From: Escherichia coli
Lineage (GTDB): Bacteria > Pseudomonadota > Gammaproteobacteria > Enterobacterales > Enterobacteriaceae
Assembly (NCBI GenBank): GCA_025336725.1
Contig: GCA_025336725.1_3647.1
DNA length: 64,000 bases
Reading direction: 5' to 3' (one strand)
Shown here: positions 1-64,000 of the stretch, one piece after another
Numbering within the stretch: the stretch's first letter is position 1
Layout: the number at the start of each line of letters is the position of its first letter
The notes under the pieces: generated by a model
Database searches by the model: none
What the model was told of the DNA's origin: nothing
What the model saw: the letters and a program-made list of their open reading frames with translations, nothing else
Position numbers and translations under genes: made by a program

Positions 1-1770
1 TTTTAGCAGGAAGCTTATGGTCAATCTTCAAACGTGGATGATTAAGAAGACCAGTATCAACCTTATCCTCCTTGATTGGATCAAGGACCGATCTGCGGTT
101 TCGCAAGGATAACCACAAGACGATGTCCTTAGCCATTTCTCCGTTCAATTTTTCAAGATTCGGGCACAGGTGCCCAAACGTATCTTTCAGTTGTGGAGAA
201 GTGATAAGTGCCCTGGCTTTTCTACGTATTTTCCCGAATACTTCTTTTTTAATCCTTTCGGAGTTAGGGAAGCTTCGGAACTTGTGCACAGTTGTCTGGA
301 ATTTAGCATCAGTTTTGTTCCAGAAGTTGATAATCAGGTCACAATACTCTGACTCTAAAAGCTCGTCCATATATGCATATACTCGTGCATCAACATCTGC
401 ATCAGGTAAAGCTTTCTTCTTGCTGTCTTTAGTTACATCTTTAGTTCTCCACATTGTTGGAAGCCAACCAGCACTGATCAGGTATCGCTTAATATCGTCC
501 TGATTGCTGATTTTCATGGGTATCTTGCATTCCGGCATTCGCTTCTGCTGCAGATCGCTTATTGCCTGATCCATCAGCTCTTTAGGTAAAGGGTGCGGTG
601 TAGAGGTGCCTTTAATATACCCCCTCAAGAAATCAGCCATCTTGTCTGGGTCTTTGCAGCCCATCTCTTCACACCATTTTATCCCCATTTTACTGACATC
701 CCCTGTGGAGGTAAATGCTCGTTTAGGCGGAGCTTTGAACTCTAAAGCGCTCATGTCCACAGGATAGCCAAGTTTATCTTTTAACCATTTCCAGCCATTA
801 TTAGAAATTGTCCCATCTTGGTTAAACGGCTTTTCAGGGAATTTAGGCCGCTGAGATATTGATAATTCTTTTAAAGGAAGTTGAGGTTCAACACGATCAG
901 CGATCTCTTTCATCCACGCATCACAGCGGTCACGTAAAGCAATAGCCCCGTCTATGTCAAAATACACACCTTGACGGGCCTGCAGCTCCATCAGGAAGTG
1001 CTGCAGCATGCCTCGACGCAATGCATTCTTCCAGGCGATCTTTTTGAACCCTTTCGGCTTCTCTTTGGCAGGATCGTACATAAAGTTCTGCATGTCAGAT
1101 TTGCCGTAGAATACACCTTTCGATTCCGCTACCAATTCTTTCCAGAGCAACTCCTGGATGATAACGTCCTCGAACACACGATCCACATACTTCCACAACG
1201 GAAGCTCGCGCCAGTCATCAATTTGAACTTTTTGGTTACCAAGGGCATAGCCCCATGCCATAAGACCGTGAGGTCCAACAGGCTGCATTTTCTTAGTAAC
1301 TGGGTTAAATACTGAGTCTGGACAACCTTTTGGCAAAGGTCGGTCAGGCCACAAGATTCGGCTCATAGCCAATGTATCAAACAGATTAACCTGGTGGTCG
1401 TTGATAGTTCCCATACACTTAGGATCACGGAACATATCAAAATGAATACCAGATAATCTCTCCATCAGCATAAAGTCGTAGCTGTAGCAGTTGTGGCAGT
1501 TCAAAGCCGTGGGTGACCAGTCAGAATTGCCTGTGAGCCAACCTTCCAACTCTGAAAAATCTGCTATGCGAACTTCAAAATCTTTATAAAGAGTTTTCTT
1601 TGCCAGAATAAAGTTCTTAGCCTTCTCTATATCCTCTTCAGAGTAGTGTGTGCGGTCATTTAGAGGAAGGAACAGCATAAAACGGTTCTTATTCAGCTCT
1701 TTAAACAAGCCGCAGTGATAATAAAGATCTAGGTCTTCTAGTAAACCAGAGGCCTCCAGGTCGAAAGACC
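1..1770 (-). CDS. DNA polymerase, family A (T7 gp5-like), N-terminal 3'-5' exonuclease part; partial, continues past window start
   Basis: Open minus-strand frame from ATG at 1768-1770 (AAGGAG RBS upstream) to the window edge; N-terminus MSMWSFDLEASGL.., ..HNCYSYDF.., ..LMAWGYALGN.. resemble T7 DNAP exo motifs. Confidence 0.8.
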
Positions 1771-1838
1771 ACATACTCATATACAGTTCTCCTTAAAGGG
1801 GAGGCGGTTGTACTACCCCTCCCACTCTTGGTTAAACA

Positions 1839-3920
1839 TTAAAAAGGTGTCTCATCGTCTTCAAAACCGGGAACAGGGTCAGAGGACGGATCATCATACG
1901 GAAGGTTTTCTTGTGTGTCAACAGGGTTAACAGCAGGGGTTATAACCTTATCAGCCACAACCTTGCCCACAGGTGTTTCTACAACTGCATGCTCCTGATC
2001 CTCAAACATAGCCTGAGGTCTCCAAACAACCTCCCCACCTTCCCCATCTGTAAACATCTGCATTTCTTTGTCCCAGTACCAGTTGCTGGCATCATGGAAC
2101 TTGCCTGTGTGGGGATCCATAACTAGAGTGTCTGCAATACCTAAGGTTTTTGCTGGGCGGTTTTTAAGACCTACCAGTCGGACACGTCCACGGGAACGAT
2201 CCACCATCTCCTCTGCCTCTACCCCGACAACCACCCAGCTAAGTTGCTCCAATCCGGCACTACCGCGAAGGTTCTCTTTTCGTACAGGGTACCAGAAAGG
2301 TAACGGATTTCCATCCTTATCCTTCGGAGGTACAATCTCTGTGCGCTTCAGGTGAGCAATCACCAAGATAAACACATTAAACTGCTTACAGAACGCGGCT
2401 AGTTGAGTCATAGCCATGTCAAGTTCTTTGCGCTCATCCTTAACATTAAGCCCTGAAATCACCATAGACAAGTGATCCAGCACAATGTAACGGCAGTGAT
2501 ACAGGCACACCATTTGTTTAAGCTTAGTGATCAGCTCATCTACAGGGATGGAGCCGAAATGCTTGAACACTTTGATTTTTCCGGCCTTGGCCCAAGATTG
2601 ATGAATCTCAGCGTGCTCCTGATCGGTCAGGAACTGACTGGGGTCTTCAACAAACTCTTTAACATCAAACCCCAGCTGGTTAGCGTACAGAGAGTTGATT
2701 GCTTCCTCAGGATCCTCTTCAAGGTGAATCAGGCACAGGCGATCATCCTCTTCATAATCATCAGCTTTAGGGCATGTTGGATCCATCAAGTATCTTGCAA
2801 TGCAATGTTCCAGCTTCTTGGCTACAGTTGTTTTACCACCGCCAGACGGGCCTGTCAGCATCATCAAGGTGCCTTTGTGGAGTCCTTTCAGCATCTTCTG
2901 CAGTTTAGGGAACTCTGCACTAATATCCACGCCATTGGAAGTCTTCTTACGAAGAGATTCAATGGAGAAGTCTTCTAAATCAGATACAGCATCAGGCACA
3001 TATTTGACTGGGTGACGGAACATGTTGACAATATCTTCCAGCTTTTTAGCCTTCAGCATGTCACGAATATCTTTTACACCATCAGGGTCGTTTACCTCAC
3101 CTGGGTATTCCACGTGGTAAACGTTGTCAGCCATCAAAAATGCTGCGATATTATGCGTAGCTTCAACACCTTTGATAACGTGTTTTTGCTTCTCTACCTC
3201 GTTAGCTGCATCGTTGTCCATTGCAAGGACTACTGTTCCGTAGCTACGGATAAATTTCTCATTGTTCGCAAAAGTGTCTACGGCGTTTGCACACCCGCAG
3301 TTAATTCCGACAAAAGGCAGGCATGGTTTTCCTGCCAGATCACCGCCGTTAATAACTGCATCAATCCCATCCTGGACTTCTTTAGCCCACTGCTTCACCT
3401 TCGCCGGGGCTTTAGCATTGGTGAGAATTCCTTTTACTTGTACCTGATATGCAGCCTGCCACGCTGCAATAACATCTCCTTCCCCCTCACAAACGTTAAT
3501 CTGCTTGCGGTTGTTGGAGGATGCACACAGCTTTTGACCAAACATCTGGGAGTTGGCCTTTACTATGCCGACAACCGAGAAATGGCCCCTTTGCTCTTTA
3601 GGGATTGTCCAGTCACGCTTTTTAAAGCCAGATAGATTACCGTAGCGGTCATAATACGGAAAGTAGGTGGCAGTAACAGTTACGCCATCCTCTTGGGATA
3701 GCGATGATCGTACACCAAAATATTGTGCAGCCATCAGTCCAATATTTTGTTGTGGAACAGGGACAATTTTAGTATTTTCTAAAACAGTCTCTACAGTTTC
3801 AACTTCTTTTTCATCACGATAGTCTCGTTTCACACTTCCCCCACTTTTATACTTAGTTGCTTTCGGGTTTGGCTCACCGAAACGGTTGTATGCAGATGCC
3901 ATGAATTTACTGCCCATCAA
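1839..3920 (-). CDS. bifunctional DNA primase/helicase (T7 gp4-like)
   Basis: 693 aa; TOPRIM-like segment (..VVLAMDNDAANE..) followed by RecA-type helicase core with Walker A LTGPSGGGKTT. Confidence 0.8.
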   Translation of the reverse strand: MMGSKFMASAYNRFGEPNPKATKYKSGGSVKRDYRDEKEVETVETVLENTKIVPVPQQNIGLMAAQYFGVRSSLSQEDGVTVTATYFPYYDRYGNLSGFKKRDWTIPKEQRGHFSVVGIVKANSQMFGQKLCASSNNRKQINVCEGEGDVIAAWQAAYQVQVKGILTNAKAPAKVKQWAKEVQDGIDAVINGGDLAGKPCLPFVGINCGCANAVDTFANNEKFIRSYGTVVLAMDNDAANEVEKQKHVIKGVEATHNIAAFLMADNVYHVEYPGEVNDPDGVKDIRDMLKAKKLEDIVNMFRHPVKYVPDAVSDLEDFSIESLRKKTSNGVDISAEFPKLQKMLKGLHKGTLMMLTGPSGGGKTTVAKKLEHCIARYLMDPTCPKADDYEEDDRLCLIHLEEDPEEAINSLYANQLGFDVKEFVEDPSQFLTDQEHAEIHQSWAKAGKIKVFKHFGSIPVDELITKLKQMVCLYHCRYIVLDHLSMVISGLNVKDERKELDMAMTQLAAFCKQFNVFILVIAHLKRTEIVPPKDKDGNPLPFWYPVRKENLRGSAGLEQLSWVVVGVEAEEMVDRSRGRVRLVGLKNRPAKTLGIADTLVMDPHTGKFHDASNWYWDKEMQMFTDGEGGEVVWRPQAMFEDQEHAVVETPVGKVVADKVITPAVNPVDTQENLPYDDPSSDPVPGFEDDETPF

Positions 3921-4671
3921 TTCTTCTCCTTACTGCAGGCTCGTTTGCTAAGAATACAGCTCTTGCCCAGCCACGTGGTGTAAGGCTTCGAATCATCTTC
4001 GTCCTTGCACTCTTTCCACCTAGCTTAGCGTGTTGCATGGAATACCCGCTAACCGCGTCAACTATTTGCGGGACAGGTTTTGTGACCAGGATTATAAATC
4101 CATTACCTATCCAGCCGCAAGTTATTTTTGGATAGGCATCACGTGGAGCTATAAATTCAGGAAACCAAGGGTTTACATCATCCTCCGGTAAATACCCGCC
4201 ATAGTCAGAAGGATGAAAACGGTAATCAGGTTTGCGCCACAGTGTGGACATAACACCAACAGGATTCTCTACATGCCACGGGCAATCGTAAATCTCTCCC
4301 AGCTCTTCCGCAACCCGAGCATCCTTTACAGCATTAATTTGGATCATGGGGTCCTTAGCCAGCTTTTTCTTAAAATGTGCAGCACCTGATACCGCTAAAT
4401 GCGTGCACGGAGGAAATGCAAGAATAAAGTCTGGAGCTGGGTACATGCAAAAAGTTTCCTGAGGGAACCATGGGTCAATCCAATAATCCACATAGTGAAT
4501 GTTGGGATGATCAGTTATCACCTCTGCATAACTGCCGTGATCAGCACCTTCTGCATTAAAGCACAGGCACAGGTACCCAGCTTTTGCCCAGTCAATGACT
4601 GCACCACCAGACCCGTCAAATAGACTCCACACAACACCTTTGTGGTAGTGTTCTTTGTAGATAAATTTCAA
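3907..4671 (-). CDS. SAM-dependent methyltransferase-like protein with DNA cytosine-5 MTase-like motifs
   Basis: FDGSGG (motif I-like), FPPCTHLAVSG (PC motif IV-like), HVENPVG (ENV motif VI-like); start moved to TTG at 4671 (AGGAGA RBS 7 nt upstream) because ORF-track GTG start 4701 lies inside a hairpin. Confidence 0.35.
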   Translation of the reverse strand: MKFIYKEHYHKGVVWSLFDGSGGAVIDWAKAGYLCLCFNAEGADHGSYAEVITDHPNIHYVDYWIDPWFPQETFCMYPAPDFILAFPPCTHLAVSGAAHFKKKLAKDPMIQINAVKDARVAEELGEIYDCPWHVENPVGVMSTLWRKPDYRFHPSDYGGYLPEDDVNPWFPEFIAPRDAYPKITCGWIGNGFIILVTKPVPQIVDAVSGYSMQHAKLGGKSARTKMIRSLTPRGWARAVFLANEPAVRRRIDGQ

Positions 4672-4682
4672 TTTGCTGTCTC

Positions 4683-5204
4683 CTAATGCAAAAAGCCCCA
4701 CCCTTTCGGGCAGGGCCTAGTGTTAAACCCGATACCTATTGTATACTCGGTGGATACCAATGTCAAATCTAAATTTAAAATTTCTTGCATCTCATAGTAT
4801 GCGTCCAGGGTGAGATACATTTCTCCATCCTTTTCTACATACTTGTCCAAGTGCTTGAGGCATTTCGGATAACTATCGAGTGCAGCTTTCAGACACTCAA
4901 ATTCTGTGCTGTTGATGAATCCTTCCATCTTAGCTACCCGTTCTGGAGTAACGATAGCGCTGTAGTGAGATTTAGCTTCCTGAATGCAATGGGTCCAAGC
5001 ATCAACTTTCTCTTCGAAAAGTCCGAAGAACTTCTTTTTAGTGAGCTTCAGATTCTTTAAGTGCTTAAGCACTCGGTTGCCGATCACAGACACATCACGA
5101 AACTTAAGGATCACTTTGTCGATATCCTCGCGACCTATTTTCACAAAGCAAGCCTCACACATTTCAGGAGCTGCGTAACCTACTTTCCACATAAAATCTG
5201 ACAT
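4683..5204 (-). CDS. hypothetical protein with N-terminal Cys-rich motif
   Basis: 173 aa ORF; N-terminus WKVGYAAPEMCEAC resembles motif in plus-strand ORF 22155..22355. Confidence 0.5.
   Translation of the reverse strand: MSDFMWKVGYAAPEMCEACFVKIGREDIDKVILKFRDVSVIGNRVLKHLKNLKLTKKKFFGLFEEKVDAWTHCIQEAKSHYSAIVTPERVAKMEGFINSTEFECLKAALDSYPKCLKHLDKYVEKDGEMYLTLDAYYEMQEILNLDLTLVSTEYTIGIGFNTRPCPKGWGFLH
4690..4716 (-). terminator. terminator-like GC hairpin plus T-run overlapping 3' end of upstream ORF
   Basis: Minus strand GCCCTGCCC-GAAA-GGGTGGGGC followed by TTTTT; overlaps last codons of ORF 4683..5204, so function uncertain. Confidence 0.3.
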
Positions 5205-5215
5205 ACTCCTTCTCC

Positions 5216-5611
5216 TTATTCCTGAAAAGCTATGATATCATATGAACTTGCAGATGATCCTGGTGAAGAATGACTCCAGTCTAGGTCATCAGAGTAGTCA
5301 GCGTACTGTGCACCACTACGTAGTTTGTATTTTACCCACTTACCTGGTGCAGGGTTTTCACCACCTTCCCACACTTCCCAGCCTTCTGGCAGGCCGCCCT
5401 GAGCGTAGTCATCCACCTCACTAATAATCTTAGGGTTTGGCACCAATATTCCTGCTGGTTCTTCCTTCTTAGCAAGTGTCCATACAGCGTAGGTGTCTGA
5501 GCAGGCGCATGATAGCAAAGTATATCCACTATTCAGAACTTCTGCAAGCTCTTTTTCAGCATCTTCCAATTTGGTTAAGTGGTATTGGATAATCTTTACA
5601 CCTGTAATCAT
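5216..5611 (-). CDS. hypothetical protein
   Basis: 131 aa ORF packed in same-strand operon. Confidence 0.5.
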   Translation of the reverse strand: MITGVKIIQYHLTKLEDAEKELAEVLNSGYTLLSCACSDTYAVWTLAKKEEPAGILVPNPKIISEVDDYAQGGLPEGWEVWEGGENPAPGKWVKYKLRSGAQYADYSDDLDWSHSSPGSSASSYDIIAFQE

Positions 5612-5913
5612 CAGAAACCTCCTGTCTCTTCAGCAAATGCAGCCGCTGTTGTTGCTGCATCCAGATAAGACTCTAGTTCACGTGCTGCCCGTTTGTAAAT
5701 CGAGTGGCGAATATCGTTCGGCAGTTGGTAAAAATCCACCTCTTCTCCGTTGTGGTAAACATGCACATCAGTAATCTGTCTAAATCCATAATAATCAACA
5801 TCAGAATCACGGCACTCTGGATCTGGCAACTGGACAACTGCCTGAGCCTCTACAGTGAGCATATTGTCAAGTTCGAAATCGATTTCAAAAGTGTATGGTT
5901 TATAACGCTTCAT
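5611..5913 (-). CDS. hypothetical small acidic protein
   Basis: 100 aa ORF, start/stop abutting neighbour. Confidence 0.5.
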   Translation of the reverse strand: MKRYKPYTFEIDFELDNMLTVEAQAVVQLPDPECRDSDVDYYGFRQITDVHVYHNGEEVDFYQLPNDIRHSIYKRAARELESYLDAATTAAAFAEETGGF

Positions 5914-5974
5914 CGTTTGGTGTTCTCCTTAGTTTTTGTGGGGAGGAGTGCCTCCCCTTTATACTCACATTTTA

Positions 5975-6316
5975 CTACTCAAGGTCTTCAGAGTCAAGCT
6001 CAAAAAGAATCAAACTGTGCATGCCTGCAGAGAGATCAACACACCCTGCAACAATAAGGGTTTGATAGTAAGGTTCAGCACCCTCAATATCTTCGTTAAA
6101 ATCCACAACAAGGTAGTCACCTTTGTTAAAGGTGTATTTGTCCGATGTAAACGCAAAACCTGCCCAGTCCCCTACTGCAGGATCTTTATCAGTCACCTTT
6201 GTTAGTAGTAGATCTTTTTCACGAGATCTTTTAGTAAAATCGTGAATCACAACATCCTTCTCTTCAGGAGTCGGATTGCCACACACGTAGTTAACGATAT
6301 TTCTCCACAAACTCAT
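5975..6316 (-). CDS. hypothetical protein
   Basis: 113 aa ORF, 4-nt overlap with downstream helicase gene. Confidence 0.5.
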   Translation of the reverse strand: MSLWRNIVNYVCGNPTPEEKDVVIHDFTKRSREKDLLLTKVTDKDPAVGDWAGFAFTSDKYTFNKGDYLVVDFNEDIEGAEPYYQTLIVAGCVDLSAGMHSLILFELDSEDLE

Positions 6317-7683
6317 ACGTCCCCCTTTTCTGCTCTAGTTTCAAAATCTTTCCTGACTTTCTCGTCTAAGCCAGGGAAAGTTGTATTATAAAACTCTACG
6401 ACTCTCGGGTCAACAATAATATCCACCTCTCTTAATGGACGCAATAAGTTTATTCCTTGTATCGTCTTAACCCGACTCAAGGCAACATACGTCATTCCGG
6501 GAGAGAAAGCTCCGTTCTTTCCGAGGTCTAGGTTGTAACAATCTAACGTAAGTCCTTGACTTTTATGCGATGTTACTGCGTACCCAGATTTCAAAGGAAG
6601 TTGCTCATAAGACCCGATCACAACCCTCTCTATGAACTTCTCCATCTTCCTTTCGGCAATATTGTACCTCTGGGAAGGTTTGTACTCGTTATTCTCCCAC
6701 AATCTCGGCTCAATTTCAACCTGTGTTCCGTCTTCTAGCTCAACTACTACGGATTTGGTCTTGAATTTTACCACTGTGGCACGTGTCCCGTTAACATAAT
6801 ACGGAACTTTGTGAGTAGGGTCAACATCGTTTGAGGTTATCATAACCTTCATCCCTATCTTCAGCCTCATTTCCTGCTCCACAGGTAGTGTGGAAGGGAA
6901 CTTACCTTTCATTTTACCAATGTAGGTCTTCTCTGGGGCCTTGATGGCATCATAGAAACGTCTGTTCACCTCCTCTGCTTGCTTATTGGTGGCACAGATG
7001 GTCAAGGCATCTGTTGGGACACCACCATGATAGCAACGAGTGTTAAGCTCTGCTACAACCTCTTTTATGCGACGACCTTCACGAACACAGTTCAACATTG
7101 TGGCGAAGCGAACAGATTCCTGACGGAACTGGTCTACCAAGGCTATGTTGTGAAGATTAAGATCCTCCCAAGATTCTGTATAGCAACACAGATCTGTGTG
7201 GTAGAAGTTGAAGTAGGCTTCTTTCTCCATAGAAGAGACAACTGGAGGTGCTTGGTAGAAATCTCCAAACAATAACACCTGAATGCCTCCGAAAGGTTTG
7301 TCATTTTTCCGAAGAAAGCGGAGTTTTCTATCCATCTCTATGAACTTGTCAGCACGGATCATAGAGATTTCATCGATAATCAGGATGGTAAATGCCTTGC
7401 TTTTCAGAGGCTTTGCTGTTTTTGCCCTTATTGCTGTCCAGTCTGACTCCATGCTCACACCTGCGGCAAGATCGAAAGTTCGGTGCGCTGTTGCTCCATT
7501 AACGTTTAAAGCGGCTACCCCTGTCGGGGCAACCGTTATGCAAGAGTCTCCATACATGGACTGGATCATGTTGATAAGATATGTCTTCCCGGTTCCACCA
7601 GGTCCACTTACGAAGACATTCTCACCGCTCATGATTGCAACAAGGGCAGCATCTGTGCCTACATCGTACTGCCCTTTTTCCAT
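6313..7683 (-). CDS. SF1B DNA helicase (PIF1/RecD/Dda-like)
   Basis: 456 aa; Walker A VSGPGGTGKTYL, Walker B IIDEISM, motif LLFGDFYQAPPV typical of PIF1/Dda-like helicases. Confidence 0.8.
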   Translation of the reverse strand: MEKGQYDVGTDAALVAIMSGENVFVSGPGGTGKTYLINMIQSMYGDSCITVAPTGVAALNVNGATAHRTFDLAAGVSMESDWTAIRAKTAKPLKSKAFTILIIDEISMIRADKFIEMDRKLRFLRKNDKPFGGIQVLLFGDFYQAPPVVSSMEKEAYFNFYHTDLCCYTESWEDLNLHNIALVDQFRQESVRFATMLNCVREGRRIKEVVAELNTRCYHGGVPTDALTICATNKQAEEVNRRFYDAIKAPEKTYIGKMKGKFPSTLPVEQEMRLKIGMKVMITSNDVDPTHKVPYYVNGTRATVVKFKTKSVVVELEDGTQVEIEPRLWENNEYKPSQRYNIAERKMEKFIERVVIGSYEQLPLKSGYAVTSHKSQGLTLDCYNLDLGKNGAFSPGMTYVALSRVKTIQGINLLRPLREVDIIVDPRVVEFYNTTFPGLDEKVRKDFETRAEKGDV

Positions 7684-8924
7684 TACGCCTCCTCGTAGAT
7701 AATGTCGATAGTATTACCGTCGCGGTCAACCACGTACTCAATTGGGTCGCCATCTTTGCGCGATTCTGGAGCTACTACGATTTCGTAGCGGCATGCACGG
7801 CACTTGGCGCTGTTGTGTTGGTAAGGTACACTAACTACATCGGCAGGGTCAACCATAACCGTCATCACAGTTCCGTAGCTCTTTGCATACTCTTTGCTGG
7901 CACAGTGCAGGCCATAAGAGCATGCAGCTTCCGGATCATCCTCTACAAAGTTACGAGGCATGGATACAAAAGCCCCCTGGTATTGTGGGACTTTACCACT
8001 GTGCCAATCCACCCACTTGTCGCCGTTAAACTGAACCCCTTTGTAGCAAATGATTCGACCATCTTCTGCAATCTGAATGTCGTTTGCCTGCATAAAATCG
8101 TAGAGCATGTTTACAGATTTTGCAGAAGGATTGCGTAGCAGGCGAACGAGGAATTTCACATAGCGGTCATCCAGTGTTCCGTCTGCATAATCTTTCTCAA
8201 TTTTCTTTGCAATGGTGGATCGCATCTCTACACCGTAGTAGTAGAGCTTACCATCTTTCATGATCAGGTTGTCTGCAAGTGTGGTGAACTCATTCTTTCG
8301 TTCCAGCCAGACAAGGATTTCACCAATTGCCTCGTCATATTCCTGAACAGAGATATGGTCGAAGACTTTCTGGTAAACTTCCTCACTTTCACTGCGGCGA
8401 ATTTCAAAAATACCTTCGTTGCAGGTGATCTGGAGGAGTTCCCCGCAAATAACCACCAAAGGCTCGATGCTTCGGGTCTGTTGCTGAGACACACTGCTCA
8501 CCACCTCCAGCACCGGGTCTTTTACTTCTACTAAAGGTTCTTCTGACTTGATTGCTACCCCAGTGAACCCTACACCGTGAACAACACACAGTGGATATAC
8601 CACACCCCAACGTTTAACGGAACCTTCTCCTAAATCTAAGATCATGGCGTACTTACCGTTATCTTCCAGCCCATATCGAAATAAACGGGCCTCTTCACGG
8701 GTTTCAAAATACTCACGGGTGTAGCAGACGCTGTCACGGTCAGGATCGAACAACTCTGGGGCACCTACTGCCAGTGTCCAGGTTGTGTTACCTTTCTCAA
8801 TAGCGCATGTGAAACCCTTCTTCTCAAGCTCTGCACGGCGGTCACGTGCTTCTTTACGAGTTTTGAAATGTTCGTAGATGAAAATCATCTTGGTCTCCTT
8901 ATTTGATGTTATTCTTTGTATCAA
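7683..8924 (-). CDS. rIIB: rIIB-like protein
   Basis: 413 aa directly downstream of rIIA-like gene; C-terminal region (..LYDFMQANDIQIAEDG.., ..VDPADVVSVPYQHN..) matches my recollection of T4 rIIB. Confidence 0.75.
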   Translation of the reverse strand: MIQRITSNKETKMIFIYEHFKTRKEARDRRAELEKKGFTCAIEKGNTTWTLAVGAPELFDPDRDSVCYTREYFETREEARLFRYGLEDNGKYAMILDLGEGSVKRWGVVYPLCVVHGVGFTGVAIKSEEPLVEVKDPVLEVVSSVSQQQTRSIEPLVVICGELLQITCNEGIFEIRRSESEEVYQKVFDHISVQEYDEAIGEILVWLERKNEFTTLADNLIMKDGKLYYYGVEMRSTIAKKIEKDYADGTLDDRYVKFLVRLLRNPSAKSVNMLYDFMQANDIQIAEDGRIICYKGVQFNGDKWVDWHSGKVPQYQGAFVSMPRNFVEDDPEAACSYGLHCASKEYAKSYGTVMTVMVDPADVVSVPYQHNSAKCRACRYEIVVAPESRKDGDPIEYVVDRDGNTIDIIYEEA

Positions 8925-10881
8925 TCAGTTCACGGTATTCAATCATAGCAGGAGTGTCCCAATATTTCAAGCCTACATGCTTCAAAAGTGGATATTTCTT
9001 TTCCAATCTTGCAATATAGGCCTTCCCGCACTTAACCCCGTTGGCGATTAAGATTTTGGCACGATGATTTAGCTCACCGTATCTCCACGTGGTGCTACCT
9101 TCCCACTTGTGGAAATGTGGCCGATAACTTCCAAAATCCTGCATGGGGATAATTTTACCTAACTGTCTGTACAGGCTGTCATATGAAGTTTCATTTGCTG
9201 CGCGAGTTAGTAAGAATTTCCAAGCATCCTCTTTCAACAAATGTTCCACATCCTTCTCTGTAACATATTGGCAATCAGGATCAGTCCAAAGCAGACGAGA
9301 TTCCGACACCAGGTACAGATCTTCCCCTTCAGGAATCTGGAGTGCCGCACGCACACGGTCATAATCTTGCTGGTAGATGTTGCTCATCTGCCCTAGCCAA
9401 CAACTTCCGCGTTGGATATCCCCCTCATACGGTATGCAGTGCTTAATCTTCCTGAACTCTGCCTTAGTAATACGCTCACGCCGGAAGTAACCATCCTTCT
9501 CAAGTTTTTTAACCCAATAGCCTGGTTCGTAACGGGTTTTGGTTTCACCTTTCTTCGTAGGTCGGCGTGGAAGCTCCGATAACAATTTGACCGTATCTGC
9601 AAAAAACGGATGGTGTGCCGCCTCTTTAAACTCTTTCACCAGATCCGTGTTACGGCAATAGAAAACGTTGCGTCCGGTAATCTCGCTTAAGTAGTTACAC
9701 TTATTCCGGTTATATTTGCCGTCTCCGTCGTTAAATACTAAATAAACTCCCCGTAAGAATTCTACCTTTCCGTAGCAGGCGTAACCTATGCGGCCTTTAT
9801 TTAAGCCGCCAGCGAAGATCTCGCAGTCCCCCAAATTTCCTAGCCCTGTTTCTTCCCAGCGGTCATACATAAAATTCTTACCGAAGATGTGCCCGAACAC
9901 TCCACTGTTCTTCATCATCTCGCGTGCTTCTGAGGATGTTTTTGCTGTCTCCAGTTCTGCAACAACTTCTGCTCCACGAAGGCGAATGCCTTCTTTGACA
10001 AAAGCTTCCAAACGCTCTTGGAATCCACCATCGTCGTGACCTTCTATGGTCCATTCACGCCCTGGGTTAATATTGCAATCTCCGATAGGGATCTCTACAC
10101 AAATTGCAGGATAATCTATTAGTGTCTCCAGGAACTTAGAACGGTAAGGTTGGTGACCCATTACCACACGACTCTCGTCAGAGCTGGTATAACCCTTCAG
10201 GATGGTCATCTTCCAACCATCTTTTTCATAATAATACTGCGCCTCTACTTTGTCTCCCTCCAGCATCTTGCTCGTCATCGGGTCGGTGACAGTGAACGGA
10301 AATTTTGCATAGCGCAGGCATGATGCAATAGCGGTGCGATATTTCAGAACATGCTCTTTCTTAACATGAAACTGAACTTTTACCCCGTTGTGCTCTTCAG
10401 TCTTCCGCTCACGGATCTTGGTGACATTTGGGATACCCTGGTCCAAGAACAATAGGTATGTGCTTTCCACACCGTTGTGCACACTGATTACATCGAAAGT
10501 GTCCACCATGCTGAACGGGGCCTTTGAACCAACACCCTTATTACCAACCAGAGCGTTGCTATTGCGCTTGGTTGACTCACCGAGGTTCATGAAAGTGTTG
10601 CGGACCATTTCTTCTGACATACCGAGGCCAACGTCCTGCACAAAGAAGTATGGTTCAAGATCTGTAGGAGAGTGAATGATGATCGGCATATCACCTCGTC
10701 CAGACTCAACATGGGAGTCCACAGCGTTGAAGATTGGTTCACGGCAGTTTGCCAGCACCTTATCTTCATAAATCCCTTTAATGATTAACCCAAAAGTCTC
10801 TTTGTTCAGAGAAATTGATCCCCTTGTGACCTCCAAATTCCCAGTTAGCACTGCTTTAGTTTCATTACTGTTTACAATCAT
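8899..10881 (-). CDS. rIIA: rIIA-like protein (GHKL/Bergerat ATPase fold)
   Basis: 660 aa; N-terminal GHKL motifs ..VQDVGLGMSEEM.. and ..GNKGVGSKAPFSMVDTFDVISVHNG.. closely resemble T4 rIIA (..RDFGPGMSDFD.., ..[25 protein letters not shown]..). Confidence 0.8.
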   Translation of the reverse strand: MIVNSNETKAVLTGNLEVTRGSISLNKETFGLIIKGIYEDKVLANCREPIFNAVDSHVESGRGDMPIIIHSPTDLEPYFFVQDVGLGMSEEMVRNTFMNLGESTKRNSNALVGNKGVGSKAPFSMVDTFDVISVHNGVESTYLLFLDQGIPNVTKIRERKTEEHNGVKVQFHVKKEHVLKYRTAIASCLRYAKFPFTVTDPMTSKMLEGDKVEAQYYYEKDGWKMTILKGYTSSDESRVVMGHQPYRSKFLETLIDYPAICVEIPIGDCNINPGREWTIEGHDDGGFQERLEAFVKEGIRLRGAEVVAELETAKTSSEAREMMKNSGVFGHIFGKNFMYDRWEETGLGNLGDCEIFAGGLNKGRIGYACYGKVEFLRGVYLVFNDGDGKYNRNKCNYLSEITGRNVFYCRNTDLVKEFKEAAHHPFFADTVKLLSELPRRPTKKGETKTRYEPGYWVKKLEKDGYFRRERITKAEFRKIKHCIPYEGDIQRGSCWLGQMSNIYQQDYDRVRAALQIPEGEDLYLVSESRLLWTDPDCQYVTEKDVEHLLKEDAWKFLLTRAANETSYDSLYRQLGKIIPMQDFGSYRPHFHKWEGSTTWRYGELNHRAKILIANGVKCGKAYIARLEKKYPLLKHVGLKYWDTPAMIEYRELIDTKNNIK

Positions 10882-11378
10882 TTATTGCGCTCCTTGTAGT
10901 AGATATGGTTCCCGAATTGAGCTGTCCTCTGCATCTTTTTTGCCCATTTCGGTCGTATTTTGGTTGTATGGTAGTGTGTTGCTCCACCTGTTATATCCAT
11001 AGCCATGTATGCAACATGGTTGTTATTATAGACCTTTAGAAGCATCTTTGCAAGACTTTTAGCGTGATCCCATGAATCTTTTTCTGTCACCTTAAAAGTT
11101 TTGCCGTGGTTTGTCCACGAAAACTGGTTAGGTTGGTAGACAATCTTTCTTATCGTGTCTGGGTATTTAGGGTGGGATTTCCTGTTTAGTGTGGCAAACC
11201 CAGATGCCAGCATACCCATCGTGCCATCCCCTCTAGCCTCCCTGTAGATATTGCATGCCAGAATGTTTTCCTTAGTATCCGATGGCTTGCAAGTATGATA
11301 TACTTTTTGTTTTGGTGCTGCAACAACAGGCAGCGATAAAAGTGCGCTCAAAATAATAGCAAAGATCTTAATTTTCAC
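10878..11378 (-). CDS. secreted cell-wall hydrolase, SleB family (endolysin candidate)
   Basis: 166 aa; N-terminal signal peptide MKIKIFAIILSALLSLPVVAAP; SleB-like motif NIYREARGDG...ATLNRK...YQPNQFSW. Confidence 0.6.
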   Translation of the reverse strand: MKIKIFAIILSALLSLPVVAAPKQKVYHTCKPSDTKENILACNIYREARGDGTMGMLASGFATLNRKSHPKYPDTIRKIVYQPNQFSWTNHGKTFKVTEKDSWDHAKSLAKMLLKVYNNNHVAYMAMDITGGATHYHTTKIRPKWAKKMQRTAQFGNHIYYKERNK

Positions 11379-11391
11379 AATAACTCCAAAT

Positions 11392-11417
11392 AGAAAATCC
11401 CCGCCGAAGCGGGGGTG
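11392..11417 (-). terminator. rho-independent terminator
   Basis: Minus strand CCCCCGC-TTCG-GCGGGG hairpin followed by TTTTCTATT, just downstream of stop of ORF 11427..11807. Confidence 0.6.
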
Positions 11418-11426
11418 TCTTAGAAA

Positions 11427-11807
11427 TTAATCGTAGTGTGCCAAAATCTCTCCATCGTTGCAAGTTCCTTCTACAAAGTTATGAAGATTCATGCACTCAT
11501 CTTGATAGAAGAATTTACCGCTTTTCAGCCGTAAGCCAAACAACTCCGCATCTCCACGATGGCAAGCCTCTACAAGTTCATAGATTTCATACGGCAACTC
11601 TCCGTCGTCATGGAAGAACCCAGCTTTATCGTTGACATAGATGAAGAAATAATCACTGCTGTCGCAAGCGTCCAATATTTCAAACCAGATTTCATCTACA
11701 TCTTTTTCTCGGATATCGATCACGCAAGTGGAGCTGCATTCGTACTCCTTCTCCGGCTCCTCGGTCAATACTACCAGGTAGTTTCCCCGCTTACCTACTT
11801 TAGCCAT
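11427..11807 (-). CDS. hypothetical acidic protein
   Basis: 126 aa, strongly D/E-rich. Confidence 0.5.
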   Translation of the reverse strand: MAKVGKRGNYLVVLTEEPEKEYECSSTCVIDIREKDVDEIWFEILDACDSSDYFFIYVNDKAGFFHDDGELPYEIYELVEACHRGDAELFGLRLKSGKFFYQDECMNLHNFVEGTCNDGEILAHYD

Positions 11808-11816
11808 ACAACCTCC

Positions 11817-13001
11817 TCAAGCTTTAGCCAAAATGGCGCTAAACTCTTCACCAAACTCTTTTACAATCTTCATCAGGTTTGGGTACGCTTTGATCAGTTG
11901 AGCAACGATCTTGTCACGACCTTTACCGATAAGCAAGGCATTTCCTAAGGCATTAGGTTTCATCATCGCCATAAAGACTGAGAATACAAAGTCTCGGTTC
12001 TCATCCTTGAAATTTTCCCAAAGGAAATCAAGGAAGTTTGCCACACAGCTGACGAGATCTTCGTCGGAGATACTTGCATTTTCCATCATGTTACGAATAG
12101 CGATACAACCTTCAGACCCCAGAATCCACAAGATGTCTGGCTGCTTAGGGCCTACATATTCTTTGCAGCCTCCTGCCATAATCCGACCGATTTCTGGCAA
12201 GTTTCGTTTCTTGGTGTGGTAGGTCCAAATTTCTACCGCTGCAGTGTGACCAATGGCACCTTGTAGAAGAACACGGGCCATAGCGTCAGAAATAATACCG
12301 CTGTCAAAATCGTGCAGGATGTCAGATGCAGCAACCCAAGAGCGCGGTGTAGCAAAAGATGGACAATTAATCTCAGCCATGGCCTCATAATTATCGATGG
12401 CTGATGGGACTCTTTTCAGATATCCAATTACCGAGGAGTGCACCCCATTAAGGAATGCATAGTCCTCAATAAACACCTCTGCACTGCTTGTAACTTCTAC
12501 AATGATAAAGCGGTTAGCTAGAGGAGCTTCGAGTGCCGAAAGAACAGCACCGTCTGTAGCACGGTTACCTGCAGCTACAAAAACAGAGCCTTTAGGAAAT
12601 GCATAGGTGCCGCACTTGTGGTCGAGCATAATTTGCATTGCAACCTTCTGCAGGTAGTTATCTGCATGAGTAAGCTCGTCTAGAAAGATAATTCCGCTCC
12701 AGTCCGGATCTGCAGGCCAAAATTCTGGAATTGCAAACACTGTACGTGTAGTTCCATCTGCCTCCACAGGGATAGGCAGTCCAGATAAGTCAGCAGGATC
12801 TTTATCTGACAACCGCACGTCAACCAGGTTGTCATCTCGCTCACCGAACATATTATCAGCAATCTGCTTCATCACCTGGCTCTTCCCCACGCCCATCGGT
12901 CCTAAAATCAGGACAGATCGGTTATGACGCTGGGCAAATTGAATAATAGCTGGCAACTCGCGGACAGTGATTTGACCACTTTCGAATACGTTTCTCGACA
13001 T
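11817..13001 (-). CDS. MoxR-like AAA+ ATPase (AAA_5 type)
   Basis: 394 aa; Walker A GPMGVGKS, Walker B IIFLDEL, sensor-like VAAGN. Confidence 0.7.
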   Translation of the reverse strand: MSRNVFESGQITVRELPAIIQFAQRHNRSVLILGPMGVGKSQVMKQIADNMFGERDDNLVDVRLSDKDPADLSGLPIPVEADGTTRTVFAIPEFWPADPDWSGIIFLDELTHADNYLQKVAMQIMLDHKCGTYAFPKGSVFVAAGNRATDGAVLSALEAPLANRFIIVEVTSSAEVFIEDYAFLNGVHSSVIGYLKRVPSAIDNYEAMAEINCPSFATPRSWVAASDILHDFDSGIISDAMARVLLQGAIGHTAAVEIWTYHTKKRNLPEIGRIMAGGCKEYVGPKQPDILWILGSEGCIAIRNMMENASISDEDLVSCVANFLDFLWENFKDENRDFVFSVFMAMMKPNALGNALLIGKGRDKIVAQLIKAYPNLMKIVKEFGEEFSAILAKA

Positions 13002-13270
13002 TAGTAAAAGTCCTCTACTTGTGTGTAAGTGTTTTCAAAGTTTTCCAAAACAGACATCACATCGGATCTGTCAATATCATACGCAACTCTCCAGACATAT
13101 GCAACCCTTTCTGCTGTTGCCTCTTCTGGCGCTAGTCGTCTGCTGGCATAAAAGAGTGTTGGAGTACACTTTCTTGCTTGCCCTCTAACTTTCCCATAAT
13201 AATATCTGTGAATATCTTTGTCAAAATTTAATTCTTTTTCTGCACGAAGTTCGTACTGCTGGTATAACAT
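13001..13270 (-). CDS. hypothetical protein
   Basis: 89 aa ORF abutting ATPase gene. Confidence 0.45.
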   Translation of the reverse strand: MLYQQYELRAEKELNFDKDIHRYYYGKVRGQARKCTPTLFYASRRLAPEEATAERVAYVWRVAYDIDRSDVMSVLENFENTYTQVEDFY

Positions 13271-13314
13271 CTCTACTGCTCCTTAAGCAGCATCCTTGCT
13301 GCCATCCATACCCA

Positions 13315-13695
13315 CTAAAATGCAGTCCGAATCCAGACAAGGTTCTTATCTGCCCAATCATAGAGGCAAGTCATTGCACTATTGAATTGCTCACACGGAG
13401 GATAATCTTCTTCCATCTTGCGCATAGCAGAGCCTTGTGGGTAAAGCTCCCGTGCTGCAAACCACGCGTCGTAGTCATCAACGGTATCGAAGTAGTATAC
13501 AACATCCTCCAACTCAGGATCGAACTTTGAACTATCAGGATCCAGCTGTTCAGGGAACTTGGAGCGTAACTTGCCAGCCACAATACTTGCCAACTCGCTA
13601 ACATGCTTGTTGTCCCACTCTACCAGTTTCCCGTCTTCAGTTATGCGTCCTAACCACTGATCATGAAGGTCAACTGTTGTCTTCCACTGGGCCAT
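13315..13695 (-). CDS. hypothetical acidic protein
   Basis: 126 aa ORF. Confidence 0.5.
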   Translation of the reverse strand: MAQWKTTVDLHDQWLGRITEDGKLVEWDNKHVSELASIVAGKLRSKFPEQLDPDSSKFDPELEDVVYYFDTVDDYDAWFAARELYPQGSAMRKMEEDYPPCEQFNSAMTCLYDWADKNLVWIRTAF

Positions 13696-13697
13696 TA

Positions 13698-13955
13698 TCA
13701 GTCTACCTCTTCTTCTCGTTGCAGTTCAAGATACCCATAGGTCTGGATATCTTCAAGGGTGTGGAACTCTCCATCTGCTGCTAAGGCACGGACAACCTGG
13801 CATAGAGTTTTATAAGGTACTTTCTCCAAACCCAGATTCAGCGCAGGAAAAACCTTATCTAAGTCAACAAAATATACAAACTGTAGCTCACCAGTTTCAA
13901 AAGGCGTATCTTCGATAAACATCTTCTCGGCATTAGTCAAGATCTGCACTTTCAT
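13698..13955 (-). CDS. hypothetical acidic protein
   Basis: 85 aa ORF; start overlaps stop of upstream ORF by 1 nt. Confidence 0.5.
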   Translation of the reverse strand: MKVQILTNAEKMFIEDTPFETGELQFVYFVDLDKVFPALNLGLEKVPYKTLCQVVRALAADGEFHTLEDIQTYGYLELQREEEVD

Positions 13956-14311
13956 TATTCTACCCCCTCTTCTTTTTCTTCAGCATTAGTTTCAGTGCTA
14001 CCCCACTCTGGATTTTCCACCTCGATAGTGAACTCACGCACTACACGGTAATTGCCCATGAAGCGCTCCACTTCTTCAAGGCTTATGGAGAGGCCATTGG
14101 CAACCAAATCTGCAGCACCCTTCTCTACCAGGTAGTCCAGATTGGCTTCCAAGGCTTCAGGCTCAAACCCTGTCAATGCAATCATATAACCTTCCCCTTC
14201 ATCAAGGAGGGCAATACAGCCCAACTGATTTTCTTTTAAAAAGCAGTGACCATCACTATTGATTGGTTGCTCATTGCAGTAAATAGCTGCACGATAAGTA
14301 ACTTTAGACAT
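13955..14311 (-). CDS. hypothetical acidic protein
   Basis: 118 aa ORF, acidic C-terminus. Confidence 0.5.
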   Translation of the reverse strand: MSKVTYRAAIYCNEQPINSDGHCFLKENQLGCIALLDEGEGYMIALTGFEPEALEANLDYLVEKGAADLVANGLSISLEEVERFMGNYRVVREFTIEVENPEWGSTETNAEEKEEGVE

Positions 14312-14323
14312 TGGTAGGCCTCC

Positions 14324-14602
14324 TTAGGCAACTGTCATTTTACATTCTTGAAATTTTAGCACAAGACGGTGATTGTGTCTAGTGTCTAAAAAGATTTTTT
14401 CAACCATCAGGCACACGGTGTAACCGTCCATCTTGTTGACAACAAAATCCCCAGGGTGAGGGAGAATGTCCCCAGGATTGGGGAAACATAACCCGCTCAA
14501 GAAGGCATCATCGGTGGTGGACCTGATGGATTTCCACACACTATCTGCCTGGACACTCTCACCAACATAATATACACTACCACATGCCTTCATCATAGTC
14601 AA
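14324..14602 (-). CDS. hypothetical protein
   Basis: 92 aa ORF; 4-nt overlap with upstream gene. Confidence 0.45.
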   Translation of the reverse strand: MTMMKACGSVYYVGESVQADSVWKSIRSTTDDAFLSGLCFPNPGDILPHPGDFVVNKMDGYTVCLMVEKIFLDTRHNHRLVLKFQECKMTVA

Positions 14603-15498
14603 ATCTCCGCGTAAATTAAACTGGAATCAGTATACTTCTTTAGTGGGTAAATATCCTGTCCATAGATGCCGTCATTAAACACCTCATCTACCCAAAGGCT
14701 ACACTTATATCCCATCATCTCTAAAACACCCATCTCTTCTTCGGTAAACTTATCACCGCTCTTGCAAGATGTCAACACCTCATTCTGTACTCTTGCTACC
14801 TCGAAGCGATTATTGGCAATATCGCTATTAGCGATCAAATACTCACCCAAAGGGTGTGCGGCATTAAAGATGCACAGTGGACGGTTGACGTAATAGTCTC
14901 CAGGTGTATAAAAATTATTGAGGTCTTTCACTAGAACATTCTTATCAGTCACTTCATTTATAACATCATGCATATCGCACATCTTTATATGTTTGAGGAT
15001 TCCATCCCCCATCACAAAATAAAAACTTGCTGAAACACTTTCGGCATAGATCTTACTAGATCCGTTGTAGTTGTATTTTACTCGGATGCTAACGGAGGTT
15101 TTTCCTGTCGCGTTAGCCATCATCCAAAGGAACGGAAGTTCAAACTTCTCCTCTGAGGAAACAAAAGGTGAAGTTGCCAGAGATCGGAAACCACCAGAGA
15201 AGTTGAAAGTTACAGAGCCGCTCCGGCGATATGATACCGCATATTCTACTTTTATATCGACATAGCCGTTGGAGTAAGTGTGGCCTCCATTATCCAGATA
15301 TGTCCACTTATCAGATCCGGATACCAGCCTACGCTCAATAACCTTCATTACTATAGGAATTAGCGGGTTGGTACAAACCGATTTTGAAGTAGCTTTATCA
15401 TCCAAAGCCTCGTAAATTGCAGAAAGGATATCACCTGCTGAGAGATTGGTTGTGATATCTTGTTTCCACCGAGTGCTAAAGCTGTTAAGATTTGCCAT
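14599..15498 (-). CDS. hypothetical protein, first gene of leftward early operon
   Basis: Start set to ATG 15498 (AGGAG RBS; MANLNSF..), because ORF-track GTG at 15540 lies upstream of the predicted -10 element. Confidence 0.5.
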   Translation of the reverse strand: MANLNSFSTRWKQDITTNLSAGDILSAIYEALDDKATSKSVCTNPLIPIVMKVIERRLVSGSDKWTYLDNGGHTYSNGYVDIKVEYAVSYRRSGSVTFNFSGGFRSLATSPFVSSEEKFELPFLWMMANATGKTSVSIRVKYNYNGSSKIYAESVSASFYFVMGDGILKHIKMCDMHDVINEVTDKNVLVKDLNNFYTPGDYYVNRPLCIFNAAHPLGEYLIANSDIANNRFEVARVQNEVLTSCKSGDKFTEEEMGVLEMMGYKCSLWVDEVFNDGIYGQDIYPLKKYTDSSLIYAEI

Positions 15499-15538
15499 GA
15501 TTAAGTGCTCCTGTGTTCGTTTTCTTTCGAATGGGTGC

Positions 15539-15567
15539 ACTATATCGTAGATTTATAGTAAAGTCAA
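15539..15567 (-). promoter_or_regulatory. sigma70-like promoter, leftward
   Basis: Minus strand TTGACT (15567-15562), 17-nt spacer, TATAGT (15544-15539). Confidence 0.55.
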
Positions 15568-15580
15568 TACGTTTTTGAGG

Positions 15581-15609
15581 TTGACATCTGTCGAGGCACT
15601 TGATAAGAT
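15581..15609 (+). promoter_or_regulatory. sigma70-like promoter, rightward
   Basis: TTGACA (15581-15586), 17-nt spacer, TAAGAT (15604-15609); back to back with the leftward promoter. Confidence 0.55.
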
Positions 15610-15640
15610 TTCTTCACCTACAAAGCACAAGAGACAACTC

Positions 15641-16630
15641 ATGAATCTTGAAAAATATTATACACCAGAAGAGTTAGAGCGCCTGCTCAAAAAATATAGA
15701 CGTAAACAGAATAATGCACGGAAACGAGATATAGAGTTCAACCTGTCATGGGAAGAATATCTCCTATTTGGTAAAAAACTTTTAGGAGAGGGAGTATGCG
15801 ACTATACCCTTATACCTTTCGACATGCACACAGATGAAAACGGACTGGGAAATCCTTTCTACCCATCTCTAGAGCGGATAGATGATGAAGGTCCTTATGC
15901 GGTTGATAACTGTTGTGTGGTAGGATTGAGATGCAACTCTCTAAAGGACTGTCTGGTAGATAAAAAGACCGCAGTCTTGATTAAAGACAAAACTGATCGA
16001 AAAATTGTCCAGCAGATGATGCTCCACCTGAGCGAAGAGCGTATGGAGAAATTGAAAGGTGATTACACTTTTGAAGATTTCATCTTGCAATATGGAACGG
16101 AAGAGGATAAACTAGCACTCTTTGACGAAGAATGGGAGGAAGATATGTCACCAATGCAGGATTTTAAAAACTTCATGGCTAATCGTGGAGCCAACAAGCA
16201 CATTTCTGACATTGTAAACGAGCCTGCAGTAGAGGAGATTGAAGAGATGACGCAACAGGCTTACGAAGAGGAAAAAGAGCCTCAAGGGGTCGAAGAAGAG
16301 CTTACAGAAGAGGTTCCTGCACTGCCTGACGATGTTGAGATTGCCAAAGCTTACACTTTCTATTGCCAGACGTTCTACGATGCAGGTATGAAAGTTGATC
16401 TGTCATTCAGCCAGTTTAAGAGCACATACATTCGAAAATGTTGTGCTTTAACTGGTGAACGTCTCGGTGCCGGACTTAAACCCCTATTAGTTACCGACTG
16501 GAACAAAGGTTTCACCAAAGGTAACTTCATGGTAGTATCTCCAATCATGGAGAAGGCTATGACAGACCTTATGAAGACCACTCGCATGACAATGACCGAG
16601 TTGGCTGGTATTTTCAAGCACGTTAAATAA
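15641..16630 (+). CDS. hypothetical acidic protein with two degenerate HNH-like halves
   Basis: Start moved to ATG 15641, downstream of promoter; central E/D-rich linker; ..SLERIDDEGPYAVDNCCVVGLRCNSLKD.. and ..CCALTGERLG..LVTDWNKGFTKGNFMVV.. Confidence 0.45.
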   Translation: MNLEKYYTPEELERLLKKYRRKQNNARKRDIEFNLSWEEYLLFGKKLLGEGVCDYTLIPFDMHTDENGLGNPFYPSLERIDDEGPYAVDNCCVVGLRCNSLKDCLVDKKTAVLIKDKTDRKIVQQMMLHLSEERMEKLKGDYTFEDFILQYGTEEDKLALFDEEWEEDMSPMQDFKNFMANRGANKHISDIVNEPAVEEIEEMTQQAYEEEKEPQGVEEELTEEVPALPDDVEIAKAYTFYCQTFYDAGMKVDLSFSQFKSTYIRKCCALTGERLGAGLKPLLVTDWNKGFTKGNFMVVSPIMEKAMTDLMKTTRMTMTELAGIFKHVK

Positions 16631-16642
16631 TGACAGGGGCCA

Positions 16643-18124
16643 ATGGCCCCTTCTGGAGTTTTAATGGATAGCAGAAGTTCAGAAATCATTACCGCACAAA
16701 AAGATGATGCCTTGCGAATGCTGCAGGCCGCTCGCATGTACCTTCTTGAAAAGCTGCCGTTTTATGGCACACTGTTGTCAGGGTTGCAGTTCGTAGAAAA
16801 CCACACATGGTGCTCCACTATGGCAACAGACCATAAACGCATCTACTACAGCCCTGAGTTCATTATGGGGTTGGCAGATGAGCGTAAAACCATTCTTAAA
16901 GCATCTCTGACTGACAAGCAGTTTGAGATGGCTGAGGTTTTCTATTCCCCAAAATCTGTGAAAGAGGTGGCCTTCCTTCTGTCACATGAGGTGGGGCATA
17001 TTATCTGTGATCATCTGGTCCGTGGTAAAAGCTTTGAGCCGGAACTGTTCAATATTGCTTGTGATCACGTTATCAACACAGGTCTTGTGGTTGACTTTAG
17101 CAAGCCTCCTTGTGTTTTCTTCCCGAAGGGGAAAAGCACTGAGTTCGTAAAAGGTAAGCCTTTTGGCTTCTTAGCTAATTGCTACTGCGACATGAAGTTT
17201 CATGGATGGATTGCTGAGAACGTCTATGCAGTTCTTGATAAACAAAGAGATCAGAATAGCGGTAAAAGTAAGAACGGTAAAGGCGAGAACTTCCAAGGAG
17301 ATAAACGACAAACCGATGATCACATGAGCGGGAACGGTGGCACCAGTGATGATCTTGGAAAGGCTATGGGGTATGATCAGCCGCAACCAGTAATCAGTCA
17401 ATCTGATAAAGATCAGGCCATGCAGGACTCTGGTGACATGTTGGAAGCAGCAATGCAAGCTTCAGGAGGTCGTTGCCCTGAGGCGGTGCGCGAGTTTGTC
17501 AAAAACAGAGGCAAGCCTGTAATCAACTATATAGATATTATTAAGCAACGTATGTTGTCTAAACGAAAGGCCGAGCTAACCTACAGAAAACCTGGTCGCC
17601 GATCTGGGTCTTTGACCACCACAATGCGAAAAGTTGGAGCTATAAACAAGAATCAACACATTATTGTTCCTGGTCGTAATCCGGAAAACACCATAGATAT
17701 TGTAGTGGCTTTGGACGTTTCTGGGTCGATCTCGCAAAGAACTTTAAAGAAAATGTTCAATGAGATCACCGGGTTGTGCAATTTGTATAAAGAGTTTAAG
17801 GTTACGATGTTCTGTTGGTCAACCGAGGTTGGAGAGGTTAAAGTATACACTCGCGGTAACATCGATGAGATGATTAACTATGAGGTCCACTCAACATGGG
17901 GCACAACAGCCGCCTGCGTGTTCGAGTATCTGGATGCTAACATACCGAATGCAAAAGATGTCATCGTCCTTACCGACCTCTACTTTGAGCACAACTTTGA
18001 ACAAAAGGCTGTTGACAACAAGTGGAAAAAGTACGATACTTTATGGGTTCTCACCGAAGGGTATAATAAAAATTATATCCCGAGCTTTGGGAAAACTGTG
18101 GAATTAATCGAGTATGCTAAGTAA
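16643..18124 (+). CDS. putative metallopeptidase / von Willebrand factor A domain protein
   Basis: 493 aa; HExxH motif (LLSHEVGHIICDH) in N-terminal half; VWA MIDAS-like DxSGS (IVVALDVSGSIS) in C-terminal half. Confidence 0.6.
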   Translation: MAPSGVLMDSRSSEIITAQKDDALRMLQAARMYLLEKLPFYGTLLSGLQFVENHTWCSTMATDHKRIYYSPEFIMGLADERKTILKASLTDKQFEMAEVFYSPKSVKEVAFLLSHEVGHIICDHLVRGKSFEPELFNIACDHVINTGLVVDFSKPPCVFFPKGKSTEFVKGKPFGFLANCYCDMKFHGWIAENVYAVLDKQRDQNSGKSKNGKGENFQGDKRQTDDHMSGNGGTSDDLGKAMGYDQPQPVISQSDKDQAMQDSGDMLEAAMQASGGRCPEAVREFVKNRGKPVINYIDIIKQRMLSKRKAELTYRKPGRRSGSLTTTMRKVGAINKNQHIIVPGRNPENTIDIVVALDVSGSISQRTLKKMFNEITGLCNLYKEFKVTMFCWSTEVGEVKVYTRGNIDEMINYEVHSTWGTTAACVFEYLDANIPNAKDVIVLTDLYFEHNFEQKAVDNKWKKYDTLWVLTEGYNKNYIPSFGKTVELIEYAK

Positions 18125-18130
18125 GAGAGG

Positions 18131-18397
18131 ATGGTATTTATGGCAACAGAGGTAGTAATTAAAGCTGAACGCCCAGTTAAAAAAGCTATCAACACGTTCC
18201 CTGTAGGAACCATTGTGAGCATGATTACAGAGTCAGGCCGTGTATCTACACTGCTAATCGTGAAATCTGCATGCTCATCTTGTGTGTGGGCATACGATCT
18301 TGACGAGAAAGAACTGAAAGATTTTGTCGGGGAGCTGAAAGCAACAGAGCTTGACGCTCGTATCGAAGTATTTGGTGAAACTATGGAGGAAGAGTAA
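18131..18397 (+). CDS. small hypothetical protein, paralogue 1 of 3
   Basis: 88 aa; shares F-x-x-G-[ET]-[IV]-[VL] and downstream Cys pattern with the next two ORFs. Confidence 0.45.
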   Translation: MVFMATEVVIKAERPVKKAINTFPVGTIVSMITESGRVSTLLIVKSACSSCVWAYDLDEKELKDFVGELKATELDARIEVFGETMEEE

Positions 18398-18660
18398 TGA
18401 CTACAAAAATCACCATTGCAGAACCAAAAGCTAACACGCAACCTATCGAAAAGTTTAAATGCGGTGAGGTGGTAACATTCACACCAGATAATGAAGATGC
18501 CAAGATTTTTGCCATGGTCACAGCCGAGTGGATGTGTGACAATACCACACAGGTGCTGCGTTTTGACACCTATCTTACAGATGAAATCAGGAACGACAAG
18601 ATCGTGACTGGTGTGGATACTGAGATTATTTTCTACAAGAGCTTTTTAGAGGGTTTCTGA
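18397..18660 (+). CDS. small hypothetical protein, paralogue 2 of 3
   Basis: 87 aa; start overlaps upstream stop. Confidence 0.45.
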   Translation: MTTKITIAEPKANTQPIEKFKCGEVVTFTPDNEDAKIFAMVTAEWMCDNTTQVLRFDTYLTDEIRNDKIVTGVDTEIIFYKSFLEGF

Positions 18661-18661
18661 T

Positions 18662-18895
18662 ATGGCAAAAATTCGTAAATTATCCAGCAATCAGGTTGTG
18701 AAAGACTTTGAATCTGGGGAGATCTTGTATGTCCGTGATGCAGATGATGAATGTGAAGATCTTGTTATGCTGGTAGGGCACGCTGAAGACGGATGCATCC
18801 AGGCTGTTTTTCTTGAAACAGCGATGGTGCACTGGATAGAGCTGGACCTGAAAGCACGAAAACCTAAAGCAGAAATCATTATTTACGAAGATTAA
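18662..18895 (+). CDS. small hypothetical protein, paralogue 3 of 3
   Basis: 77 aa; FESGEILYV... pattern. Confidence 0.45.
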   Translation: MAKIRKLSSNQVVKDFESGEILYVRDADDECEDLVMLVGHAEDGCIQAVFLETAMVHWIELDLKARKPKAEIIIYED

Positions 18896-18911
18896 CAAGA
18901 AGGAGAGAGCC

Positions 18912-19361
18912 GTGTTGAGCAAACGTGAATGCGACAGCATTAGCCTGAATTCTTATAAGAAACAATGGTTTGGTGTAGAAGTTTGCCGACTACGGCTGGG
19001 CTCCTACTTGAACTTCGTCCATTATGAGAGCGACAGTCGTATCGTTTCTTATGAAGTGTTCTACACTAAGAATACATTCGAGCTGAGACGTAAGGTGGAT
19101 GGCGGGAGATCTACCGCCCAGAATAATTGGGAAACTATTCTGCCTCCAGATGTTATAGGAAGTCCCCTGAATGTATCTGAAGATGAAAATCTTATGGTTC
19201 ATGCTATGATGGGACTTGACAGCTTAGAGCTGGCGATCTATGATATGTCCATCGAAGCAGTTAAGTTGGACTACATCGAAAACACTTTAGAGGAAGGTAT
19301 CAAGAAGTTTCTCGGTGAGAAATTGAAAGCCCACTTTCATAAGGAGCTATATCTGTTATGA
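18912..19361 (+). CDS. hypothetical protein
   Basis: 149 aa ORF. Confidence 0.45.
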   Translation: MLSKRECDSISLNSYKKQWFGVEVCRLRLGSYLNFVHYESDSRIVSYEVFYTKNTFELRRKVDGGRSTAQNNWETILPPDVIGSPLNVSEDENLMVHAMMGLDSLELAIYDMSIEAVKLDYIENTLEEGIKKFLGEKLKAHFHKELYLL

Positions 19362-19603
19362 AGACCCGTAAAGAACGTAACAAGATTTTACCTGGCGCTC
19401 TCGAACACATGATGAAGTGCAGATCTATCTGGCACTCTGCCAAGGAGGGCCAGCATGTGGTCGTGGTTAGTGATAATGTCAACCCGTTCGGTGATTATGT
19501 CACCATGATGACTCCATACATCCGCGACGGTGTTGTGGAAGTGGTTCCTTATAACGGTCTGCATGAGAGGCATTTTGAGAGCACTTTGCTAGTGGAGCTA
19601 TAA
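19358..19603 (+). CDS. hypothetical protein
   Basis: 81 aa ORF, 4-nt overlap with upstream ORF. Confidence 0.45.
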   Translation: MKTRKERNKILPGALEHMMKCRSIWHSAKEGQHVVVVSDNVNPFGDYVTMMTPYIRDGVVEVVPYNGLHERHFESTLLVEL

Positions 19604-19605
19604 TT

Positions 19606-20088
19606 ATGGCGGTCAATGTGGCTTACAACACAGGAAAGCTTGACAGAGACATTGGGTGTCTTGTCCTTTCAGATACAGAGGAGTATTGGGGTTATGGGTT
19701 GCTGTCAGACCCACACCCGAGCAACCTTGTATCAACGGTGCTCTATCGCTACGACCCTGTACCAACGGTGCACGACAAAGATATTCACGACCTTCGGATC
19801 AAGTGTCTGGAAGATCTTCTGAACAATGGCTGCAACGATCTGCGGGTAGCCAAGGAGAAGCTTACAAACATTCACAAAGAGGAAGTGATGAGCACCCTCA
19901 GTAAGAGGTCAGTGCACAAAAAGATGATGTTAAACTTTGCGATGGGTATCTACATGGATGGGTATAAGGGAGGGGATCCGATCCTCAAGCTTCGCTGCCC
20001 AACACTGTGGGAAAGAGTGGTTGACAGTAAAGACAGTACTGCCCTGCTAGAGAACTCCACACTGCAGGTTGGATTTGGCGGTATGTAG
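19606..20088 (+). CDS. hypothetical protein
   Basis: 160 aa ORF. Confidence 0.45.
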   Translation: MAVNVAYNTGKLDRDIGCLVLSDTEEYWGYGLLSDPHPSNLVSTVLYRYDPVPTVHDKDIHDLRIKCLEDLLNNGCNDLRVAKEKLTNIHKEEVMSTLSKRSVHKKMMLNFAMGIYMDGYKGGDPILKLRCPTLWERVVDSKDSTALLENSTLQVGFGGM

Positions 20089-20230
20089 ACGGATACCCTC
20101 TGTGGGCATGTGGGCCTGGGGAATTTGTTGACAGACCTAGCGCGGTAGTGGATTTGCTATTGCAGTTTGAATAAAAGGTGAGTTATAAAGCATTCATACA
20201 CCTATCAACAATACAACAAGAGAGACTGAG

Positions 20231-20506
20231 ATGACGAAAGAAGAAGCTGACGTATTAGACTTTGCGCTGGAGGCTACGCAAGAGGCCCTGGTGTTAGCTT
20301 GGAAAATGAATCAGCGTGCTGCAGAATGCAACCGCCGAATCAATGAGATCCTGGGTATGTCTATGTATGATTTCACCATGCATGCCGGAGAGATCCCTGA
20401 ATTAACTGCTGAGATGAATGATCTTGACGATAAAATTAATATCATTCTGAAGACAGCAGAAACAACTCATCAAACCGCCCGTAAATTTATCAACGAGAAG
20501 GTGTGA
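20231..20506 (+). CDS. hypothetical protein
   Basis: 91 aa ORF after 140-nt intergenic region. Confidence 0.45.
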   Translation: MTKEEADVLDFALEATQEALVLAWKMNQRAAECNRRINEILGMSMYDFTMHAGEIPELTAEMNDLDDKINIILKTAETTHQTARKFINEKV

Positions 20507-20982
20507 ATATGGACTACAGCTACTGCGGGGAAGAAGTCCCTTTTAACTACAGCAATCTCACCACGAGCAATCCATATGAGACTCGCCACGGCACACACAT
20601 CATTGCCATTGACTTTGATGGAACATTTAATGCGAGTCCTTTCATCTTCTCCCGCCTGATTAAGGACTTGAAAAAGGAAGGGTGGACAGTATACCTTGTG
20701 ACTTCTCGGTTCATCACTCAAGACAACGTGGACATTGAGTATTGGCGTAAGGAGTTGGATGTAGGTGTGTTCTACACAGGCGGTGTACAAAAGGCAGCCT
20801 ACTTGGCACAGTTCGATATCTACCCTGACATCTGGGTGGATGATTCTCCGGCTTGCATTCCTGCTAAAAATCAGTTAGAGTTCGCAATGAAGGAGATTAA
20901 GTATAAGTCTGACGCAAAGCGTAATGGATGGCCTTTTATTATTGAAGATTACCCAGATCCTGAACCGGAGAAAGAGCCATGA
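20503..20982 (+). CDS. HAD-superfamily phosphatase-like protein (nucleotidase-like)
   Basis: 159 aa; HAD motif I IIAIDFDGT followed by ..VYLVTSR.. (motif II-like). Confidence 0.4.
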   Translation: MNMDYSYCGEEVPFNYSNLTTSNPYETRHGTHIIAIDFDGTFNASPFIFSRLIKDLKKEGWTVYLVTSRFITQDNVDIEYWRKELDVGVFYTGGVQKAAYLAQFDIYPDIWVDDSPACIPAKNQLEFAMKEIKYKSDAKRNGWPFIIEDYPDPEPEKEP

Positions 20983-21148
20983 AACGAAGGTATCATTACT
21001 TAATGTGGAAGTTATATCATGGTGCTGCTAAAGCCTATCTCACCACGCTTGGTAATGACAATCACTACATCATGTTACACCTCGCCGCCATTAAGCATCA
21101 CAACGAGTGGATTCATGCAATCGTGGCAGGTGATAAAGACTTTAAGTA
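20978..21148 (+). CDS. small hypothetical protein (56 aa), translationally coupled
   Basis: ATG overlaps upstream TGA stop (ATGA); below ORF-track size cutoff. Confidence 0.35.
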
Positions 21149-21199
21149 AAATATACCTCAAAAACGTATAGTGCAGCTTTCTAGACGGAGACTGATTAA

Positions 21200-21580
21200 A
21201 TGTGCAAGTGTAAATCCTATAATTGGAAAATTAAAGGTGCCAAGCGCCCAAATGTTATCGTCGATGTGCCTAAAAATCTTCGTGACGGCAAAAAACGTGT
21301 GTGCCTTGATAAGTGTATGGCTAAGCCTATCATGAGCTTGTGGGCAGCAGGTTTGAAAACGCTAAACTGCTGCTGTGGTCATAACAAAGATGTTCCAAGC
21401 ATCATTATCCCAGAAGATGCAGATCCTAAAGCTTATGCCAAAATACTGACCCGCTATCCCAGCACCTTCCTGATCGGAAAATGGTGTCACGATGAACTTC
21501 AATGGTGGATAGCCTATGGTAGTATAGGCACCACTTTTGGCTTCCCAGCTTTGTCAGAGCGGTATGTCAAGGTGTCATAA
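21200..21580 (+). CDS. hypothetical Cys-rich protein
   Basis: 126 aa ORF with GGAG RBS; multiple Cys clusters. Confidence 0.45.
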   Translation: MCKCKSYNWKIKGAKRPNVIVDVPKNLRDGKKRVCLDKCMAKPIMSLWAAGLKTLNCCCGHNKDVPSIIIPEDADPKAYAKILTRYPSTFLIGKWCHDELQWWIAYGSIGTTFGFPALSERYVKVS

Positions 21581-21589
21581 TAGAATTTA

Positions 21590-21607
21590 AGGCCTCAAAC
21601 GAGGCCT
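21590..21607 (+). other. stem-loop immediately after stop codon
   Basis: AGGCCTC-AAAC-GAGGCCT perfect 7-bp stem; no T-run, so terminator function uncertain. Confidence 0.3.
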
Positions 21608-21684
21608 GTGCCTTCATAAATTGCCCCACCCTGTGCGATTGCCTTTCTGAATAAAATACCCTCTCAGATCTCTTAAAATTAAGC

Positions 21685-21713
21685 TTGACACCGACACCTG
21701 ATTTGTATATGAT
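21685..21713 (+). promoter_or_regulatory. sigma70-like promoter
   Basis: TTGACA (21685-21690), 17-nt spacer, TATGAT (21708-21713), about 30 nt upstream of ORF 21744. Confidence 0.55.
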
Positions 21714-21743
21714 TCTCTCACCAACCAAACAGAGGGGACTGTC

Positions 21744-22151
21744 ATGGATAATCTTACAAGTGTGAACGTCGAAATTGTTAAACTAAAATTTTTGGGATTT
21801 CGAGACCCTGATTCTTTAACAGCTATACTAATGGATACCCACTTCACGCCAGGGGAAGAGTACACTGCCTTCCGTTATATTCACGGAGATCACGAATCGG
21901 CCTATAGTGTGAATACAAACCTCGGCGAGGGATATTTCATCAAAGATATCACAGATCACTTGTGGGGTATGTGGGAATTGGTGGAAGAAGAGAATAAATC
22001 CCTTCCCAAAGAGATTTGGGTGCACACCTTCCACACAGGTAAGTTCGGAGGTACGGAACATAAGTCTATCCACTATGAAGAAGAAAGTGCCATCAAACAA
22101 CAAGCTGTGCTTGGTGGATCTGTAGAAAAATTTGTTAAATGCGGGGACTGA
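21744..22151 (+). CDS. hypothetical protein
   Basis: 135 aa ORF downstream of strong promoter-like element. Confidence 0.5.
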   Translation: MDNLTSVNVEIVKLKFLGFRDPDSLTAILMDTHFTPGEEYTAFRYIHGDHESAYSVNTNLGEGYFIKDITDHLWGMWELVEEENKSLPKEIWVHTFHTGKFGGTEHKSIHYEEESAIKQQAVLGGSVEKFVKCGD

Positions 22152-22154
22152 GAA

Positions 22155-22355
22155 ATGGCTGATTTTTGTAAAGATTGCTCTGAAGAGTTGTTTGGCTTTG
22201 ACTGCAAAGATTTGGAAGGTCTGATCACTGAGGATCAGTGGAAGGAAGGCTATGCAGCACCTGTTATTTGTGAAGGTTGTGGCTATACCTATGTTGACCA
22301 TAAAGGTAAGCGCGTCAAGCCGTCTGAAGATGGGGCATGTTGGGAGTATTACTAA
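22155..22355 (+). CDS. small Cys-rich (zinc-ribbon-like) protein
   Basis: 66 aa; CKDC...C..C and EGYAAPVICEGCG motifs. Confidence 0.45.
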   Translation: MADFCKDCSEELFGFDCKDLEGLITEDQWKEGYAAPVICEGCGYTYVDHKGKRVKPSEDGACWEYY

Positions 22356-22363
22356 CTATAAAA

Positions 22364-22390
22364 GAAAGGGGGCATTTCTCCCTTTTTTAT
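22364..22390. terminator. bidirectional terminator at convergence of plus and minus operons
   Basis: GGGGG-CATTT-CTCCC hairpin with T-rich flank on the plus strand (TTTTTTAT) and on the minus strand (TTTCTTTT). Confidence 0.5.
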
Positions 22391-22395
22391 CTTTA

Positions 22396-23043
22396 CTACT
22401 TGTTAAAGAGAGAAAGTCGCGTAGGCTCCAGACGATACTGCTGGTCACCAGGGAACATAACACCTATAGAGGCTGTCCCTAGAATCCTACCTTCCTTTCC
22501 AGACTCCATTCTGAACCCTACCCATCCTGAACTCCTTGCAGCCTCGATGTTGTCGCTATACCCGAAAGTGGCAAGATCGTCAACACCAGCCCCAAACAGC
22601 AACTGAAGCTGACTTCTCGGAAGCCCTATAATTTCAGGAATATATGCACCAAAGTACACCATCTGCCCTACCTTAGGACCACTGCCGTACTCCATCGGCT
22701 TGCTTGTAGGAAAAGTCTTCATACCAGAAGTCCCTGCCGGATTAGGGTATGCCCCGTTTGTTGCTGTGCCTATCCACATTCTCCACTGAGGTGCCATCTG
22801 TCTGACAGTGAAAGATGTTGAAGACGTTTTGCGGCCTGCATCATCCGTAACTACAAACTTTATAGTGACATTACCAGGGGCTTTAAATGTTACCAATCCT
22901 GTGGTAGCATCCACTGTTGCAATGCTAGTATTACTACTTTCCCAAGTCTTTCTAATCCCTGGCACATTGGAAGGGGTAATAGAAGGTTCCTGCATCTGCA
23001 GTTTACCGCCCACAATCCCTATGCCGTTACCTGGATTATACAA
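22396..23043 (-). CDS. Ig-like (Big_2-type) domain protein; possibly C-terminal extension of upstream large protein
   Basis: ..WESSNTSIATVDATTGLVTFKAPGNVTIKFVV.. Big_2-like; ORF-track start is TTG, frame open from 14 nt below the upstream stop. Confidence 0.4.
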   Translation of the reverse strand: MYNPGNGIGIVGGKLQMQEPSITPSNVPGIRKTWESSNTSIATVDATTGLVTFKAPGNVTIKFVVTDDAGRKTSSTSFTVRQMAPQWRMWIGTATNGAYPNPAGTSGMKTFPTSKPMEYGSGPKVGQMVYFGAYIPEIIGLPRSQLQLLFGAGVDDLATFGYSDNIEAARSSGWVGFRMESGKEGRILGTASIGVMFPGDQQYRLEPTRLSLFNK

Positions 23044-23057
23044 CGCACCAACTTCAT

Positions 23058-26000
23058 CTACAATGTTACCTGCCTTGAGGTCAGCTTTAGAGAAGCTGGG
23101 GTGCCGTTATATGTGTGTGTCCCTGAGAAGGTTACATCTGCCTTGCCGTTGGAGATGCAAACCAAAGCATACTTCCTGTCAGGTAACTGTGCCCCAGTTT
23201 CTGGGTGAGTTTTACCCACCTGGAACACGCTCGGGTCAGTAGAGTCGTGGCTATCACTAACAGAGCTTGGACCCCCCATCAACTGTGACAAGCAATTCCT
23301 TACCCATGTCCAGTTATTGTCACTAGAGAAGTCTACAGTCAAATCAAACACAACCCACTCATTTGGCTTCCACACAGGTGTTGTGATCAACTTACCAACA
23401 CCCCCACCCTGAAGGGTAGGAGATTGTTCAGTGATCAAGGCAGAGTATGCCAGAGTTCCCAACTGCATAGTCTGGCTTGCTGTCCTCACTACCTTAGAAT
23501 CAGCATCTGTGAAGTTGTTGATGATCTGGAATGTGCCATAAGTGTTTTTACAGGTAATTCTGGCATTCAGTGTATCAATCTTTCTCACATCTGCCATGGC
23601 AGTGTTAGACACAGAGAAGTCAGAAGCTTTAGCTGAGTTTGCTGCAACAGCCGGATCAACGTTGAGGGTTGCGTTGAACTGGCAGGCAGGAGTAACCAGT
23701 AGCTTGTTATCACCTATTTGCTTCCATGAAACACTTTGAACAGGGAGATTCCATTTAATACCTGAGAAAACTTTAGCAACCCTTGGTCCCAAAGCTCCAG
23801 TTCTATTGTCTTTACAGCACATAGACATAGTGATCGTTGACGGAGTTGCTTGACCAAACAATTGCTGTGCTTTTGCAGAGGACATAGTGTAGAAATTGTC
23901 CTTAACAAACTCATCAGCCGCTAACGATCCGTCAGACCTCCACCATTGTACCTGGTACCCTGTCTTATCCCAGCCACCAACCTGCTTCAAGTCCTCCCAA
24001 GAGATTTCTAGATCCCCAGTGGTAGGATTGATTGCAGCAGTTCCTGGTGTACCGGATGACCACAATGGGATATCGAACCACGCAGGTTTAACAGATTGCA
24101 CTGCGTTAGGACCTATTGCAGCAGCAAGTTGCCGGCCCATCAATACGCGAGCATCTTTCACCAGACCCCACTCGATCATAGATCCAGAGTAACCTTCTTT
24201 CTTGTAGGCTGAGGATCCGTTCAGATGGATGAGTCTGCTGCAGTCGAAGCCATACGCCCCGCCACCGTTAGGGTCTGCAAAGTTAGTTATGATTCTATCC
24301 CTAATATTTTTCCATGCCCTACCTCCAATCTCGTAGCCATGATCATAGCATCTTTGCAACGTTGTCCAGCAAATGATTGCCATTCTTCTGCCGCCCGTGA
24401 ACCCGAAAGCGCCGTCATTCAGCTCTTTCCACAGGTAACAGTTGGTTGTCCACATAGCCCTGTGGATATTGAACCAGTTTATAGATTTAGCGGAGTTGTT
24501 CCACCGAGTTCCGGGTAATTCAGGCCACACTGCATTTACTAGCATGTCCTCTGTACCAGCATCTATCAGGAAGCCTCTTACCTTCTTGCCCATACCTGCC
24601 CTGTCTTTAGCAATCCAATTGCCAAACAGTCTCAGTTTTGGACCGTAGACAACATCTTCTGGATGCTCAAAAGAAACATACTTTAGATATACTGTAGGGT
24701 CACCATAGGTGCCATCACAAACAGCTTTGTGCATGTTCTCGCCAAGATCTAAACGAAGTCCTGTTACAACTTTAGACGTGTCGGTGAATTTGTCTGTTAA
24801 ATCAAATTCATACCACCACCATCCACCGCCAAGCATGAATTTCTTGCATCGCACAGTGTCTGTATCGGATATTCTCTTATCCCCAGCAAAAGGTGAATCA
24901 GCAAACTGATAGTGCAGAGCAGTCTCGAACAGATGTGTTGATGTGCCGTTTTCTGCAAGAACTTGCTTGCCTATTAAGTCACACTTAATGATCATCACAA
25001 CACGCTTGTACCCGTTTGTTACCGGAACTTGCATAGATATAGATGTTCCGTCCATGTTCGATCTTAGTACGGTCATGATGATATAGGGGTCAACAGCGTT
25101 GCCTAAAGTTTCAGGCCCTGGGATTATCTTGTACTTCTTGACCTGCCCCATAAATCTATCACTGGCGTAAGTTGCAGCCTCTAAGCAAGAGCCTCCACCA
25201 GGTAACTCACCAGGTCCCCAGAAAAATGCGCCATAACAGTTATAAAACCACTTGTTAGGGTCGTATTTGTTCTTGAAGGTCTGAACCTCGTTGGCCTGTT
25301 TTGTCAAGAAAACCTGCGTATCTGTGAAGATTGCAGGGTTTACTCTTGACTGTCGATTAGCATACCCGGTTTGGTTAAACCATTGATTGCAAGAGTAGTC
25401 CCTCATATAGTCATAATCAGAGTATTTGTTGTTTGCATCCTCGTTCCAACACATATTGAGGTTGGTGCCGCCCATGCACACAATATATTCTTCAACGTAT
25501 TTATCACTTCTGGTAGGAACACCTATGAACCATCTGTTAACAGGCTCATCCCAAGCGGTGCGCTCATCTTTAACGCAGATCGCAATCCAGTTATGTGTCC
25601 CTGTTTTCTTGCACACATCTCGCTTCATACCGTAGTAGAATTCTTTAGTATTTGGCTCAGGTGCGCTTATTAGGTAGCTCCACGCCTGGTCCGCATAGGT
25701 TCCATTGGTACGAGGGTCATGATCAAAAGCATACATGATGATCCTTTCCCCACCAAGATGTTCGCCAAGAGTAACTTTGATATTCACATCGCCGTAACCG
25801 TTGCGAACAACATCCATATTGTCAATAGAGATGCCTCTAGGGGTGTAGGCAATTTTCAGTGAGTTATCCTCACTAGTGCCACCAAGGGTGATCCCTATGT
25901 TGTTTGTTGTCCCGTCGGCATATCTTACTGTGGCTTCCCAGCGTATTCCGAAATATCCTACATCATGGCTGACAATTTTCAGTGTACGAGCACCAGAGTT

Positions 26001-26369
26001 AGGTTTTCCAGGATCAGGCCAAGGGTTTGGGTGTTCGTGAACAGTTAACGATGTCCCGTTTTGTTCATTGACCTGCAACATTTTACCACCTCTGCCGTTT
26101 GGGTTGAACTCCCATAAGGCCTGTGTCTGCACCAAGTTATCATAGGTATTTCGTCGCTGATTATAAATCTCTTGGGTAACATCATAAGTTACTGATCCAG
26201 CATCCATTCTATGGAGTCTGACCATATACGATGTATCCCCTTCTACTGCAGGCTGAGCCGCATTCAGTCCAAAGTATATAGTATCATTAACATGGAACTG
26301 TTTGTTTCTACCGACAGTATGCCATTTACCATCAGACTGGTAAGCCGGGACAATGGTGTTCCAGTTCAA
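23058..26369 (-). CDS. large tail fiber / tailspike-like protein with putative carbohydrate-active domain
   Basis: 1103 aa; ORF-track start is TTG without good RBS; frame open upstream into 3' end of ORF 26423..28033. Confidence 0.45.
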   Translation of the reverse strand: MNWNTIVPAYQSDGKWHTVGRNKQFHVNDTIYFGLNAAQPAVEGDTSYMVRLHRMDAGSVTYDVTQEIYNQRRNTYDNLVQTQALWEFNPNGRGGKMLQVNEQNGTSLTVHEHPNPWPDPGKPNSGARTLKIVSHDVGYFGIRWEATVRYADGTTNNIGITLGGTSEDNSLKIAYTPRGISIDNMDVVRNGYGDVNIKVTLGEHLGGERIIMYAFDHDPRTNGTYADQAWSYLISAPEPNTKEFYYGMKRDVCKKTGTHNWIAICVKDERTAWDEPVNRWFIGVPTRSDKYVEEYIVCMGGTNLNMCWNEDANNKYSDYDYMRDYSCNQWFNQTGYANRQSRVNPAIFTDTQVFLTKQANEVQTFKNKYDPNKWFYNCYGAFFWGPGELPGGGSCLEAATYASDRFMGQVKKYKIIPGPETLGNAVDPYIIMTVLRSNMDGTSISMQVPVTNGYKRVVMIIKCDLIGKQVLAENGTSTHLFETALHYQFADSPFAGDKRISDTDTVRCKKFMLGGGWWWYEFDLTDKFTDTSKVVTGLRLDLGENMHKAVCDGTYGDPTVYLKYVSFEHPEDVVYGPKLRLFGNWIAKDRAGMGKKVRGFLIDAGTEDMLVNAVWPELPGTRWNNSAKSINWFNIHRAMWTTNCYLWKELNDGAFGFTGGRRMAIICWTTLQRCYDHGYEIGGRAWKNIRDRIITNFADPNGGGAYGFDCSRLIHLNGSSAYKKEGYSGSMIEWGLVKDARVLMGRQLAAAIGPNAVQSVKPAWFDIPLWSSGTPGTAAINPTTGDLEISWEDLKQVGGWDKTGYQVQWWRSDGSLAADEFVKDNFYTMSSAKAQQLFGQATPSTITMSMCCKDNRTGALGPRVAKVFSGIKWNLPVQSVSWKQIGDNKLLVTPACQFNATLNVDPAVAANSAKASDFSVSNTAMADVRKIDTLNARITCKNTYGTFQIINNFTDADSKVVRTASQTMQLGTLAYSALITEQSPTLQGGGVGKLITTPVWKPNEWVVFDLTVDFSSDNNWTWVRNCLSQLMGGPSSVSDSHDSTDPSVFQVGKTHPETGAQLPDRKYALVCISNGKADVTFSGTHTYNGTPASLKLTSRQVTL

Positions 26370-26422
26370 AGTCCTTGTTGTATGAGTCCTGCCTGTGCCA
26401 TGTTTGTCATGATAGGTTATTT

Positions 26423-28033
26423 TTACGGATACAGCCCACGTCTGTTAACATTCCTGTTATACTGGGTGACAATAACTTCGTTGGCCCCTCCGTGGTTCCA
26501 GTTGGTAGAGAATTGGTAATTTGCATCTGTAACAACCGTGCCTGCAGCATTTACCAGTTCAATCTTGTCAATAATGAACGTAGCCCCCTCTGGCTGAGGC
26601 TTCAATTTCATCTTGACTGTGTCGCCAATGTAGATATTGCTAACGCTGCTAACACCGTTAACGTCGAAAATATCATCAACTCCCCAACTGTCTACTGGGA
26701 CATTTTTATACCAATTCTCAGGAACCTCTGTGAACCCTTGACTATTAAGTCTGCCGCCAAACAGGTTATTAGAACCTGCAAAACTTCCCCTTGGAATGCC
26801 TGACCACCAAAGTTTACCATTAACAACAGTAAAAGTCCCTAAGAAACCTTCTCTGTGAATGCCTTGGAAATAAACACTTTCTGTCCAGCTAACTGGGAGG
26901 CGTTGCTCAACGTATTTGGCTGTGGCAAGAGCTTGATAGTGGATAAAATTGGCCCTGGGGCTATTGTTTGCAGACTGTGCACCAATATCATTACATAAGT
27001 TGCGAGAGAATCCGCGATACTGCTTAGTACCATTATTGAAGAAAATGCCACTTGTTCCGTACCCACGAGCCATTATTACTTCATGGGTGTAGGTAATATT
27101 TAAGGAACGCCATGTATCATCTCCCCAGACATCTTGCCCGTAGAATACGTTAACAAGCTGCTGATCATTAGGCTTGTGCATCCTCTGCGTTGCAATTATC
27201 GCCCCGTTAGGACCACACATGAATCCTTTCCACTCCTCATCTGCAGGAATGCCTTTCAAATCGTTGCGAGTAATCTGAGCAGGGGGCCAAACAAGGTCGT
27301 TTCTACTGTTGTTTCTCAGAAAGTCGTATCCAGCAATCCAAAAACCTCTAGGCCCACCGAAAATAACAGAGTTGTCATGCACCTCGCAGTTGATACTTGG
27401 GTTTTTCCAAGGGCCTGTTTCAGGATTTTCTGATGTTTCACCAATCTTTACAGGAGTTGCATGCTGGTTCTTATCTACATGTAAAGATCCGTAGGTGTTG
27501 TTACCAGACCCATACAGGTTCAGTATGCCAGTACCTTCTGCCTCTGCAATAACCCAGACAGTGTTGTTAATACCTCCCATTACCTCAATAAGGCGCTCTG
27601 GGTGGGTGTCAAGGTGCAATCCTTTAACAATCTGTTCCGGAAGAGGTGTCCACTCGTTGACGCAAACATCGTTACCACCTGCCGCAGTGGATCCGATAAG
27701 ACCTGCAGTGCAGCCGATGTAGAAAAACTGGTTATCAAAAGTCCGGATCACAAACGCACGGTCTGCTCTCCACACATGATCAACATTCCAGGCTGTCTCG
27801 CTCGGGTAGTTTATAGGGCTACGATCCCCAGTGCGACACTCCCCGAACTTGTTATAGCCAGTAATATTAAGCTGACCATCGTCAAAAAGTATAGCTAAGC
27901 TATTTACATAAGCTACTGTAGTGCTTGTACCGTCACTGTTGTCTATTGGATATGACAGAACAGCAAGTTCCTTAACTCCACTCCTCTTATCGAGGAAATG
28001 ACGACCAAGTTTTAGCAAAGGGATTGGAAGCAT
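26423..28033 (-). CDS. tail fiber/tailspike-like protein, possibly N-terminal part of the 23058..26369 protein
   Basis: 536 aa; ATG with GGAGA RBS; Gly/Asn-rich beta-rich repeats. Confidence 0.45.
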   Translation of the reverse strand: MLPIPLLKLGRHFLDKRSGVKELAVLSYPIDNSDGTSTTVAYVNSLAILFDDGQLNITGYNKFGECRTGDRSPINYPSETAWNVDHVWRADRAFVIRTFDNQFFYIGCTAGLIGSTAAGGNDVCVNEWTPLPEQIVKGLHLDTHPERLIEVMGGINNTVWVIAEAEGTGILNLYGSGNNTYGSLHVDKNQHATPVKIGETSENPETGPWKNPSINCEVHDNSVIFGGPRGFWIAGYDFLRNNSRNDLVWPPAQITRNDLKGIPADEEWKGFMCGPNGAIIATQRMHKPNDQQLVNVFYGQDVWGDDTWRSLNITYTHEVIMARGYGTSGIFFNNGTKQYRGFSRNLCNDIGAQSANNSPRANFIHYQALATAKYVEQRLPVSWTESVYFQGIHREGFLGTFTVVNGKLWWSGIPRGSFAGSNNLFGGRLNSQGFTEVPENWYKNVPVDSWGVDDIFDVNGVSSVSNIYIGDTVKMKLKPQPEGATFIIDKIELVNAAGTVVTDANYQFSTNWNHGGANEVIVTQYNRNVNRRGLYP

Positions 28034-28047
28034 TGTGTTCTCCAGAT

Positions 28048-28072
28048 AAGAAAACCGCCCCGTCAGGAGCGG
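28048..28072 (-). terminator. rho-independent terminator
   Basis: Minus strand CCGCTCC-TGAC-GGGGCGG followed by TTTTCTT, downstream of ORF 28082..29827. Confidence 0.5.
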
Positions 28073-28081
28073 TCAGATATA

Positions 28082-29827
28082 TTAACGTTGTGCAATAACC
28101 ACATCCACAATATCACCAACACCACAATATGTCAATTGTAGCAAGGTGACACTGTTGGCTTTGTTGTTAATAACAGGAGTAGCCGACAGTATGGCATATT
28201 TATCGTGTAAAGTCACGTTGTGGCCTACAGCATCCTGAATGACATAGATGATTGCAGTGAACGGGTAAGGTTTATCTTCAGCCGATGTTCCAGGCCATTG
28301 CCCTATTGTAAAATCCCCTTTCGCGTGGACAACATACATATTGGCCTGCCCGTTAGGTGTCCATGTCCCACTAGATGCGTCAGCCTCCTCTAAGTCAAAC
28401 TCCACCTTCCCTGCATGGAAAGCAGGGGCAGTAATAGTTTTACCAGCTTCAATTTCTTGAGAGGTGGTTATCTTGCCACTGGAGTTAATGCCATTACAGA
28501 CAAAGTTGACATTAGAGAAGTCTGGCAGCCACCCAGTCACTGTACCTGATATTTCAAGGTTGTGAAGGTAGGTGGTGCCCGTCCCTGCTGCGTTTAAACT
28601 AACATCTCCATTTACCTGCAAGTTTCTGGTAACGTTGCAGTTTTCAGAGTTTGCAGTTGTTGCAGTTAGAGTGGTGGTTGTCAGCTCGGTAATTACACCT
28701 TTGTTGGCTGTAAGCCCCTCTCCTTCAAAAGTGGCACGCTCATTCACCCTCAGAGTATTTAAAGATATGTTCTGGACAGATGCTGTGCCACGAATGACTA
28801 TAGATCCACCAACCTCTAAATCTCCATTGATCAGTGCATCTCCCGTGCTTTCAATATAGCTAGGGTAGATCATGGTGCCATCTACAGAGTAGGTTATCCC
28901 TGTAACGGTGCCTGTCACCTCAAGGTTCTTAACCCTAGTGGTCCCATCAACCTGCAATGTCGGTTCGGTGGCTGCCTTCATGGCATTACCACGAATGTAC
29001 ACGTAGTCAAAAAAGTTATTACCTAGACCATCAAAATGCACATCGTTGTTATTAGCCACTGGTTTCCCAGAAGTTATAGTGTCAGCTATAACTCTGTGAG
29101 TTGATACTTCATGAGGTTGCAGCTCTGTGCTTCTCCAGTCTGCATGCTTAGGATCGCTCCACGCAAAAGTTAGTGTAGAAGTATTTGCCGTAAGGATTAG
29201 GTTCCTGAAGCGTGCAGTAGAATCTGCTCCATTAACAGGCCCGTGTAAGGTAAGGGTGCCCCCAACTATGGTGTTAGCAAGTTCTGTAAGACCTTTTACC
29301 ACCAAAGATCCTACAGTAACTTTCATCCCCTCCATGGCTTTAAATATGCTATCCACATAGTCAACAACAAACTCTGTGTTTGCTATAGACTCTGACTTAT
29401 CATCCATCGGAGGTGTAGGTACTCTCGGGTCACCTTCGAACCTTGGGCTGTTAAGTTTTGCGTAGTATTTTGCCATTACTGCAGAATCGGTGTATAATCT
29501 CCAGTTCGGAGATTGTGAAGGATCTGCTGGCATCCTAACCGGGTTAGATTTTGATGCTGCTGGGGCGTACCACCACTGAGTGCCTGTATCCCCTTTAAAC
29601 TCATACAACTGGTTAAAAACTGTTGTGGATGCACCATACGCCCAAGGGATTGGTGGCGTTTTAAAATAAAGGGTGTCAAGCATGGCTTTTCGTACCGTAG
29701 GGATGGTGGTCCCATCCTCTACGACAACTTCATCCACAGCGTTACCGTTGACAATCAAGTGCAAACGTTCAGAATCAACAATTACTTGATCTACCGCCTG
29801 CTCGAAGCTTGTCATGTCTTGCGCCAT
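28082..29827 (-). CDS. tailspike/tail fiber protein (beta-helix-like repeats)
   Basis: 581 aa; AGGAGA RBS; repetitive ..NLEVTGTVTG.., ..NLEISGTVTG.. segments. Confidence 0.5.
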   Translation of the reverse strand: MAQDMTSFEQAVDQVIVDSERLHLIVNGNAVDEVVVEDGTTIPTVRKAMLDTLYFKTPPIPWAYGASTTVFNQLYEFKGDTGTQWWYAPAASKSNPVRMPADPSQSPNWRLYTDSAVMAKYYAKLNSPRFEGDPRVPTPPMDDKSESIANTEFVVDYVDSIFKAMEGMKVTVGSLVVKGLTELANTIVGGTLTLHGPVNGADSTARFRNLILTANTSTLTFAWSDPKHADWRSTELQPHEVSTHRVIADTITSGKPVANNNDVHFDGLGNNFFDYVYIRGNAMKAATEPTLQVDGTTRVKNLEVTGTVTGITYSVDGTMIYPSYIESTGDALINGDLEVGGSIVIRGTASVQNISLNTLRVNERATFEGEGLTANKGVITELTTTTLTATTANSENCNVTRNLQVNGDVSLNAAGTGTTYLHNLEISGTVTGWLPDFSNVNFVCNGINSSGKITTSQEIEAGKTITAPAFHAGKVEFDLEEADASSGTWTPNGQANMYVVHAKGDFTIGQWPGTSAEDKPYPFTAIIYVIQDAVGHNVTLHDKYAILSATPVINNKANSVTLLQLTYCGVGDIVDVVIAQR

Positions 29828-29836
29828 GATTTCTCC

Positions 29837-30103
29837 TTAAGCTTTTTGCTCTTCGTTTTTAACGTAGTCAGGGTGCTGGCAACCCCACCGGAGCGAGATG
29901 AATTTGCTAATAAGCTGGGGGCAAGCTACCGAAGGTGCGTATATCCACGCATACCATTCAGGAAGCGTATCATTATACCCCATATGAATAAACACCCCAG
30001 TCATCACTGCCATGCCTATGTTTGACCATAGCTTAGATTGGGACACTTTCGTAGGGTCATCAGATGCCGCAACCAACCCCCATAAAAACTGAGTTAATTT
30101 CAT
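29837..30103 (-). CDS. small membrane protein (holin-like topology?)
   Basis: 88 aa; 2-3 hydrophobic segments and charged C-terminus. Confidence 0.3.
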   Translation of the reverse strand: MKLTQFLWGLVAASDDPTKVSQSKLWSNIGMAVMTGVFIHMGYNDTLPEWYAWIYAPSVACPQLISKFISLRWGCQHPDYVKNEEQKA

Positions 30104-30112
30104 TTACCCTCT

Positions 30113-30850
30113 TTAAGCATAAGATATCGTGATCCATTGACCGTTTACAAATTTTTGAATAGCACCAGTCCAATAGTCACCTTGATACGGGTGTTTATAG
30201 GCGTAATTGCCGGAGCACATTACATGCCCAGGGTATACTCTTGATTCTCTGTAGGTGGTTCTGAAACGGTTTGCTATCCTTACATCTTCAACACCCCTAC
30301 TAGGCATAGGGATAGTAAGGTTACCACTGCTATCTGCGCTACTACCATTTACCCTGCGGACCACGTTTCTCCCACCAACTGTTGCATATTGACCTCTGGC
30401 GGTTTTATCGTTACAATCTACTCTTCCCCCTATTTGAGCGCTGCCGCAGGATTGTTGTCCATTAACAGTGGCTCTAGGTATCGTTACCGCATTAGCATTT
30501 GCAGAGGAGCTTTTTGCATCATTGCATTCAAGATTCCCTTGGATAGCCAGTCTTGCACGGTTGGCAGTTATAGCATTGAGCTTCATAGCCGAAAACACAG
30601 GTTGCCCACCAGAAGGTTGAAATCTCCAACGGAAACCGTCTATTTGGTGAGAGGGATCATCAAGGTCTGTGCCGTCAGCACCACCTATGTTGTCCATAAT
30701 CCAGAAATCCATCATCGTCTTGTCTGGAGTTATGGTGGTGTATATCGCCGCATTGTCTGTTGACGCGGATGCGAACTCGATTCTTTGAAGACCTAAAGTT
30801 TGAGTCTGGATCATTGTGTCTCCAGCCTTGTCAACATAAAGGTCATCCAT
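30113..30850 (-). CDS. tail fiber 1, C-terminal part (P2 gpH / Mu S-like); frame-split from N-domain ORF
   Basis: C-terminus ..AIQKFVNGQWITISYA resembles P2 gpH end (..IQKYINGTWYNVAQV); paralogue of 32171..32956. Confidence 0.6.
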   Translation of the reverse strand: MDDLYVDKAGDTMIQTQTLGLQRIEFASASTDNAAIYTTITPDKTMMDFWIMDNIGGADGTDLDDPSHQIDGFRWRFQPSGGQPVFSAMKLNAITANRARLAIQGNLECNDAKSSSANANAVTIPRATVNGQQSCGSAQIGGRVDCNDKTARGQYATVGGRNVVRRVNGSSADSSGNLTIPMPSRGVEDVRIANRFRTTYRESRVYPGHVMCSGNYAYKHPYQGDYWTGAIQKFVNGQWITISYA

Positions 30851-31161
30851 TTCTTCAGGCGAGTATACATTGAGAACTTGACGTGCGGCAGCTTTGTCTG
30901 GAACGTCTGCTGATTATTAGTGACCCTTAAGAATCTATTATCCCATCCTGGGACAACATCTTCTGTTAAATGCTTCAACATTTGGTGAGAGAGCATGTGA
31001 AGTTCAAAGTTATCAACCTCACATGCCACTCTTTGTGTCATATCCCAACCTTTCAATCTCTCTTCTTTTTTTGGCTGAGACTTATTCAACTCTCCCGTAT
31101 TTTCAAGCACAACATCCTGATTGGCCCAAATATCAAGAGGGATAACTGGTTTAGTCATCAC
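30811..31161 (-). CDS. tail fiber 1, N-terminal domain ORF (different frame)
   Basis: AGGAG RBS + ATG; MMTKPVIPLDIWANQDVVL..KGWD.. homologous to N-domain ORF 33019..33213; last ~45 codons look out of frame. Confidence 0.5.
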   Translation of the reverse strand: MMTKPVIPLDIWANQDVVLENTGELNKSQPKKEERLKGWDMTQRVACEVDNFELHMLSHQMLKHLTEDVVPGWDNRFLRVTNNQQTFQTKLPHVKFSMYTRLKKWMTFMLTRLETQ

Positions 31162-31209
31162 GTTCTCCTGAGAAAATTCCTTAGACTATTTTAACACTTT
31201 AGAGAACAA

Positions 31210-31240
31210 ATGCAAGAACGGAGTCCTTTCCGTTCTGACC
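31210..31240 (-). terminator. terminator-like hairpin
   Basis: Minus strand GAACGG-AAAGGACT-CCGTTC followed by T-rich tract, upstream of fiber-1 RBS. Confidence 0.3.
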
Positions 31241-31368
31241 TTTGTTTACCTTTTACTATGCTCTACGAGCATGTGCAAAATCTTTTGTATAGTCGGCTCG
31301 ATGTTTCGAGACATCTGTCCTGACATCCTGCTTAAGGTCGTTAATATCGGCCTCTAGCTTGCTTAACT

Positions 31369-31560
31369 CTAAGTCTCGATAACGGAATCGTTATCTTTTT
31401 GTAACCATGCTATTTTCGACACTAAAATGAGGTCTTTCTCCAGCTCATCTAGCCTCTTGGAAATTCCTTTCATTTGCACACTGGTTGAAAGCCCATACAC
31501 AGATCGGGACAACAGTAGCTTCCATGCAGATACCGTATAAAGCCGCCAAATCCAACCCAC
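31369..31560 (-). CDS. small hypothetical protein; coiled-coil continuation in -1 frame to 31256
   Basis: GTG start 5 nt after strong GAGGAGG RBS; -1 frame continues ..LSKLEADINDLKQDVRTDVSKHRADYTKDF.. with no start codon. Confidence 0.4.
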   Translation of the reverse strand: MGWIWRLYTVSAWKLLLSRSVYGLSTSVQMKGISKRLDELEKDLILVSKIAWLQKDNDSVIET

Positions 31561-31571
31561 AACACCTCCTC

Positions 31572-32156
31572 TTAGAGGGTAGGTCGTCTCCCGAAGAAAA
31601 TGTCAGGGGCTTTAGATGTATCTATTTCAAGCAGTTTTACCCTGTATATTTTCAAATCTCTGATGTTGCGTTTTTGGTCATCAGTAAGATCGTATTCAAG
31701 GTCAATCATGTCTTGATAGGCACCAATTCTAGCAGTAGCCCAAGCAAGTTCTGTCTCTATGACACCCTCTGCCTGTTGAACAAAGAATTCATTGTCTGTG
31801 ACAAATTCATCACCAACTAAACGCAAAGCGTCGTGGTGGAGCATAATGTTTTCTGGTACCTCTTCTTTTTTGGCGATAACCACACGAAGACCTGGAGCAG
31901 GCCACAAGGCATCAGGTTCTTCTGTAGATGTCTTAAGAATACCCTTCTCGTCAACAAGTAGGAAGATACAGCCCGGATTTTCTTGTCGTAGTGTTCGTGA
32001 TTGCACATACCAATCGCCATCATCATTACGTAAAAAATATCCGGTGTATGCCGTGTAATCCTCAACCTCCTGAGGAGTCAGCTCCTTGGTCTCCTTGTTG
32101 GTGTAGTATTCGCCAGATCCCGGTTGGTAAAGTTTAAACTCTTGAAGTATTTTCAT
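31572..32156 (-). CDS. tail fiber assembly protein (Tfa / gpG / Mu U family)
   Basis: 194 aa; C-terminus ..IRDLKIYRVKLLEIDTSKAPDIFF.. resembles lambda Tfa (..[22 protein letters not shown]..). Confidence 0.75.
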   Translation of the reverse strand: MKILQEFKLYQPGSGEYYTNKETKELTPQEVEDYTAYTGYFLRNDDGDWYVQSRTLRQENPGCIFLLVDEKGILKTSTEEPDALWPAPGLRVVIAKKEEVPENIMLHHDALRLVGDEFVTDNEFFVQQAEGVIETELAWATARIGAYQDMIDLEYDLTDDQKRNIRDLKIYRVKLLEIDTSKAPDIFFGRRPTL

Positions 32157-32170
32157 GCTAGTCCTCCGAT

Positions 32171-32956
32171 CTATGCATAATTAACAGTGATCCATTGACC
32201 ATTTACAAGTTTTTGTAAAGGTCCTGCCCAGTAGGTTGAACCACGCATCTCTTTTTTGTCACCGAAATGCCAGCCTGTGACAACGTAGCCGTTGCGGATT
32301 GGAGATTCAGAAACGCCGTCCACAAGTCTTGCACCGATTCTGATGTCTTGCACACCTGTCTGCGGGATAGTGATCGTTACATCACCGTTACCGTTAGCCG
32401 TCACTCCGTTCACAGAGCGAACCACATTTCTGTTACCTACAACACAGTGCTGGCTTCTTACAACCATACTGTCACAACTTGCACCACCATTAACATATAC
32501 TGACCCAGCCGTCAACTGACTGGCAACATTACAGTTGGTGAATGTTGCTGTATTGCTGATAGTAAGGTTATTGCACCTCATGTTATCGACAACTTCAACA
32601 TTGCCTACCACTTTCAACAGCGCACGGTTAGCCGTGATCGCGTTAAGGTACATCAAAGTGAACTCTGGATTAATATCCGGCTGAGTTGGCTGGAATCTCC
32701 AACGAAACGCATCTACTGTAGATGTGCCACCATCATCAAACGCCCCAGTGTTATCACTTAACCCAAAGTCGAGAGTTGTCTTATCTGGACCGATAGTTGT
32801 CTCTATCCAAGCCTTATCTGTCTCGGCAGCTTTAAAGTTGATACGCTGCAAACCTAAGGGGCCTGTCATTGTATCGCCTGTAACTTTTACATACCTGGCG
32901 TCTGCCTCTTCCTTAGTAATAATCCCAAGGTTTCTACGGGCAACAGGAATGTTCAA
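32171..32956 (-). CDS. tail fiber 2, C-terminal part (P2 gpH / Mu S-like); frame-split from N-domain ORF
   Basis: C-terminus ..PLQKLVNGQWITVNYA; ORF-track start is TTG preceded by TGA TAA TAA; followed by Tfa gene. Confidence 0.6.
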   Translation of the reverse strand: MNIPVARRNLGIITKEEADARYVKVTGDTMTGPLGLQRINFKAAETDKAWIETTIGPDKTTLDFGLSDNTGAFDDGGTSTVDAFRWRFQPTQPDINPEFTLMYLNAITANRALLKVVGNVEVVDNMRCNNLTISNTATFTNCNVASQLTAGSVYVNGGASCDSMVVRSQHCVVGNRNVVRSVNGVTANGNGDVTITIPQTGVQDIRIGARLVDGVSESPIRNGYVVTGWHFGDKKEMRGSTYWAGPLQKLVNGQWITVNYA

Positions 32957-33018
32957 AAATCGCTCAGGTTATTATCACGTATTGTGATAACGGCCCTCTG
33001 TAAGGTGGGATCTGCTCG

Positions 33019-33213
33019 TCAGCAATATATTTTGCCCAAGTCCCGGAGCATATTGAAAATATAGTTAAGTTCTTCACATGACGGCTTTTGACCAAGATCC
33101 CAACCTTTTCTCCACAAATCATCAATCGGGCGTAGCCTGTTCTGTCTGTGGGTGTTAGGCAGAACCTGATCCTCCTCTGCCCAAATCTCTAATGGAAAAC
33201 TAGGTTTTGACAT
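33019..33213 (-). CDS. tail fiber 2, N-terminal domain ORF
   Basis: 64 aa; MSKPSFPLEIWAEEDQVL..KGWD.. homologous to 30811..31161. Confidence 0.5.
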   Translation of the reverse strand: MSKPSFPLEIWAEEDQVLPNTHRQNRLRPIDDLWRKGWDLGQKPSCEELNYIFNMLRDLGKIYC

Positions 33214-33225
33214 TTTATCTCCTGA

Positions 33226-35298
33226 TTATGAGAAGTCTGGCGGGACAACATCTTCTACATACCCTTTCAGAGCAACCTGCCCCATATGAAGCACGGTAGA
33301 ATCTCTGGCGGTAACAGTGATGCTGTCAGACATTACTTGCGGGTATGCCCACACATACTGTTTTACCTCAGGGTATCTATACTCTATGGTTGCCATGTTC
33401 CCGCAGATACATCTCCATAAAAATTCTTGGTAATTCCTGGTTGGGTCGTAGCCATATACCGGAGCAAGCTCTTTGCTAGGAACGAACCCTGCAAGGTATT
33501 GTATTTCAGACGGTTGCCAACCTAACTTAACGATAGGTATGTTTACAGACTCTTTTGCCTTTTCAATACCACCCTGCATCACCCAATCGTAGCACTCAGT
33601 GCAGAAGAAATCAAGAGCACCTGCTTCCTTTTTATATTGGTCAGCAAGGTTCAGCTTTTGCGTAAGCTCGGTTTCCATAATGGTCGGAAAAAACAGCAAA
33701 GCTGTCATCTGAGCCGATGCAGCGTGTGCTTTTATTGCCTTTGAAATAGCTGCAATACGAGCGCCAAGCTTACCACGACAAAATGCTACATACTTGTCAT
33801 AAACACCACCAGTTTTAGGATCGTCAATAGTCCCAATATCTAATGCATACTCGCCTGTCTCATCATAAAACGCCTGTTTTGTAGGGTAATCATAAATACA
33901 AGGTCTACGAGTATCGGTATTGTACCACCACCATGGTTCACCAACCTGCATAATCACTGGCAGGTTGTTTCTCATAGCGGCTGATGCAAAATTCTTAAAT
34001 ACTGCAGTAAGGAAATTCATACCCTCTTCAATGGTTGGAGACAGGAGGTAGCTACAAGGTGTATACCCTGTTTTAGCGTAGTTATCGTTCCAGTCTCTTT
34101 GGGTCCATTCCAACGGACAGGCATCGCTGAAAAGCTCAAAACTTACAGATTGCATAACGTCGAAGTTATGTCGTTTGGCATTGTACATAAAATCATCATG
34201 CCATTTATAAGCTGCAGCGTTTAGAGCTCCTGTTTTGTTTATAGACCATTGGGTTCCTGACCATGTGTAGTCATAATAATGGCTCATACCAACATAATGG
34301 TTTATGGTTCCTGTATAGCCCAGACGCTTGATATTGCTCAACACCCTTAAAGGGGATACGTTCCACATATCGTCATATGCGGTGCAGATCCCAACGTCAT
34401 GCTCTTTCACTTGAATATTGTTAAGTTGCATCATTTTCCAACCTGTGTCTGGCTGAAGCAGATCTAGGCGCAACTCACACTCTACATTTTCCGTTCTTGG
34501 GTCTGTGCTATTGCTTACCCAATCTTTAGGCATAAGCGGTATTAAAATCCTTCTCACCTGTCGAGGATCAACACCCATCATGTTGTTGTTCTGGTCCATC
34601 CCGACGCAGTCCTCGAAATCAATATGAATTTCTGCAACATTCTTATCCTCTGAGATGCTGACAGCATATTGAGCTAAAGGAACATAGATGATTGTGCCAT
34701 CAACAAGGTCTACAGTCATAATCATCTTTTCAGGGGTGGAGAAGTTGCTGGCATTAGTTATTGACATTCTGAACCAAAGCTTGGTGTTTCTCATCTCATA
34801 GTGATCATCAAATCCAATGCCGAAATGGTCATACTTGTCAACTGTTTCCCAAATGCACCCAGCCATGCCTCCATATGTTCTTGACACTAAACGGTTAATA
34901 CAGCAGTTATTATCCGCAACAATACAGGTGCTTTCAGTCTGCTGTGTGTTTGTAACCCAATATCTTGGGTGAAACATTCTCTCCTCAACGGTATCCCAAG
35001 ATATTCTGTCAAGATTCTCATCTGAAACTATTGTACATTTTGCTCTTTGTGTTCCAATCATAACCCCTTGGGAGTTTGATGAAAACTCCATAAAGAAGCT
35101 TCTTGGCAACCTGTTTGGCAATTTGTCAACAATTTCTACAGGAATCTCAATACTGGTTGCCCCAACCGGGATAGTTACATCGCCCTCAACATGATCATAA
35201 TCCCTACCTGGAACGGCAGTATCTTGAACTGTGCGATAATGAAACCGTGCAGCCATTGTAGAGTAATCACGGTAAGGTTTAAAAACAGCTATTGCCAT
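33226..35298 (-). CDS. tail protein with Calx-beta-like N-terminal domain (receptor-binding / enzymatic candidate)
   Basis: 690 aa; Calx-beta-like ..QDTAVPGRDYDHVEGDVTIPVGATSIEIPVEIVDKLPN..EF.. Confidence 0.4.
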   Translation of the reverse strand: MAIAVFKPYRDYSTMAARFHYRTVQDTAVPGRDYDHVEGDVTIPVGATSIEIPVEIVDKLPNRLPRSFFMEFSSNSQGVMIGTQRAKCTIVSDENLDRISWDTVEERMFHPRYWVTNTQQTESTCIVADNNCCINRLVSRTYGGMAGCIWETVDKYDHFGIGFDDHYEMRNTKLWFRMSITNASNFSTPEKMIMTVDLVDGTIIYVPLAQYAVSISEDKNVAEIHIDFEDCVGMDQNNNMMGVDPRQVRRILIPLMPKDWVSNSTDPRTENVECELRLDLLQPDTGWKMMQLNNIQVKEHDVGICTAYDDMWNVSPLRVLSNIKRLGYTGTINHYVGMSHYYDYTWSGTQWSINKTGALNAAAYKWHDDFMYNAKRHNFDVMQSVSFELFSDACPLEWTQRDWNDNYAKTGYTPCSYLLSPTIEEGMNFLTAVFKNFASAAMRNNLPVIMQVGEPWWWYNTDTRRPCIYDYPTKQAFYDETGEYALDIGTIDDPKTGGVYDKYVAFCRGKLGARIAAISKAIKAHAASAQMTALLFFPTIMETELTQKLNLADQYKKEAGALDFFCTECYDWVMQGGIEKAKESVNIPIVKLGWQPSEIQYLAGFVPSKELAPVYGYDPTRNYQEFLWRCICGNMATIEYRYPEVKQYVWAYPQVMSDSITVTARDSTVLHMGQVALKGYVEDVVPPDFS

Positions 35299-35984
35299 TA
35301 ACCCTCCTGTCTAGTTGCGTTTACTGTAATACTTTCACAATAAATAGTTGTGGTGTCCCAATCAGGTCTTACGTCAGGAACATACAGCAAAGTAGCCAGC
35401 CCACCAACTCCGAACTGGTTTTCTTCCCATACTGATCCGAAGCCAAGAGCTGTGGAGTCTCCTTCAAAACCAAAAGCTTGCCCTTGCGATTCTGTAAGAC
35501 GCAAATGACAAGGCAATGGCAGCATATCTAAGATCTGATCGATGGACTGCAATATGTCAAAGCAGGTTTTTCTAATGTTTATGTCAAATCTAAAGTTGTC
35601 ACCTTTCCACGTATCGAAATTATCTCTTCCGAACAATTGTCGCAAGGTTGAGATGACATCTTCACGAGTCCCGCCCCTCGATGCTGCTGCCTGCTGAATA
35701 ATTAGGGTAGCACGAAAATCAGCATCTGAAAGCCCATTCCGAAGAATACCGAGTTGATTACCAACTTCGTCAAGGTATCTTCCGCTGGCATTGTTAAGCA
35801 ATCTTCCTTCAGCTAAGCCTACCAGCATCTTATCAACATTCTCCAACCTTTTAAGGTACACGGTTAAGAATGTGACTAAATTAACCTTCTCAGCCAGAAA
35901 ATCTCCAGGTAGGTAGTCAAGACCTCCCTGAACAAAATCTGGCAGAGTGTGGATGTGGTTGACATCCGACTTAATCTCTGCCAT
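35298..35984 (-). CDS. baseplate protein (P2 gpI-like, tentative)
   Basis: 228 aa immediately downstream of baseplate J-like gene; called by position. Confidence 0.4.
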   Translation of the reverse strand: MAEIKSDVNHIHTLPDFVQGGLDYLPGDFLAEKVNLVTFLTVYLKRLENVDKMLVGLAEGRLLNNASGRYLDEVGNQLGILRNGLSDADFRATLIIQQAAASRGGTREDVISTLRQLFGRDNFDTWKGDNFRFDINIRKTCFDILQSIDQILDMLPLPCHLRLTESQGQAFGFEGDSTALGFGSVWEENQFGVGGLATLLYVPDVRPDWDTTTIYCESITVNATRQEG

Positions 35985-35995
35985 ATCTCGCCGCC

Positions 35996-37516
35996 TTAAA
36001 TAGTTTGTTGGAAAGTTATATTACTTTCGTCGAGGTCAAACACTTCGGTCATGTTTGCAACAACATCGTTTGTAGTGTAAGCTTCGTCAGAGGCTCCCAC
36101 AGGTTTAACTTGAATTACAAGTCTGTTAAATCTGCCTATTGACACAGCAGCCGATGCAGCGCCAACTAATTGGATATTATACAACGTGTCTGCAACATCC
36201 AAGCCGTTAACAACCTGCAAAAGAGCCTCTGTAATGGCATCTTTTTCGGTAGTGGAAAGTGCAGCACCCGAGTAAGTAATTCTCATATCCAAGCGGTAAG
36301 TGTTTGCCTTAGAATAATAAATCCTTTCAGTCTGACCGTCTGATGTGGTAATATCGTAGAAGATATTCCCATAAGTTCTGTTTGTGCAAGCTATGGTTTG
36401 ATACAGCGCTTGACAAATATCCTCTGTTGCACCACCAAACACTACCACTTGAAATTTGTAAGGTGGTATACCTTTCGCATCCGTTTTATCGGTGTTGTTA
36501 GAGAACACTCTTACTTTCTCAACACCTTTCACTTCGCTTACAGCGCTAAGGATTGCAGGGCGGGTAGCTTTAGATGTCAACTGTTTAGTGCTGGAGGCTC
36601 TTAGGCGGTACTCTGAGTCTTTCTCAACATCTCTGCCCTCATTGAATCTTTCTCGGTTGGTAAGCTTGATAAATCCGCTGGGGGTAGGTGACATTGTTGT
36701 TACAGTTTCTGCCTCTCTTGACAGCTCGCCTGCCTCATTAGCAATAACATCCAAAGTGATAGTTCTTTCCCCTACAATCGGGGATACTCTGAAATCTACT
36801 CTACTATTAAGTCCAACTTGATCAAGATTTGAATTGTACCCTATCCACAACGTTCCTGTCAACATATCGATCTGAATCAAATCGTCGTTCAACAGGGTTG
36901 TATTATCGACAATGAATTGCTTAATCTCTCCGTAAAAGCTTGGCAAATCAGAAGAGTCCAGAGACTTATCTGTTAAAACCAGACTTTTTGTTTTGATACT
37001 TCCATCTGTCTGGTTGGTAATTTGAAAGTTGTATTTCCCAATTCTTAGATCTGGAGCATTTATTCTGTGAGCAATAAGATTCCCTGCTACTTGCACATCA
37101 TTGCTAAGAACAAAGTTGCCACTATCCAGCGTATAAGTTTTGGAATCGTAAATCATATTGTACGGCACAGTTGTGTTGATCGTCAACTGGCAGGTACCTG
37201 ATGATTTAGAACGGCCTCTTCGGTAAATACCCTGTCTTCCAAGAAGTTCGTCTAGGTAAATACCTTCTGCCCCATACAGCGTCTGTGATGCGTATACAGA
37301 TGCTGCCATAAGAATAAGTTGATACTCTCGCTCGTTGAAGATAGTGGTCAGCTTATCCGCAACGGAGTTACTCTGTACGTTGAAGTTTTCGCCAAAAGCA
37401 CGGATCAGGCTTTGCTTAGTTTCAACGATTAGGTCATTTAGGGTTGGTATAACGAAACCAGCCTCTGTCAATCCATACTTAGCCACGTCACTCCTCCGGT
37501 ATGAAAATCTATACAA
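35996..37516 (-). CDS. baseplate wedge protein (Baseplate_J / P2 gpJ / Mu gp47-like)
   Basis: 506 aa; N-terminal ..LIRAFGENFNVQSNSVADKLTTIFNEREYQL..ASQTLYGAEGIYLDELL.. typical of baseplate J family. Confidence 0.55.
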   Translation of the reverse strand: MYRFSYRRSDVAKYGLTEAGFVIPTLNDLIVETKQSLIRAFGENFNVQSNSVADKLTTIFNEREYQLILMAASVYASQTLYGAEGIYLDELLGRQGIYRRGRSKSSGTCQLTINTTVPYNMIYDSKTYTLDSGNFVLSNDVQVAGNLIAHRINAPDLRIGKYNFQITNQTDGSIKTKSLVLTDKSLDSSDLPSFYGEIKQFIVDNTTLLNDDLIQIDMLTGTLWIGYNSNLDQVGLNSRVDFRVSPIVGERTITLDVIANEAGELSREAETVTTMSPTPSGFIKLTNRERFNEGRDVEKDSEYRLRASSTKQLTSKATRPAILSAVSEVKGVEKVRVFSNNTDKTDAKGIPPYKFQVVVFGGATEDICQALYQTIACTNRTYGNIFYDITTSDGQTERIYYSKANTYRLDMRITYSGAALSTTEKDAITEALLQVVNGLDVADTLYNIQLVGAASAAVSIGRFNRLVIQVKPVGASDEAYTTNDVVANMTEVFDLDESNITFQQTI

Positions 37517-37551
37517 GGTATTTTACCAAATTTTGTAACAATAGTCAATCT

Positions 37552-37584
37552 GAGCATAAAAATAAACCCCGCCGAAGCGGGGCT
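37552..37584 (-). terminator. rho-independent terminator
   Basis: Minus strand GCCCCGC-TTCG-GCGGGG hairpin followed by TTTATTTTTAT. Confidence 0.6.
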
Positions 37585-37591
37585 TTAAAGG

Positions 37592-38144
37592 TTAGTCGTG
37601 AGACTCGTTCCAAGGTCCCTGGAAGCTTGAGTTAGAACGGCTTACCACAACAGTAGGACAGGATATTGCGACCCCTGTTACAGAAGACGTTGACCATGGT
37701 GTGTAGATTTCAACAACAATATCTATGGTTTGTTCACCAAGACCTGTTATCCCTACCGCACACATGCCGTTGTTGTCGTTTCCGTATTTCTTACCTGCAA
37801 GGATTTGATGTCCGGCTATCCAAACGTTGAGCTGGGGTTTCGGCAAGAGTAGCCATTCAGTTTAAAGAAGAATGTTACGTTCTTACCCTGACCTGAAACG
37901 TTATCTACGTATCTCCACCTCCAACGGCAAACCCTTTGCTTGGGAGTTATATACTGGAGCACAATCCCCGTAAGTCCCTGTGTGTGCAACAATTGCACCG
38001 AACTGGTTAGCACGGATAACAGAAGCTTCTACACGACCACGGAAGGTATCTCCGGTTGCATCTATGGTGCCTCTAAAGCTACCATTATTGGCATAAATAT
38101 CCCCACGGAAGGTACCACTAGTGGCGTTAACTGCCCCCGTGAAG
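37592..38144 (-). pseudogene. frameshifted 3' continuation of lambda J-like gene (receptor-binding region in three frames)
   Basis: After stop at 38145 a -1 frame encodes ..GNFTGAVNATSGTFRGDIYANNGSFRGTIDATGDTFRG.. (lambda J C-terminal-like), then two more frame changes (ORFs 37816..38013, 37592..37846). Confidence 0.5.
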
Positions 38145-41100
38145 TTACCAGAACTGGCGTTGAGCGTTGCCTTTCACCCACACATCCATAAATTGGGGCG
38201 TGCCCGTTCTTGTTAATATACCAACCGTATTTATGGTACTTCCGTTGCCATCGTAGTTGTTTGACGAAATCTCCTGTGCAATCTTGGCTGAAGAGATCGT
38301 GCCATTTTCTATGAAGGCATCTTTCAAGAACGCTTGGTTGTTCTTGATTGCGAAAGCAAGGGTTGCTGTTCCGTTTCCAGGGTTATATACCGCAAAATTG
38401 TTTGCACTAACCATAAAGTAGGATTGAACTTGGCCCCCAGACCCTTCCATCCCCAACTGGATACCTGCAACATATTTATTCCCTGCGGAGTCCACCTGTA
38501 TTTTTGTGCCCCACTGAGCGTTTACTTTACCCTCTAAGTCGGTTACAGCCTTAGATGTTGTAGCTACTGCAGCCCTGATCTCGGACACATCTCCAACATC
38601 ATCAATGATCTCCTGCTTAGCAACAGCAAGTTCTTGACGAATAGCTGACGCTGTTCCGTTAATCAGGTCAACAGTGGCCTGATTAGTTTCAGAAATATTT
38701 GCAGACAAATCTTTCTTAGCTTGGGTAAGCTTATTATCCAACCCCGTAATATTGTTGGTGTTGGTTGTAATCTGCCCTTTAGCAGAGGTTAATTGTTCAG
38801 ATAAGGCTGCAGTTTTCTGATTCAGCAGGTCCGTTGTGGCCTTGTTGGTGGTAGAGATCAATGTATTGAGATCAGATTTAGTGGTGTTGATCTTGCCATC
38901 TAGAGTGGTGTAGTTTTTAGATACCGTGGCGTTAGTCTGGCTAATCTTCTGGTCAAGAGTCTGAGAAGTTCTATTCAGCAAATCCACAGTGGCCTGATTG
39001 GTGCTCAGAATGCTTGCATCCAGCTCAGATCTCTGAGTATTCAACTTACCTTCCAGGCTCTTATCTCCAGCCAGATATCCTTTTTCAACATCACCGATCT
39101 GCTCGGTTAGCTCACCTTGTGCAGCAACCAGTTTTTCATCCAACGCATCTGTTTTCTTGTTAAGAAGATCAGTGGTGGATTTGTTGGTTGTCTCAATCAA
39201 CGACGACAGTTTGGCACTCTCATTATTCAAGTTGTTGGTCAACTCACCTTTCGTTGCCGTCAGCTTATTGTCCAGTGCCTCGGTTTTCCGATTAAGGAGA
39301 TCTGTAGTCGTCTTATTGGTTGATACAATCAGAGAGTTCAGCTCAGAGCTTTCCTGTGCTAAAGCATCTTCCAACTCCCCCCTTGTTGAAACAATCTTCT
39401 CGTCCAAAGCTTCAGTTTTCTGATTTAGCAGATCGGTTGTAGCTTTGTTAGTGGTCTGGATTAGAGAAGTCAGCTTGCCACTTTCTTTAGAAAGATCATC
39501 TGCAAACTTGTTCTGAGTGGCTACCAGTTTCTGGTCTAGAGTGGTAAGCGTTCCATTAACGTCCTGGAAGTTGTCGTGGGTTTCTTGGATGAATATTCCA
39601 ACCCTATCCCCCAACTGAGCATACAGCTTGTCTACTCTAGAGAACTCACCTTCCATGTGGTCAAAAGCCTCGTCAACTCTACCATCCATGTACCTGTTAA
39701 GTTCTGTGACACGATTTTCAACCTCTTCAATAGAGGAATCCAAAGTGCTCATCAACTCTTTATAAGTTTCTGTCTTTTTGAATTCAGCATCTATCTGAGG
39801 CATCAAATCCTCGATAGAGGTGTAGCAGCGTGCAGCGCATTCTACAAACTGAGAGCTACCAAAAGCGTTTGTGGTTCGAATATACCAATAATAAACCTTA
39901 TCGTTCTGCAGGCCTTCAGATGTCCAAGTTGAACCAACACCCATACGGGTGGCGTTTGAAGTAACGGTTGCATCGCTGGTGTCGGGCAACCTTGTCATAC
40001 CAGATGTCCAAAAGTCATACTGGGTGCTTACACTTGCTAAATCCCTGCTGTGTGGAATCAAGGTGATAGCAAAGTATCCCTGCTTAACCTCTACAGAAAC
40101 AGGAGCTTCAGGTGCCTGAATGTTAAACTCGCAGTACGCTTCTGGAGATACACCACCTTTATAAGATGTTGCAACCACGGTTGCTGTGTATGATCCTTTG
40201 GTCAAGCCTTCTACTCGGACAAACTGCTCAACTGTCTGTGCTGTCCAAACAATCTCTCCGTTCTTTCTTACCTGCACAATATTTTGAGCGTAAGTTCCAA
40301 CGTTGTCCCAAGCCAAAACACCGTGAGTTACTTCCCCGGCTTGGAGAACGGAATACCTGAAGTTTTGCGGTTGAGCTACACCAGATGGAGATATCGGAAT
40401 ATCTACATTACCAGAGTCCGGAAGTTGTCCTGTGGCATCATTCCACTCTTTAGCATCTTGACGGAGTTTTACCTTGACACCACCCTTTTTAGTAAACTCC
40501 CATTCAAGAACCCTCATTTCTTGGCCCACTATACCAATACTTGGGAGGTTCATTGTAACGTAACGACCAGGTTTAAATTTAAAACCTCGCATATTGCAGG
40601 TGACTTCAATAATCCTGCCAGCTCTAGCGCGTCTTAAGAAGATTGCAGAAACACGCTGGGCTTGATAAGGGCTGGTAACAAAGCGATAGTCTATATCGAT
40701 TATCTTTCTTTCTCCATCCTTCTCTATCCACTCTGGGACAAACACTGATGGAAAATCTGTTTCAGAATATCCTTTGGTCGGGCTAGTGAATCTGCCAGTT
40801 ATTGTGTTGGATCTTTTGTCAAACGAGGCTTCCGGATAGATCTTAACCTCACCACAGACACAGTCCTCACTCAGTGTCATTGTTGCAGGGCCATAGTATG
40901 CACCAACCAGCAAACCATACTTACCAGCAACATAACTAAGATCTGCACCACAGGCTTTCAGCATTTCTGCCATAATACTTGCTGGGGCCTCATCCATGTC
41001 GAACTCACCGTTAATTGTGTAACGTCGCTCACTGGTTCCGTCAGCGTTTTTTACCGCCTCGTCGCATATGTTGGCAGCCTCCTTGAAGGACTCCCAGTTG

Positions 41101-41744
41101 ATGGTCTCGTCAGGACATTTAAGGTACGTTCTTAAATAGTCTAGGATCACCAAGGCAGCGTTATTGGTATACACCTCTTTACTGATACGAGGATCATAGC
41201 ATTTTTTACCAACCTTGACGAGTGTGACGTTTGGCAACCCAAAAGGAAACTTGTTAGGGTCAAACTTGAAGCTGGCACGTAGCCAACTGATCCCTCTACC
41301 TATCATGTCTGGTGACCAAGATGGGCAGTGTGTCCCCATGAAAGGATCAGCTGTTTTTCTGTCGTTATGTAGCTCCCACGATACCAAATCTCCATACGAG
41401 GAAATAGGATTACCATCGATAAGTATATCTTCTATACCTTCCAGAGGGTGATTGGCAAGAACAATAGCACAATGAAGAGTTTTGTCTCTATCCTGCTCCA
41501 AAAACGCAAGCAATCCGGATGTGCGTGTCTTACCATACACTACAGAGCAAGGTGCAGCAGAAGATCTGAGAAGCTTTTGTCTATCTTGCTGACTTCTGTA
41601 AGATTTGTTGCCCTCAAAAATCTTATCCAGAGTTCTGGTGGTAACAGTGTTCAGGCTGTCAGCCAGAGCTGCCTTGGATGCGTTCCAGTCATAACTTGAA
41701 GATCTTGCAGAAGCAACGATGTTATCAATCATTGCAATTGGCAT
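38145..41744 (-). CDS. central tail fiber / host specificity protein, lambda gpJ-like
   Basis: 1199 aa; ..APEAPVSVEVKQGYFAITLIPH.. and ..NKYVAGIQLGMEGSGGQVQSYFMVSANNFAVYNPGNG.. match lambda J; internal coiled-coil repeats. Confidence 0.75.
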   Translation of the reverse strand: MPIAMIDNIVASARSSSYDWNASKAALADSLNTVTTRTLDKIFEGNKSYRSQQDRQKLLRSSAAPCSVVYGKTRTSGLLAFLEQDRDKTLHCAIVLANHPLEGIEDILIDGNPISSYGDLVSWELHNDRKTADPFMGTHCPSWSPDMIGRGISWLRASFKFDPNKFPFGLPNVTLVKVGKKCYDPRISKEVYTNNAALVILDYLRTYLKCPDETINWESFKEAANICDEAVKNADGTSERRYTINGEFDMDEAPASIMAEMLKACGADLSYVAGKYGLLVGAYYGPATMTLSEDCVCGEVKIYPEASFDKRSNTITGRFTSPTKGYSETDFPSVFVPEWIEKDGERKIIDIDYRFVTSPYQAQRVSAIFLRRARAGRIIEVTCNMRGFKFKPGRYVTMNLPSIGIVGQEMRVLEWEFTKKGGVKVKLRQDAKEWNDATGQLPDSGNVDIPISPSGVAQPQNFRYSVLQAGEVTHGVLAWDNVGTYAQNIVQVRKNGEIVWTAQTVEQFVRVEGLTKGSYTATVVATSYKGGVSPEAYCEFNIQAPEAPVSVEVKQGYFAITLIPHSRDLASVSTQYDFWTSGMTRLPDTSDATVTSNATRMGVGSTWTSEGLQNDKVYYWYIRTTNAFGSSQFVECAARCYTSIEDLMPQIDAEFKKTETYKELMSTLDSSIEEVENRVTELNRYMDGRVDEAFDHMEGEFSRVDKLYAQLGDRVGIFIQETHDNFQDVNGTLTTLDQKLVATQNKFADDLSKESGKLTSLIQTTNKATTDLLNQKTEALDEKIVSTRGELEDALAQESSELNSLIVSTNKTTTDLLNRKTEALDNKLTATKGELTNNLNNESAKLSSLIETTNKSTTDLLNKKTDALDEKLVAAQGELTEQIGDVEKGYLAGDKSLEGKLNTQRSELDASILSTNQATVDLLNRTSQTLDQKISQTNATVSKNYTTLDGKINTTKSDLNTLISTTNKATTDLLNQKTAALSEQLTSAKGQITTNTNNITGLDNKLTQAKKDLSANISETNQATVDLINGTASAIRQELAVAKQEIIDDVGDVSEIRAAVATTSKAVTDLEGKVNAQWGTKIQVDSAGNKYVAGIQLGMEGSGGQVQSYFMVSANNFAVYNPGNGTATLAFAIKNNQAFLKDAFIENGTISSAKIAQEISSNNYDGNGSTINTVGILTRTGTPQFMDVWVKGNAQRQFW
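38640..39500 (-). repeat. tandem ~130-nt coding repeats inside J-like gene
   Basis: About 6 repeats of ..SxLxSLIxTTNKxTTDLLNxKTxALDxKLxxxxGELT..; boundaries approximate. Confidence 0.5.
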
Positions 41745-42181
41745 TAATACCTCCAGACATCAACAACGATAGAATCTTTCATGTCGAACATAAAGACCCC
41801 TTTATCACCTTTCGCCCAAATCTGGTTGTTCCAGAACACACCAGCGGTGAGCCCGTTCAGACCTTCGAAAATAACAATATCTCCACGCTGAACCTGCTTA
41901 GGAGTGTCCAGTCGAGTCATAAAGAAATCAAAAATAGTAGGCAGGTGTGTAGTTTTGAAACGAAGCATGCACCATCTTTTGCTTTCCAACTCTGTTTTAT
42001 ACGTCCCTTCGAAGTTAGAAAGAAAATCTGTTCCGTATTGGGCATCAACACACTTAGCTGCAAAGGTGCAACAATCGTGGAATCCCCATTCAAAAGGTAT
42101 GGTGGCCTCCTCGTCAAACACTTTCCACAATCTTTCTTGCCAATCCACTAAACGAGGGTGTGTGCTCATTAAACCTCCCAA
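41744..42181 (-). CDS. tail tip assembly protein, NlpC/P60-like (lambda gpK-like)
   Basis: 145 aa; candidate catalytic Cys in ..HDCCTFAAKC..; immediately upstream of J-like gene. Confidence 0.5.
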   Translation of the reverse strand: MGGLMSTHPRLVDWQERLWKVFDEEATIPFEWGFHDCCTFAAKCVDAQYGTDFLSNFEGTYKTELESKRWCMLRFKTTHLPTIFDFFMTRLDTPKQVQRGDIVIFEGLNGLTAGVFWNNQIWAKGDKGVFMFDMKDSIVVDVWRY

Positions 42182-42735
42182 ATGATCGGGCGGCTCGCCA
42201 CCTGATCCACATATTTAAAAAATCTGTCGTTATCGTTTCTTGAGCTGTGGCTTTCCTCCGTGTACCGATAAGGAAAACCTCTTAACCAGCTGTTGAAGAT
42301 GGAAGAGATGGATATGGACAAAGCGCTATTCTCTCCTGTCTGAATAGCCATATCTGTTATAAGGCCGTCAAACAAGCCATTAGTTGTGACAGGCAGACCA
42401 TTCTCCATAGCGGTAATGTACAACGTGGCACGACAACCAGAATACTCCGTCTTCAGCAGATCACCCACATACTTAGGATCAAACCCGTTTAATGTTGCTA
42501 CCACAGATCCGAAGTTGGTGGCATCTTTCTCAGACACAGCAGTTAATGTTGCTGATCCACCTATCCCTATAAAATGTTGCCCCTCAATTACTACAACACC
42601 AGTGCCTGAGCACACCCTAACAGTTCCTGTCGGTAGCTCCAGCTTTGCAGCAATTAAGATCTCAACACCATCAAGCTCCAGCTTTTCAAGAAATAAATTA
42701 TCTAATGGCGCTCTGATCATCTTAGAAATCCTCAA
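42169..42735 (-). CDS. minor tail protein (lambda gpL-like, tentative)
   Basis: 188 aa; position between M-like and K-like genes. Confidence 0.35.
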   Translation of the reverse strand: MRISKMIRAPLDNLFLEKLELDGVEILIAAKLELPTGTVRVCSGTGVVVIEGQHFIGIGGSATLTAVSEKDATNFGSVVATLNGFDPKYVGDLLKTEYSGCRATLYITAMENGLPVTTNGLFDGLITDMAIQTGENSALSISISSIFNSWLRGFPYRYTEESHSSRNDNDRFFKYVDQVASRPIIWEV

Positions 42736-43312
42736 AGAAGTTGATAACTATATTATCACCTTTTTGCATAGCATCGACTTTTTGCTTAATTTTATAAATA
42801 TCTCTGATATGAAACCTACCCTTCGGGGATTGAGTTATTATCTTCATAGTGTCCCCTGCGGCAATAGGTTTTCTAAGTCTTGGAGATATGCTTATAACAG
42901 CAGACCCAACACCATCGCTACGCACTGGAGCTGTTACCACTTTCAATTCATCATTGACAGATATTTTATCCCCAGCTCTGGCTATGTCTCTGTTTGGCTC
43001 CCACCCAACCGTCCTCAAAAAATCATCGTTACCAGTAGGCCCAAGGGCGATTGGCTCATTAGCTGTTACTGAGTGACCGTAAGTTTTAATAAGAAAGATG
43101 TTTCCATCTTTATACACCTGATCAACAAAGCTCTTAAGCTCTAGCAACTGTGACTCGCTGATATTGGAAACCGTCAAAGTGCCTTTCCAGTTAGGTGTGG
43201 CATAGGTTACTTTTTGCGTTTTACCTGTAAACGGACTTTTAAACGTAACAATATCTGCCAGTAGCTCCAATCTAATATCTGGAAGGTATCTAGGCCTTTC
43301 CCATAAAAACAT
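42722..43312 (-). CDS. minor tail protein (lambda gpM-like N-terminal region, tentative)
   Basis: 196 aa; ..GTLTVSNISESQLLELKSFVDQ.. resembles lambda gpM ..YSVTLSVPREEATVLESFLEEHG.. Confidence 0.35.
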   Translation of the reverse strand: MFLWERPRYLPDIRLELLADIVTFKSPFTGKTQKVTYATPNWKGTLTVSNISESQLLELKSFVDQVYKDGNIFLIKTYGHSVTANEPIALGPTGNDDFLRTVGWEPNRDIARAGDKISVNDELKVVTAPVRSDGVGSAVISISPRLRKPIAAGDTMKIITQSPKGRFHIRDIYKIKQKVDAMQKGDNIVINFFEDF

Positions 43313-43373
43313 TGTGCCTCCAGGTTAAACAATCATGATAGTTATTTTACCAGATTTTGAGTTAATACGCAAT

Positions 43374-43403
43374 ACAAACAAAAAGCCCCCGCCGAAGCGA
43401 GGG
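43374..43403 (-). terminator. rho-independent terminator
   Basis: Minus strand GCCCTCGC-TTCG-GCGGGGGC followed by TTTTTGTTTG, just downstream of fiber gene stop. Confidence 0.6.
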
Positions 43404-43411
43404 CAAAACAG

Positions 43412-46400
43412 TTACTTCAGTTTCTCTTGCAACCCAGTAACAACCTCTGTCAATTTTTTAACCTGCTCCTCAAGGGCGGTTATTTTATCATCCTGTTCCC
43501 TGCAAACCTGGACAAGCAAGCCTGTAACAGCTGCGTAGTCAACGTTATAGAACCTTTCCTCGGTCATCAGAGGAATACCGTCTTGAGTAGGACCTTCTAT
43601 TTCCTTCCTTTTCACGAAAGACCCTACTGCCTCTGGCAATGCTTCCATAACCTCTTGAGCAATCACGCCTGCATAAGGCATACCATTCTCTTTCAAGGTG
43701 TAGGTATAGCCTTTCATCTTTCTAATTGCTTCCAGAGCGTTAGGTATGACCTCTATATTATCCTTCAGGTCACGGTCAGAACTTTGACTAACAGTGGTGC
43801 ACTCTACCGTGCCGTTGACAGCAAAATATCTTGATTTAGCCTCATCTGCCTTAGCTCCACAGTGGAATACCCAGCTGGCGGCTGTTGAGTTATCACTTAT
43901 CTGAAGCTCCAGCACACTCTTCCTATCCGCGCCATTACCCCAATAGAATAATCTAGCATTATCAGCAGGTAGGTTACCGTTGTTGCTGGGATCTTCAGAA
44001 CCACCAACATGAATGCATAGCTCTTTATCTGTTTCATCAACATTTCGATTCGGGCGTAACTGGATAGCTTTACCAGAATCATGCCGCCAAACTTCCCACA
44101 TATAAGTGGAGCCAGTTCTATCCATGTTACCAACACGCGTGTATCTGTCACCAAAACGTGTGATGTACTCCTGTACGCATCCTTTCGGATTGTTTGCATT
44201 GTTCTGGTAAACAATCAGAGTACCAGCGTACGGTGCTGGGTAATGTCTTTCAGATGTCGAGTTGGCATCAAGATGTTGGTGATAGATGCCCTCACAAGTA
44301 CCATCGTAAGTGTTTAGGTCTGTAGATTCAAGACCTGCACCTCTGTGTGAGAAGATCTTGTTCCACGGTCTGTGAGCACCACCCTCAATAGATCTGGTAT
44401 ACAACCTATCAAGGCGACCAGCTATCTGGAAAGCATAATTCCCAGAAAATGCCACAGACAGACCGCCAACAACCATCGAACCTTCCGGCCCGTTGACATT
44501 GCCAGCCATTATCTTGGAGGGGTTTGTATTACCAAACTGATTGTTCCAGTCAGCACCTGTCTGGCAAACATAGCCTCCCGGAGGGAAAAATGTGCCGTCT
44601 TTGTTGAAATTGTAGAACTTATGAGCTGTACCTACAACATCGCGAACGATAACTTGACCAGCTTCCGGAGTAGATCTGAACTCTGCCTGGCCTTGCAGTC
44701 TTGCACCATTACCACATTTAGAGGTAAAGGTGTTGTTGATCAGATCCTCTGTTCCTTCCGATGCAGCCTGGAACCCTGCATTAGAGAACAGTGCTTTTCG
44801 AGTAGTCTGACTACCTGGGCAGATGTAGTTAAGACCGTTGCACCATAACTCTGTCAGGCCAAACTCTGTTTTATTGGACAGGAAATATCTGTCAGAAGAC
44901 CCACGATACATCCACTGATTGGTGTAGAAACCTGTTACACCATTAAATTCAGCCAGAGGTCGAGTGTTTGTTACATTGTCACCTTTGATTGCTAGATTCA
45001 AGTCAGCAGATGCTAGAGGTGCACAGAATTTAACACCGTCTTGGTTGTTTGTTACATTGCCAACCTGCCAGTCTTCCTCTCTTGTTGACACCTCTATTAC
45101 GTCAGCGCTGGCATACACTGTTACAGGGAAGGCACGTGCCTCCACATAGAACGCAACATACTCTTGTTTACCCCTTGTTGGAGCAACGCACCCAAGTATC
45201 GCCTTCTCATTCTGGTAGAAATTTATCGACCCGGTAAAGAAGTCACCACGATCAGTCCAGCCACCAGTTCTGTAGTGGCACTGCAGTGTAGCACAGTTCA
45301 TAGGATCGTTGCCAGAAGAAGATCTGGTAACGATGGTTAAATCTGTCCCGATTGTTGGCGCATGGTTAGGATCGGTTCTGACAATAATCGGATAATACTT
45401 GCCATCCTGCATCGCTGCAGTTCTAGGCAGGTTTATATATGGTCTGACACCTGCTGCAAGAGGGATTCTGAATTGTGCCTGGGCATCTCCCACAGTCCTA
45501 GCACTGGTGCCACCGCAACCTATCGGCAAAGGTTCCCATTTAGCCTTGCGGTTGTTATAAACACCCCATTCCAGAGTACCATTACCGGATTCATCCATCC
45601 CTCCATCCCAGATTACCATTTTTGCGGCTTTCTTGGATCCCCAGAACCCTCTTTCTGCTCCTGAACTACGGATCCATTCTCCAAGACCCCAGTTTGTCAG
45701 CTGACCAGTAAGATCCCCAACCTGCATGTATTTAGGGCAGTCTAACACGCCATCTTCGCGGAAACCTAAATATCTATGAGTTTCAGATCCTTTTGCGCCT
45801 TTGTGCAGGTGGAGTGTCAACCAAGCCTTATTGTCGTTTCTTACCTCAGAGTAGATCCTATACCCATGCTCAAGGACACCGTCAGCGCTGTATTTGTCCC
45901 CGTTAACAATACCTGATGCTGACTTAACATCTCCAGAGTATTGAGCTAAGTAAAGGTGCCCGAAGGCTGGTGAGTTGTTTTTACCAAGGCCGATATGAGA
46001 TCTGAAGGTATCATCGTTACGAGGTCTGACCATCGGCTGCCATGCAGTCCACTGATTTGTGTTGGCCTGATAGGTTCTCAAATACCAAACATCTACGTTA
46101 GAGAATGGATAGTATTCCTGACGACAACCTGTACCGCCGTTAGCGTTGTTCTGCCAAACAATCAAGTGACCAGCACCAGAACCTGCAGGGTAACCATTTG
46201 CCTCAGTTGCATAAGCAGTCATCGGCTGGTAGTATATACCATCCTGATTACCAGTCAAGTTATTGATATTGAAATTTGGCTCAAGGGCTGCACGTTGCTT
46301 ATAGAAAGCACCGATATTGGTACGGATTCCAGCGGCATCTCTAGCCCCTGTGCCGCCCTGCTCTATAGCAAGAGGCTGCCAAGAAGCTGTTTGTTGGTTC

Positions 46401-47221
46401 CACATACCCCAACGGCCTGTTGCATCAAGCTGCAAGTACCCTGCCGTGTTTAAATCATCTCCAGCACGGATAACTGTTCTTGTTGGGTTGTTTGCCTCCA
46501 GGCGTTTAAATTCGTCACGAAGTGCTATTCTTTTTGTTGTTGCTACACCGTTGGTTACTGCAATGGTATACATGGCTCCAGAGGTAGCGCCACGGAAAAT
46601 GCCATCAACAGTTGTAGTATCACGACGAGATACCACACCGTTCAGAAATTTTTCACCAGCCGCTTCAGAAGGGTAATTAGTAGTTCTTCCCTCTTCAATA
46701 ACTGCAGGACCAACAAAGTTGACAAGGTGAATAACATCGCCTACAGTATGCACTGTGCCAAAATCTACCCGCTGTGCAAGTGCTTTAGCATCGTTGGCTG
46801 TCTGAACAGTAACATCCATTACATCCTGGACAGACTGCCCTTCGGCTGTCATGATCATAGATGCGCCAATGGTAGACTCCAGCTCCTCCCTTAAGGACGG
46901 ATCTGTATATACCATCCACGCAGCGTCAGTAATCCCACCGTCAGAATATGGTGAAGACAGTGCAGGGACAGTGTGTGGAAATTCGCCTTTCCAACGCAGG
47001 TATAGATCTTCCTCTTCGAAGTAGGCAAAATCCATTGGGCCGTTTAACTTACCACCTTCCTTAAAGGAGATTACATGAGAAACAGTCCCATCCACATGGA
47101 CAACATCGCCAATTTTTACACGACGGGTCAGGTCTGGTTGTTGAACAACCAGGTAATCATCCTCTGTCACTGCGGTAGTGGCAGGAAGAGATTCAATTCT
47201 GACAACTTTAATATCAGCCAT
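43412..47221 (-). CDS. long tail fiber with C-terminal intramolecular chaperone (peptidase S74-like) domain
   Basis: 1269 aa; C-terminus ..SDRDLKDNIEVIPNALEAIRKMKGYTYTLKENGMPYAGVIAQEV..; N-terminal domain shared with ORF 49856..50524. Confidence 0.7.
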   Translation of the reverse strand: MADIKVVRIESLPATTAVTEDDYLVVQQPDLTRRVKIGDVVHVDGTVSHVISFKEGGKLNGPMDFAYFEEEDLYLRWKGEFPHTVPALSSPYSDGGITDAAWMVYTDPSLREELESTIGASMIMTAEGQSVQDVMDVTVQTANDAKALAQRVDFGTVHTVGDVIHLVNFVGPAVIEEGRTTNYPSEAAGEKFLNGVVSRRDTTTVDGIFRGATSGAMYTIAVTNGVATTKRIALRDEFKRLEANNPTRTVIRAGDDLNTAGYLQLDATGRWGMWNQQTASWQPLAIEQGGTGARDAAGIRTNIGAFYKQRAALEPNFNINNLTGNQDGIYYQPMTAYATEANGYPAGSGAGHLIVWQNNANGGTGCRQEYYPFSNVDVWYLRTYQANTNQWTAWQPMVRPRNDDTFRSHIGLGKNNSPAFGHLYLAQYSGDVKSASGIVNGDKYSADGVLEHGYRIYSEVRNDNKAWLTLHLHKGAKGSETHRYLGFREDGVLDCPKYMQVGDLTGQLTNWGLGEWIRSSGAERGFWGSKKAAKMVIWDGGMDESGNGTLEWGVYNNRKAKWEPLPIGCGGTSARTVGDAQAQFRIPLAAGVRPYINLPRTAAMQDGKYYPIIVRTDPNHAPTIGTDLTIVTRSSSGNDPMNCATLQCHYRTGGWTDRGDFFTGSINFYQNEKAILGCVAPTRGKQEYVAFYVEARAFPVTVYASADVIEVSTREEDWQVGNVTNNQDGVKFCAPLASADLNLAIKGDNVTNTRPLAEFNGVTGFYTNQWMYRGSSDRYFLSNKTEFGLTELWCNGLNYICPGSQTTRKALFSNAGFQAASEGTEDLINNTFTSKCGNGARLQGQAEFRSTPEAGQVIVRDVVGTAHKFYNFNKDGTFFPPGGYVCQTGADWNNQFGNTNPSKIMAGNVNGPEGSMVVGGLSVAFSGNYAFQIAGRLDRLYTRSIEGGAHRPWNKIFSHRGAGLESTDLNTYDGTCEGIYHQHLDANSTSERHYPAPYAGTLIVYQNNANNPKGCVQEYITRFGDRYTRVGNMDRTGSTYMWEVWRHDSGKAIQLRPNRNVDETDKELCIHVGGSEDPSNNGNLPADNARLFYWGNGADRKSVLELQISDNSTAASWVFHCGAKADEAKSRYFAVNGTVECTTVSQSSDRDLKDNIEVIPNALEAIRKMKGYTYTLKENGMPYAGVIAQEVMEALPEAVGSFVKRKEIEGPTQDGIPLMTEERFYNVDYAAVTGLLVQVCREQDDKITALEEQVKKLTEVVTGLQEKLK

Positions 47222-47256
47222 TCTTTCTCCTGAAAGGGGGCAAACAGCCCCCTATG

Positions 47257-49854
47257 TTAAAGGTACAATCCACGGTATTGAGCATAAAGTCCCAGACCGC
47301 GAAGGATTTCGCCAGAGTGATAGCCTACCGGATCAGAAACTGCCCAGCAGCCGTTTAAAACATTATCCCCGTTAATGAAGTGGTGCTTTTGCAGTAACTT
47401 CACACAGGCTTCTACAACAATATCTATTTGGGGTATTGTCTCTGAATACCCGCACAGACCTAGCCAGCAGCAACCTGCAAGCCATTCACCAACCACCCAC
47501 ATCCTGTCTCCTCTGTCTTGATAAGAATATCCCCCAGAGGTGTTAAAGTCTGTAGGCAGATTTCCTGAATGAGATGACTGGAATCTGTTGAGGAACCATG
47601 CCCATTTCTGGCAGAACAGGAATAGTCTTTCATCAACAGGTTCTTTATGTTTCTTGAGCTCATATATTGTTCGGCACGCAGCAACAAAAGATCTTGACTG
47701 GAGTTTAGAGTTATCTACCATCTCCCACCAACCAGTCAATCCTTCATTACCTCTCTGCCATACATAACGTGAGGCAACTGGACCCTCTGTCTTAAATGTA
47801 TTATTATACCAGACTTGAGCGTCATACAGAAAGCCTATTGTATTTGACAATCTATGGCGATCTATGTTTTCTGCACCCATGCAGTAGACTGCTGGGTATT
47901 GCATACCAGGGTATGGCCAATTTGGCTTTTCCTCTAAGAGATAGTTTTCCTTATCTATCACCTTTCCGGCAGGGAACACACCCGGTGTGTGCCTGTATGC
48001 ACCTTGCTTGTAGTTTCTGACATAGCAATCACCAACCTTAGCGGTTGATTCTGTCTTGCTTGCCATCCACACGCTAAACCATATTAGATAAGCATCCCTA
48101 TCTGCAATATAGAACTGCGGCAGCGTGTTTACGCAGTACAGATCAAACAAGCCATTACCTATCTGCCTGTCGCTTAGACTGAAATCTACAGAGGTGAGCC
48201 CTTTAGGATTAGCAAAGAAAGGTTTAATCTCTTCTTCGGTGTGATGAGGTTGTGTCGGATCTAGTTTGAAATCTCCTAGAGTAAGAGTTTCTGTTATCCA
48301 TTGTCCATTAGTGGCATATAGATCAGCATACCATAACCACCTATCTTTGTCAAGAAATTTGACCCTTACCATCTCATCATCTGACCGATAAGTTACTGAA
48401 TTTAAAGAAATCTCTCTCCCAAAATTGAAAGTTACTTTACCTCTTGCTATATTACAACGGGTGAAGTTGTCAGAGTGGTTGTAAATGTCGGTATCATACT
48501 GCATACTAACACTAGCGCCACCGCTTACGACAATGTTTTCCTCTTTAGGTAAGAGATACGGATTACCGTCTTTACCAACTACCTCTACGAAATCAGTGAC
48601 CTTGGCAACTGTCTCTGTTACCTCTGACCCTCCAAAAGGGACCCCTATCCTATACTGTTTTTTGTTATTGTTGCCATCATTAAGGATGAAATGTGGCTGG
48701 AACAGAACTCCTTCTCCTCCGAAATTCATAACAATTTCAGCATCTCTGCCGATCTTGTATGTGGTCCCTTTTTGGATTATTTCACAAGGCTGGCGTGCGT
48801 TCATTCTAAAATTGATATACCCGTCGCTGTCCCTACTCATGACAGGAACTGTTCCTGCAACGAGACAGGCTCCATCTGTGAACGGTGCCTTAATCAACGT
48901 GGTCTTTCTAAACAACTTGTCGTAGGCATTTATATCACTGAAATTAAGCAACTTGTTGTAAGACTGTTTAAACGCGGTGTAATACTTTTCCTCACCTGTC
49001 AAGGTGTAGAGTTGATAACAAGCGTCGCACCACATTTCTTCCCCGTCCAACTCTGGGGCTTGATTATCTGCAACCACATTTATAGGATTTACAATTACAG
49101 GGGATCCAGCAGGTATCACCGATCCACCCTGCTCTTGTGGCAATCTCACACAGTAGGTTACCTTGTGGCTGCCTGTAACACCCTTATCCTGCAGTTGGAT
49201 TGTGCCGAACTCTGCAGACGTATGACCACTATCGGCTATGCTACCGTTGGCCCAATAGCGGTTACCGTCCCATGCTATATACCACTCAACCCACCAACTT
49301 AATCCAGATGTTGTCCAATTTGGGTTAGCATCTGTGCCGCCGTAAACATCAGAGTCTACAGTGTTTCTTCCTAACACACCGTTATACGCTTGGAATGCCT
49401 TGTCCAGGTATTCCCCCCATGTTGGAGATCCAGCTGGGATTTTTCCTCTACCGTTGGTAAAAGACACCACCACATCTTTAAACCCACCGTGTGATGGGAC
49501 CCCATCTGTGGATAGAGGGTAGTGGGACAATCTTTGCATTTTACTTTCTACGGCATATGCACCCAGAAGATGACTATTGTACGCTTCCCAAGCATCTTTT
49601 GCCCTATCCAGATAGAAATAGCTTTTCGATGCCCTGTATGCTTCAATGTATCCCAGAATCAACACAGCTTGGGACTCATGCATTGCCCAATCATTATTTA
49701 TCTTACTCCCTGACCAACCTGACGCTATAAGTCCATCTTGGTTTACCAGCTTGTTCTGCGTAGGAAGATTGGTAATACCTGTGTTGTTATCGAGGCACTT
49801 CCTGTGCCCCTCAATCATCTGGAATACGTTATCAATGTTGTGTTGAATACGCAT
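47257..49854 (-). CDS. tailspike-like protein, possible polysaccharide-degrading domain
   Basis: 865 aa; weak resemblance to (alpha/alpha)6-barrel glycoside hydrolases; call is tentative. Confidence 0.35.
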   Translation of the reverse strand: MRIQHNIDNVFQMIEGHRKCLDNNTGITNLPTQNKLVNQDGLIASGWSGSKINNDWAMHESQAVLILGYIEAYRASKSYFYLDRAKDAWEAYNSHLLGAYAVESKMQRLSHYPLSTDGVPSHGGFKDVVVSFTNGRGKIPAGSPTWGEYLDKAFQAYNGVLGRNTVDSDVYGGTDANPNWTTSGLSWWVEWYIAWDGNRYWANGSIADSGHTSAEFGTIQLQDKGVTGSHKVTYCVRLPQEQGGSVIPAGSPVIVNPINVVADNQAPELDGEEMWCDACYQLYTLTGEEKYYTAFKQSYNKLLNFSDINAYDKLFRKTTLIKAPFTDGACLVAGTVPVMSRDSDGYINFRMNARQPCEIIQKGTTYKIGRDAEIVMNFGGEGVLFQPHFILNDGNNNKKQYRIGVPFGGSEVTETVAKVTDFVEVVGKDGNPYLLPKEENIVVSGGASVSMQYDTDIYNHSDNFTRCNIARGKVTFNFGREISLNSVTYRSDDEMVRVKFLDKDRWLWYADLYATNGQWITETLTLGDFKLDPTQPHHTEEEIKPFFANPKGLTSVDFSLSDRQIGNGLFDLYCVNTLPQFYIADRDAYLIWFSVWMASKTESTAKVGDCYVRNYKQGAYRHTPGVFPAGKVIDKENYLLEEKPNWPYPGMQYPAVYCMGAENIDRHRLSNTIGFLYDAQVWYNNTFKTEGPVASRYVWQRGNEGLTGWWEMVDNSKLQSRSFVAACRTIYELKKHKEPVDERLFLFCQKWAWFLNRFQSSHSGNLPTDFNTSGGYSYQDRGDRMWVVGEWLAGCCWLGLCGYSETIPQIDIVVEACVKLLQKHHFINGDNVLNGCWAVSDPVGYHSGEILRGLGLYAQYRGLYL

Positions 49855-49855
49855 C

Positions 49856-50524
49856 TTAGATAGCTCCTGCGATAATCAGTGCTCCGTACCAAGTTAACCC
49901 GTTGTCGTAGGTTTCCAACTTGAAAATGTCTGTTGCACCAGCTGTAAATGTCAGGATAGGATCTCTTCCGTATGCCCATTTAACATTATCAGGCCAATAG
50001 ACTTTGTTACCGCCAGAGGTCTGAGTAATGCATACGGTTATAGTTCTCGCCACACCTTCAAGACCTTCTGTTTGATTTTCAAAAGAGATTGTGGTGTTTG
50101 AAGTTAGTCGAACTTTAAAAGTGTCAGCAACTTCAAGATCCATATCAAGCTGACCACCAATAGATCCGTAATCAACTATTCTGCCAGAAGAAGTTGCAGC
50201 AAGCTCACCAAAAACAGACCAGGCTTTTGCAGACACACCCCCAGCACCCTCTACAGTGGAGTCTGGGAGGATTATTTTAGGATAATCCCCGTTCCACGTG
50301 TAGTAGCGCTTAGTTTCTGGGTCATAAGCAAAGTCCTTCTTGCTCTTAAGATAACCACCCTCTGTGAAATAGACTATCTTAGTAATGCTAAGATCGTTGA
50401 CAACATCGTCAATCTTAGCCTTTCTTGTCCCATCAGTCTGGTTGACAACCAAGAAGTCATCACTCAGGACTGTTTCTGCATCTTCAAGATCTGGAATTGG
50501 TATTGTAGGATAAGCTACAGCCAT
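49856..50524 (-). CDS. tail fiber anchor-domain protein
   Basis: 222 aa; N-terminus ..DDFLVVNQTDGTRKAKIDDVV..FTEGGYL..DFAY.. homologous to N-terminus of the 1269-aa fiber. Confidence 0.45.
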   Translation of the reverse strand: MAVAYPTIPIPDLEDAETVLSDDFLVVNQTDGTRKAKIDDVVNDLSITKIVYFTEGGYLKSKKDFAYDPETKRYYTWNGDYPKIILPDSTVEGAGGVSAKAWSVFGELAATSSGRIVDYGSIGGQLDMDLEVADTFKVRLTSNTTISFENQTEGLEGVARTITVCITQTSGGNKVYWPDNVKWAYGRDPILTFTAGATDIFKLETYDNGLTWYGALIIAGAI

Positions 50525-50533
50525 GATTTCTCC

Positions 50534-51118
50534 TTAGTTAACATCAATAGCACGACCAGACTGGTTGGCAATAGCCTCATCATTGGAGGTAGCAATAACA
50601 CCAGAGTATTCGCGCTCATCTGGAGCAAGCGTCCAGGTATTGCGGTTAATGGTTTGTTCTGCCTCAGTCATCAGCAGATCTTTATCCTGAGTCAACAGAG
50701 AGCCTACAGGGATCGGGTTTTCCATCTCAGGACCAGCATACTGGTTCCACCATGTGGCATCTCCGGTTCTAGGCAATCTGAAGTTGATCAGGTAGTACAG
50801 TTTATTAGCCCACTTAATCCAACCCTCATCATCACAGAGAGAGGTTGTCCCAGAATCAGGCTGTGGGTAGGTGAACTGATCAAGACCTACGAAAGCCAGC
50901 CTTACAATCTCGTTCTCTTTGGTAACAACCTCAAAGAACGCTTGGTATGTTCTAGATCTTCGATCCATGGTAGACTGGAAGTTTATGATGTTTAGCACAT
51001 CCGGCTCTTGTCTTGCCACTTCCATAATCTTGTTATCAAGAACAGTCTTCATGACCTTCTTGCTGAGAAAGTCCATATAAGGGAGCAAACAGCTCGTCAG
51101 CAGCCAGCTCCCTTCCAC
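50534..51118 (-). CDS. baseplate wedge protein gp25/W-like, C-terminal part (frame-split)
   Basis: ORF-track GTG start without RBS; ..KIMEVARQEPDVLNIINF.. downstream of N-part in another frame. Confidence 0.4.
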   Translation of the reverse strand: MEGSWLLTSCLLPYMDFLSKKVMKTVLDNKIMEVARQEPDVLNIINFQSTMDRRSRTYQAFFEVVTKENEIVRLAFVGLDQFTYPQPDSGTTSLCDDEGWIKWANKLYYLINFRLPRTGDATWWNQYAGPEMENPIPVGSLLTQDKDLLMTEAEQTINRNTWTLAPDEREYSGVIATSNDEAIANQSGRAIDVN

Positions 51119-51246
51119 GTATTAAACCTCATCCACAAGCGCTGGCGCAGACTTACCTGGTTTGAATCTATCAACTCAAGACCTTTGTCTATCGCCAAAT
51201 CGCCTGTCTGCGGGTCCATCAATATGTCACTATAAAGCGTAGCCAT
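51097..51246 (-). CDS. baseplate wedge protein gp25/W-like, N-terminal part (49 aa ORF)
   Basis: ATG at 51246 with AGGG RBS right after gpV-like stop; MATLYSDILMDPQTGDLAIDKGLELIDSNQVSLRQRLWMRFNTWKG matches gp25/W N-terminal pattern. Confidence 0.4.
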   Translation of the reverse strand: MATLYSDILMDPQTGDLAIDKGLELIDSNQVSLRQRLWMRFNTWKGAGC

Positions 51247-51258
51247 GAAAGCCCTCTA

Positions 51259-51936
51259 TTAGTGCGGTCCACTTGTCTCGCCATCAGGGCAAGAGTGGGT
51301 ATGACCTTTATATTCTGCATAGAATGAATCCAAATCCACACCTGCAGCAGTTATAATTCTACCAGACGGGTCTATTGTGGCACCATTCATTCTGATATTT
51401 CCATCCACAGCAGCTCGCAAATTGGCAGCCCCGTTAGTAAAAGAGAACTCCCCGCTGCTGTCGCACCGTAGTGTCCCACCAGGTGTTTGAAGCTCAAAAT
51501 CTCCAGAAGGTGTCAGTTTAAAATAAACCCTATCATTCCATAACTCTACGTTATCAGGATCGATCTGTAAAGCGTTTGAGTCTGAATGAACAGAGGTTAT
51601 TGCCCACCCAGGAAACAGACCGTGAGTTTGTTGATCGTCGTTATTGTTTTCATTTCTCTCTGAAAACTGCAATCCTACAACATCTCCAGCCTTAATAGGG
51701 AGTGTTAACCTTGCCTTTCCGCTGTTTGCAGACATCACCTGAATTGGAACATCATAGATAAGGGGATACCTCTCTACATCCCCGTCATCAAACATGGTTT
51801 CGGCTATTGGTTGCACGGCTGCAGAGGGGATACTATAATCTACACTGACAACTCTGGCCCTAATACTGGTGTGGTAGTCCCTCATTATTTTTTCTATAAA
51901 GGATCTTACAGCAGCATCTTTCCTGTTTATTGCCAT
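51259..51936 (-). CDS. baseplate central spike protein (P2 gpV / Mu gp45-like)
   Basis: 225 aa; C-terminal ..HTHSCPDGETSGPH resembles P2 gpV apex motif. Confidence 0.7.
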   Translation of the reverse strand: MAINRKDAAVRSFIEKIMRDYHTSIRARVVSVDYSIPSAAVQPIAETMFDDGDVERYPLIYDVPIQVMSANSGKARLTLPIKAGDVVGLQFSERNENNNDDQQTHGLFPGWAITSVHSDSNALQIDPDNVELWNDRVYFKLTPSGDFELQTPGGTLRCDSSGEFSFTNGAANLRAAVDGNIRMNGATIDPSGRIITAAGVDLDSFYAEYKGHTHSCPDGETSGPH

Positions 51937-52940
51937 TATACCTCCTCAGTTTTGTCAACAACTCCACCCACTGCTTCTCCAAGTCCAAGCTCTGTAATGT
52001 AATCACCACCTTCGATGGTGCCTTTGTGGTGCACCGTGATCACCTTGTAGAAGCCTGTGTATTGTCTACTCTTAAGATAGATGGTGGACTCTGGAAGGAT
52101 AGCCCCGTTAAGGCATGTGGTCACGGTAAGACCAACGTCCTCTTTCGGGTTTTTCTTTTTCTTTTTAGATGTTGAACCGCCTTTTGCAGCAGCTTTAGCT
52201 TTTCGTTTTCTAGCAGGCTCTGGGTTTTTAGGGGTGGGCGATCCATGCATCCCAGACTCTACACTGATTTCAAATACAGAGTCCTTGAACCTTTTTCCAA
52301 CTTTGGTCCAATACAAAGCCCCGTCCTGAACGCTAAATGTTGAGTTGGTCAGTCTTGCAAACCTGCGGAGGTTCTCTGCAGTGTTTCCAGAGAAAGCCAT
52401 AGAGTATTGCAAAGTCTGGTTTCCAAAACCCACAACCCTACCTTTTGGCAAGTTCATATCCTTCAGTAGGTCATTAAGCACAGAGTTCAGAGGTGTGCCT
52501 TTCTGATAAGATCTTGTGCTTTGGCACTTAATGATGTTCTCAGTACCATCCCCAAAGATGAACTTAGTTTTTCTGGTAGGACCTTCCCATCTGTCTTCAA
52601 CAAACTCCACAGTTCCGGAGAATATCAACTGGTTCTCATTATCATAGCCAGCCTCAAACATCACTGCAAGAGCATCAGCTTGGTGCATGTCCAGATAGTT
52701 AACCGTATCGTCAGACAGGTTGTAAACTATCACATAGCCTTTGTTTGGCTCTTTGGTATTGTCCTTTTGTATGTCAAACTCTATATTGGCAGCACCTGTG
52801 TCTGAGCTAACCTCATAAACGCCAGAATCACTTTCTCCTTTCTTTTCAACAGATTTTGGGATATTGGTTTTTGATTTTCCGCCATGTTCTACAGGGCGAC
52901 CAAACAATAATCGCCATGTTCTACGTCTATACTCTGCCAT
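51936..52940 (-). CDS. tail/baseplate protein (hub-like, tentative)
   Basis: 334 aa; upstream of spike gene; Lys-rich internal linker. Confidence 0.35.
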   Translation of the reverse strand: MAEYRRRTWRLLFGRPVEHGGKSKTNIPKSVEKKGESDSGVYEVSSDTGAANIEFDIQKDNTKEPNKGYVIVYNLSDDTVNYLDMHQADALAVMFEAGYDNENQLIFSGTVEFVEDRWEGPTRKTKFIFGDGTENIIKCQSTRSYQKGTPLNSVLNDLLKDMNLPKGRVVGFGNQTLQYSMAFSGNTAENLRRFARLTNSTFSVQDGALYWTKVGKRFKDSVFEISVESGMHGSPTPKNPEPARKRKAKAAAKGGSTSKKKKKNPKEDVGLTVTTCLNGAILPESTIYLKSRQYTGFYKVITVHHKGTIEGGDYITELGLGEAVGGVVDKTEEV

Positions 52941-53320
52941 TATGCTAACCCTTGCTGTTCCTTGTAAAGATCAACTGGGGTGCCGTATACAAGTTGTAGC
53001 TCAGATCTGGCCCCAAGGTTGTATCTTCCAACCCTGCCCCAATATTGATCGTCTTTAAACGACAGAGCCATCAGCCTACCCTTCGGTAAATCGTCTCTGT
53101 AATGCAGCCCGTCTAAAATGTCTTGACAAGCTGTTACTTTTCTGGTTACTAAAGGACTGTCGCCTACTGGACCAAGGGATAACCACCAGGACTCATCCCT
53201 CTCGTTCCATTGCATACGCATTTCATAGGTTTCATTATCTAAAACCACACGCATGGTCTGATCAGGAAAGCCGTCAATGTCCCACACAAAGGTGATTATG
53301 CACCAATCTTTAAGCTCCAT
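52940..53320 (-). CDS. hypothetical tail protein
   Basis: 126 aa ORF in tail operon. Confidence 0.4.
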   Translation of the reverse strand: MELKDWCIITFVWDIDGFPDQTMRVVLDNETYEMRMQWNERDESWWLSLGPVGDSPLVTRKVTACQDILDGLHYRDDLPKGRLMALSFKDDQYWGRVGRYNLGARSELQLVYGTPVDLYKEQQGLA

Positions 53321-53332
53321 TACACGCTCCCC

Positions 53333-53878
53333 TTATTTTCCGTTAACTTTGTTGTAGTTCCCCTGCTCAGATGGGACTATGGTGGAAGGTCTTCCATATT
53401 CCTGATAATACCAATCTGCAGCCGATTGGGTAACACCGTTTTCATCTGTCCACATCATGGATTTGTATGGCTGCCACTCTTCTGCAGCATTTGTGGACGC
53501 GGTGTCTGCAAATGCCCCTGTGTCTCTCTTGTTACCTACGTTACTACCATTCTTGCAATCGTTGACAGCCCCTTTTTGCTGGGTCTTGCCGACCTTCTTG
53601 GGGTTGCTGTATACAGTTGCATTAACAACCTTGTTCAAGTAGAATGTGCGGAATTCTGTAAGTTCCACATCAAACACCATTGCAGCACCCTCACCAACAG
53701 ACTTGTTGGCAGAAAGACTGGTTATAATGTAGTTTTCAAGGAGTCTCTCTTCAGTAACTAAAGAAACCAACTGCCGCTTATTAATGATCTCGTCAAAGTT
53801 TCCAGTGCAGCGCCGCAAGTCGCATAGACGCTGCAGGGTTTTTAGAGTCAGTATTCCTGTCAATGTAGTTTTGCTCAT
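53333..53878 (-). CDS. hypothetical tail protein
   Basis: 181 aa; ATG at 53878 directly after in-frame TAA; overlaps upstream ORF by 86 nt. Confidence 0.4.
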   Translation of the reverse strand: MSKTTLTGILTLKTLQRLCDLRRCTGNFDEIINKRQLVSLVTEERLLENYIITSLSANKSVGEGAAMVFDVELTEFRTFYLNKVVNATVYSNPKKVGKTQQKGAVNDCKNGSNVGNKRDTGAFADTASTNAAEEWQPYKSMMWTDENGVTQSAADWYYQEYGRPSTIVPSEQGNYNKVNGK

Positions 53879-54218
53879 AGATTATATGTGGTGATGTATT
53901 TACCCTACCAGTAAAAGAAAATACACCATCTTTAATTACAGCGTGGTCTGACAGGGTAGATTTATCTTCCACCGCAAACCCAGTCTTATCAACAGAATGT
54001 TTGAAAGAATAGTTCTCAACCTGGTCGAAGATAATGGCAAGATCGTTAGTAAAGTTTTTACCCTTCATCTCCGTATTGCGACCACCATAGTTAAGACCGC
54101 TGACAAACATAGTATACTTTACATCGCTTTCAGTTTGCTGCTCTGCCTTTTCAGCCTTTGGAGATTTAACCTCTTGAGGCTTGTACAGGTCTTTTTCATC
54201 AACTATATTGCTTGGCAT
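53793..54218 (-). CDS. hypothetical tail protein
   Basis: 141 aa ORF; 3' end overlaps next gene in a different frame. Confidence 0.4.
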   Translation of the reverse strand: MPSNIVDEKDLYKPQEVKSPKAEKAEQQTESDVKYTMFVSGLNYGGRNTEMKGKNFTNDLAIIFDQVENYSFKHSVDKTGFAVEDKSTLSDHAVIKDGVFSFTGRVNTSPHIIYEQNYIDRNTDSKNPAASMRLAALHWKL

Positions 54219-54282
54219 AACCTCTCCAGGACACTCCTATACCATCTAGATATTGTATCATAAACAGCTACGTTTTTACAAC

Positions 54283-54312
54283 ACCGATAAAATAAAGGGG
54301 GCCGGAGCCCCC
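54283..54312 (-). terminator. rho-independent terminator
   Basis: Minus strand GGGGGC-TCCG-GCCCCC followed by TTATTTTAT. Confidence 0.5.
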
Positions 54313-54323
54313 TGCACAGTTTA

Positions 54324-54464
54324 TTACCAAAGGTCGGTAGACATGAAGTTGATATCTTTATTGTTCTCCCACTCAAGTTTTGCATCAAATATTTTGTTAA
54401 ACTCGCCCTCATCTATTGAAATCGTGATTTTCCCATCACTGATCTCTAAAGGTAGCATTTCCAT
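54324..54464 (-). CDS. small hypothetical ORF (46 aa)
   Basis: MEMLPLEISDGKITISIDEGEF.., below ORF-track cutoff; sits just upstream of terminator; weak RBS. Confidence 0.25.
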   Translation of the reverse strand: MEMLPLEISDGKITISIDEGEFNKIFDAKLEWENNKDINFMSTDLW

Positions 54465-54637
54465 AGTTCTTAATTGAGAAGCAAAACCGAGGCCACCCCG
54501 GCAACGGAAAATCCCGCCCCATTAAGGTGTCCAAAGGATTAACAAACCCGTTACCTCAAATGAAAGTATCTTTGCGAATCATATCGCTGATAGCATCCAG
54601 CTGCTGATTTCTTTCACTTAGTGGGTTGTAACGGTCA

Positions 54638-56662
54638 TTAAATAATTCCGGCGCTTAGTATTATACCGATAATGCCCAGCTTACCGAGCAGACCAACTTT
54701 GCCACCAGGTGTCTTGAGGCCACCCCCACCTTTTCCTGCCGGAGCTCCACCACCAGATCCTTCTGTAGTAGCGGCACCAGCTGCTGCTGCTGCTCCAGCT
54801 GCACCCCTTAGAGAGTTAAGGAATTTAAAGGTTTTTACAAGCATGGATGCCATGACAAAACCTTTTGTTAGGGCGTTGACTACCAGCATGATGGCAGCAG
54901 CAAACCCTGCCCATTTAGCATAGCTAAAGGTGTCATGAAGCTCTTCAGAATATTCCTTCGTCTTAGCTGTTATGAATCCCCATTTAATCCCCCATTCAAG
55001 GAAAAACATGCGGATCTTGACTATAGTGTTGTTTAGTTCACCAACTACCCAGTTAAGGCCTCTCACAAACCCGCTAACAAAATCACCAGAGGCATCCACA
55101 CAAATTACGGGGAGTCTCGCCAGTGCGAATCAGTGTATAATGAACTCTGTTAATTCATCGCTTAACGGGTGAACAGCTTCTGACAGGATAATTCGATGAA
55201 GGTTTTCAGTCTGTTTTCTGCCAATGCGTTAGACTTCTGCATTCTTTCATAACCGGCTGCAGATGCCTCGTTCATATACTTAGCCACATACTTCATGATC
55301 TTGGCTGTCTTAACCTCACCTTTCTTCATCATGTCCATGAACTGATCCATGGACAGTTCAGAAAAGACCAAAAGCCTCTTTGGTGGCTTTGATAAAGGTT
55401 ATGCGGGCAATGCTTCAGCAAGTTGTTGCTTCAGTTCTTCGGACATTACCTGTCCTTTCCCGAGCAATTTGCTGGATTGCCATGATACCACGCTGGTATT
55501 TTACCTCATCGGCACCATAAGCAGCAGCATACTGTGAGTATGCAGAAAACAGCTCATGCACTTCCTGATTTGTCATCTGGTTTTTGGCGTTTACCGACAT
55601 CTGGGCGTAACCTTGAAGACCAGATTTGAGATCAAAACCAAGACGCATAGCCTCTTGCTGGACAAACGCAACCTCACTGTTGGCTTTGTTTGGATCTCCA
55701 GTAACAGCAGTAAGAGCAGCACTTGCCCCCTCCATCATGTGACCAGATCTGTTCACAGCAGTAAATCCAGAGAAAGCCGTATACGCAGCTGTTGCATTAA
55801 TAACAGACCTACGTAAGTCTCTCATGGCATCACCAAGTGTAAGCGTTTGGCTGGTGGCGCTTTTAAATCCAGACTGCAGAGCTGACAGGTGGGCGTTAAA
55901 GGTTGACTTTTTCATCTCCCCGCGAGCAAACCTGGACTCTAACTCTGAGTATCCAGGCAAGCTTCCACGGAATCCGGCTCCATACTTGGCAGAAAGTCTT
56001 ATCGCAGAGTTGTAGAGGTGGGTTCTCCTTGCCTCACGATCCGACATAAGCCTATTATCCATGCCAGCTTTACTGTCCCTTCTTAGCTGTCTATGATAAC
56101 GATTCATAGCAGCTGTCTGAGCTTTCACAAGGTTAGGGTCGGAAGCCACACCACCCATATTAGGGTTACCAGGGATATACTTGAAAGATTTGGCATTAGC
56201 CAAAACTCTTGCCTTAGGTGCCTTATAACCGCCGTAAGACACTGGTGTAGATTTGGCAGCCTTTTTGGCCTCTTTAGCTTGCTGCTGGTAGAACTTACGC
56301 ATCCTAGCCATTTCTGGATTTTTAGCGGTAAGATTGCCTACAGCTTGTTTACGTCTCGCGTTCTCCCTACGTTCTATTGCGGCCCTTACTGCAGCCTCTT
56401 TCTTGGCTTGTGCTACGCTCTCCCTGTGCAGTTTAGCATTTGCCTGAGATTGCTGTCTGGCAACCCGCTGCATTGTTTGCTGGGTTTTAACAGCCACTGC
56501 CTGCCATCTACTCATCGGGTTGGCTGAGTTAAAATCCTCGCCAAGTTTCCTGAACTCCCTCCCAATACTGCGAATTTTCTCTACAGCTTTTTTGTAGGAG
56601 GAGTTCTCTATCTCAAAGCCAATCTTGTTGACTGTTGTGGCAACTATTTTGTTTGTAGCCAT
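54638..56662 (-). pseudogene. tail tape measure protein gene, apparently disrupted
   Basis: Three consecutive same-strand ORFs in three frames (55415..56662, 55162..55371, 54638..55099) downstream of G/GT chaperone; the two distal ORFs lack RBS and ATG; additional in-frame TAA. Confidence 0.5.
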
Positions 56663-56674
56663 GCTTTCCTCATA

Positions 56675-56711
56675 ATAAAAAGGGCCAGATCCCAGAAAAG
56701 GAATCCGGCCC
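56675..56711 (-). terminator. hairpin plus T-run between chaperone and tape measure genes (terminator or attenuator)
   Basis: Minus strand GGGCCGGAT-(12-nt loop)-ATCTGGCCC followed by TTTTTAT. Confidence 0.35.
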
Positions 56712-56716
56712 TTAGA

Positions 56717-57450
56717 TTATCCTCTCCTGCGCTTAGCTTTCGCAGCAGCTGCGGCAGCCTTCTGCTCCCGCTCCATTTCCCTGTTTTGGACGGTATCTAG
56801 GAATTCTTCGATATCAAGATACTCACAGAGCTTCAGGAAATACGCCATATCTGCAAGATTTAGCGATTCAAAATTTTCCCCTTTGAAATTCTTGAGCACC
56901 CTGCACCAAAGAAAGTCGAACCAGTTAAGTGAACTGTTCTTGGCTGCCCACTCACTGGCCCTCACAACAACCTTGCTTATTCCTGCTCTTCCGGAGTCTG
57001 ATCCAGATTGTTCACCTGCTGGATCATACCCATCTGCTGTAACATCTCCAGAAGGCTTCCTAAACCGTCTTGTGTGAAAAAACAGCCGTAGTTAACCTCC
57101 AGAACCTTACCTGCCAGCTTAATCATCTCCAGCAGATGCCCTGCAAACACAACATCAGGGTTAAGCTTATCCACACCATCCACGGTAATATCTTCGAACA
57201 AGATTTTAAATAACTCTTCAATAGAGTTATCATCAAGTTCCTGGAACAGGTAAGCTAGGGCTGTAGGAAGGACCTCTGCCATATTCTGACCGCCTGAGAG
57301 AATAGATCCACCGATAGCACCTAGCGGGACAGCCACAATCTTACCGATTTTAGGCATGTTTTTCATTGCTTTCATCGGCCCCCAGTGAGTGATCACAAAG
57401 TTGTGCCCTGCTAAATCAATCTCTGTTGTAGGTCTAAAGTTTATAGCCAT
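56717..57450 (-). CDS. tail assembly chaperone frameshift product (gpGT-like) via -1 ribosomal frameshift
   Basis: -1 frame is open from near the slippery site through ORF 56717..56965 (82 aa, no own RBS). Confidence 0.55.
56977..57450 (-). CDS. tail assembly chaperone (gpG-like)
   Basis: 157 aa upstream of tape measure; slippery heptamer near 3' end. Confidence 0.65.
   Translation of the reverse strand: MAINFRPTTEIDLAGHNFVITHWGPMKAMKNMPKIGKIVAVPLGAIGGSILSGGQNMAEVLPTALAYLFQELDDNSIEELFKILFEDITVDGVDKLNPDVVFAGHLLEMIKLAGKVLEVNYGCFFTQDGLGSLLEMLQQMGMIQQVNNLDQTPEEQE
57076..57082 (-). other. -1 slippery heptamer T TTT TTC
   Basis: Minus strand ..GGC TGT TTT TTC ACA..; forward strand A6 run 57077-57082. 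Confidence 0.55.
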
Positions 57451-57493
57451 TTTATAGCATCCTTATTAGTCATGTTGTGCACCATATTTGTGT

Positions 57494-57522
57494 ATTTTAC
57501 CATGATTATAGCGCATTGTCAA
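57494..57522 (-). promoter_or_regulatory. sigma70-like promoter upstream of chaperone gene
   Basis: Minus strand TTGACA (57522-57517), 17-nt spacer, TAAAAT (57499-57494). Confidence 0.4.
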
Positions 57523-57523
57523 T

Positions 57524-58762
57524 TTAACCTTTCAACCAATCCAAGTATGCAGGATCATTTTTACCTTCATCGCTGTGCCATTCGAAGCGAGAGTTGCCGC
57601 TGTTTTCAAGGATATAGCAGCCTGCATTTTTAGCATTCCACTCTTGTGTTTTCTCAGGATCGTATAAGGACTCGTCCAACCCTAAATGCTTCAGTGTCTC
57701 TTGGATGTTTGACTTCCACCAAGCCTGTCTTGGCATTCTGCCACCACGGTAGCTCCAGAAGCTGGTAGATACCTGATCGTCCTCTGCCAAAATCCAGCCA
57801 TCCTCCTCCTTATAGGACACACCTGTGAAGTAATCCCTGTCAAGGAAGGATTGAACATGATCCATCTTAAACTCTTTTTGGATATGCTTAAACAGCTTAC
57901 TACGCCCACCAGGAACGTTACAGCTTGTTGCATACCTTACCATGTCCCACATAACGAAAGGGGTTACCTTTTGATCTCTGTTTTTCAATACCTTAAAACT
58001 CATACAAGCTACCAGCTCACCGTCAGATGTAAACAGACCCTTCTTCACTTCCTTGGCGGGAGCATACCCTTGAATGTGGTTTTTCTCCATAAAGTCACGG
58101 TAAGTTTTATTGTCCACATCCCTAACTGTGCACTTTCTGGCATAGACGGTCTTCTCGTCTTTGACTCCTAAAGCATTCTTAAGATATCTCTCAATGATAG
58201 GTCTTTTCCGAGCATCCTGCCAATCACAATCCCATATAGACAACATGCGAATACCTTGTTTTTCACAGGCCTTCCTTTTCAGGATGTGGTACCATTTCCC
58301 CTTACTATCCACGGAGTGCCAATAGGCACCATTATATTCCACAGCAAGCTTAAGCTCCGGGATATAAATGTCCAGCTCCATCTTTTTCTTGGAAGGATCT
58401 TTAAAGTTGTCCAGAATCCGCACGTTCTCTTCAATATCTCCGCTATAGACACTTTTAATGAACGTCAGGATCTCTTTTTCACCATTAGACTGATTGCGAC
58501 AGCAACGAGGGCATCCTTGTCCTTTCCCGTAATGGAATTCAGGACGCTGCATGAAGATATTCCCACACTCTTTGTGGCGCATCATCATAGGCGTTGAGGC
58601 GTTCACATAAGAGTCTTCAAAATACTCATAATCCCCACCATGAACTTCTACACATCTCTCAACTATTTCTTGGAAGCTAGGAACTTTTTTCACAGAAACA
58701 GACCTTGCTGCGCAAGTCTTGCACCCTTGCCCAGATAAATGCTTGCTGGGTTTCTGATACAT
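57524..58762 (-). CDS. homing endonuclease-like protein (zinc ribbon plus nuclease-like domain)
   Basis: 412 aa between tube and chaperone genes; N-terminal HGGDYEY..C..CG..F.Q.P..H..G.GCP.C zinc-ribbon; central ..LDIYIPELKLAVEYNGAYWH.. Confidence 0.45.
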   Translation of the reverse strand: MYQKPSKHLSGQGCKTCAARSVSVKKVPSFQEIVERCVEVHGGDYEYFEDSYVNASTPMMMRHKECGNIFMQRPEFHYGKGQGCPRCCRNQSNGEKEILTFIKSVYSGDIEENVRILDNFKDPSKKKMELDIYIPELKLAVEYNGAYWHSVDSKGKWYHILKRKACEKQGIRMLSIWDCDWQDARKRPIIERYLKNALGVKDEKTVYARKCTVRDVDNKTYRDFMEKNHIQGYAPAKEVKKGLFTSDGELVACMSFKVLKNRDQKVTPFVMWDMVRYATSCNVPGGRSKLFKHIQKEFKMDHVQSFLDRDYFTGVSYKEEDGWILAEDDQVSTSFWSYRGGRMPRQAWWKSNIQETLKHLGLDESLYDPEKTQEWNAKNAGCYILENSGNSRFEWHSDEGKNDPAYLDWLKG

Positions 58763-58849
58763 TATTCTTCCGCACGTTTTGCAATGAATCTCAACCTTAT
58801 CCCAGAGGTCTTGCTTACTACATGGCTATGACCATACTTTTCAGCATTT

Positions 58850-59149
58850 TCAAGGATATCTTTTTAATACCTTTTTGATCCACTCCTCGGTAGTGCACCT
58901 GTTACCACGCTCATGTGGGAATTTCTTACCCTTTCTTGATTTTGCAGATCTCTCAGCTCCACAAACAGGGCATCCTCTTTTTAGATTTATATGGTTATCA
59001 GGTGTCTGGTTGAAGTGGTTACCGCAGGTATTGCAGACTATTTCTACCTTATCTTTGCATGTTTTGTATTCTATAAGAGAATAATCGTACTTATCTCCGT
59101 GAACCCTACGAGCTTTTTCGATAAACCTTTCTGCACTCAATTTAGCCAT
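58850..59149 (-). CDS. small zinc-ribbon protein related to N-terminus of adjacent endonuclease-like gene
   Basis: 99 aa; HGDKYDYS..CNTCGNHFNQTPDNHINLKRGCPVCG parallels N-terminus of ORF 57524..58762. Confidence 0.45.
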   Translation of the reverse strand: MAKLSAERFIEKARRVHGDKYDYSLIEYKTCKDKVEIVCNTCGNHFNQTPDNHINLKRGCPVCGAERSAKSRKGKKFPHERGNRCTTEEWIKKVLKRYP

Positions 59150-59209
59150 AACTGTCTCCTCCTTTATTGTAGGATACTAAAAACAAACAAATATGTCAAA
59201 ACCCTAAAA

Positions 59210-59237
59210 GCAAAAAAGCCCCACCCGAAGGTGAGGC
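59210..59237 (-). terminator. rho-independent terminator
   Basis: Minus strand GCCTCACC-TTCG-GGTGGGGC followed by TTTTTTGC, downstream of tube-like gene. Confidence 0.55.
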
Positions 59238-59255
59238 TTATACTAAAGTGTGCCC

Positions 59256-59729
59256 TTAGATAATACCTGCAAGACCTGCGAGGCCAGTGAGAGCACCAGT
59301 GATGTTGTCACGGTTGAGCCATGCATCCAGAATACCGATATCCCAGTCCAGTTGACCTACTTCGGTTCCGTAAGTCAGGTCAGGCTGTTTCTGGATCCAA
59401 CCGATTGTAGAAATACCAGGGCCTTGGCTACCTTCCAGCAGAACCGGGAAGAATACCAGACCAGTAATCGATGCCTGTTTCTGCCAGTCGGAAAGGTAGG
59501 CGTTCCATACAGAAGTGTTCTGCAAAGATACAGTCATAACACCGGATTGGTTACGAGACAGAGCCGCAGACATTTCGCCATCCACACCAACGTGAGGGTA
59601 GATGTTGTCTTCATTTCTTGAAACAACGATCTTGGTGTCAGCAGCGAAGCCAGTGACACGCTGCTGCATCAGATACAGTTTGACCTTTTTAGGGTCATAC
59701 GCATAAGGAGTTAAAATTTGAGTTTCCAT
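59256..59729 (-). CDS. tail tube-like protein (tentative)
   Basis: 157 aa directly after 458-aa gene and before chaperone/TMP genes; called by size and position. Confidence 0.45.
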   Translation of the reverse strand: METQILTPYAYDPKKVKLYLMQQRVTGFAADTKIVVSRNEDNIYPHVGVDGEMSAALSRNQSGVMTVSLQNTSVWNAYLSDWQKQASITGLVFFPVLLEGSQGPGISTIGWIQKQPDLTYGTEVGQLDWDIGILDAWLNRDNITGALTGLAGLAGII

Positions 59730-59739
59730 CTAGTATTCC

Positions 59740-61116
59740 TTATTCAGTCATTGCAACAGCATTGGTGGATTTAGAACCAACTTTGTCCAGAAGAACGTTG
59801 ATCCGGATACGAACGAAGTGCAGAGCGTTGTTATACACCAGTTCTACTTTCACACCTTCCAGAACACGAGCAGCCAACTGGTTGGTCGGGATTTCTGCAC
59901 GTTTTGGAACTGTAATGATCGGGTCGTAGAATACATTGTTGTCTTCGTCAAAACCTGTCAGGATAGCACCGTTCTTAATGCCCGTATTGATCGGGTTGTT
60001 CATCAGAACAGACTTGATAACTGGCAGATCATCATCAGACATCTTCATGCTCAGGCCCATATTAGAGCGGCGGTGCATATATCCGAACATGGACTCTTCA
60101 GATCTAAACTTAATCCAGTGAGCGAAGCGGATAGCATCTGCATACTGACCAGAGGCACATTTACCTTCCCAGAAAGCACCAACACCGTTGATTGTTCTGT
60201 AGAAGTTAATGTTGTTCTCCCAAATCGCCATGCGCTGGGTCAATGTCAGTGATGGTGCAAGCACACCAGGCATCTGTTTTAAGTGTAAGCTGTCTCCGTA
60301 AGATGGATCGTTGGATGCCATAGCACCGATAATACCGCCCTCTGGGAAGTCTTTGTCGGCGCGAGGGTCGTACATACCAACACTGTCATATTTTGCAGCT
60401 TTCAGTTTAGCGGCGATGTTGCTGTCTTTACCAGTTACATCTTCTGAAGTAGAGTAGACATGTAACTTGTAGTTAGCCTGAGCCCACTTAGCACACGCCT
60501 CAATGTCTGTGTGGTCTTCATGACACAGGAAGTACCAATTGTCCCGCTCAGCATTGATCTTGTCAATTACTGTAGAAGGTTTTTCAGCATTGGCGATATT
60601 TTTGATTGTATAGTTACCAGTATGATAACCAACAGTGCAGTCACCAGTGATGGTGAGAACACCTTCAGAAGCCTCTACAGTGATATCGTTCAAGCTATCA
60701 TCTGCTTCAATTTTAGTCTTCATTGACTCTGCAATCTGAGTTGCACCTGTTCCACCAGAAACAGGGACTATCAAGGCAGTATTGTAGTCACCTTTTGCAA
60801 TAGTCATTACGACATCGGTATCAGCTGCAGCAGCAATGCCTTTGAAATCTACAGTGGTTTTTTCTTTGGCTTGTCTGCCGATCATAACATATTGTGGAGG
60901 GAATACACCACCAAAAGCTTTTGCTGCAAACTCATATGCTGCAGAGCCTTGTGCGAAACCATCTTCCACCATCTGGTCCAGCTCAGCATATACGCGAGCT
61001 CGCTCAGTAAAGTTATTGTGGATAGCGATGAACAGGGGAGTTTCGAAACCTACAGTGTCAATAGGCTGGGTTCCGAGGTTAACTGTAACATCTACCACTT
61101 TATCTAAATATGGCAT
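59740..61116 (-). CDS. tail sheath-like protein (tentative)
   Basis: 458 aa; GAGGA RBS; position immediately upstream of tube-like gene. Confidence 0.45.
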   Translation of the reverse strand: MPYLDKVVDVTVNLGTQPIDTVGFETPLFIAIHNNFTERARVYAELDQMVEDGFAQGSAAYEFAAKAFGGVFPPQYVMIGRQAKEKTTVDFKGIAAAADTDVVMTIAKGDYNTALIVPVSGGTGATQIAESMKTKIEADDSLNDITVEASEGVLTITGDCTVGYHTGNYTIKNIANAEKPSTVIDKINAERDNWYFLCHEDHTDIEACAKWAQANYKLHVYSTSEDVTGKDSNIAAKLKAAKYDSVGMYDPRADKDFPEGGIIGAMASNDPSYGDSLHLKQMPGVLAPSLTLTQRMAIWENNINFYRTINGVGAFWEGKCASGQYADAIRFAHWIKFRSEESMFGYMHRRSNMGLSMKMSDDDLPVIKSVLMNNPINTGIKNGAILTGFDEDNNVFYDPIITVPKRAEIPTNQLAARVLEGVKVELVYNNALHFVRIRINVLLDKVGSKSTNAVAMTE

Positions 61117-61188
61117 TTGTTTCCTCTTAATATCTGTGCACGGATATCAAACACGCAGTGTAATCATTACACTACACAATTATAACGA

Positions 61189-61740
61189 TTACTGACCGCT
61201 GTCTGTAACCGCTTGACCAGCATCGGGTGAAGGGAAATGTGTGGTTACTTCAGCCTTTATTCCCTGGAGATCTTCAAAAGCCCCAATGTCTGTCTCAACA
61301 AACCTTACGTTAAATGTCAACATTACAGTGGCTCTATTTTCATACGTCTGCTTATTCAACGGCACCCTTTGAGGTGAGATTGTTGAATTGTTAGAGTAGG
61401 CAAAGCACGATCCCAGAGGGAAATACTTGTCATAAAACATTGGGAGATTTATTGCTTGCAGCACTCTACTCAGTGCAGCATATGCCCTGCCACGATAAGC
61501 TGTTAACAGATAAGTAACAGTGTAACTATGGGTGACGTAAGCATTACCCTCCGCATCTTGAAACTCATTGTCTTCCCAAGTGGTAGGATTGATCGCCAAT
61601 GTTTGTAAAAGTACAAACTCACCTTCCGGCTTCGGTATGGTAGAACTTTCTGCCAGAACCACAGTTCTTCCTGTAGCAACCTTGACGAGTTTAGCAATAG
61701 TGGTTTCAAGATCAGAAAAAACTTTTTCGAAAGCTTCCAT
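61189..61740 (-). CDS. virion neck/tail completion protein (hypothetical)
   Basis: 183 aa, translationally coupled with upstream ORF. Confidence 0.4.
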   Translation of the reverse strand: MEAFEKVFSDLETTIAKLVKVATGRTVVLAESSTIPKPEGEFVLLQTLAINPTTWEDNEFQDAEGNAYVTHSYTVTYLLTAYRGRAYAALSRVLQAINLPMFYDKYFPLGSCFAYSNNSTISPQRVPLNKQTYENRATVMLTFNVRFVETDIGAFEDLQGIKAEVTTHFPSPDAGQAVTDSGQ

Positions 61741-62165
61741 TAGTTTTCTCCTTCAGGCTCTTCTACCACAAAAAATCTATATCTTCCCCCACCAGACGTG
61801 ATATATGCATCACACTTTAAAACGGTAAACCATTTCAAGTCACCGCGGATGTCAGGCAGTTGAATTTGATCAGCCATTGCATACGTTCCTTCATCCGGAC
61901 TATACAACTTGGTTGATGAGTAAACTGTAAAAGCCTCATACTGTCTGTCACCCTCAGGGTTTATTTGAGAGGAGTAATCTTTAGCTGCCCTTCCTGTCAA
62001 CGGCTGCACAACACACTCTAAGACATCAAACTCTTCATATTCAAGTTCTAACCCCTCGTTAGCAAAAGGCCCACCAATTGTTTTGTTATACACTCTGTGG
62101 CGACCTTTGAATGTTTTACGAGGTATTAGCCTGTTCTTTCCTATCAGCCTATAACCTGCTGCCAC
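61740..62165 (-). CDS. virion neck protein (hypothetical)
   Basis: 141 aa ORF. Confidence 0.4.
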   Translation of the reverse strand: MAAGYRLIGKNRLIPRKTFKGRHRVYNKTIGGPFANEGLELEYEEFDVLECVVQPLTGRAAKDYSSQINPEGDRQYEAFTVYSSTKLYSPDEGTYAMADQIQLPDIRGDLKWFTVLKCDAYITSGGGRYRFFVVEEPEGEN

Positions 62166-62174
62166 TCAACCCCC

Positions 62175-62651
62175 TTATTTTTGCTGTCCAATTTTAAAGG
62201 TTGCAGATTCAAGCAGCACATCGTAATGCCGCATAGCTTCGTTGAAGCCCTTCTCTTGTGCCCACTGCTCACTAACCGTAGGATTACTAAACTGCCCCGC
62301 CTCAATAACAAACTGGATAGCTTTAGCCCCTGTATCCCCCATCTGCTTAAGAATAGCCTCTGCACTTGATCCTCTAGCCATAGCTCTCAACAATTTTTCT
62401 GTCAAGGTCTGCAGTTGCGTGCTGTGAAATGCAAAGGCCGTCTCCATGAAATTGCGAACAGGCAGCCCGTTCCAACCGAAGTTGTGAATAGCTGCCAATG
62501 TTGCCATATTTAAGCCTGACGGGTGAGGTTCATCATAAAAGCCGTAGGTTATTGTTTTGCTTTCTAGTTTCACAAGGTCTTTGTAAAAGCGATCTAAACG
62601 CTTTAGGTTGAACCTGGTTTGACATCTAACCTTTAGCATTATATTCCTCAC
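62175..62651 (-). CDS. virion morphogenesis protein (hypothetical)
   Basis: 158 aa ORF. Confidence 0.4.
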   Translation of the reverse strand: MRNIMLKVRCQTRFNLKRLDRFYKDLVKLESKTITYGFYDEPHPSGLNMATLAAIHNFGWNGLPVRNFMETAFAFHSTQLQTLTEKLLRAMARGSSAEAILKQMGDTGAKAIQFVIEAGQFSNPTVSEQWAQEKGFNEAMRHYDVLLESATFKIGQQK

Positions 62652-62692
62652 TAATGTATTTTACCACAAAGATACATCAAAAGCAACAATTT

Positions 62693-63313
62693 TTAAAAAC
62701 TGCGTTTGCGTCTTGGGTGGCGAGGAGGTTGGTTATTTAGACCACTGATAGGTGTAATCCCCTGGACATCGAACGGTCCGTTGCTGTTTTCATTAAATTT
62801 AACCCGAATTCCTTCATCTACACGAACACCCCCAATGATAATCATTCTGCTGTAAGCATCTAGCTCAGAATCTACATAGTCTGGGTTTGCCAGCAACCAA
62901 TCAAGGAAATCTTTCCATTGGGCGTAGGAAGATCCACCACGAATCTCTATGGTCTCATCACCTATTTTTTCCAGACGGGAAGTTATACTTGCATTACCGC
63001 TGGACACTTCCTGCATCATCAGCCACCGCACAAGCTGCACAAGCACATTGTACTTAAGTAGGGGAAGCTTATCAGGGTCTGCCGGATAATTTAATTTCAA
63101 CTTTTCCATGTCAAGGAATGTTTTAATTACCTCATCAGGGAGGGTTTCCTCATCAACATTGCCAAGCAACAACCTCATAATATTAATAAGAGGTTGGTCT
63201 GGATCAGGTTCCGGAGGTACAGGATCTTCTTTTGGTGGTTCTTCTGGGGTATCGACTACACCATCATGGTTAGGCGGGGACGGGATAATCTCTTCATCTT
63301 CATACCATGCCAT
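62693..63313 (-). CDS. hypothetical virion protein with Pro/Glu-rich N-terminus
   Basis: Start set to ATG 63313 (MAWYEDEE.., GAGGT RBS) rather than ORF-track 63370. Confidence 0.4.
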   Translation of the reverse strand: MAWYEDEEIIPSPPNHDGVVDTPEEPPKEDPVPPEPDPDQPLINIMRLLLGNVDEETLPDEVIKTFLDMEKLKLNYPADPDKLPLLKYNVLVQLVRWLMMQEVSSGNASITSRLEKIGDETIEIRGGSSYAQWKDFLDWLLANPDYVDSELDAYSRMIIIGGVRVDEGIRVKFNENSNGPFDVQGITPISGLNNQPPRHPRRKRSF

Positions 63314-63372
63314 TTGAAAATACCTCGTAAAAATAAAGCCCCATTCCTGATTTGGAAGGGGCCTTAACAAAA

Positions 63373-63942
63373 TTATGCCAGTGCAGCCTCAAAATCTTTC
63401 ATCATATTTTGGAAAGTTTTTGCCTTACTTAAGGTAACACCGTGCTCTTTAGCGAAGGTTTGGAGTGCATCTTTTGAACCACTTTTGTCATCTTCGTTGT
63501 TAAGAGCTGCGGCCTGTTTAAGGATTTCATCCTTATTCTCAACAGCTGCAGATGCGAAAGAGGCTACAGTCACATCTTGTGGATCTGCTACAGGACCTTC
63601 ACCGTCACCCTCAAGAGGTGGTTCCGGAACTTCAGGTTCAGGCTCTGGGGCCACTGTAGAGGTCAGCCCAAGATTTACAACCTGAGAGCGTTTCTTAGGC
63701 CATTCGATGGTGAAAGTTTGGGTATCTTCTTCATAAACAATGTTGCATTGCTCATCGTTTATGGTCACTTTCTTAGGCATACCTTCAGGGTCCCACAGAT
63801 GGCCCTCTGCAACGGAAACTTGGAAAGCAGCATCTACTTCTTTAAATACTGACGGGGTGAGTGTGATATTGACATCCCCACTTTGCAGTGTTAAAGTGCT
63901 TTCATCAAGGTTTTCTGTGAAGAACAGAAGAATAACACCCAT
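63373..63942 (-). CDS. hypothetical virion protein with PEPEPE linker; 5' end may lie further upstream
   Basis: 189 aa from ATG 63942; frame may continue toward window end. Confidence 0.4.
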   Translation of the reverse strand: MGVILLFFTENLDESTLTLQSGDVNITLTPSVFKEVDAAFQVSVAEGHLWDPEGMPKKVTINDEQCNIVYEEDTQTFTIEWPKKRSQVVNLGLTSTVAPEPEPEVPEPPLEGDGEGPVADPQDVTVASFASAAVENKDEILKQAAALNNEDDKSGSKDALQTFAKEHGVTLSKAKTFQNMMKDFEAALA

Positions 63943-64000
63943 ACGGATAGTTGAAATACCAGTATCAATTGGCAGGCCTGTGTGTTTTGCAATCTTCTGG

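What the first reader, a model, noticed from the sequence alone, without database searches (positions are those of the whole stretch)
56717..57450. Canonical -1 programmed frameshift site in the tail assembly chaperone
The gpG-like ORF contains T TTT TTC (57076-57082) in the correct phase. The -1 frame is open from there through the 82-aa ORF, which has no start signals of its own. This matches the conserved G/GT mechanism of tailed phages and supports the tape measure assignment downstream.
Basis: partly seen in the sequence, partly recalled or inferred. Interest (0 to 1): 0.45.

Follow-up and report, generated by a model that had tools for sequence, protein, structure and literature searches.

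The report
Tail chaperone G/GT frameshift site
This rV5-like E. coli phage almost certainly makes a short and a long tail-assembly chaperone from one gene by a -1 ribosomal slip on T TTT TTC: the ordinary lambda-type G/GT device, strongly conserved in this clade, though no GenBank record I opened annotates it as a joined product.

Summary
On the minus strand, the 157-aa ORF at 57450-56977 is a tail assembly chaperone (Pfam Phage_TAC_15, E 1e-23). It contains T TTT TTC at 57082-57076 in the phase needed for a -1 slip. The -1 frame is open from 57091 to 56717. The predicted products are G (157 aa, 17.3 kDa) and GT (244 aa, 27.1 kDa).

One genome alone is weak evidence, so the case rests on comparison:
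- In 39 distinct homologous genes (28-100% protein identity), the three wobble bases that make the heptamer are essentially invariant, while neighbouring wobble bases vary freely.
- Two lineages carry a different slippery heptamer at or near the site: G GGA AAG and C CCT TTT.
- The -1 frame is always open, and the fusion is 244-252 aa in 15 of 17 representative taxa.
- The first start codon of the downstream ORF wanders from +12 to +144 nt, often inside the conserved T domain.
- No in-frame fusion was found except one T7 variant in a Felixounavirus record.

I found no conserved stimulatory RNA structure. This is a known mechanism, already reported for sister families. Interest is low to moderate.

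The parts
57494..57522 (-). Sigma-70-like promoter (TTGACA, 17-nt spacer, TAAAAT with TG) just upstream of the chaperone gene
   Evidence: One search gives 11 of 12 matches. The rV5 record annotates a promoter (P51) at the equivalent place. This is a consensus match only and has not been tested.
56977..57450 (-). G: tail assembly chaperone ORF, 157 aa plus stop, 17.3 kDa (the zero-frame product)
   Evidence: Pfam PF21822 Phage_TAC_15 E 1.1e-23. phrog_3840 tail assembly chaperone E 6e-69. In the AF2 model (pLDDT 70) the last high-confidence helix is residues 106-124, so the confident core ends at the slip site. A lower-confidence helix follows at 127-139.
57096..57100 (-). GGAGG, a Shine-Dalgarno-like pentamer 13 nt upstream of the heptamer; possible lineage-specific stimulator
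   Evidence: Read directly from the sequence. GGAGG is present in Vequintavirus, Avunavirus and phAPEC8, and partial forms (GGAGA, GAGG) occur in Seunavirus and Justusliebigvirus. It is absent in Certrevirus, A73, the Klebsiella phages and Plateaulakevirus. A stimulatory role is inferred by analogy with dnaX, from my own knowledge.
57076..57082 (-). Slippery heptamer T TTT TTC (zero-frame codons TGT TTT TTC = C123 F124 F125)
   Evidence: Wobble conservation across 39 distinct homologues: codon 123 ends in T in 38 of 39, codon 124 is TTT in 37 of 37 Phe, and codon 125 is TTC in 37 of 38 Phe.
56980..57091 (-). 112-nt zone where the zero frame and the -1 frame are both open
   Evidence: GGT at codon 129 is invariant (36 of 36 Gly) and TTC at codon 130 is invariant (30 of 30 Phe). 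These bases overlap the conserved R-F of the -1 frame product, which points to selection on both frames.
56717..57082 (-). -1 frame segment read after the slip: 2 re-read Phe codons, 119 new residues and a stop. It comprises a Gly/Ser/Pro-rich linker, a conserved helical T domain and a basic tail. The GT fusion is 244 aa, 27.1 kDa
   Evidence: phrog_10409 E 2e-51 (function unknown).
56717..56965 (-). 82-aa ORF as conventionally annotated (GTG start, weak AAGG at 56974-56971)
   Evidence: It is annotated as a separate hypothetical protein in HMD-6, JohannBauhin and Murica.
56680..56713 (-). Intrinsic terminator-like hairpin (14 bp) followed by a T tract, directly after the T stop codon and before the tape measure gene
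   Evidence: The rV5 and Murica records annotate terminators at the same place.
55415..56662 (-). [quoted passage not shown]
   Evidence: phrog_5255 E 7e-178 over profile positions 1-416 of 800, and Pfam TMP_3. Relatives have an intact protein of 778-779 aa.

Best explanation

Most ribosomes read the zero frame and produce G (157 aa). A minority slip when the two tRNA-Phe sit on TTT (P site) and TTC (A site). Both tRNAs move back one base, re-pair with TTT TTT, and the next codon read is CAC. Translation continues in the -1 frame to the TAA at 56719-56717. The product is GT (244 aa): G residues 1-125, a flexible Gly/Ser/Pro-rich linker, a roughly 65-residue conserved helical T domain and a basic C-terminal tail.

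By analogy with lambda gpG/gpGT, the shared N-terminal domain coats the tape measure protein. The rarer T domain recruits the tail tube subunit, so the slip frequency sets the G:GT ratio.

Shown here: the gene identities, the heptamer and its phase, the open frame, and evolutionary conservation of all three. Inferred: that the slip is ribosomal, its efficiency, and the functions of the G and T domains.
For: 1. Identity and position. G matches PF21822 and phrog_3840. The flanking genes are sheath and tube upstream and tape measure downstream.

2. Anatomy. The heptamer is in phase, the -1 frame is open for 124 codons, and this is the only in-phase heptamer in the overlap.

3. Conservation at synonymous sites. 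There are 39 distinct genes in 10 clusters at 70% protein identity.
- The base before the Phe-Phe pair is T in 38 of 39. It is T whether that codon encodes Cys (TGT), Pro (CCT) or Ser (AGT); a further metagenomic group at 75% identity has Ser TCT.
- Codon 124 is TTT in 37 of 37 Phe, and codon 125 is TTC in 37 of 38 Phe.
- Neighbouring wobble sites vary: Tyr121 is TAC 25 / TAT 14, and Val119 uses four codons.

4. Heptamer replacement. Barbavirus has G GGA AAG in the overlap. KLEP7 has C CCT TTT one codon upstream.

5. Frame and product length.
- The -1 frame is open in all 17 representative taxa, in the 29 IMG/VR loci (one runs off its contig end), in 4 metagenome loci and in 2 Ounavirinae.
- Fusion length is 244-252 aa in 15 of the 17 taxa.

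6. No conserved independent start.
- The first ATG/GTG/TTG in the T frame lies +12 to +144 nt after the G stop.
- In Certrevirus, the Klebsiella phage, KLEP7 and Plateaulakevirus it falls after the conserved NSSL-WFD motif.
- Annotators resorted to CTG (rV5) and ATT (PVP-SE1) starts.
- In L052, L053, Hena1 and ukendt no T ORF is called or annotated at all.

7. No natural fusion. All 73 database homologues of the GT query are G-only, 149-159 aa. In every sampled phage record where both halves match, they match as two pieces in two frames.

8. Literature. A conserved -1 frameshift with a GTTTTT motif in this chaperone gene has been reported for the related Vandenendeviridae and Andersonviridae (PMC12846349). 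I confirmed T TTT TTC at the homologous position in Felixounavirus and Mooglevirus.
Against: - There is no experimental product. GT is not a virion component, so the virion proteomics discussed for CB7 would not be expected to detect it.
- There is no conserved downstream stem-loop or pseudoknot. RNAalifold found no covariation. Folding the first 60 nt after the heptamer gives z-scores from -2.3 to +2.0 across 16 lineages, and +0.87 for the window.
- The only notable local fold in the window (z -2.8) has its main stem starting about 20 nt after the heptamer.
- The efficiency of T TTT TTC in E. coli was not established here.
- In Vequintavirus itself a GTG with a weak AAGG lies 12 nt after the G stop, so some free 82-aa T protein cannot be excluded.
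- The slip site is 32 codons before the G stop rather than close to it as in lambda.
Confidence: 0.87

Rival explanations
1. Transcriptional slippage. RNA polymerase occasionally inserts one extra U in the T6 tract, producing mRNAs in which G(1-125) and T are in one frame. The protein would be identical to the ribosomal frameshift product (…CFFHTRR…).
For: The signal is a homopolymer, and the T-run and its length are very strongly conserved. No ribosomal stimulatory RNA structure was found. One Felixounavirus record (CL1) has T7 in the DNA, and the resulting single ORF equals the predicted fusion. That shows a one-base gain at this run yields the same product. [quoted passage not shown]
Against: From my own knowledge, efficient slippage by bacterial RNA polymerase normally needs runs of about 8-9 or more A/T, and T6 is short. 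Barbavirus (G GGA AAG) and KLEP7 (C CCT TTT) have heptamers that are classic ribosomal slip sites but are not long homopolymers. The constraint seen is on codon phase (X XXY YYZ), not merely on run length.
Confidence: 0.05
2. Two independent genes. The downstream ORF is translated on its own, from GTG at 56965 with the weak AAGG or from CTG at 57085 (the equivalent of rV5 locus position 1566) using the GGAGG. This would give a free 82-123-aa protein with no fusion to G.
For: GTG at 56965 has AAGG 5 nt upstream and lies 12 nt after the G stop, which could allow coupled re-initiation. The GenBank records I opened for this clade that annotate the ORF treat it as a separate gene: HMD-6, JohannBauhin, Murica with an RBS, and rV5 with a CTG start.
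Against: The start is not conserved. Its position varies from +12 to +144 nt with no consistent Shine-Dalgarno sequence, and in several genera it would delete the conserved N-terminal half of the T domain. This rival does not explain the invariant wobble bases of the heptamer, the always-open -1 frame across the 82-154-nt overlap, or the conserved R-F motif in the -1 frame just after the heptamer. Gene callers find no ORF at all in some relatives.
Confidence: 0.05
3. Chance or artefact. The heptamer is fortuitous or a homopolymer sequencing error, and the downstream ORF is non-coding.
For: The window does contain many small indels elsewhere (tape measure and endonuclease genes). A single in-phase heptamer in a 112-nt overlap has roughly a 0.1 chance expectation.
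Against: There are no indels in this region relative to relatives. In 475 of 491 records the match covers at least 80% of G, and every locus I read except CL1 has the same frame structure. The T domain is conserved as protein down to 22-25% identity and has its own PHROG family.
Confidence: 0.01

Closest known systems
Lambda gpG/gpGT tail assembly chaperone frameshift (Levin 1993; Xu, Hendrix & Duda 2004, 2013, 2014, as summarised in PMC5009743)
   Same: Two overlapping ORFs lie between the tail tube/major tail gene and the tape measure gene. There is an in-phase X XXY YYZ heptamer, and the long form arises by a -1 shift. Neither ORF is known as a virion protein. The Barbavirus relative even uses lambda's own heptamer, G GGA AAG.
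   Different: The heptamer is T TTT TTC. The slip is 32 codons before the G stop, so GT lacks the last 32 residues of G. The host phage is a contractile-tailed myovirus. The T domain has no detectable sequence similarity to any Pfam family, lambda gpT's included. A promoter and a terminator bracket the G-T pair.
Chaperone frameshift with a GTTTTT motif reported for Vandenendeviridae (Pakpunavirus Adele) and Andersonviridae/Ounavirinae (PMC12846349)
   Same: The structural module is related (that paper places Vequintavirinae and Stephanstirmvirinae as relatives). The poly-T slip motif sits at the end of the N-terminal chaperone domain. The -1 frame is uninterrupted, and the downstream ORF is routinely mis-annotated as a hypothetical protein. 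I confirmed T TTT TTC in phase at the homologous …NFGSFF| position in Felixounavirus BPS17L1 and Mooglevirus Silverhawkium.
   Different: The passages I retrieved from that paper describe the locus analysis only for Vandenendeviridae and Andersonviridae. In Ounavirinae, G is shorter (132-135 aa), the overlap is 76-82 nt and the fusion is about 213 aa. Protein identity to the window's G is below 30%.
Phage P2 E/E+E' tail gene frameshift (Christie et al. 2002; recalled from my own knowledge, not checked here)
   Same: It is a myovirus chaperone pair upstream of the tape measure gene, with a -1 slip on a T-rich heptamer (recalled as T TTT TTG).
   Different: The protein family is different. I did not retrieve the paper, so this is a lead rather than a tested comparison.

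Membership tests
G/GT-type tail assembly chaperone with programmed -1 frameshift | The upstream ORF is a tail assembly chaperone homologue | tested here: met
   PF21822 Phage_TAC_15 E 1.1e-23, 84.5 bits against a cut-off of 22. phrog_3840 E 6e-69.
G/GT-type tail assembly chaperone with programmed -1 frameshift | The gene pair lies between the tail tube (major tail) gene and the tape measure gene | tested here: met
   Minus-strand order is sheath 61116-59740, tube 59729-59256, an inserted HNH endonuclease, G, T, then tape measure from 56662. The order is the same without the endonuclease in JohannBauhin.
G/GT-type tail assembly chaperone with programmed -1 frameshift | A second ORF in the -1 frame overlaps the 3' end of G and extends beyond its stop | tested here: met
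   The overlap is 112 nt and the extension is 260 nt. This holds in all relatives examined.
G/GT-type tail assembly chaperone with programmed -1 frameshift | An in-phase slippery heptamer X XXY YYZ lies within the overlap and is conserved or replaced among relatives | tested here: met
   T TTT TTC has invariant wobble bases in 37-38 of 39 distinct genes. Replacement heptamers occur in two lineages.
G/GT-type tail assembly chaperone with programmed -1 frameshift | The downstream ORF lacks a conserved start of its own | tested here: met
   Start position varies from +12 to +144 nt, and annotators used non-canonical CTG and ATT starts. Caveat: Vequintavirus itself has a GTG with a weak AAGG.
G/GT-type tail assembly chaperone with programmed -1 frameshift | A fusion protein GT is actually produced at a low, fixed ratio to G and is required for tail assembly | not testable with these tools
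   This needs western blot or mass spectrometry and genetics. No report was found for this clade.
G/GT-type tail assembly chaperone with programmed -1 frameshift | A downstream stimulatory RNA structure (often cited for -1 frameshifting, though not a strict requirement of phage G/GT sites) | tested here: not met
   No consensus structure or covariation. No consistent stability in the 60 nt after the heptamer across 16 lineages.
Lambda gpT-like T domain | Sequence similarity of the -1 frame domain to a known T-domain family | tested here: not met
   No Pfam hit at E up to 1 for 14 T-domain homologues, apart from weak noise. No PDB hit. The only matches are PHROGs of unknown function: 10409, 8811 and 16039. 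The AF2 model was too poor for fold comparison (pLDDT 53).

The most novel reading that the evidence does not exclude
The T6C tract may be an ancient, position-locked recoding signal shared by a large assemblage of myoviruses: Vequintavirinae, Stephanstirmvirinae, Plateaulakevirus, Ounavirinae/Andersonviridae and Vandenendeviridae. It would work with no RNA structure at all. It might work partly or wholly through RNA polymerase slippage, or with an upstream Shine-Dalgarno-like GGAGG in some genera, rather than through the textbook heptamer-plus-structure mechanism.
Probability: 0.1. Interest if true: 0.45.

Novelty: new member of a known kind. Interest (0 to 1): 0.27.

Why it matters
The main value is for annotation. 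None of the 26 GenBank records I opened joins the two ORFs, whether Vequintavirinae, Stephanstirmvirinae, Plateaulakevirus, Barbavirus or Ounavirinae. Instead:
- the T part is called a hypothetical protein;
- it is given an implausible CTG or ATT start; or
- it is left unannotated.

The 244-aa GT protein of these therapeutically used E. coli, Salmonella and Klebsiella phages is therefore missing from protein databases. The conserved T6C site gives a simple rule for annotating it. It also gives a clean natural series (T TTT TTC, C CCT TTT, G GGA AAG) for testing structure-independent -1 frameshifting in enterobacteria. It does not change what is understood about how phage tails are built.

Tried and rejected
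- **Downstream stimulatory structure.**
  - A single-sequence fold of the 123 nt starting at the heptamer gives z -2.8, but the main stem starts about 20 nt after the heptamer.
  - RNAalifold on 9 genera found only a non-covarying pairing that includes the heptamer itself.
  - 60-nt folds in 16 lineages are inconsistent.
  - I rejected a conserved structural element.
- **Upstream GGAGG as a universal stimulator.** It is present in only some genera. I keep it as a lineage-specific possibility only.
- **+1 frameshift.** The +1 frame closes after 19 codons.
- **Natural in-frame G-T fusions as Rosetta-stone evidence.** None appeared among 73 database homologues or the sampled phage records. The only one is CL1, with T7, probably a homopolymer error or a rare variant.
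- **T-domain identity.**
  - Pfam, a PDB profile search and an AF2 model (pLDDT 53) gave nothing usable, so no fold search was run on it.
  - A search with the T sequence returned only 2 close homologues.
- **G fold search against the PDB.** It found no solved chaperone, only Vibrio PLE ORF19.
- **Another heptamer in the window.** A AAG GGG at the 7683-6313 / 6316-5975 junction is an ordinary ATGA overlap.
- **Literature.**
  - The rV5, phiTE and phi92 papers contain none of the search terms frameshift, chaperone or slippery.
  - The CB7 paper mentions a chaperone only for an unrelated gp38-like tail-fibre protein.
  - The Vladimirov 2022 paper and a heptamer-efficiency survey could not be retrieved.

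Full report
**What the window is.** The region around the finding is 95.6-95.7% identical to Escherichia phages JEP1 and HMD-6. It matches about 120 other rV5-like phages of the genus Vequintavirus.

The genes here run on the minus strand, in this order:
- tail sheath, 61116-59740 (phrog_205);
- tail tube, 59729-59256 (PF11681 / phrog_280);
- an inserted HNH homing endonuclease, 59149-57524;
- the 157-aa ORF, 57450-56977;
- the 82-aa ORF, 56965-56717;
- the tape measure gene, starting at 56662 (phrog_5255, E 7e-178).

**Checking the observation.**
- The plus strand at 57076-57082 reads gaaaaaa, which is TTTTTTC on the coding strand.
- Counting codons from the ATG at 57450, the zero frame reads TGT TTT TTC (Cys123, Phe124, Phe125). 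The heptamer is therefore T TTT TTC in the X XXY YYZ phase.
- The -1 frame has a TAA at 57094-57092 and is then open for 124 codons to the TAA at 56719-56717.
- It overlaps the 157-aa ORF by 112 nt and runs 260 nt past its stop.
- This is the only in-phase heptamer in the overlap, and the +1 frame closes after 19 codons.
- A slip would give G(1-125) followed by HTRRFRKPSG…, a 244-aa, 27.1-kDa protein, against 17.3 kDa for G.

**Is it more than chance?** In a single genome, only modestly.
- Of the 97 ORFs of at least 100 aa in the window, 10 have an in-phase heptamer in their -1 overlap.
- Four combine that with a long -1 extension. Two of these are on the plus strand, opposite to the genes characterised here, so probably spurious. 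One is an ordinary ATGA start/stop overlap.
- The case therefore rests on comparison with relatives.

**Identity of the ORFs.**
- The 157-aa ORF matches Pfam Phage_TAC_15 (E 1e-23) and phrog_3840, "tail assembly chaperone" (E 6e-69).
- An AlphaFold model built on 35 homologues has pLDDT 70 and pTM 0.64. Its last high-confidence helix is residues 106-124, so the confident core ends at the slip site. The remaining 32 residues score lower.
- The 82-aa ORF matches only PHROGs of unknown function.

**Comparative evidence.** I collected the locus from these sources:
- 26 annotated phage records: Vequintavirus, Seunavirus, Avunavirus, Henunavirus, Certrevirus, A73, a Klebsiella phage, Phapecoctavirus, Justusliebigvirus, Plateaulakevirus, KLEP7, Barbavirus, Felixounavirus and Mooglevirus;
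- 29 IMG/VR contigs;
- 4 metagenome contigs.

Five results follow.

1. *The frame is always open.*
   - In every locus the -1 frame stays open across the end of the chaperone gene, for 224-296 nt beyond its stop.
   - One IMG/VR locus is cut short by the end of its contig.
   - The predicted fusion is 244-252 aa in 15 of the 17 representative taxa. It is 231 aa in Barbavirus, 293 aa in KLEP7 and about 213 aa in Ounavirinae.

2. *The heptamer is held at synonymous sites.*
   - All but two lineages carry T TTT TTC in phase at the homologous position (…NYGCFF, …NYGPFF, …YYKSFF, …NFGSFF).
   - Among 39 distinct genes, which fall into 10 clusters at 70% identity and go down to 28% identity with the window:
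     - the codon before the Phe pair ends in T in 38 of 39, across Cys TGT, Pro CCT and Ser AGT;
     - a further metagenomic group at 75% identity has Ser TCT;
     - the first Phe codon is TTT in 37 of 37;
     - the second Phe codon is TTC in 37 of 38.
   - The adjacent Tyr is TAC 25 / TAT 14 and the nearby Val uses four codons. Selection therefore acts on the nucleotides, not only on the amino acids.
   - One caveat: the IMG/VR scan was seeded with the peptide motif. That biases which amino acids were found, but not which codons encode them.

3. *The two exceptions carry other slippery heptamers.*
   - Barbavirus has G GGA AAG, lambda's own heptamer, in the overlap.
   - KLEP7 has C CCT TTT one codon upstream.

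4. *The downstream ORF has no conserved start.*
   - The first ATG/GTG/TTG lies from +12 to +144 nt after the G stop, with no consistent Shine-Dalgarno sequence.
   - In Certrevirus, the Klebsiella phage, KLEP7 and Plateaulakevirus it falls after the most conserved T-domain motif, A..YA.KNSSL.WFDYL.
   - Annotators used CTG (rV5, JES2013) or ATT (PVP-SE1).
   - In Hena1, ukendt, L052 and L053 the stretch is left empty.

5. *Both frames appear constrained just after the heptamer.* The bases cGGTTTc are invariant at wobble sites (GGT 36 of 36, TTC 30 of 30). They encode Gly-Phe/Leu in the zero frame and the conserved Arg-Phe in the -1 frame.

**No natural fusion.**
- A search of 5.8 billion proteins with the fusion returned 73 homologues, all G-only (149-159 aa).
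- In the phage collection, every sampled record that matched both halves did so as two pieces in two frames.
- The one exception is Felixounavirus CL1. Its deposited sequence has T7 instead of T6 and so encodes a single 213-aa "tape measure chaperone". This protein is the fusion predicted for its relatives (…NFGSFF|RSKHFQKPNF…).
- The other Felixounavirus hits listed match over a span 1 nt (in one record 3 nt) shorter than CL1. BPS17L1 and Silverhawkium have T6 with two ORFs.

**Mechanism.**
- The best-supported mechanism is tandem -1 slippage of two tRNA-Phe on U UUU UUC.
- I found no conserved stimulatory structure:
  - RNAalifold gave no covariation;
  - the 60 nt after the heptamer fold with z-scores from -2.3 to +2.0 across 16 lineages, and +0.87 in the window;
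  - the only notable fold in the window has its main stem starting about 20 nt downstream.
- A GGAGG lies 13 nt upstream of the heptamer (57100-57096). From my own knowledge, that spacing stimulates -1 slippage in dnaX. It is conserved in only some genera, so it is at most a lineage-specific enhancer.
- Transcriptional slippage would yield the identical protein and cannot be excluded from sequence alone. It is disfavoured because the run is only six T and because the two replacement heptamers are ribosomal-type sites.
- Independent initiation at GTG 56965, with AAGG 5 nt upstream (annotated as an RBS in Murica), may add some free T in Vequintavirus. It cannot explain the conservation pattern.

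**Function.** This is inferred from lambda: gpG and the G part of gpGT bind the tape measure protein, the T part binds the tube subunit, and the ratio is about 30:1 (PMC5009743). One difference is that the slip here occurs 32 codons before the G stop, so G and GT carry alternative C-terminal modules. The pair is also bracketed by a strong promoter-like site (57522-57494) and a terminator hairpin (56713-56680). Both are also annotated in rV5.

**What is known.**
- The G/GT paradigm is textbook.
- A December 2025 paper (PMC12846349) reports a conserved -1 frameshift with a GTTTTT motif in this gene for Vandenendeviridae and Andersonviridae. It names Vequintavirinae and Stephanstirmvirinae as relatives.
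- The passages I retrieved from that paper describe the locus analysis only for those two families.
- The rV5, phiTE and phi92 papers contain none of the search terms frameshift, chaperone or slippery. The CB7 paper mentions a chaperone only for an unrelated gp38-like tail-fibre protein.
- None of the 26 records I opened carries a joined CDS. Some Ounavirinae records label both ORFs "tape measure chaperone".

**Verdict.** This is a new member of a known kind: an un-annotated but unsurprising instance of a known mechanism. Its value is mainly for annotation and as a structure-free frameshift model. Interest is about 0.27.

Noticed in passing
window 53300-55500 (minus-strand tape measure gene 56662 to about 54300, and the tail tube initiator gene): Relative to HMD-6, the window carries about 17 small indels of 1-7 nt here. 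They break the tape measure gene (778-779 aa in relatives) into ORFs of 415, 69 and 153 aa and further fragments. The best database identity for this stretch is only 94.5%. This looks like sequencing or assembly error, or a decayed copy. The G/T region itself has none of these indels.
   Followed up: partly
window 57524-59149, minus strand: An HNH/DUF723-type homing endonuclease (phrog_559) is inserted between the tail tube gene and the chaperone gene. It is intact (541 aa) in HMD-6. In the window, 1-nt indels near 58800 and 58852 split it into 99 + 412 aa. It is absent from most Vequintavirus genomes: their matches cover only 73% of the query, and in JohannBauhin only 162 nt separate the tube and chaperone genes.
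   Followed up: partly
L056:874-1515 (Escherichia phage CL1, OK040806, Felixounavirus): The homologous slip site has seven T instead of six. The record therefore encodes the long GT form as one 213-aa ORF and cannot make the short form in the zero frame. The other Felixounavirus records listed match over a span 1 nt (in one record 3 nt) shorter. This is either a homopolymer error or a natural GT-only variant.
   Followed up: partly
PDB 5ir0 versus the window G protein (57450-56980, minus strand): The only solved structure resembling the chaperone is ORF19 of the Vibrio cholerae PICI-like element (PLE), whose function is unknown. The profile hmmsearch gives E 9.5e-4. Foldseek gives probability 0.97 and target-normalised TM 0.61, but its E-value is only 0.28. 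This hints that the phage satellite encodes a tail-assembly-chaperone-like protein.
   Followed up: no
window 56680-56713 and 57494-57522, minus strand: The G-T pair is bracketed by its own strong promoter-like site and by an intrinsic terminator between T and the tape measure gene. It therefore looks like a separate or attenuated transcription unit, not simply part of a long tail operon. The rV5 and Murica records annotate the same signals.
   Followed up: partly
L004:1566 (rV5 ORF50), L003:1566 (JES2013 ORF49), L005:1686 (PVP-SE1 gp58): Reference records give the downstream ORF non-canonical start codons: CTG immediately before the heptamer in rV5 and JES2013, and ATT in PVP-SE1. The annotators evidently saw the long open frame but did not invoke a frameshift.
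   Followed up: yes
window 5975-7683, minus strand: An in-phase A AAG GGG heptamer sits at the end of the 456-aa ORF, with the next gene in the -1 frame. This is an ordinary ATGA stop/start overlap, since the next ORF has its own ATG at 6316. It is not a recoding site.
   Followed up: yes

Follow-up and report, generated by a model that had tools for sequence, protein, structure and literature searches.

A single gene in the tube-chaperone interval

Positions 57524-59149 of the window (the whole 64,000-nucleotide stretch of DNA analysed here) probably hold one free-standing Hef-like homing endonuclease gene, lying between the tail tube gene (59256-59729) and the tail assembly chaperone gene (56977-57450), with its two-ORF appearance produced by a pair of indels of likely artefactual origin. 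The genome is that of a Vequintavirus, an rV5/FV3-like E. coli myophage of 137 kb, and the intact protein comprises three zinc-ribbon modules, a Vsr-like nuclease and a C-terminal Mom-like GNAT domain (Table 1). The initial annotation had correctly placed ORFs of 412 and 99 codons between these two tail genes, but took them for two genes, the shorter being a zinc-ribbon-only relative and decayed copy of the longer; we find instead that the 99-aa ORF encodes the N-terminal portion of one shared gene product and ends early, at a TGA that a single-base insertion creates.

Both ORFs lie in an identical reading frame, and together they are colinear, base for base, with the single 541-aa gene of HMD-6 (1626 = 1626 nt) and with one profile, PHROG 559, of which positions 121-200 are matched by the 99-aa ORF and 224-603 by the 412-aa ORF. 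Because of this shared frame and twofold colinearity, and because the break sits within a module that is confidently folded in the intact ortholog P0001, we read the two as one gene. The coding sequence is uninterrupted in HMD-6 (541 aa), JEP1 (540 aa), PDX (616 aa) and A147 (611 aa), and among the 15 members listed of a 17-member 90% cluster the split form occurs in one contig only, the other 14 being intact proteins of 540, 541 or 611 aa. The 412-aa ORF, whose AlphaFold model has a mean pLDDT of 90, begins within ribbon 2, of which it keeps half, and continues through ribbon 3 and the nuclease to the Mom-like domain. The entries MCT7477435.1 and MCT7477436.1, both annotated as 'hypothetical proteins', are corrected here to one Hef-like endonuclease gene.

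Table 1 Features of the endonuclease locus, with positions in the window
Feature	Position	Strand	Basis or remark
Hef-like homing endonuclease gene, ancestrally 541 codons plus stop	57524..59149	-	1626-nt colinearity with intact HMD-6 CDS
N-terminal fragment ORF, 99 codons plus TGA	58850..59149	-	zinc-ribbon module 1 and first helix of module 2
C-terminal fragment ORF, 412 codons plus stop	57524..58762	-	internal Met start
Zinc-ribbon module 1	58958-59137	-	residues 6-54 in AlphaFold model of intact ortholog P0001
Zinc-ribbon module 2, broken by both indels	58709..58894	-	confidently folded in intact P0001
+1 insertion	58851..58852	-	plus strand AA, A in relatives; alignments with HMD-6 and JEP1
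-1 deletion	58801..58803	-	plus strand C run of three, four in HMD-6; alignments with HMD-6 and JEP1
Zinc-ribbon module 3	58499..58681	-	alignment consensus HG..YDY...Y....C..HG.F.Q.P..H..G.GCP.C and model
Vsr-like PD-(D/E)xK nuclease domain, EDxHD-type	58160..58489	-	residues S92, E95, E129, D131, E142, N144, H149, H159, K162
Mom-like GNAT domain, ~208 aa	57527..58150	-	H229, R276, S288, D308, R309, Y317 aligned with Mom
Gene 3' end (…YLDWLKG, stop)	57524..57549	-	remains in gene-free genomes as deletion scar
Segment absent from endonuclease-free Vequintaviruses, ~1642 nt	57550..59191	-	boundaries uncertain by a few nt
Terminator-like hairpin of tube gene, 10 pairs plus T run	59216..59239	-	backbone
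Sigma-70-type promoter of chaperone/tape-measure genes, TTGACA-N17-TAAAAT	57494..57522	-	backbone
Own promoter-like site of endonuclease gene, TTGACA-N17-TATCCT	59171..59199	-

Origin of the two interruptions

The two indels lie ~50 nt apart, both inside zinc-ribbon module 2. The first, an insertion private to the window, turns CCTGA on the coding strand into CCTTGA, giving the stop at 58850-58852, and the second, a deletion, restores the homologous frame to frame 0. We consider it likely that the split is a sequencing or assembly artefact of the draft contig, and not the mark of a second, decayed gene copy, because at least seven other window genes, including the essential tape measure gene, carry frame-breaking indels. 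Relative to the JEP1 proteins, the tape measure gene falls into five frame segments, and frame switches are also seen in a baseplate gene, two tail-fibre genes, the tube-initiator gene, the gene for a 1877-aa protein and one more gene. Over 13 kb the window has 32 private indel columns, compared with 0-7 in JEP1, HMD-6 and YN3; many of these are homopolymer-length changes, and some lie amid clustered substitutions, as in the endonuclease patch. The contig has been flagged as indel-ridden, which bears on every gene call in the window.

A less probable but credible alternative is that the same single Hef-like gene is split in reality, as a pseudogene that has reached the degenerating phase of the homing-endonuclease life cycle, in which case the 412-aa nuclease/Mom-like fragment might still be expressed without most of the DNA-reading array. 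Phage homing endonuclease genes are often frameshifted (PMC10448857), and in most relatives this gene is already lost, with a scar left behind. The 50-nt out-of-frame stretch between the indels carries six substitutions, including conserved KYDYS..Y positions, and three of the six are window-specific changes at conserved zinc-ribbon residues (D to G, Y to H and Y to S), a pattern that also fits true decay, as does a local dN/dS of 0.55 against HMD-6 within the broken module. Outside that module, however, dN/dS is 0.03-0.06, so that selection is not relaxed in the rest of the gene, and the other 14 listed cluster members are all intact. Similar lesions (1-2-nt indels) moreover affect the tape measure, baseplate and tail fibre genes, where they would be intolerable for a propagating lytic phage.

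Domain organisation

The three zinc-ribbon modules share a Cys/His/Tyr pattern and appear as three repeated folds in the intact ortholog's model, with pLDDT above 90 across module 2 (P0001 residues 90-140). They are of the DUF723/CapR treble-clef type, each a repeated CxxC…CxxC module with an HGDKYDYS lead-in; Pfam DUF723 matches the 99-aa ORF with 22.0 bits (cut-off 20.9), and Y107 in module 2 is at least 90% conserved across the family. Ribbon repeats within the protein are 29-39% identical and are found in all intact homologs, their number varying from three in the window gene to four in PDX/A147. These identities, the shared frame and the colinearity led us to reject a decayed duplicate as the origin of the 99-aa ORF. 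By analogy with the zinc-finger repeats described in PMC10448857, we infer that the array binds DNA.

The zinc ribbon and nuclease-like core that had been assigned to the 412-aa ORF are both present. Its IPELKLAVEYNGAYWH motif includes the family-invariant E142, G145 and H149 of the nuclease core, which has a Vsr-like fold, and the closest solved structure is the homing endonuclease I-Bth0305I (PDB 3R3P). Of the three folds proposed beforehand, HNH, GIY-YIG and PD-(D/E)xK, the last is the one found; HNH and GIY-YIG gave no Pfam hit at E up to 1 and are rejected, with their motif absent and the catalytic domain of PD-(D/E)xK fold, and the label 'HNH endonuclease' of PHROG 559 is a misnomer for the window protein. 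Alignment with I-Bth0305I equates E95 with E170 (by position only), D131 with D196, N144 with N208 and H149 with H213, and these four residues are conserved in 101-121 of the 121 homologs. The fifth EDxHD position (D222 of I-Bth0305I) is His159 in 120 of 121 homologs, giving agreement at four of the five positions, and the window copy keeps all catalytic-site residues.

Missed in the initial annotation was the C-terminal Mom-like domain, which has a GNAT fold with the helical insertion specific to Mom. Mu Mom (PDB 8BV8) is the best structural match of these 208 residues, with 207 aligned columns that include the insertion, and the motif VQSF.D…G..Y is common to both proteins. Profile-profile comparison with Mom by hhalign gives a probability of 90% (E = 1.5e-6); against Mu Mom a single-sequence search is weak (probability 12%), and the match is convincing only profile against profile. 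Pfam finds nothing for this domain: even with E as loose as 10, PF25680 matches neither the window protein nor its repaired form, and homolog P0109 scores 26.0 bits, short of the 27.1 cut-off. Because it falls below the PF25680 gathering threshold, we use the name Mom-like without assigning the domain to the Mom family.

Mu Mom modifies the N6 of adenine in dsDNA using Gly-tRNAGly, and its residues R111, S124 and R151 are essential, as are H58, D149 and Y159 (PMC13219725). The alignment equates H229 with H58, R276 with R111, S288 with S124, D308 with D149 and Y317 with Y159; Mom R151 aligns with D310, and an Arg occupies the adjacent position 309, a shift of one residue. Of the 121 homologs, 73-98% keep the equivalents of R111, S124, D149 and Y159, the S288 position being Ser in 88 and Gly in 30. 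This conserved putative active site suggests a role for the protein beyond that of a plain homing endonuclease, and the domain could serve as an accessory DNA-binding or dimerisation module or confer a DNA-modifying activity. The whole Hef-like family appears to carry the domain with its putative active site, an observation that is computational only.

Distribution and mobility

Full-length profile matches place the protein in PHROG 559 (E = 1.3e-88) and PHROG 3339, 'homing endonuclease' (E = 2.7e-68), with no informative match in NCBIfam, and the UniRef name of the JEP1 ortholog is 'Hef-like homing endonuclease'. Matches by tblastn fall in 416 phage records, many of those among the matches listed being annotated as Hef, Hef-like or homing endonuclease, including the hef/Hef-like genes of RaK2, CP8, PM2 and phiP4-3; jumbo phages, phiR1-37, RaK2, PBS1 and Lak among them, also have members of the family. 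The gene is an ordinary addition to this already known Hef-like homing endonuclease family.

Far from being present at this locus in all relatives, the gene occupies the site in 5 of 118 Vequintavirus records (~4%), the remaining 113 being contiguous empty sites with flanks ~97% identical; near-identical genomes differ in whether they carry it at this fixed intergenic position, which adjoins conserved genes. A related phage has a 68%-identical homolog at this locus too, a 55%-identical homolog lies between nrdD and nrdG in another phage, and Campylobacter phage genomes have 10-11 matching places each by tblastn. Mobility of the gene is supported by this low site occupancy and by relatives at other loci such as nrdD/nrdG. 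Beside the homolog in L008 there is a 108-aa ORF with no PHROG match.

Empty sites retain the last ~21-25 nt of the gene as a deletion scar, 19 of 21 nt being identical. The C-terminal WLKG encoded there is also found in P0038, and because P0038 lies at a different locus we regard WLKG as native to the protein family. Comparison with insertion-free relatives, proposed in the initial annotation as a route to the target site, did delimit the missing segment, but the 1.5 kb flanks of five carriers and three non-carriers held no clear co-conversion tract and no SNP outside the junction that separates the two groups, so that no cleavage site can be inferred from them. An Rfam scan of 56500-60000 gave no match to a group I intron or any other RNA family. 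With ~4% of sites occupied and a deletion scar elsewhere, the locus gives a textbook view of how such elements are gained, decay and are lost. It also places a homing-type element in the tail operon of Vequintaviruses, which find use in phage therapy and biocontrol. The tube-chaperone locus is likely to be a boundary for recombination between tail modules.

Putative function

We infer that the window protein acts in homing. During co-infection with a gene-free phage the zinc-ribbon array would recognise a long, asymmetric site within or close to the tube-chaperone interval, the Vsr-like nuclease would cut that site in the gene-free genome, and recombinational repair from the carrier genome would copy the gene, with some flank, into the cut genome.

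It seems to us improbable that the protein is not primarily a homing enzyme and serves instead in modification plus restriction, or in superinfection exclusion, as one chain whose Mom-like domain modifies adenines of the carrier phage and whose nuclease attacks unmodified host or competitor DNA, the activity that Iyer et al. 2021 (PMC7824862) predicted for Mom-REase fusions of jumbo phages. Such an enzyme would be suited by the Mom-like fold and profile of the C-terminal domain, by the conservation, to the extent given above, of the equivalents of essential Mom residues, and by the reach of the family into jumbo phages (phiR1-37, RaK2, PBS1, Lak). Against it, the gene is present in only ~4% of phages that are otherwise ~97% identical, at an identical site and with a scar in the rest, and members of the family are multi-copy in some phage genomes and adjoin conserved essential genes (nrdD/nrdG, tube/chaperone). 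Sequence-reading zinc-ribbon arrays are, in addition, typical of site-specific homing enzymes (PMC10448857), and the prototype U5 Hef, to which the link runs by annotation and PMC3239194, is reported to act as a homing endonuclease.

Homing and modification-restriction are not mutually exclusive roles. Speculatively, and with rather little expectation that it will prove correct, Hef-like enzymes may be conceived as single-polypeptide 'homing restriction-modification' elements, in which zinc ribbons would guide both N6-adenine modification, protecting the carrier phage's own copies of the target, and cutting of the unmodified site in competing phages without the gene; the modification would possibly be aminoacyl-tRNA-dependent, as in Mu Mom. 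If true, a homing endonuclease would owe its self-immunity to a modified base rather than to a disrupted target site.

Flanking signals and other readings of the two ORFs

That the interruption is functional, either through programmed recoding (+1 at CCU-UGA, then -1) or as a deliberate two-subunit enzyme, is barely credible. Both fragments retain low dN/dS, and +1 shifts are known to be favoured where a stop immediately follows a Pro codon; recoding would, however, need two events 50 nt apart, the intervening frame is altered at conserved residues, the open stretch upstream of Met130 has no start codon, and no other member listed, among 120 homologs and 15 cluster members, has a comparable split. 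Programmed frameshifting was rejected on the two events required and on the intact orthologs.

A hairpin and a promoter do flank the interval as first described, but not as the brackets of a cassette. The terminator of the tube gene is also present in the empty-site genomes FV3, Gotham and YP-6, and is annotated as a terminator in Gotham; the downstream promoter (11/12 matches, extended TG) is found in all empty-site genomes examined and is annotated in Gotham and rV5. Since both signals occur in gene-free genomes, they belong to the tail-operon backbone and are not cassette borders. The endonuclease stop codon (57524-57526) abuts the -35 box of the downstream promoter. Downstream of the tube gene terminator the endonuclease gene has its own promoter-like site, whose -35 hexamer spans the insertion boundary and whose PDX/A147 counterpart is TTGACA-N17-TATCAT, and a predicted strong ribosome-binding site, the Shine-Dalgarno AAGGAGG at 59158-59164, 8 nt before the ATG.

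Of the mobile homing-endonuclease cassette of the initial annotation, the homing endonuclease family holds and the mobility is supported, while the terminator and promoter of its own and the separate decayed zinc-ribbon-only copy do not hold: two ORFs were called, a zinc-ribbon motif is found in both and the two signals flank them, but we give this picture next to no credence with the ORFs in one frame and colinear with a single intact gene, the ribbons being intra-protein modules of all intact homologs, and the signals occurring at empty sites.

Comparison with known systems

The nearest counterparts are the Hef and Hef-like enzymes (U5 Hef; F-LimIII/VII/VIII/X of LIMEstone1; those of CP220-type Campylobacter phages), which by annotation belong to the same sequence family (PHROG 559/3339) and are likewise free-standing, sporadic, placed beside conserved essential or structural genes and able to be multi-copy; the Vequintavirus clade differs in being known from sequence alone. 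Sandegren et al. (2005, cited in PMC2988022) reportedly found that Hef of phage U5, the prototype, is a homing endonuclease that cuts nrdB. By description the window protein is set beside this prototype, its link to Hef resting on annotation and on PMC3239194, where Hef-type enzymes are placed in the Vsr-like EDxHD family of I-Bth0305I. In Dickeya phage LIMEstone1, F-LimVIII also adjoins a tail tube gene (PMC3296691).

With I-Bth0305I and the EDxHD homing endonucleases (PDB 3R3P; PMC3239194) the protein has the Vsr-like nuclease fold in common. I-Bth0305I, however, is intron-encoded, with N-terminal NUMOD/HTH DNA-binding repeats and nothing after the nuclease, whereas the window protein comes from a free-standing gene, has zinc-ribbon repeats and an added Mom-like domain, and carries H159 in place of D222.

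T5orf172 (GIY-YIG-type) homing endonucleases of ICP1 and other phages contain CapR/DUF723/DUF4397 zinc-finger repeats, and their genes show frameshifts and changes of repeat number by recombination (PMC10448857). They resemble the window protein in the tandem zinc-ribbon DNA-binding array, the position near structural or essential genes and the variable presence; their catalytic domain is unrelated, being GIY-YIG/T5orf172 where the window protein has a Vsr-like PD-(D/E)xK domain.

Mom-REase fusions of jumbo phages, predicted to pair modification with restriction (Iyer et al. 2021, PMC7824862), likewise combine an REase fold with a Mom-family GNAT, and their jumbo-phage members are matched by the window protein. 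For those fusions the prediction is one of defence or counter-defence, whereas the window gene, in a 137-kb phage, is distributed as a homing element. In contrast to Mu Mom itself, the Mom-like domain of the window protein is fused to a nuclease and a putative DNA-reading array.

Locus and gene structure

In DNA comparison the window proves to be a Vequintavirus (rV5/FV3-like E. coli myophage); every gene around the endonuclease ORFs lies on the minus strand (Table). The tail assembly chaperone gene is followed, after 12 nt, by an 82-aa ORF that is 100% identical in JEP1 and whose position suggests that it is the second chaperone product, here a separate ORF; in other phages this product is made by frameshifting. 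The exact products of the two endonuclease ORFs occur in one public record (MCT7477435.1 and MCT7477436.1, from an E. coli draft assembly, 122-kb contig).

Table. Features of the tail region and positions of frame disruption in the window
Feature	Position	Strand	Remark
Tail sheath	59740-61116	-	
Tube	59256-59729	-	
Terminator-like hairpin	59216-59239		
Promoter-like site of endonuclease gene	59171-59199		TTGACA-N17-TATCCT; mostly brought by gene, -35 hexamer spans junction
99-aa ORF	58850-59149	-	
Inserted base	58851-52		CCTGA to CCTTGA, makes TGA at 58850-52 (vs HMD-6)
Deleted base	58801-03		GGGG to GGG (vs HMD-6)
412-aa ORF	57524-58762	-	
Promoter-like site	57494-57522		TTGACA-N17-TAAAAT
Tail assembly chaperone	56977-57450	-	
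82-aa ORF	56717-56965	-	PHROG 10409 (function unknown)
Tape measure gene	54327-56662	-	Five segments, frames -1, -2, -1, -2, -3
Tube-initiator gene	~53800		Frame switch vs JEP1
Baseplate gene	~51110		Frame switch vs JEP1
Two tail-fibre genes	~30910 and ~33200		Frame switch vs JEP1; ~33200 is a divergent gene
1877-aa protein gene	~26429 and ~23090		Frame switches vs JEP1
One further gene	~20055		Frame switch vs JEP1

The 99-aa and 412-aa ORFs were initially annotated as a gene pair, the shorter a decayed copy, but they are a single gene. Both share one reading frame: when 59149-57524 is translated, the 99-aa product is followed by three stops within 16 codons, after which the frame is open and, ahead of the annotated Met, already encodes the latter half of a zinc ribbon (…DKVEIHCKTCGRIM…). 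At the same place phage HMD-6 carries a single colinear 1626-nt CDS (541 aa); the window segment, also 1626 nt, differs from it by 67 substitutions, one inserted base and one deleted base, with ~50 nt between the two indels. Intact genes are also found in JEP1 (540 aa), PDX (616 aa) and A147 (611 aa), and among the 15 listed members of a 90%-identity cluster (17 members) 13 are 540/541 aa long and one is 611 aa. Consecutive parts of one PHROG profile are matched by the 99-aa ORF (121-200) and the 412-aa ORF (224-603). An AlphaFold model of an intact ortholog (pLDDT 89.5) contains three repeated zinc-ribbon modules, with the window break located within the confidently folded module 2. Pairwise identity among the modules is 29-39%, indicating old intra-protein repeats and no recent gene duplicate.

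The split is probably a sequencing or assembly artefact. Relative to JEP1 proteins, frame switches occur in at least seven other window genes, several of them essential and structural, and a 13-kb comparison gives it 32 private indel columns versus 0-7 in JEP1, HMD-6 and YN3, many of its indels altering homopolymer length. As a lytic phage could not propagate with a tape measure gene so shattered, the indels are best read as consensus errors. Real decay of the gene is the less likely reading, and it keeps some weight because six substitutions fall in the 50 out-of-frame nt and three of these alter conserved KYDYS..Y positions, with a local dN/dS of 0.55 against 0.03-0.06 in the rest; several other window indels also sit amid clustered substitutions, like this patch. 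Sequencing errors have most likely mangled the window copy. The contig has the appearance of a draft consensus rich in errors, so all ORF calls in the window should be treated with caution.

Insertion site and allelic variation

With a probe across the empty FV3 site, the site proved empty and contiguous in 113 records, rV5 among them, and split by the gene in five (HMD-6, JEP1, PDX, A147 and A135). The insert of ~1642 nt (~57550-59191) is essentially the ORF and its leader, and supplies a strong Shine-Dalgarno sequence. The flanking terminator and promoter had been taken to bracket a mobile cassette; both exist, but the tube terminator and chaperone promoter also occur, and are annotated, in empty-site genomes (Gotham, rV5) and are therefore backbone signals. 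The chaperone promoter's -35 box directly adjoins the endonuclease stop codon. At empty sites the final ~21-25 nt of the ORF persist (…L.N.LKG*; 19/21 nt identical), and this end (57524-57549 in the window) lies directly upstream of the chaperone promoter in the 113 Vequintavirus records lacking the gene. A homolog located at a different locus also ends in WLKG; the terminus is thus a native part of the protein and the 'empty' allele a deletion scar. The scar is identical in the three genomes examined (FV3, Gotham and YP-6) and so points to a single ancestral loss rather than a site that never held the gene. In the comparison with relatives, proposed initially to define the target site, neither a clear co-conversion tract nor a clear target emerged from SNPs in the flanks.

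In a related 134-kb phage contig (L008) the tube-chaperone site holds a 68%-identical homolog; an additional 108-aa ORF without PHROG match (3578-3904) lies between the tube and endonuclease genes. A 55%-identical homolog occupies the nrdD-nrdG interval of another phage, nrdD/nrdG being a classic homing endonuclease hot spot. In a 141-kb phage contig (L009; 589-3877 and 7399-7872) gene calling breaks the anaerobic ribonucleotide reductase gene nrdD into five pieces; after it come a Hef-like gene and then, ahead of nrdG, a second, small endonuclease-like ORF (DUF723/MUG113), an arrangement that resembles a tightly packed group of mobile elements or introns. At the window's own endonuclease locus, an Rfam scan of 56500-60000 detected neither an intron nor any other RNA family.

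A second allele, found in PDX (L001, 2125-3975) and A147 (L002, 2125-3960), encodes 611-616 aa at ~80% amino acid identity with the 541-aa type and adds a fourth zinc-ribbon module at the N-terminus, despite flanks ~97% identical, pointing to repeat-number change or separate acquisitions. Eighteen 'Campylobacter phage' records (MG065644, MG065690, MG065646 and others; A147, A135, D1…) have tail regions 86.9-97.1% identical to the window, ~97% for those without the endonuclease gene. The records examined are unannotated, A147 is flagged UNVERIFIED, and the Campylobacter host label is doubtful.

Domain architecture and relationship to known endonucleases

The N-terminus consists of DUF723/DUF4379 treble-clef zinc ribbons, a type described as modular DNA-binding repeats in phage homing endonucleases (PMC10448857). 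The nuclease-like core noted in the 412-aa ORF is borne out as a Vsr-like domain, in which S92, E95, E129, D131, E142, G145, H149, H159 and K162 are 99-100% conserved (121 homologs). Alignment with I-Bth0305I equates D131, N144 and H149 with D196, N208 and H213 of its EDxHD motif, with H159 in place of the final Asp (D222); E95 probably corresponds to E170. With a Vsr-like fold, the protein is mislabelled by PHROG as an 'HNH endonuclease'.

Overlooked initially, the C-terminal domain, used as a profile, matches a Mom-family profile (90% probability, E = 1.5e-6) and has the motif VQSF.D…G..Y in common with it. Residues H229, R276, S288, D308 and Y317 correspond to Mom H58, R111, S124, D149 and Y159, which are important or essential in Mom (PMC13219725), and are kept in 73-98% of homologs. 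One homolog (P0109) falls just short of the Pfam Mom threshold (26.0 versus 27.1 bits) and the window protein is also below it in a Pfam search, so we use the term Mom-like here without counting the domain as a Mom member. Computational work has noted fusions of Mom with REase-fold nucleases in jumbo phages and read them as pairing modification with restriction (PMC7824862); no experimental work on them was found in the literature searched. The boldest reading, of low probability, is that the domain protects the carrier's own genome through adenine modification.

The role inferred for the protein is that of a free-standing homing endonuclease, in line with the initial mobile-endonuclease reading. 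Its zinc-ribbon array would read a long target in genomes without the gene, the Vsr-like domain would cut the target genome, and the gene would be copied into the cut genome by recombinational repair. Phage Hef-type enzymes have been placed in the Vsr-like family (PMC3239194), and the JEP1 ortholog is named 'Hef-like homing endonuclease' in UniRef. A tblastn search with the nuclease and C-terminal part gave matches at 1004 places in 416 phage records; among the matches listed, many are annotated hef, Hef-like or homing endonuclease. The window protein is best placed in the already known Hef-like/EDxHD kind; GenBank relatives have the protein, named there only as 'hypothetical'.
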